Below are positions 1 to 64,000 of a stretch of 64,000 nucleotides of DNA, piece by piece. The notes under the pieces are model-generated. The model made no database searches. It had not been told where the DNA came from and saw only the letters and a list, made by a program, of their open reading frames with translations. Position 1 is the stretch's first letter. Every line of letters begins with the position of its first letter. The DNA comes from Eledone cirrhosa (taxonomy: Eukaryota), in contig CAXHJY010000708.1 in the NCBI GenBank assembly GCA_964016885.1, positions 1-64,000 on the forward strand, read 5' to 3'. Position numbers and translations under genes: made by a program.

Positions 1-197
1 TATATGTAGATAAATCTACCAAAAGTTTACGGTAGTGTCCAATCCGTATGAAGAACTCAATGTAATCCGGATATCATGAAAAGAGAAGATGCATTCAAAA
101 ACTACTTTCGGTGAAAAATAAACGGAAAACAGAGTCAAGATAAATTAATAAAATAATGAATAAACAAAGAAACAGTTCCCTATATTAAAAAAATGTC

Positions 198-335
198 ATC
201 ATTTTACGATCGTTTCTAGGATATATATGTGTTAGAGTTGGTATGCATATTCTATAGATCTATGTACAATATTTATACAAACTATCAGAGGGAATATACA
301 TACCTACACATATATATGCTGTCTTCAGAAATAAT
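198..335 (-). ncRNA. Type I hammerhead ribozyme with long stem II insert
   Basis: On the minus strand: stem I attattt/aaatgat, core CUGAAGA, stem II atatatatgtgt/acacatatatat, GAA, palindromic stem III ACGATCGT, GUA triplet. Confidence 0.7.
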
Positions 336-408
336 GATATTTGTTTATTTTTAATATCTAGACTATAATAGTCTTTAAGGAAAGTTCTAATAAGCTTTTT
401 ATTTTTTT

Positions 409-1494
409 CTATCTCTGAGAGGCTAAGGTTATTGGAAAGAAGAAGACAGTCGTCACGATATAAACCACCTTTAAGGTGGGGAAGGAAGCATTTATGTTAA
501 AAAGAAGAAAGAGGCCCACAAGATCAGTAATTTGGGCAGAATCGCTTGAGCCCATAGTAATATCGAATAGATTAATATATGTGTTTCTGGTCCAGTATTC
601 ATTCTGACATTCCAATAGTGTTAGTCTAGCATGTGTAATAATATTAATGTCATCCAAAGTTAAGTTAGATCTAATTTTAGCAAATATCAAGGCTTTGTTC
701 AGGAGTATAGGTGATATAGAAGAAGAATAATTATCTATATCAAATTGTAGAAATGAAGCAGAGGATTTATTTCTAATATTATTAAACCAGTTAATTACCT
801 GGGATGTGTTTTCCCAGAGTGGTAAATTAACATGTTTTCTTAGTTGTGGGATGACTCTATCTAAAATTTTTTTACTAATTATTCCAATATCAGATTTGGA
901 AGGGCATATAAGCCTTATAGATTTATGATCTTTCAGGTTGAAGTGTGGTCTTTTCAATGCCAAAGGTTCAGTTCTATCTTCAATATTAAGTCTATTCACT
1001 ATGCTGTGTGTTTTGTTGTTGATGTTGGTAAGTGACGCATTGTTTGTTTTTCTATAATTTTTCCTGAGTTCTTTATATATGAACTCATTGTAATTTTCAA
1101 TATCCATGTGATATAGATTTTCAGTTTTGTCCGAGTGGACATGGATTTTTTTAGATTTTTTTAGGTCCAATAGGGTAGAATCAAGGTCCTTTTTAAAATT
1201 AGATTTATACCTCTTAAATTTGAGGTGTTTGATTAAATTAAAAAGGTCTTTCTCAAAGTTTTCAAGTAAGGAGTTGTGTGGTGGATTTTTATATGTAGTG
1301 AAATCATACAAATATTTCCTATCAGTACATTTTGTTTTTTTATCGAAGTGGTAGGCCCTCCATCTGACTCTTCTGATAAATTGGTTGGTTTTTTGTATCA
1401 TAAGAAGTAAGAAATCATCCTTAGAAGGTAATGGTATATTCTTTAAAGAAATTCCCAAGTATTGTTTTTCCATTGTGATATGGATAATGGACAA
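409..1494 (-). pseudogene. Penelope-like element reverse transcriptase (N-terminus and RT core), frameshifted and truncated; probably Hydra-like PLE group
   Basis: ORF contains SLKNIPLPS..FIRRVRWRAYHF, RLICPSKSDIG, FLQFDIDNY and FDITMGSSDSAQITDLVGL. The catalytic GGLYRDDCLLL continues in a shifted frame at about 440-470 on the minus strand. Confidence 0.85.
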
Positions 1495-1616
1495 GAAAAA
1501 GAGCTCAACTATTTATATATGGAGTTATAAAGTTATACACATATGTATATATATATATAAATATATATACACATACAATATAAAAATAAGAATATCCCCA
1601 TGAAAATAGGAGCATT

Positions 1617-1722
1617 ATCCCGCCGAGGTTAACTTTGCCTTTCATCCTTATGGGGTCGATAAAATAAAGTACCAGTAATGTACTGGGTAATTGCTGGCCT
1701 TGTGCCAAAAGTAGAAACAATT
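1617..1722 (+). mobile_element. tRNA-derived SINE, 3' part
   Basis: cccgccgaggttaactttgcctttcatcc..gtcgataaaataaagtaccag..ggccttgtgcc matches many other copies in the window. Confidence 0.8.
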
Positions 1723-1857
1723 ATTTCTGAATACAGCATATATATGTGTAGGTATGTATATTCCCTCTGATAGTTTGTATAAATATTGTACATAGATCTA
1801 TAGAATATGCATACCAACTCTAACACATATATATCCTAGAAACGATCGTAAAATGAT
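1720..1857 (+). ncRNA. Mirror hammerhead copy with core mutation (CUGAAUA)
   Basis: Reverse complement of 198-335, with G8 changed to U. Confidence 0.6.
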
Positions 1858-1930
1858 GACATTTTTTAATATAAGGAACTGTTTCTTTGTTTATTCATTA
1901 TTTTATTAATTTATATATTTATATATAAAT

Positions 1931-2007
<77 letters not shown>

Positions 2008-2261
2008 AATATATATATATATATCTAAATATATATAAATATATATATATAAATATATATATATATAAATATATATAAATATATATATATAAATATATAT
2101 ATATAAATATATATATATAAATATATATATATAAATATAAATATATATGTATAAATATATATATATAAATATATGGAAAGTTATATTTAAATTGTTGGGT
2201 TAACAACGAGTAAATATTTATAACTGATATAAAAGCACTCAACAAGTATTTGGAGTATATT

Positions 2262-2626
2262 TATGATATTAAATAAATGGAAACTATATTTATAAAACCA
2301 TATTTATTTCGTTATATATATTTCAGGGATATCATATTAACAATATGTTATGCCTTCTTCAGACAGAATACAATATAAACAGTCTTATAAATAAATAGAT
2401 ACGACATACCTTTCAATCACCTTGCATTTGGGAGGTTGATTTGGCAGATCAACCTCCCATATGCAAGGTGATTGAAAGGTATGTCGTATCTATTTATTTA
2501 TAAGACTGTTTATATTGTATTTTGTCTGAAGAAGGCATAACATATTGTTAATAAGATATCCCTGAAATATATATAACGAAATAAATATGGTTTTATAAAT
2601 ATAGTTTCCATTTATTTAATATCATA
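2262..2626. mobile_element. Fold-back element: 179 bp arms, 7 nt loop, hammerhead in each arm
   Basis: 2262-2440 is the near-perfect reverse complement of 2448-2626. TA arrays lie on both sides, with a ~90 bp tail on the left. Confidence 0.85.
2518..2583 (+). ncRNA. Type I hammerhead ribozyme (mirror copy 2305-2370, minus)
   Basis: Stem I tattttgt/acgaaata, core CUGAAGA, stem II agg/cct with inner taaca/tgtta hairpin, GAA, palindromic stem III ATATATAT, AUA triplet. Confidence 0.7.
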
Positions 2627-5420
<2,794 letters not shown>

Positions 5421-5499
5421 TGTCGAGTATATAGAAAATTTAATATAGAAATGGCATCTACAGGACTAGAACTGTTTCATTGAAAAGAAAACAAGGAAT

Positions 5500-5625
5500 G
5501 GACTTCGAAATGATGAAAGGCAAAGTTGACCTCGATGGGATTTGAACTTACGGAGCGTAGAGAGTCGGAACGAAAATCACAAAGTATTTCATCCGATATT
5601 CTAACTACTATGCCAATTCGACACC
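5500..5625 (-). mobile_element. tRNA-derived SINE, diverged
   Basis: gatgaaaggcaaagttgacctcg..ggatttgaact is the reverse complement of the SINE core. Confidence 0.7.
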
Positions 5626-5984
5626 TAACTAATCTGTTAGATAATTGTAAAAAAAAAGGAAAAAGAAATGAAAACGAAAAAGGAGGAAGAAAGAAAGAGA
5701 GAATACCCCCTCAAAACCGATTGTAATTTAAACAATACGAGTGAAAGATTACGTCAAAACCTCCAGTGTCTCTAGGATGATTTCATTTTATAATTTGCAA
5801 GACCTTTCTATTGCCTTCTTTACCATAAAAAATAATAGAAGGAATAATTAAATTAAATGGATGCTTAAGATAAATGATGAAATAGATATATTAAGAAATT
5901 AATGGACGGGGAGAAAGAATAAAAGATACACAGATAACCAATGATTAAGTCTTTTAACAAGTAATAAATGATGACGACAGTAAG

Positions 5985-6145
<161 letters not shown>

Positions 6146-8189
6146 GGAGGACTGTGGCATTTAAGAGTAATGATATCATTAAGAAACTAGATGCGTATCT
6201 GTGCACTCGCACGTGCACACGGGCGCCTATGTGTTTCGGTGTTTCTGTAAGAGAATTTATATCTTTGTCAGTCTCCTAATCATTATTCAAGCTAGCAAGT
6301 CCTACATGTACCGTACACACACACATGATTACATGCGAGATCACTTACAGATACATAACCTCACACCACCTGCTCCTTACTTACTTCTACACAAATACAG
6401 TAAACACCAGGGGCGTTTTGAGCTTGATAGAAGATATGATGAAAAACTACTGATAATGTGAAAAAGCTCGCAATTTTATGGGAAGAAAATAAAATAAAAT
6501 AAAAATGAATGAATGCTTCGAAGAAAAAAAAAAAATGAATGAATGCTTCGAAGAAAAAAAAGAGCATACTCGTAAACTGCCCCCCCCCCATACAAAACCC
6601 TCAATCCCCCCATCCACCCCCAGGGAAATTCAATAATTGCCACGATTCTCCACCGCACCCACACTACGCCCAAAACATGATGTATTCATTCATTCATTCT
6701 TCTTATCACCTAAATAGAATGTAGTGGTTGTGGTGGTGATGGTGGGTGATACTTCGAGTTAAATACAGAGCAATACAACCATGAATCATTTGGAACAAAG
6801 CTTTGGAATATATTGCTTCACATACTTTGAATCCATGTTATATTTCAGTCAGATTGGTTCCAGGTTTATGTTGTTGTTCACTTTTATTAAAAACTTACTG
6901 GCGTTGCTTACATTGCATTTACGGTTTTACATTACGTTTATATGTGTATATGATTATATCTGCATATAAAAAAATGCGTGGGAGAAATAGAGTGAGTCAA
7001 TGAAAGAGTGAGAGAGGGGGGGGGGAGGAGAGAGAGAGATTGGTTCTCTTATTTAAAAAAATCCTTTTTATTTAAAATTTGCATTCGTTCAAAGCGGCAA
7101 CACTTAAAAGTTCTTCCGAACGCTCACATGAACACACACACACACAATGTATGTATGTATACACATGTGTGTGAGTCTTTGTGTGTTCAGAAAAAAAGTC
7201 CGCTTTGATCAAATGCAAATTTTTAAATATAATGCAATTGCTCAGAAAACCTTTCATTTCTCTTTCTCTCGACTTTCCACACGCACACACACATATATAT
7301 ATTATACTACACACACACACATACACACATATATATATTATACTACACACACACATTATATATATATATATATATATATGGCTTCCGTACTGTTCTCGTT
7401 TACCAAATTTAACTAACTGAGTATTTATTGGCCAAGATAAGGAAACTGTGGAAGCCTCTTGCTCAAGGTACCATGCAGTGGGACTGAACCCAGAACCGGC
7501 TGATTTGGAGGTCAAATTACTGGTGCATATACTAACATCGAAAAGACGCATTAAGATTTATGTTCATCATTATTTGACTATATATCAATTTAGCGACTAC
7601 GAAGCATGCTTGAAGTGATATTGTCGAAAGAATGAATGTAGCACTTCAATATGCGTGTCTGCTATAACAGCAACGATGAAAGATATCAAACACTTTAAGA
7701 ACGATGAACGTTCGTAGTTGGATATTGGAACAAGCATGATAAATTTTGTTTCTTTAAAACGCTGCCAACAAGCTACATAGTAAACCAGAATTACATCAGT
7801 TATCTTTGATGTTATAAGGAATACTTTAAGTAGAAAATCTATCAATGTTTCTATTTATCTTGTTACTAGCTACACCCGCTTTCATTTCTTTTACTTAACT
7901 GCAGCAGCTATATGGTAGCGTCTACAACTATAAAGAATAATCATAACATTTTGTAACAGAAAAATTCTTTAACAACTATGTGAAGATATCCAAAATGCTA
8001 AGAAACAACTTAATTTTATTACTGTATATTTTATATCATACAGTGATATATTTATCGCATTCTAGAACGCAGCCAACAACTCTAATACTCCCTGTTATCT
8101 CTTGAGTTTCATGCAATGGCTGTTTCAATCATTGGTATTCATAAATGCTCCACCTCACTGCCTTCTGAGTTCAAATCCAGTCGAGGTAG

Positions 8190-8605
8190 GCGCGAGTCAT
8201 CAGCCTACATCGATCACATCTCTGGCATTTGTACACACCACTCGTCGCTACTACCGATCGCATGGTCCACTGAGGTCCTCGGATCTGGCTGACGAGTTCG
8301 CAGGCCAGGCAGCCGCGTTTCGTGTTGGCCACCGTGCCGGTCCGTTGACATCGTCGGTGCGCTCTCTGATGACCCGGAGAAGACAACCGGACCCGATCAC
8401 TTAGAGGAAGTAGAAGTCGTACCAAGGCTTTTATATCCCAGTCCAGTAATGGTGTTGATGTTTTCCAGACACCTCCTTTCTCTTTTTTTTCTTCTGTGGA
8501 AGAAATCAGCCGTATTCCACCTGAAAAGGGATGGACCGCCAGATTTATAAAATCCAAGGTACGCTGTGTGACAGTAAGGCGCCCCTACGACCCCCCCCCC
8601 CAAGA
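8190..8605 (-). mobile_element. Possible LTR-retrotransposon LTR fragment
   Basis: GC-rich island. On the minus strand a G-run resembling a polypurine tract (~8590-8602) precedes a segment with a TATA-like gatataaaag (~8428-8437). Confidence 0.3.
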
Positions 8606-8699
8606 GTTAAGAGCCCCGTTTTTATTCATAAATGTTTTTATTCACAGAATGAGTATTCTACAAACTTAATAAGACAGTATGAGTTTTCCAACATGTTGT

Positions 8700-8915
8700 A
8701 TCGGACTGTATCGAACTGCCTATTCATGAAATTAACGTGCAAGTGGCTGAGCATTGCAGACACATGCAGCTTTGGCGTAGTTTTCGGGAACAGTCTGCGC
8801 AACAGTAATGGTGACAAGTACAACTTATTTTTGCTAGCTGAATGGATTGGAGCAACGCCGGGAATTGAACTCACGATTGTGAGCAGAATACCCTAACCAC
8901 GAAGCCACACACCTT
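8700..8915 (+). mobile_element. Second interspersed SINE-like family (other copies ~15640-15790 +, 17640-17830 -, 22800-22970 +, 29270-29380 +)
   Basis: Shared gcctgctc(a/g)tgaaattaacgtgcaagtggctgagcatt..cagacacgtgtac core across five loci. Confidence 0.7.
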
Positions 8916-9383
8916 ACTGAGATCTTTTCCAATCGACTGCGCCACGTTAGAAATATTGGAGATGACAACCCCAGTTATCAGGGTTAGAGATGTTGTTATT
9001 CCCTTGAGTACTAATTAAATTATTTCATGTTTCAATATCTCGGAAAAGATAGAAATATTAAAAGTTTTTTGAGACTAGTTGCCAGCTTGGAAAAACAGTT
9101 TGTTTGAAAGTAACGTCTGATTTACTGTGTTTGAATCGAAGACGTTTCCATATCTAGCGGGTGTGGCTGATTGATAAGAATGTGGGTTAGAGATGGAGAC
9201 AAGAATGAGTGTTTAGTTTTTATTTGCGGAAAAAGCGACACCGATTTACGTATTACAATACATAATTACATGATAAATAATTGGCAGTTGATTAATCAGT
9301 ATCGGTGCGCACGACGTTAATTAGCCAGTCTTGTTTTCATGGTGTTGTCTATTTGTTATTGATTAATTAATACAAAATTTCAA

Positions 9384-9740
9384 ATGTTTTCACATCCTCA
9401 CGAACTTGATCAACTAACAAGCTATATTACTGACATTACCTATCTCAAAATCTTGTTTACCAAAGATCAGAGTAATATGTGAGTGGAAAAATACAATCAC
9501 CAAAATAAAATTACATAAGAATGTTTCTAAATAGAATATTGGTATTTGTTATTAAAAATAGACAAAAAGTTTTAGTGATTTTTGTTTAGGTGTATCAGGA
9601 TCTATTCTAATTCTATAAAAAGGCCAGAGTAAGACATCTTTAAAGGTTATATGAAAATGATGATGAATCATTGCGGTGTAAAATATCCGTCATGTATTTT
9701 CAGCTGGTATCAACAAGTACTTTACCCCAAGAAAAATAAT
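9384..9740 (+). CDS. Candidate small spliced ORF (exons 9384-9478, 9590-9628, 9704-9740), product unknown
   Basis: ATG at 9384, donors gtgagt/gtaaga/gtaagt, acceptors tttag/ttcag. The joined frame is open: MFSHPHELDQLTSYITDITYLKILFTKDQSNMCIRIYSNSIKRPDWYQQVLYPKKNN. Confidence 0.3.
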
Positions 9741-11978
9741 GTAAGTTGACCCGACAATTAGAATTAACCGCCAGAAATGTATAAAAACACTAGAAGCTAT
9801 AATGACAAAATATCACCTTAAACACAGAAAACACTGGAAACATGAATCACAATAACACTAACACTTTCTCAATTACCAAGTCATTTTTATGTGTGTATGT
9901 TTATAAATACTTTCTATTGTGTGAGATTTCTGTGTGTATTTTTTTTTTTATTCCCCCTTATTTTATTTCTGTCACTCAATCTGTCGGCTGCTTTTCTAAA
10001 GTATTATGTTTCATATTGATCACCGAATGTGTTACTAAATTTGAAATAAATGTTTTGCTTGATTAGATTAACTATTCGTTGTAAATGTCAATTCTTTCGG
10101 TTAGATGTCTATTCAAGGGTAAGGGCAGATGTCACTTCTAACTCACTACATTCCAGGATATAGATTTCATGTATATATATTTATTTTATGAACTCGGGAT
10201 CATTGAAAAGACTAAACTTCAAAAGTTCATCACTTTAACAAAAAGGCATCACCAAATTATATTATTACTTTCTTTTGTCAGTAGGTTTTTTTTTAAGGCG
10301 GGGAACAGGCAGAGCTTTTAGCACGTCTGATAGAATGCTTTACGCTATTTGTTCCGTCTCTCAGCTCACTGAGTTCAAATCTCGCCGAGGTCAACATTGC
10401 TTTTCATCCTTTTGTGGTCGATAAAAAGTACCAATCCAGTACTGTAGACGATTCTTCCTCTATATCTTTTTCTCGCTTCTCTATATCACTCTTCCTTTTT
10501 CTCCTGCTTTGGAAGAAATCGGTTGTGTCCAGACACTGGGAGGCGATGGGCTCTGTTAGGTTTAAAAAATGCCCAAGAAATGCCGTATATCACTACGACG
10601 CTCCTACAACTCCATCAGGATAATACAGGTTAAAGGGATAGGAAGTTTTATTTTTATTGCTTGTTTCTACTGCACAACCGAGCGCATCTTTGTGCGTCTT
10701 GGGTACATGAAGTGTTATTTTACACTGGTAGTCTTAGATTGTGTACCCTACCAAATAATATATATGACTTATGTATTTATACATGTTGAATCTAATGTGT
10801 TTTCCGACTCTAATGTGTTTTGCTTCAAAACTAGTGGTCGATTATTAAAACGAATTAATCGTAAAAAAGTTGATACCGATTATCTGCCGATTAATCGGGG
10901 CAGCCTTAGAGTTTTGTTTCGGTGTTGTGTTTTCTATTGTATTGAAAGCACTCTACACAATATAGATGCAGCGCCTAGTAGTGATATTTTGTAAGTCCTA
11001 GAGGCGAGATAAATTATATATTTGTTTGCATCTTCAATTATTCTTAAGCCACCAATTATCATGATGATTGTTTATGTCTTCAAGTCTCACATTCTTTCAT
11101 TGTTTTTAGCGATACAGAGTTTTGTAAGATTTAGTTTTCATACATTTTAGGGCATCAAATTAACATTGGACTGAATGAAATGGTTTTTATGTTGATTGCT
11201 TATAACCTTGCGCCTCATTGGCTTATTTGCAGGTGGTAGCCAATCGGAGACTAGTATGAGGAATACATTACAAATGTGCATATTTGTCAACAGGTGGGTG
11301 AAAGTGTGGAAAGACTGAATGAGTCTACCCTCTATATGTACCCGTAGGTGGGACGATGGCAATGGGGAGAAGGCATTCACCTTTGGTGGTCTGGGTGATC
11401 GTGGTTCCGTGGGGTCCCTCAGTTGGCTGTAGAGAAAAGTCATTAGTACGCTAAGAAAGTTAAAAGAAACAACTTTAGAATCTAAGTTGATTAAAAACTG
11501 AATGCAGTCTGGAAGTTAGTCGTATTTTTGTCCAGTACTGTATTTACTCCAGATACGTTTCATTTTTATAAGAGACCTCACCTGCAAAGCGTACTCTTAC
11601 TTATCAGATCTAAGAATAACCGAGAGAATATATAAGTTTTAGTGAAAAGAACATTCATTGAAAATGTGACGTGGGGAAAATTACCCAGGGATTCCTTCTG
11701 CCTTTTTATGGTCTACTATACTGAAGACCCTAATTGACTATATGTTATTCATACAAATGACATCCAATGGAAATAATATTTTTTCCACACAAACTCTATA
11801 TATTATCTCAGTTATTCTCCCATCTGGTTAAGTACAAGTAACAAAGTCTACTAAGAGCAAAACATGACAGTAGTTGATCCTCACTTGCCAAAGATCACAC
11901 TATTCCCCACAGCAATCCCTCATTCAATATTTAATTAATTTAGATTTCAGAATTGTTTCTCTTTCCTTCCTTGACAAG

Positions 11979-12609
11979 AGTTGCCATTAACTCTAATCCT
12001 TTCCCTCTTTACTACGAGTACAATTATTAATTGATAAAAAGAAAACACTTTTTTGTATTATTACTTTAAGTATATTAACTCACCACTTAAACTTTCATTT
12101 GTATTGTTAATTTGTGTTGCAGGCTGAATATTGATTTGACATATGTTCCGTAATTATGTTTACACGTGAATATATATGAAGACGATAAGTTGCCATTAAC
12201 TCTAATCATTTCCCTCTTTACTACGAGTACAATTATTAATTGATAAAAAGAAAACACCTTTTTGTATTATTACTTTAAGTATATTAACTCACCACTTAAA
12301 CTTTCATTTGTATTGTTAATTTGTGTTGCAGGCTGAATATTGATTTGACATATGTTCCGTAATTATGTTTACACGTGAATATATATGAAGACGATAAGTT
12401 GCCATTAACTCTAATCATTTCCCTCTTTACTACGAGTACAATTATTAATTGATAAAAAGAAAACACCTTTTTGTATTATTACTTTAAGTATATTAACTCA
12501 CCACTTAAACTTTCATTTGTATTGTTAATTTGTGTTGCAGGCTGAATATTGATTTTGACATATGTTCCGTAATTATGTTTACACGTTAATATATATGAAG
12601 ACGATAAGT
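11979..12609 (+). repeat. Tandem triplication, ~209 bp unit
   Basis: agttgccattaactctaatc... recurs at 11979, 12188 and 12397, with near-identical units. Confidence 0.95.
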
Positions 12610-12799
12610 GCCTATGTTAGCAATAAATAACTTATATTGGGCAAACAGCATAAAGTAATAAGTTAGTATACTACTTACACAGGTATCTATCAGAATTATA
12701 TATATTTTTTTACTTGTTGAATAGCGATGTATAATTATGTTAATTCCGGTAATATGCTTTTGTTGTTATTCAATCCGTGATTATTATTATGATTATTGT

Positions 12800-12975
12800 G
12801 CTTCGCGACATAGAATTACGGCCCTTTATTGTCTGAGTTCAAATCCTGCCGAGGTTAACTTTGCCTTTCATCCTTACGGGTCGATAAAATAAAGTACCAG
12901 TAATGCACTGGGGTCGATTTAATCGACTTTCCCCTCCCCCCAAAACTACTGGCCTTGTGCCAAACTAGAAATCAT
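12800..12975 (+). mobile_element. tRNA-derived SINE
   Basis: B-box-like gagttcaaatcc followed by the family core and 3' end. Confidence 0.85.
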
Positions 12976-14388
12976 TATTATTTTTTTTTGGTTGTCAAAT
13001 TTTAGTTTTCATGCTCAATTTTTTTCTCTCCTTAATCCGTCCAGTATTGTGTTGGGATTTGAAACCAGATTTTAAAGAACACAATTTAATACGACAATAA
13101 ATTTTGTCCAGAATTTTACCAATCCTGCCATCAACTTCTGTTCTAGAATATCTGTGTTTATTTGGTCACCAAATATTTGTATGCAGCGTTTTCAATTTCT
13201 TGAGAAGAGTGTTTTCATCTAGTTGGACGGGTTGTCCCGCGATCCCTTCTACATTACGACAGTCTTGGCTTTCTTTATTATTTAGTCCGAGGAAAATGAG
13301 AAATTCCGTTCCCATAATTCCCAGACTGGTGAGAGCAACGTCATTGGTATTTAGCTCGAATTCTGTCGTTCAATGTCAGTTGAGAATCTTAGACAGAGAT
13401 TGAGTATCAGACAGTTGTTGCAGTTGTGGATAGGAAGGATTAGTTACGTGTTTAGTATGGGTTCTAGGATCAAGAGACAGGAGGTATGACCTAAAGAGGA
13501 CATATGGTGCATTAAAGAAGCATTTGTGAGAATGGCACACCATTTCCTTACTCGGAAAAACAACAAAACAAAACAGAAGCCACTGTGATGACGGTAGAAG
13601 AAAGAAAAGAAGAAGATACAATGGCATTGGAGAGTAGTGTGATATTGAAGATAGAATTGCTTCTCAATCATGGGAACGTTTTGGATGTGGTTTATAGTAT
13701 TTGTGCCATTCTGGATATGTGGGTTATGTTGACGAGTCTGTAAGTTTTTCTTCAAACATATCACATAACTTCATTCCTTCCATACAACGATTTTGTGATG
13801 GGTGCCGCCGATTTTATGACTGTTGTGGTTGGATATTAATTTTAAACTTTATTGAGTTATCTGTTCATTAATAGATTACTAATTGGAAGTAGAGCTAAAT
13901 AGGCAAGATGGAAATATATTAGAATACGTTTATCTTCATATGTGCTGAAAATATTCCATATTTCTTCTGAAGGAAACAGTTTATGTTGTCGAACTCCGTT
14001 AAAGACATTCCAATAGTATATAAAATTCTATGACAGGCTTCGCTTGTTTGTTTCTAGTTATAACTGATACCATTCTTAAAATAGGAATAATAAAGAAAAT
14101 ACTGAGATGTTATGTGATAGAATGCCTTGTAGTTGAAACATTCTATTCGAGTCGTAACGGTCAGTTCAGTGCAAGGAGATGATGGCGTTGTTCAGGAAGC
14201 TTTTGAGCAGTTAAGTGAAAGCAGTTTTCCTGGATTCAGGAAGCAGGCTGCTATTCCTTTATGTAAATGGCAGTTGCAATGGTAATATACGTCTATTAGA
14301 GAAGTCGTGAGGAAATGTTACTCAATAATGATGGTATTGAAGTGACTGACATGGTAGGCAATATTACTAATTATTTCGAGGCGTTAAA

Positions 14389-14840
14389 GGCGGTGGATTG
14401 GCAGTATCAGTAGAGTGTCGGACAACATACTTTGTGGTATAGAATTACATCCTTCTACGTTCTGAGTTCAAATTCCGCCGAGGTTAGTTTTACCTTTCAT
14501 CCTCTCGGGTTCGATAAAATAAAATACCAGTAACACACTGGAGTCGATTTAATCGAGTTTTCCCTTCCTCAAAATTGTTGGCCTTGTGCCTAAATCAGAA
14601 ACCATTATTTCAAGGCGTTAGAATGTTGGACTGGCTGAATCGTTAGTGCATCGGATGATATATATTGCGTTATTTCGTAACGGCCCTCTTCGTTCTGGTT
14701 TCAAATCCCACCGAGGCAAAATTTGATTTTCATCCTTCTGGGATCGATAAAAATAAAGTACCAGTTAAGTACAGGGATCGATATAATTGATTTGCCCCTT
14801 CCCTAATTTGCTGGTCTTACATCAATGTTAGAAATAATTA
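14389..14840 (+). mobile_element. Two tandem tRNA-derived SINE copies (14389-14608 and ~14625-14840)
   Basis: ggcggtggattggcag head, gagttcaaat B-box and the family core appear twice. Confidence 0.85.
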
Positions 14841-16252
14841 TTTCGAGGATTTGGAGTAAAATCTCCGAAAATCTGCTCGACCAGTTCGACATTTTTATTA
14901 AATATAGTGTATAGAACTCGACAGCGCTATAATTGACATAGAATGCCGTCTAAATCTCTCGTAGTGGATATAGAAAGATACAATAGAATTCACTATGTAT
15001 GAGAAATGTATGTATTGATCACAGGGTGGTGGTTATAATCAACTTAAGTTTTAGAGGCTGAACATGCCTTTTCATAAATGAAAGGCTGAAGGGATTAGAT
15101 CCCTAAAATAGTTAAAGAGAAACTATGTGAGTGAAGTAGTAAACATAAGCGTGTTATGTTCAGTAAAGGTATATAACAGAGAATATGTAGTTACATTAAA
15201 GAGTAAGATATTATCGAGAAGGATAAACTAAGATGTGCTTTATTTTACCATAAACTCGAAAGCTTTGAGATTGGCAGTGAGTATCATTACAAGAAATATT
15301 GATTGTAAGCATTGCTAGGAATAAGGTAACTTGTCGACGAGGAAGGAGTTGAATGTTTCTCAGAATCAATTGAATCTATTTTTCTTCTACAAGTTTCTTT
15401 TATATATTTATTTATTCCATCACAGCGTTTGCACCAAGGTCGAGGCCATGTTCCCAACTTGTTAAGTATTAGCTAATTTCTTTGTCAAAGTATAGTAGGT
15501 CAAGTTGTCTTGGTTTTTCCTTGATATGACATTTTAAGTGTGGCTATGACATGTCTTGTAAATTCATTTCCTTTTTTTTTTTTTTTTTGCCCATAACCTT
15601 TGTACCAGAAATGTATGGTAACAGAAGTTTCTAAGTAACAACGGAGTGGACCTCCGTCGGTTTCGATGATAAGTATTCCAGTTGTTCGATCAACGGAACA
15701 GCTTGTTCGTGTAAGTGACTGAGTATTACACTGACACGTGTACCCTTAGTGTAATTCTCAGAGTGATTCAGCTTGAAGTGATGGCAAATAGGATGATACA
15801 TCGTTAATACTTTTCCCAATGAAGTTAGTAATGTAAGTTACAGAGTCGTTGTGAATTAGTTTCGACCGGGAATCGAAACTGGATTGCAACTTCGTCTCTC
15901 CAGCAAATCATCTACTTAACACATATTGTTCCATCTATGGGCGGTGCTCTAGCATGGCCGTGGTGGCTAAAACATACCAAAGAACTATAGTATATATAAA
16001 TCCTTAGATTTTCAGAGGAGTGGGCGCTAAATGGAATGTTGTTGAGTACACTTTATCAAAGACACTAGCTTAAACTGGTGACTGGTGAGGAAATACAATT
16101 TCTGGGAAGAGGAAGTGAGAGGAAGTAAGAGGTCGGAGACAATATGTATAAAGATGAGGAAGGAGTGGGAAAGTAGGGGTAAAGGGGGAGGAAATATAAG
16201 GGATATTAGATGTGACAGTGAGAAGGAGAGAGCAGCGAAGAAAGATGACAAC

Positions 16253-16303
<51 letters not shown>

Positions 16304-16589
16304 AAGAGAGGCATATATACATACATACTCCTACAGGCATATATATGTTTGTGTGTGTATAGTTGCACTTATTATACACACACACACACACATACACACA
16401 CATACACACACAATGCGAGTGTATTTTGTGTTTGTGTATATGTGGAGATAGCACATATATGTATATATGTATGTGAGTGCATGTATATGTAAGTATGTGC
16501 GTGTGTGATCAAAAAGTGAGTAAGGGAAGAAAAAGAAGAGAAAAATATATTTAAATGAGCTGGCGAACGAAACTGAAGGGTAATAATTG

Positions 16590-17000
16590 TAACATTTGCA
16601 ACAAGGCCAACAATATGTGTAAGGGGTAAGTCGATTATATCGACCCCAGTACTTTACTGGTACTTTATTTTATCGACCCCGGAAGGATGAAAGGCAAAGT
16701 TGACCCGTTCAGGATTTAAAACCAGAACGTAACAAATATCGCAGAGCAATTGTCCAATGCTCTACAGATTATGTCAATCTCCTGCTCTCAGCCAGGTGTA
16801 ATAATTGTTTATACTTTCGGAACAAGGCCATTAAATCGACCCCAATGCTTTATTGGTACTTTATTTTATCGACTCCGTGAGGATAAAAAGCAAAGTTAAC
16901 CTCGGTAGGATTTGAACTCAAGACGTAAAGGGTTGTAACTATATGCCACAAGGCATGTTGCACGACAATCTACTGATACTGGTAATTAACCACCCTAGCC
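16590..17000 (-). mobile_element. Two tandem SINE copies, minus strand
   Basis: Reverse complement of the family core appears twice. Confidence 0.8.
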
Positions 17001-17351
17001 AGGTGTAAGAATGGTCTATCAGCGAGTGATAGTGAAAAGACGAGAAAATTGAAGACTGAGCGAGTGAAATACATAGAGAAAAGAATCAAGAGGAAGCGGG
17101 GGAAGAAAAAAAAAGGGAGGAAGAGGGGAAAAAGAGATATAGATCTTGAAAAAGAAGGAAGAGTAAGAAGGAGAGGGAAGACCCGGAGAAAAGTAATAGA
17201 AGACGTAAATGATATTCTAGAAAAACCCGTCGGTTGTCTTCTTTTGTTTCTTGAAGTGGAATACAGCATGAACAAATGGTTAAAAAGTTCCAGTTTCGAT
17301 CCCAATGCGAGGCATCTTGTGCAAATGTCATTTATTATAGCTTCAGGATAT

Positions 17352-17568
17352 GGCGGTGGATTGGCAGATTGGTAGAGCGCCGGACAACATGCTTTGCAGT
17401 TAGAGTTACGGCCTTTTACGTCCCGAGTTCAAATCCCGCCGAGGTTAGCTTTGCCTTTCATCCTTACGCGGTTGATAAAATAAAGTACCTGTAATGCACT
17501 AGGGTCGATTTAATCGACTATTCCCGCCCCTTCAAATTGCTGGCCTTGTGCCTAAATCAGAAACCATT
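17352..17568 (+). mobile_element. Full-length tRNA-derived SINE
   Basis: A-box-like head, B-box gagttcaaatccc, core and 3' end are all present. Confidence 0.9.
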
Positions 17569-17974
17569 TATTATAGCTTCTGGTCGATCTATGCTTTGTG
17601 AGTGAAATTGGGTAGACTGAAACTGTTTAGAAGCCCGTCGGATGGACTGTACCTGTAATTCAATGAGTCAGTCTTGTCACACATTGTGTTACACTGAATC
17701 TCGCTGAAAATTACATTATAGTTACACGTGCCTGTGCAATGCTCAGACAGCTACACAATTAATATCACGAGCAAGCTATTCCGTTGATTGAACAACTGGA
17801 ACACTCATCGTCGAATCCGACGGAGGCCCGAATCAACTAAACGGCTTCCATTCCATCATCCCTCGTCTATTGGACACTACAATTACACCCTGTGTCGATG
17901 AGCCCCATCTTAATAACTTGGGAAACGAACAGGCTCTGTCTGACTGACGTTTGACATGGACGATGAAAATGTAT

Positions 17975-18103
<129 letters not shown>

Positions 18104-18740
18104 ATGCATAATAGATAGAAACAGATAGGTAGATAAATGTATAGAAAGAAGCATAGATAGATAAATAACTAGAAAGAAAGAAAAAATATAGATAGATAAA
18201 TAGATTAATGAGATAGATAAATATACCAGTTAGAGGTGACGACATATATGTATTATTCATTGACATCCTCATCCAAACCCGCACAGCCGTTTGTGAGAAC
18301 AAACTGTTCATTTTTCACGTATTTCCATTTATTTTGGGGGTAATGTTTGCTACTGAAGAGATTGTGTGTTTTCCTATACATACACTATCATTGTATGTGT
18401 GTGATATATAGAGGTTTCTAACAAAAATATTAGGAATCGGAAATTGAAACATAGTATTCTTGCATATTTTTAGGATGTGAGCAGCGCAAAGAAACTTCAA
18501 CTGGAAACAGGATGGTCGCTAGATTTTTGGTATTATGGAGTGAGACACAGCTTCATGGGTGGGCCTTTGGTCTGTCTGTCTCCCTCACTCTCTCGATATA
18601 TATATATATATTTGTATAAGTAGGGGACAATTTTTCTTCCCAGCATGTTATATTGATAACAGGACTATGCACCAATTTATCGTATTTCCTTATAATTCTT
18701 TTATGCTTTGTTTGGAACATTAGCGTTTCTAAATCCATGT

Positions 18741-18813
<73 letters not shown>

Positions 18814-18840
18814 TATATATCTATATGTATGTGTGTGTAT

Positions 18841-18875
<35 letters not shown>

Positions 18876-19111
18876 CATGTGTGTGTATGTATGTGTGTAT
18901 ATATATATATATAATATAATTGTTTCTACTTTTGGCAGAAGGCCAGCAAACACCCAGTGCATTACTGGTACTTTATTTTATCGACCCCGTAAGGATGAAA
19001 GGCAAAGTCAACCCCTAAAAAAAAAATATTTATAAATATATATATATATATAATATAATGATGATAAAGAGCAGGAATGGAGTATCAATATAACAACATT
19101 ATGTTTATTCA

Positions 19112-19200
19112 CACGTGACGCGCGTTTCACGATCGATCAGCTCAACGTACGATCTAAAGTGATCGGTTCCGATTCTGGAACCGATAGCTCATCAGATTGA
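19112..19200 (-). ncRNA. Degenerate hammerhead-like motif
   Basis: On the minus strand: CUGAUGA ... GAA ACGCGCGU C (palindromic stem III, GUC triplet). Stem I is poor. Confidence 0.4.
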
Positions 19201-19301
19201 TGAGCTGGTTATTGTAAGTGGGTCACGAACTGAGTGCATATTTAAAGATTTACTGTTCAAACATTGATTCTTTCAAAGCCACATTATCTTTAGAATTAAA
19301 C

Positions 19302-19490
19302 GGCGGTGGGTTGGCAGTATCGGTAAAGGGTCGGACGCCATGCTTTGCAACATAGAGTTACGGCCTTTTACGGTATGAATTAAAATCCGCTGAGGATAGC
19401 TTTGTCTTTCATCCTTACGGGGTCGATAAAATAAAGCACCAGTAATGCACGGGATAATTGCTGGCCTTGTGCCAAAAGTAGAAACAATTA
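19302..19490 (+). mobile_element. tRNA-derived SINE with probable target-site duplication
   Basis: Family sequence flanked by attatctttaga on both sides. Confidence 0.85.
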
Positions 19491-19794
19491 TCTTTAGATT
19501 TAAAATAACGAGAGGCGAAATCTTGTGAGGTTTATGATTTTCTTGAGGGCATAAATTAAGTGAAATACAATAGATACTAGGTTTCCTTTTAAGGTCAGAA
19601 AATACTTCAGCCTGATTCTCTAAAAAAACATAAGAATGACCCACTCTACACGCCAACGAGCCTTTGCGTGGTCGATCGATCTGTTGGAAATAGCTGCCAA
19701 TACTCCCTTATGTTGACACACTGTATGGAGGATCACATTGGACAATGCAATTAGTAATAAATATACAAACAACAACAACAACAACAACAACCGC

Positions 19795-19873
<79 letters not shown>

Positions 19874-20254
19874 AGAGAAACAGGATAGTCAAGGCTGGAA
19901 TACTTTTGATCACAGGTTTGTTCAATCAGAGTTGATTTAGTACTAACCAACAAAAACCCACAATACAGTAGTGTTCTTATATACTACACACAAACATTTT
20001 AACTCGCATCAAAGCAAGGTCATCCGTCTGCTAACCAACATCATTCGCCAGTCAATGTACTATTTTCCCTATGTTCCTCCTACAGAAATGGTTCCTACTC
20101 TACTTAATTTGTTGGCTGCATACCACCACCATCTAAGACCACGAAATTACTCTATAACTCTGTTTCACTCACTTCTAAAGTGAACACTAGAGACATCATT
20201 CACATGTGTTCTTGCGCAAAACACTTCATTTCACGTTGCTCCAGTATATACAGC

Positions 20255-20375
20255 TGGGGGTTTAACCCCGCGATGGACTGGCGTCCTGTCCACTGGGGAG
20301 TCTTGTACTCTCAGTCGCTTCACGTCATGAAACCGGGATAAGCACCGTCCTAACGAGCCTTCTGGCTTAAGACAA
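20255..20375 (+). mobile_element. Fragment of a conserved-domain SINE (V- or Meta-domain-like)
   Basis: aaccccgcgatggactggcgtcctgtcca...gtcgcttca...gaaaccgggataagc resembles pan-metazoan SINE cores. Assignment is from memory, not from a search. Confidence 0.45.
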
Positions 20376-21187
20376 ACTTTAGACATACATATTCTAGGGC
20401 TCAGTTCTATATAATATGTAGTCCCTATTTAAAAAGACAATACAGAGTTTTCTTAGGGAAACATAACTGCTACATCCAACAAACAATTACGAAGAAGCAG
20501 ACGTGGAGACTCGCATTTATAAATCTGGAGATGCAACGAGCATTAATATTAGAGAGTTGTATTATATCACTGCATCACCCCCATCTTGCCAGGGAACTTA
20601 CATCCACTCGTTATACAATAGCCATCGGGTTAGATGGCTATTCAAATAAAGTCCTATATTTTCCCACAGACCTTTTTACTGAGGATGCTCTCAACCTTTT
20701 CTATGGTAAAGCTAAAGAGAAGGCGGTGGTGGGAGGGGAAGGTGTCACATGACACATAACACAGTATAAGCGCCTCCCTCTACCCAGATGTCTTGTAATG
20801 ACTCTTTCTGTTATATCTCCTCAGATCACCTCATTGGAATGTCATCCCCCATCGTTGTTCAGTAGAGTCACGTGATACTCTTTTTTTGTATTGTTGTTTT
20901 TAAGGTGGTGACGGTAATGGCAGGGGTGACGATGAGTGATGCTCTCTTTGTTTTCCTTGTATTGTTTCCCTTTTTTGTTCTCTTGCTTTTTTCTCTTAAT
21001 ATATTAATGTTATTCTTGTTTTTGTTGCTGCTTTTTCTTTCTTTGTCCCTCATTCTATTTGCTGTTGCCATTATATATTCGATGCAGCTACTGTTGTTTC
21101 TTTGTTCACACTGTTTTCTACACACCACATATATATTCTATTATCAGAATATGTAGTATTTAAATACCTTAGTATTTAAAACATTCA

Positions 21188-21450
21188 AACAGATGAGGCG
21201 ACCAGATAAAGCGAACAGATAAAGTGAACAGATGAGGCGACCAGATAAAGCGAACAGATAAAGCGGTCAGATAAAGCGACTAGATGAAGTGACCAAATAA
21301 AGCGAACAGATAAAGCGATCAGATAAAGTGACTAGATGAAATGACTAGGTGAAGTGACTAGATGAAGTGACTAAATGAAGCGACTAGATGAAACGACCAG
21401 ATGAAGTGACTAGGTGAAGTGACTAGATGAAGCGACCAGAGGAAACGATC
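21188..21450 (+). repeat. ~13 bp minisatellite (AGATRAAGYGAMY-like)
   Basis: Repeated agataaagcgaac / agatgaagtgact units. Confidence 0.9.
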
Positions 21451-21705
21451 AAGCTGAAACTTCGAAGCAACTGCCACTTTTTCTACTTAGAAAATAAACA
21501 TTGTTACTATTATTGCGGTGGAAGGGCAGTGGATTGGCGGGATCGTTAGTCCGTCGGATGAAATACATAACTGTATTTCCTTATGGCCTTCTACATTCTG
21601 GTTTCAAATCCCGCCGAGGTTAACATTGCCTTTCATCTGGAGTTGATATAAATGACATTCCTCTACCTACAACTTGCAGGTTTTGTGTCTAAATTAGCAA
21701 TCATT

Positions 21706-21888
21706 TGGATTGGCAGTATCAGTAGAGGGTCGGACGCCATGCTTTCCAGCATAGTTACGTCCCTTTACGATCTGAGTTCAAATCCCGCCGAGGTTGACTT
21801 TGCCTTTCATCCTTACGGGGTCGATAAAATAAAGTACCAGTAATGCACTGGGTAATTGCTGGCCTTGTGCCTAAAGTGGAAACAATTA
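21706..21888 (+). mobile_element. Young short-subfamily SINE
   Basis: Nearly identical to the inverted copy at 23270-23452. Confidence 0.9.
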
Positions 21889-22057
21889 TTATCACGGTCG
21901 ATGAGGCTAGTAAATTGACAAAGCACCAGACAAAATATTGCATTTGTTCCGTGTCTTAACTACATTCCCCCTCCTGGGTCAAGTACTGGGATCGAGTTAA
22001 GCCCAAATATCTGGCTTTGTGCTTATGTTAAAAACAATTGTCATCATTATCACCAAT

Positions 22058-22712
22058 ATCATCAACCTCATCATCACCACCGCCGCCATCACCATCAACC
22101 TCATCATCACCACCGCCGCCATCACCATCAACCTCATCATCACCACCGCCGCCATCACCATCAACCTCATCATCACCACCGCCGCCATCACCATCAACCT
22201 CATCATCACCACCGCCGCCATCAACCTCATCATCACCACCGCCGCCATCACCATCAACCTCATCATCACCACCGCCGCCATCACCATCAACCTCATCATC
22301 ACCACCGCCGACATCACCATCAACCTCATCATCACCACCGCCGCCATCACCATCAACCTCACCACCGCCGCCATCACCACCAACCTCATCATCACCACCG
22401 CCGCCATCACCATCACCACCGCCGTCATCACCATCAACCTCATCATCACCATCACCATCACCACCGCCGTCATCACCATCAACCTCGTCATCATTGTCGC
22501 TGTCATCATCACCACCGCCGTCATCATCAACCTCACCATCACCATCGCCGTCATCGTTGTCGTTGTCTCATCATCATCGTCACCGTCATCGTCGTCATGT
22601 CATTATCATCAACATCATCGTTATCACCTTCATCATCAACGTCGTCGCTGTCCTCGTCATCGTCATCATCATCATCATCATCGTTGTCATTATCGCCATT
22701 ATCGTCGTCGTT
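22058..22712. repeat. 33 bp CAY-based minisatellite decaying into (CAT/CGT)n
   Basis: Unit catcaccatcaacctcatcatcaccaccgccgc. Confidence 0.92.
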
Positions 22713-23269
22713 GTTAAAAAAAAAGTCATTGATCGTAAAATAAAATTTATAAAAATCAATAAAATAAGCATCAACTTTTTAGCATTTAATGAGAAAGAAT
22801 GGATTTCCATCGATTTCGACGATAGGTGTTCAATCAATGGAACAGCCTGCTCGTGTAAGTGGTTGAGCATTCCACAGACACGTGTAACTATAACGTAATT
22901 CTGAAGGAGATTCAGCGTGACACAATATGTGACAAGACTGGTCCTTTGGATTACACGCACAACTCATCACATCGGACCAAGGAAACTATGTTTCCAGTAG
23001 TCTTTCTATCACTGATACTATTTGTTGGTGGCAAACTCTGGCAGAAACGTTACCGTTTTTCCGGTGAGATGGTGGCAGCAATTGAACTCAGAAGGCACTG
23101 GGTCGGAATAGATACGATAAAGCATCTCATCAGACTCTTTAGCAATTCCAGCAATCTATCATCCTTGGACTAGTACTTTATTTATCGACCCCCAACCTAA
23201 TCTTCCCAATATGACCCAAATTAAATTTAAATCATAACATAACTTCTCTAATGCAAACTTTAACGTAAT

Positions 23270-23456
23270 TAATTGTTTCTACTTTAGGCACAAGGCCAGC
23301 AATTACCCAGTGCATTACTGGTACTTTATTTTATCGACCCCGTAAGGATGAAAGGCAAAGTCAACCTCGGCGGGATTTGAACTCAGATCGTAAAGGGACG
23401 TAACTATGCTGGAAAGCATGGCGTCCGACCCTCTACTGATACTGCCAATCCACCGC
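23270..23456 (-). mobile_element. Young short-subfamily SINE
   Basis: Reverse complement of 21706-21888. Confidence 0.9.
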
Positions 23457-23749
23457 ATTAATATCCGAAATTGTGAATTAATGTTGACATTTTTCCACGG
23501 GATATTGTTTCTGGCAACTCTAGACACCCACGACATTTCAATTTATAATAATTAATGTAGCAAATTACTAGAATTGTTAAACCGTTGGATAGAATGTTCT
23601 GTGATAGTAGTTCCGAGTTCAAATCACAACGAGGACAAATCTGTCTTTCATTCTTTCAGATTCGATAAAGTATCAGTCCAATACTGAAGTCCTTTCTTTC
23701 TCTCTCTCCTGATTTTAGCAATTGCGTTCTTCCCCAGTCAGACGAAAAC

Positions 23750-24310
23750 TAGTTTTGTCGTTCACCCTTACGGGTCGATTAAATAAAGTACCAGTCACGC
23801 ACTGGGGTCGATTTAATCGACTTTCCCTTCTCACATAATTGCTGGCCTTGTGCCTATATAAGAAACCATTATTATTATTATTATTATTACGGGGTCGATA
23901 AAATAAAGTACCAGTAATGTACTGGTTAATTACTGGCCTTGTACCAAAAGTAGAAACAATTATTATTATTATATTGCCTTTCATCCTTACGGGGTCGATA
24001 AAATAAAGTACCAGTAATGAACTGGGTATTGGCAGTATCGGCAGAGCGTCGGACACCATGCTTTGCAGCATAGAGTTACGGCCCTTGCCATTCTGAGTTC
24101 AAATCACGCCGAGGTTAACTTTGCCTTTTATCCTTGCGGGGTCGATAAAATCAAGTACCAGTAATGCACTGAGATAATTGCTGGCCTTGTGCCAAAAGTA
24201 GAAACAATTATTATTGGTAATAAAGTAACACACTGGATCCATTCAATCAACTTTATCCCCCACCCCACCCCCAAAATGTTGGCCTTATGCCTAAATCAGA
24301 AACAATTGTT
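23750..24310 (+). mobile_element. Cluster of nested or tandem SINE fragments
   Basis: gtcgataaaataaagtaccagt-like core occurs four times, separated by (ATT)n tails. Confidence 0.85.
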
Positions 24311-24765
24311 ATCATTAGTAAAAAGTGAAATACGACGGGTTGAAATAGAAAAAACAACAAAAAACAAAGCAAAATAAAACCGGAAACTGTAGAGCACTGG
24401 GCTAAATATGAAATAGGATTATATTTAGTGCCATGTTCTGAGTTCAAATCAGGTCTGAGTCTAAGTAACGTTTCGCTCTCTCTTGGCACAAAGGTAGAAT
24501 ATTTTGAAGGAAGGACAAAGTTGATTAAATCACTCCAGTACTTGATTGGTACAATACTTTATAGACCTCGAAAGGCTGAAAGACAAAGTGAACCTCGACA
24601 GAATTTGAACTCAGCATGTAAGAGTTAGAACAAATATCACAATACCAATTTATTCGATACTCTACCAATTTTGCCAAAACCACGACTCTTATAAATTCAA
24701 TATTTATATGGAAGACTCACAAAATATTCACATTTAGACACACACAATCACACACAATCACACAA

Positions 24766-24821
<56 letters not shown>

Positions 24822-25082
24822 TATATATATTATATATATATATTATATATATATATTATATATATATATTATATATTATATATATTATATATATATATAT
24901 ATTATATATATATATATATTATATATATTATATATATATATTATATATATATATTATATATATATATTATATATATATATTATATATATATATTATATAT
25001 GTTATATATATATATATTATATATATATATTATATATGTTATATATATATATATTATATATATATATTATATATATATATTA

Positions 25083-25127
<45 letters not shown>

Positions 25128-25138
25128 ATTATATATAT

Positions 25139-25172
<34 letters not shown>

Positions 25173-25176
25173 ATTA

Positions 25177-25211
<35 letters not shown>

Positions 25212-25251
25212 GGAGGAAGTTGTAGTTCACTTGAAGCATTGTGTAATGAGG

Positions 25252-25607
25252 TATAAACGTTTGGAGTTGTAAGGCCAAGACAATGCAGGTATGGATATAG
25301 AATATAAATAAAAAAGCAAAATATATTGTTGACACTTAGTCTTTTACCTTAAATTTATTTAAATATCCTTAATTTTCGAGATAATATCTCTTCTTCGGTC
25401 ATGCTGACAGTATCACTTGGCAAGCTAATTAGAATACAGGATTAACCACTTTACTTCCCTCCGAAGAAGAGATATTATCTCGAAAATTAAGGATATTTAA
25501 ATAAATTTAAGGTAAAAGACTAATTGTCAACAATATCTTTTGCTTTTTTATTTATATTCTATATCCATACCTGCATTGTCTTGGCCTTACAACTCCAAAC
25601 GTTTATA
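25252..25607. mobile_element. Fold-back element: 147 bp arms, 62 bp spacer, hammerhead-like core
   Basis: 25252-25398 is the near reverse complement of 25461-25607. Motif CCGAAGA-a-gagat/atctc-GAA-AATT-A at 25461-25489. TA repeats on both sides. Confidence 0.8.
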
Positions 25608-25618
25608 TATATATATAT

Positions 25619-25713
25619 TAGAGCGTGTCCCCCAATAATGTATACATACTTCAACAACATTCTAATAAATATTGATTGTACAGGTAATCAAAGTGTGTAT
25701 ACATTTTTGGGAC

Positions 25714-25721
<8 letters not shown>
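25619..25721. mobile_element. Tc1/mariner-type MITE
   Basis: Imperfect ~30 bp TIRs (gtgtccc..aatgtatacaYactt / aagtgtgtatacatttttgggacacccta) with TA flanks. Confidence 0.7.
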
Positions 25722-25759
<38 letters not shown>

Positions 25760-25918
25760 GTAATTAGAGTGGAATAATTCACTATTATTTTTGGTAATGT
25801 GTTAAGATCAATATGTGTTATTAGAGTCGACAGCATGCAGCAATCCTAGTCAAAGGTGTATACTAAAGATTTAAGACATAGTTATATAGGTGAAAACAGT
25901 GTGTATATATATATAAGG

Positions 25919-26010
<92 letters not shown>

Positions 26011-26114
26011 CGAAGGAAATGTGGTAAGGAACCAGGTGGACCATAACGCACCAAAGTACTCAATACTTAGAGTAGTAGAGTGGATAATAGGAACGAGTAA
26101 ACCCCGACGAGTAA

Positions 26115-26210
26115 ACCCCCTGAGAAGCTCGGCTATTCATATACCAGGATAAAAATTTTCATTTAGTCCAGAATTAGCTGTCGAAACGGCTTGAGCTCAG
26201 CCGTCGGGGT
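26115..26210 (+). ncRNA. Type I hammerhead-like motif with variant core (CUGAGAAG)
   Basis: Stem I acccc/ggggt (extendable with acgagta/tactcgt), stem II cggcta/tagctg, GAAAC, near-palindromic stem III acggc-ttgagctca-gccgt, GUC triplet. Confidence 0.6.
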
Positions 26211-26220
26211 CCTACTCGTT

Positions 26221-26266
<46 letters not shown>

Positions 26267-26496
26267 AACACACACACGACAGACTTCTGTAGTTTCCGTC
26301 CACTAAGAAACACTAGTCAACTTGAGGCTATAGTAGAACACAGACCCAAGGTGATACACAGCGGGACTGAACCCAGCCCCATTGGTTGAGAAGTAAACTC
26401 CTTAGTTGCATAGCCATGACTGCGTCTATATTTGTATGCGTTTGTGTGTGTGTGCGGGCGCGCATATATGCTTGCGCGCGTTTATGCATGCGTGTG

Positions 26497-26566
<70 letters not shown>

Positions 26567-26643
26567 ATATATATATATGTGTGTGTGTATATATATATAT
26601 GTGTGTGTGTATATATATATATGTGTGTATATATATATTTATA

Positions 26644-26683
<40 letters not shown>

Positions 26684-26687
<4 letters not shown>

Positions 26688-26878
26688 TTATGTAATAAAC
26701 AACATAAGGCAATTATTCCATTTACCAGTGGTTTCTTAAAAGCAAAAGGTTTTGCTTTCAATCCTCAGAATGAAAAAACCAGGATTTTTCATTCTGAGGA
26801 TTGAAAGCAAAACCTTTTGCTTTTAAGAAACCACTGGTAAATGGAATAATTGCCTTATGTTGTTTATTACATAATAAT
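26684..26878. mobile_element. Fold-back element: 94 bp arms, 7 nt loop, hammerhead in each arm
   Basis: 26684-26777 is the reverse complement of 26785-26878. A tail runs to ~26950. TA/TG arrays on both sides. Confidence 0.9.
26787..26846 (+). ncRNA. Type I hammerhead ribozyme (mirror copy 26716-26775, minus)
   Basis: Stem I tttcatt/aatggaa, core CUGAGGA, long stem II ttgaaagcaaaa/ttttgcttttaa, GAA, stem III ACCA-c-TGGT, GUA triplet. Confidence 0.85.
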
Positions 26879-26950
26879 AATAATTAAGCTCTGTTGCCTA
26901 CATAGAGCACTCTTTTTTCCTGGACTTTTTCGATGGAATTACTTCATTCA

Positions 26951-28403
<1,453 letters not shown>

Positions 28404-29023
28404 CTGCATACGACCTTAGCCCCCACCGATTTTCGTAATTAACTTGTGATATTTACAGCCCATTAACATTAGAGTTGAGTTGGGGTTAAGTTTTGATTGG
28501 TGTTGGGTTACAGCTAGGATAGGGGCTAGTGTAAGGATTGTGTTTGAAATAGGCGGTAGCTGATGTGGCATGGTATGGTTTATAGTTCAGTTTAAGATTA
28601 GGGTTCGGGGTTACGGAACAAGTGATATTTCCAGTGTATTATAAGGTACGCTGTAGAGAGATAGCCTTCTGCCCTATAAAAATTGAAACGCGGTTCAGGA
28701 ATTTTTTTTTTTTCTGTGTATTGATTTTATTCTTTTATTCTTTTTCTGGTTTCAATCTTTGAACTGCGGCCATGCTGGGGCACCGCCTTTAGGGATTCAG
28801 TCGATCATATCGAACCACCCTCCCTACTACTTATTTCACTTATTTCATCGACATCGTTCAGTCCAACCACTATATATATAATATATTATAATTTTTACAC
28901 CTAAATATATTTTTGGAAAAATGAAGCTTTACAAATTCTAGTTTTTAGCCTATATAGTATTTGAGTTATTTAAGGTGTAATATGACTAACATAGTTTTAT
29001 TTTAGTTTATTCTTATATATATA

Positions 29024-29193
29024 TATCGCCGTATTTTGACTAAAGAAATTAAAGAAATTATTTAGCCTGTAGTGGGGTTAAGAACCCTCGGAGAAATGGA
29101 AAATACTCATCTTTCTCCATTTCTCCGAGGGTTCTTAACCCCACTATCAGGCTAAATAATTTCTTTAATTTCTTTAGTCAAAATACGGCGATA
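29024..29193. repeat. Fold-back element: ~77 bp arms, 15 nt spacer, no clear ribozyme
   Basis: 29024-29100 is the reverse complement of 29116-29193 with one indel. It starts in (TA)n and has a right-side tail to (TA)n at ~29252. Confidence 0.85.
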
Positions 29194-29652
29194 GCTTACA
29201 TTTCTAATAATTTCAAATCAACTCGCTGTTTCGAAAATATTCTTACTTTACATATATATATAATATGGATATCCGTCAGTTTCGACGGCGAGTGTTCCAG
29301 TTGTTCGATCAACAGAATAGCCTGCTCATGAAATTAACATGTAAGCGGTTAGGCATACCACAGACACGTGTACTCATAATTGTTTCTACTTTAGGCACAA
29401 GGCCAGCAATTATCCAGTACATTACTGGTACTTTATGTTATCGACTCCGTAAGGATGAAAGGCAAAGTTAACCTCAGCGGGATTTGAACTCAAACCGGAC
29501 ACGTGTACTCATAATGGTATTCTCAGTTTTTCATTCACAAGGCAAGTCTCGACCCGATGTTTTGGTAACTGACACTTGCCTATCCTAAATGCCACGCAGT
29601 GGGATCGAACTCGGGACCTAGTGGAAAGTAAATGTCTTAACTATAGTTATTC

Positions 29653-29704
<52 letters not shown>

Positions 29705-29793
29705 GTGTGTGTGTGTGTGTGTGTGTGCGTATTATATCTTCAACGTGAAATATTTGACATCACAAACCCCCTCCATCTCACCCCGCTCTCTCT

Positions 29794-29829
<36 letters not shown>

Positions 29830-31205
29830 TGCTTGTTTGCACATCTATCTATGTGTGTGGAGGTGTATGGCGTATGTATGTATTCGTATTGTATAATTTC
29901 TCAAAAAGCTGTTTAGAAAAAAAAAAAAAAATGAATGAATGTAAATAGTATAACAGGCAATTACACACGCTTACATCTATTTATAACAACTTTTTCTTTT
30001 AAAATCTCATTCACACAATATTATACAAAAATTCGATTGTTTTCATAACATATAATATAGATGATCAATACTAATATCCCTAAGAGAATTCTAAAGAACT
30101 CGATGAGAGGAAACCAATATTGTGTAGAGTGGGTGTTAAGTGGAGATTAAATTCTTGCCAACTGAAGACTAACTCACTATAGATTTTCGCTAGTTATTAT
30201 ATGTATAGTTATGTCATTGATATTATTTAGAAAGTTATAAATCTCACATCCAGTCTTATTTGCCTATAGTTATGTGTCCGAGGCCCTGCACTGATGTAAG
30301 AAATCGATATTCAACGTAAATCTATAGACTACTATTAAATTCGAAAATGAAATTCAATGCAACACGCATTTATATACTGCTCTACAGCATTTCATACACA
30401 ATTCTGTACATACCTTTATATTTTATATACCTGAGCAATATATATAAAACAATACAGTGGTAATCTATAGCATTTAGTTTAGTTTTTTTGTGTGTGCTGA
30501 TTTATAGATTAAGAAATGTTATAATGAGACTGGAGTAGTATATTAAATTCTTTATACTTCTATAACATTTATTACGATTTTCTGTAGAGATGTATTATTA
30601 TTTAATATGAAATATTATACAAACATTATAGTGTATAAAACGAAATTTTACATAAATATTGAATACTCAAGATCCTGTATTCTAATTCTTTATTATTAAT
30701 GCTTCACAGCTTGTCAGCCATGAAGTGCAATAACTACGGCATTTGCTGGTTGTACTTTGCTGGGGTTAGGTGTACGCTCCACTTCATAACATCCTAGTGC
30801 TGACAATGCCAGAGAAAACAGTCGTTATAATGCCAACAGAACGTCTTTGTTCGGTCGTTATGTCTTTCCACAGAGCCAAAATGTATTTCGATTTGTTAGT
30901 GTAGAAATCCCATATACTACATAACCATCTATACAGACACAATACTAGAGAAGAGTTTAGCAGTATATTAAATCATATATGGCAGTAGCGTGTACAGGTA
31001 ATTTGTGCGCAAATCAAGCGAATCTATAGAAGAGTATACTTCTACTAATAAGATTTCTGTTTTAGATATATCAACTTCAATGTACATCTTAATATGACAA
31101 TATAAACAGATTTGAAGAAAAAAAAGTGAAACGAAAACAAAACAACGAATATATGTAGCGTCTGCTAGAAATTAAGATTATAAACGCAAGTGTTTGGTTG
31201 GAGAA

Positions 31206-64000: not shown

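What the first reader, a model, noticed from the sequence alone, without database searches (positions are those of the whole stretch)
26684..26878. Minimal 195 bp hairpin that is almost entirely two back-to-back hammerheads
The arms are perfect 94 bp inverted repeats, and the fold centre lies only a few nt 5' of stem I. The ribozyme has an intact CUGAGGA/GAAA core, a GUA site and well-paired stems. Stem III (ACCA-c-TGGT) has a 1 nt loop, the type established to work as a dimer. The full hairpin and the ribozyme fold are mutually exclusive, suggesting a conformational on/off switch (inference).
Basis: partly seen in the sequence, partly recalled or inferred. Interest (0 to 1): 0.75.

Follow-up and report, generated by a model that had tools for sequence, protein, structure and literature searches.

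The report
Mirror-image stub of Penelope retroelement
This DNA hairpin is one of hundreds of short mirror-image stubs left by an abundant Penelope-type jumping gene, not an RNA switch, and its family's junctions suggest the element likely copies one capped RNA onto both sides of the DNA cut.

Summary
The 94-bp arms, 7-nt loop and type I hammerhead motif (CUGAGGA/GAAA/GUA 26837-39) are real. The unit is larger than reported: a one-sided ~70-bp tail (26879-26948) follows, and it sits in (TA)n. It is a 5'-truncated, head-to-head insertion of a Hydra-type Penelope-like element (PLE): 3,631 exact hits to a 34-mer, a full-length parent with an intact 710-aa RT/GIY-YIG ORF, and fold centres that differ between copies. 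This architecture is published. The switch idea fails: the two motifs are on opposite strands, and the hairpin beats the ribozyme fold by a computed 82 kcal/mol. The interest lies in the family. Tails are one-sided in 97 of 100 hairpins, either arm can be the longer (37 vs 42), and copies stop at one G 40 nt upstream of the ribozyme with an extra G (49 G vs 5 A), as a reverse-transcribed cap would give. That favours two cDNAs from one capped, uncut sense RNA over self-priming. The scan noted such stubs, twin priming and RNA-start stops before in other genomes (69 notes, at least 19 genomes). Cleavage is untested.

The parts
26640..26683 (.). (TA)n target, left flank
   Evidence: Sequence; no-tail arms abut (TA)n in 91 of 93 hairpins scored
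26684..26777 (-). Inverted, tail-less arm: 5'-truncated pLTR copy ending in the TAA repeat
26716..26775 (-). Mirror copy of the hammerhead motif (core 26762-26768, GUA 26723-26725)
26778..26784 (+). 7-nt loop, native pLTR sequence in the orientation of the right arm; junction has 3 nt of microhomology
26785..26878 (+). Direct arm: pLTR 3' part; starts 26-34 nt short of the family's inferred RNA start
   Evidence: 98.8% identity of arm plus tail to the pLTR of full-length parent L149
26787..26846 (+). Type I hammerhead motif: stem I 26787-93/26840-46, CUGAGGA 26794-800, stem II 26801-26, GAAA 26827-30, palindromic helix III 26830-38, predicted cut after 26839
   Evidence: compensatory stem II changes in a sister family
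26879..26948 (+). One-sided PLE tail (~70 bp); in the parent it is the sequence between the pLTR and the ORF leader
   Evidence: on exactly one side in 97 of 100 hairpins
26949..27000 (.). (CA)/(TA)n target, right flank; no target-site duplication can be read in the microsatellite
   Evidence: tail ends abut TA/CA repeats in 89 of 90 hairpins scored

Best explanation
The hairpin is a short head-to-head insertion stub of a Hydra-type Penelope-like retroelement in a (TA)n tract, likely made when the element's enzyme copied one capped, uncut RNA onto both strands of the cut DNA, and its hammerhead would be locked shut in any transcript through both arms. Shown: family membership, autonomous parent, variable centres, one-sided tail, (TA)n target, a fixed stop with an extra G. 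Inferred steps: the GIY-YIG nuclease cuts both strands; each 3' end primes reverse transcription inside the RNA, one at the tail end (~200 nt from the RNA start) and one at the TAA repeat (~125 nt); both cDNAs run towards the 5' end; they join head to head through 0-5 nt of microhomology or a few added bases, and each serves as template for the other's second strand. This copy stopped 26-34 nt before the RNA start. The hammerhead is a passenger from the pLTR, where it probably works as a dimer or with protein help. Confidence is about 0.95 for 'PLE stub, no switch' and about 0.6 for the two-cDNA, one-RNA route.
For: Family: 1821 + 1810 exact hits of a 34-mer, control 0. Parent L149: pLTR, intact 710-aa ORF, pLTR, preceded by an inverted copy, with RWK, DKT, YRDD, CxCX5C, YVG, CxxC, CxH as listed for Hydra PLEs (PMC8557442 section 11). 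Centres vary: 93 hairpins centred 0-15 nt upstream of stem I with many different junctions. Coupled arm lengths: 14 of 24 pairs from the first 100 hits have a spacer of 15 nt or less, including arms of 2431/2443 nt with a 9-nt spacer. Tail one-sided in 97 of 100. Longer native arm is the tail arm in 37, the tail-less arm in 42, tie 10 (89 one-tailed among 92 clean junctions, p=0.65); snap-back of the tailed cDNA predicts always the tail arm. Fixed stop: purine before the landmark G 54 times, 49 G and 5 A, against 436 native pyrimidines; 30 of 30 fetched are junctions, 26 G and 4 A, with the extra G in 14 tail arms and 12 tail-less arms, also directly against (TA)n (L194, L202) and where the tailed partner is much shorter (L199, L219). 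An extra G marks the cap in full-length L1 insertions (PMC11702581, passage). Centres drop from 59+85 just inside the landmark to 6 beyond it. Microhomology mean 2.17 nt (n=65) vs 1.33 in simulated joins. Arms match each other more than arms of other loci (mean 1.0 vs 2.3 differences, n=90; same subfamily in 90 of 91 classifiable). In vitro an Anolis PLE extends both strands from two internal RNA sites that bound the tail and uses uncut RNA (PMC11167929).
Against: No RNA data, so RNA start, cap and cleavage are read from DNA junctions only. The extra G could be a non-templated C added at a fixed cDNA end for another reason; several centres carry extra TA or AG as well. The 100 hairpins were mostly found with a gap limit of 30 nt, which caps their asymmetry; 10 of the 24 unselected pairs had spacers of 64 nt to 6.7 kb and were not resolved. 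Recombination between arms could flip a loop, and gene conversion could equalise arms. 37 of 90 loci have private changes on one arm only and 5 on both (not inspected one by one), which does not tell one RNA from two. The subfamily-B pile-up coincides with a native TTTTAAAA palindrome, so part of it may be a microhomology hot spot. The microhomology null is crude.
Confidence: 0.8

Rival explanations
1. Same PLE stub, but made by snap-back or self-priming of one strand: one cDNA (or an antisense RNA, as proposed in PMC3846280) folds back on microhomology and copies itself.
For: Tiny loops, excess microhomology and near-identical arms; this copy fits, its loop being native to the tail arm; symmetric centres at the landmark with the extra base on both arms (L101, L203-L207).
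Against: It predicts one fixed relation between loop and tail; observed 37 vs 42 (12 vs 21 where asymmetry is 5 nt or more). Tail-less arms reach the landmark with the extra G while the tailed arm is far shorter (L199, L219, L161). An antisense template gives no reason for a cap-like G at the sense start.
Confidence: 0.25
2. Two separate RNAs, one per strand, are copied by a dimeric enzyme and joined head to head.
For: Explains either loop orientation and very unequal arms (L029, L199, L219); the Anolis PLE protein is predicted to be a dimer (PMC11167929).
Against: Does not explain 2.4-kb arms ending within 12 nt of each other inside the ORF (L031); 1 of 91 hairpins mixes subfamilies, though co-expression of one source copy could hide mixing.
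Confidence: 0.15
3. The palindrome is a non-autonomous unit that spreads whole (MITE-like or foldback-like).
For: The same centre recurs at L066 and L067, and one subfamily-B centre recurs many times.
Against: Centres form a continuum; L066, L067 and this copy differ in tail sequence and flanks; the ends are asymmetric (tail on one side); a read-through RNA would be a 94-bp duplex.
Confidence: 0.05
4. One reading: a conformational on/off ribozyme switch.
For: The two folds are indeed mutually exclusive, and the motif is intact. An RNA starting within about 20 nt of the centre would keep the fold within 5-6 kcal/mol.
Against: 82 kcal/mol gap, no co-transcriptional window; variable centres; no sign of locus-specific conservation; a start at the usual distance (position 26750) still costs 22.5 kcal/mol.
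Confidence: 0.03
5. Assembly fold-back artefact on a small contig.
For: The window lies at the start of contig C735; no Logan contig spans the whole stretch.
Against: Both ends match the family's natural ends, with a one-sided tail; the same structure, with arms diverged to different degrees, occurs on the chromosomes; a contig of run X1 crosses a near-identical centre (record 3).
Confidence: 0.02

Closest known systems
EN+ Penelope-like insertions with an inverted 5'-truncated pLTR and a one-sided tail (PMC8557442 passages; PMC3846280 passages)
   Same: Head-to-head inverted copy, palindrome at the junction, tail on one end, partial tandems, microsatellite target.
   Different: Tail is ~70 bp rather than 30-40 bp; this copy holds no ORF; PMC3846280 explains the palindromes by self-priming on an antisense template, which the junction counts here do not favour.
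Hydra clade of PLEs (PMC8557442 section 11)
   Same: Parent ORF has RWK, DKT, CxCX5C, CxxC and CxH, C-terminal nuclease, canonical hammerhead, (TA)n target.
   Different: Unit is 4.1-4.3 kb (published: generally under 3 kb) owing to a microsatellite-rich 3' region with a decayed second pLTR; thousands of copies; no tree built.
Metazoan PLE type I hammerheads with short palindromic helix III (PMC4209133, parts 1-2 of 4)
   Same: Core, long helix II, palindromic helix III predicted to need a dimer; opposite-strand pairs 100-700 bp apart already reported in Schistosoma; low activity in vitro, none as monomer for the one tested.
   Different: Stem II closes with U-A, not the conserved G10.1-C11.1; stem I is 7 bp.
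Poseidon element of Anolis in vitro (PMC11167929, parts 1-2 of 4)
   Same: Two internal start sites bounding the tail, both strands extended, uncut RNA as template, protein-assisted hammerhead.
   Different: Other clade; the parts read do not address how inverted copies form or a capped 5' end.
L1 twin priming and cap-derived extra G (PMC11702581 passages)
   Same: Second cDNA primed on the other DNA end; extra G at full-length 5' junctions.
   Different: L1 twin priming inverts a non-overlapping 5' part; here both cDNAs cover the same stretch, giving a palindrome.
Non-LTR retrozymes (bioRxiv 10.64898/2026.07.22.740005, part 1 of 5)
   Same: Type I hammerhead of PLE pLTR origin, non-coding.
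   Different: Retrozymes are head-to-tail tandems that can form dimeric ribozymes in one RNA; this is head-to-head.

Membership tests
Type I hammerhead ribozyme | CUGANGA, GAAA and NUH core in type I order | tested here: met
   0 of 20,000 shuffles
Type I hammerhead ribozyme | Helices I, II, III can form | tested here: met
   7, 11 and 3 pairs; sister family has 3 two-sided and 1 one-sided pair-keeping changes in stem II, with the first pair opened (15 of 20 loci showed a core)
Type I hammerhead ribozyme | G10.1-C11.1 pair closing stem II (highly conserved in PLE minimal hammerheads per PMC4209133) | tested here: not met
   U-A here; may lower activity (recalled, no call)
Type I hammerhead ribozyme | Match to an Rfam hammerhead model | tested here: not met
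Type I hammerhead ribozyme | Dimeric fold through palindromic helix III | tested here: met
   Co-fold minimum is the dimeric hammerhead; computed only
Type I hammerhead ribozyme | Self-cleavage after GUA | not testable with these tools
   No RNA run listed; only 20 hairpins are centred near the site
EN+ PLE insertion | Sequence derives from the pLTR of an element with a single RT + C-terminal GIY-YIG ORF | tested here: met
   L149, L148, L151; RT and nuclease assigned by motifs; 1342 homologues, one with a Pfam GIY-YIG hit; the ORF itself has no significant Pfam or PDB hit
EN+ PLE insertion | Inverted 5'-truncated copy and one-sided tail | tested here: met
   97 of 100
EN+ PLE insertion | Target-site duplication | tested here: inconclusive
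   Both flanks are microsatellite
Hydra clade | RWK, DKT, CxCX5C, CxxC, CxH; no CX2-5CxxC | tested here: met
   Positions 37, 114, 555, 658, 689
Hydra clade | (TA)n target and canonical hammerhead | tested here: met
Hydra clade | Generally under 3 kb | tested here: not met
   pLTR spacing 4143 and 4289 bp; described as a tendency, not a criterion
Hydra clade | Placement in the clade by phylogeny; absence of the CCHH motif | not tested
   No reference sequences fetched; the paper's supplements were not read
Neptune clade (first guess) | CX2-5CxxC linker and DKG | tested here: not met
Non-LTR retrozyme | Head-to-tail tandem of hammerhead units | tested here: not met
MITE / foldback DNA transposon | Fixed size, symmetric ends | tested here: not met

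The most novel reading that the evidence does not exclude
The hairpins are a genomic record of how Penelope-like elements integrate: both target strands prime on one capped, sense, hammerhead-uncut RNA at two internal sites, and the two cDNAs complete each other, which replaces second-strand synthesis. The cap-like extra G on either arm maps the element's transcription start from DNA alone and argues against the published antisense self-priming proposal.
Probability: 0.55. Interest if true: 0.55.

Novelty: new member of a known kind. Interest (0 to 1): 0.3.

Why it matters
The locus itself is an ordinary dead stub. The family matters a little more. How PLEs make their inverted repeats is listed as open (PMC8557442, discussion passage), and this young family, with an intact parent ORF and hundreds of clean junctions, gives sharp predictions: a capped start 40 nt upstream of the hammerhead, two priming sites, independent cDNA ends, and uncut RNA as template. 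Hundreds of perfect 90-140 bp hairpins would also be double-stranded RNA substrates (editing, small RNAs) if transcribed; that is untested.

Tried and rejected
Rfam: no hammerhead match, only hairpin-driven miRNA matches far below cut-off. DNA search of the own genome found nothing, not even the locus itself, because common words are skipped; patterns were used instead. No RNA holder listed; this says nothing on expression. Laying four contig sets showed the family in three organisms' runs, with the same one-sided ends, but no piece spans the locus; one of two lay calls was left unused. Pfam and PDB give no significant hit for the parent ORF. Neptune, my first guess, was dropped after the motif check. 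A pile-up of centres at the predicted cleavage site, a lead from earlier notes, was not seen: 20 hairpins in that window vs 93, 97 and 144 in neighbouring windows (+45); anchors differ in how many subfamilies they catch (one search includes sister families and the native stem II hairpin), so these counts are rough; none of 14 tail-to-ORF junctions examined starts at the cut site. Variation at core position 7 within the family was not used as evidence, since the descriptor demands the core. Paper searches listed no paper proposing same-RNA dual priming or a cap-G for PLE palindromes; the library lacks most subscription papers (e.g. Arkhipova 2006) and no supplements were read, so this is weak.

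Full report
1. Observation. The arms are perfect over 94 bp (26684-26777 and 26785-26878) around the loop ACCAGGA; the RNA folds at -148.2 kcal/mol, z -29.7. The + strand carries a type I hammerhead motif: stem I 26787-93/26840-46, CUGAGGA 26794-800, stem II 26801-26, GAAA 26827-30, helix III 26830-38, GUA 26837-39. None of 20,000 dinucleotide shuffles of the arm met the same descriptor. Rfam does not report it. The two motifs fill 120 of 195 nt and lie on opposite strands.

2. What it belongs to. A 34-mer across the 3' half of the motif has 1821 + 1810 exact matches in the 3.0-Gb genome, control 0. Many come as minus/plus pairs from 48 bp to 7.7 kb apart. Long pairs hold pieces of an RT/nuclease ORF. 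Following the sequence right of the hairpin led to full-length copies: L149 has a pLTR 98.8% identical to window 26778-26948, a leader, an intact 710-aa ORF, a second pLTR 4143 bp on, and an inverted truncated copy in front. The ORF has RWK, DKT, YRDD, CxCX5C, YVG, CxxC and CxH and lacks CX2-5CxxC, the marks given for the Hydra clade of Penelope-like elements (PMC8557442 section 11, read whole). No tree was built. The ~70 bp after the right arm (26879-26948) is the sequence that joins the pLTR to the ORF leader in the parent, i.e. the PLE tail. Inverted truncated copies with a one-sided tail are described for PLEs (PMC8557442 and PMC3846280, passages), and opposite-strand hammerhead pairs 100-700 bp apart were reported in Schistosoma (PMC4209133, parts 1-2 of 4). 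So the structure is known in kind.

3. The ribozyme. Alone, the 66-nt motif is within 2.4 kcal/mol of the ensemble, and with its arm and tail within 5. The minimum-energy co-fold of two copies is the dimeric hammerhead, -32.8 against 2 x -12.4 kcal/mol. A sister family of at least 496 hits keeps the core and changes stem II at three pairs on both sides and one on one side, which suggests selection on the fold in active elements. Stem II closes with U-A rather than G-C. Cleavage could not be tested; no RNA run is listed. PMC4209133 found no monomer cleavage and low dimer cleavage for a PLE motif, and PMC11167929 (parts 1-2 of 4) found protein-assisted cleavage that was not needed for insertion.

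4. The switch. With both arms in one RNA the hammerhead fold is 82 kcal/mol above the ensemble; in growing transcripts the sense arm pairs as it appears, and by symmetry this holds on both strands. The cost falls to 22.5 kcal/mol for a start at 26750 and to 5-6 only from 26765 on. One RNA cannot hold two sense motifs here, so no intramolecular dimer is possible. A gap of that size is a lock, not a switch.

5. How the hairpins form. I collected 100 distinct short hairpins, after removing near-identical loci by script and, by eye, L023, L115, L116 and one of the two L003 hairpins as duplications. Most were found with a gap limit of 30 nt and are the first listed by the tool, so they are not a full or unbiased set. 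The tail is on one side in 97, both in 1, none in 2. Snap-back of the tailed cDNA predicts that the tail arm always holds the loop. It is the longer arm in 39, the shorter in 46, tied in 12; among 92 junctions with at most 5 unexplained bases, 37, 42 and 10. Microhomology averages 2.17 nt in the 65 junctions without added bases against 1.33 in simulated joins. Arms of one locus differ by 1.0 on average against 2.3 between loci (n=90), and 90 of 91 classifiable hairpins have both arms of one subfamily. In the unselected 24 pairs, 14 have a spacer of 15 nt or less (13 of 23 without the duplicate), one with arms of 2431 and 2443 nt; 10 have larger spacers that my aligner did not resolve.

6. A fixed RNA end. 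Centres number 20 near the cleavage site, 97 in stem II (including sister families), 93 at 0-15 nt upstream of the CATT of stem I, 59 + 85 at 29-44 nt and 6 at about 58-73 nt. In one subfamily, arms stop at a G 40 nt upstream. Genome-wide that G is preceded by its native pyrimidine 436 times and by a purine 54 times, 49 G and 5 A. All 30 fetched cases are junctions, 26 G and 4 A; the extra G occurs in 14 tailed and 12 tail-less arms, directly against (TA)n in L194 and L202, and in tail-less arms whose tailed partner is much shorter (L199, L219). An extra G is the mark of the cap in full-length L1 insertions (PMC11702581, passage). I infer a capped, sense RNA starting there and not cut by its hammerhead, with each arm reverse-transcribed on its own. 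This fits the two internal start sites and two-strand extension seen in vitro (PMC11167929) and sits badly with self-priming on an antisense template (PMC3846280). Against it: no RNA evidence, extra TA or AG at some centres, a native palindrome under the subfamily-B peak, and possible loop flipping or gene conversion. The window's copy stops 26 and 34 nt short of this start with 3 nt of microhomology; the same centre recurs at L066 and L067 with other tails and flanks, so as independent events.

7. Earlier notes. My two-cDNA reading was noted, before one search showed 69 notes in at least 19 genomes on the same kind of stub. They agree on dual priming, gave the lead to look for stops at the RNA start and at the cut site, and pointed to PMC3846280. 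The first lead held here; the second did not for this family. They are unchecked AI notes and are not counted as support. The few lines shown did not mention a cap-like G.

8. Verdict. Real feature, ordinary kind: a new member of the known inverted PLE stubs. The switch is not supported. Interest 0.3, resting on the family's junction record rather than on this locus. Supplements of the cited papers were not read and may already list this family.

Noticed in passing
window:42778-45322 and window:39878-41958: Two larger head-to-head elements of other families with CUGAUGA hammerhead motifs at both ends (cores at 42866 minus / 45234 plus; 41869 region), each with a short extension on one side.
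   Followed up: partly
window:2256-2632: 377-bp palindrome with a CUGAAGA hammerhead motif and a TATATA-type palindromic helix III; a similar motif occurs in L033.
   Followed up: partly
window:29026-29191 and window:25256-25603: Further fold-back palindromes in (TA)n, the first with a one-sided extension; no hammerhead by my strict descriptor.
   Followed up: no
window:140-1914 and window:63036-63997: Pieces of related PLE ORFs on the minus strand, about 40% identical to the L149 protein; the first lies between 196-bp inverted repeats.
   Followed up: partly
window:35017-36525: 503-codon open frame with a weak zf-RVT match, likely a non-LTR retrotransposon piece.
   Followed up: no
window:56126-56592: 155-bp perfect terminal inverted repeats around a 157-bp spacer, MITE-like.
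   Followed up: no
L152:726-1540: Five head-to-tail 183-bp units made of the TAA repeat, tail and ORF leader of this family, without the hammerhead.
   Followed up: no
L149:5536-5622: The autonomous element carries a decayed second pLTR copy inside its 3' region, about 1.3 kb before the terminal one.
   Followed up: partly
L149:2575-2605: Pyrimidine tract ending in CAG about 75 nt upstream of the hammerhead, like a 3' splice site; PLE pLTR introns are known (PMC4209133).
   Followed up: no
L084:773-1050 and L041:1123-1300: Partial tandems in which the ORF start jumps straight into a pLTR 14-36 nt upstream of stem I, consistent with template jumps near the RNA start.
   Followed up: partly
runs X5 and X6 laid on window:26684-26950: Two other organisms hold related copies; one reads a CUGACGA core with the sister family's stem II.
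   Followed up: partly
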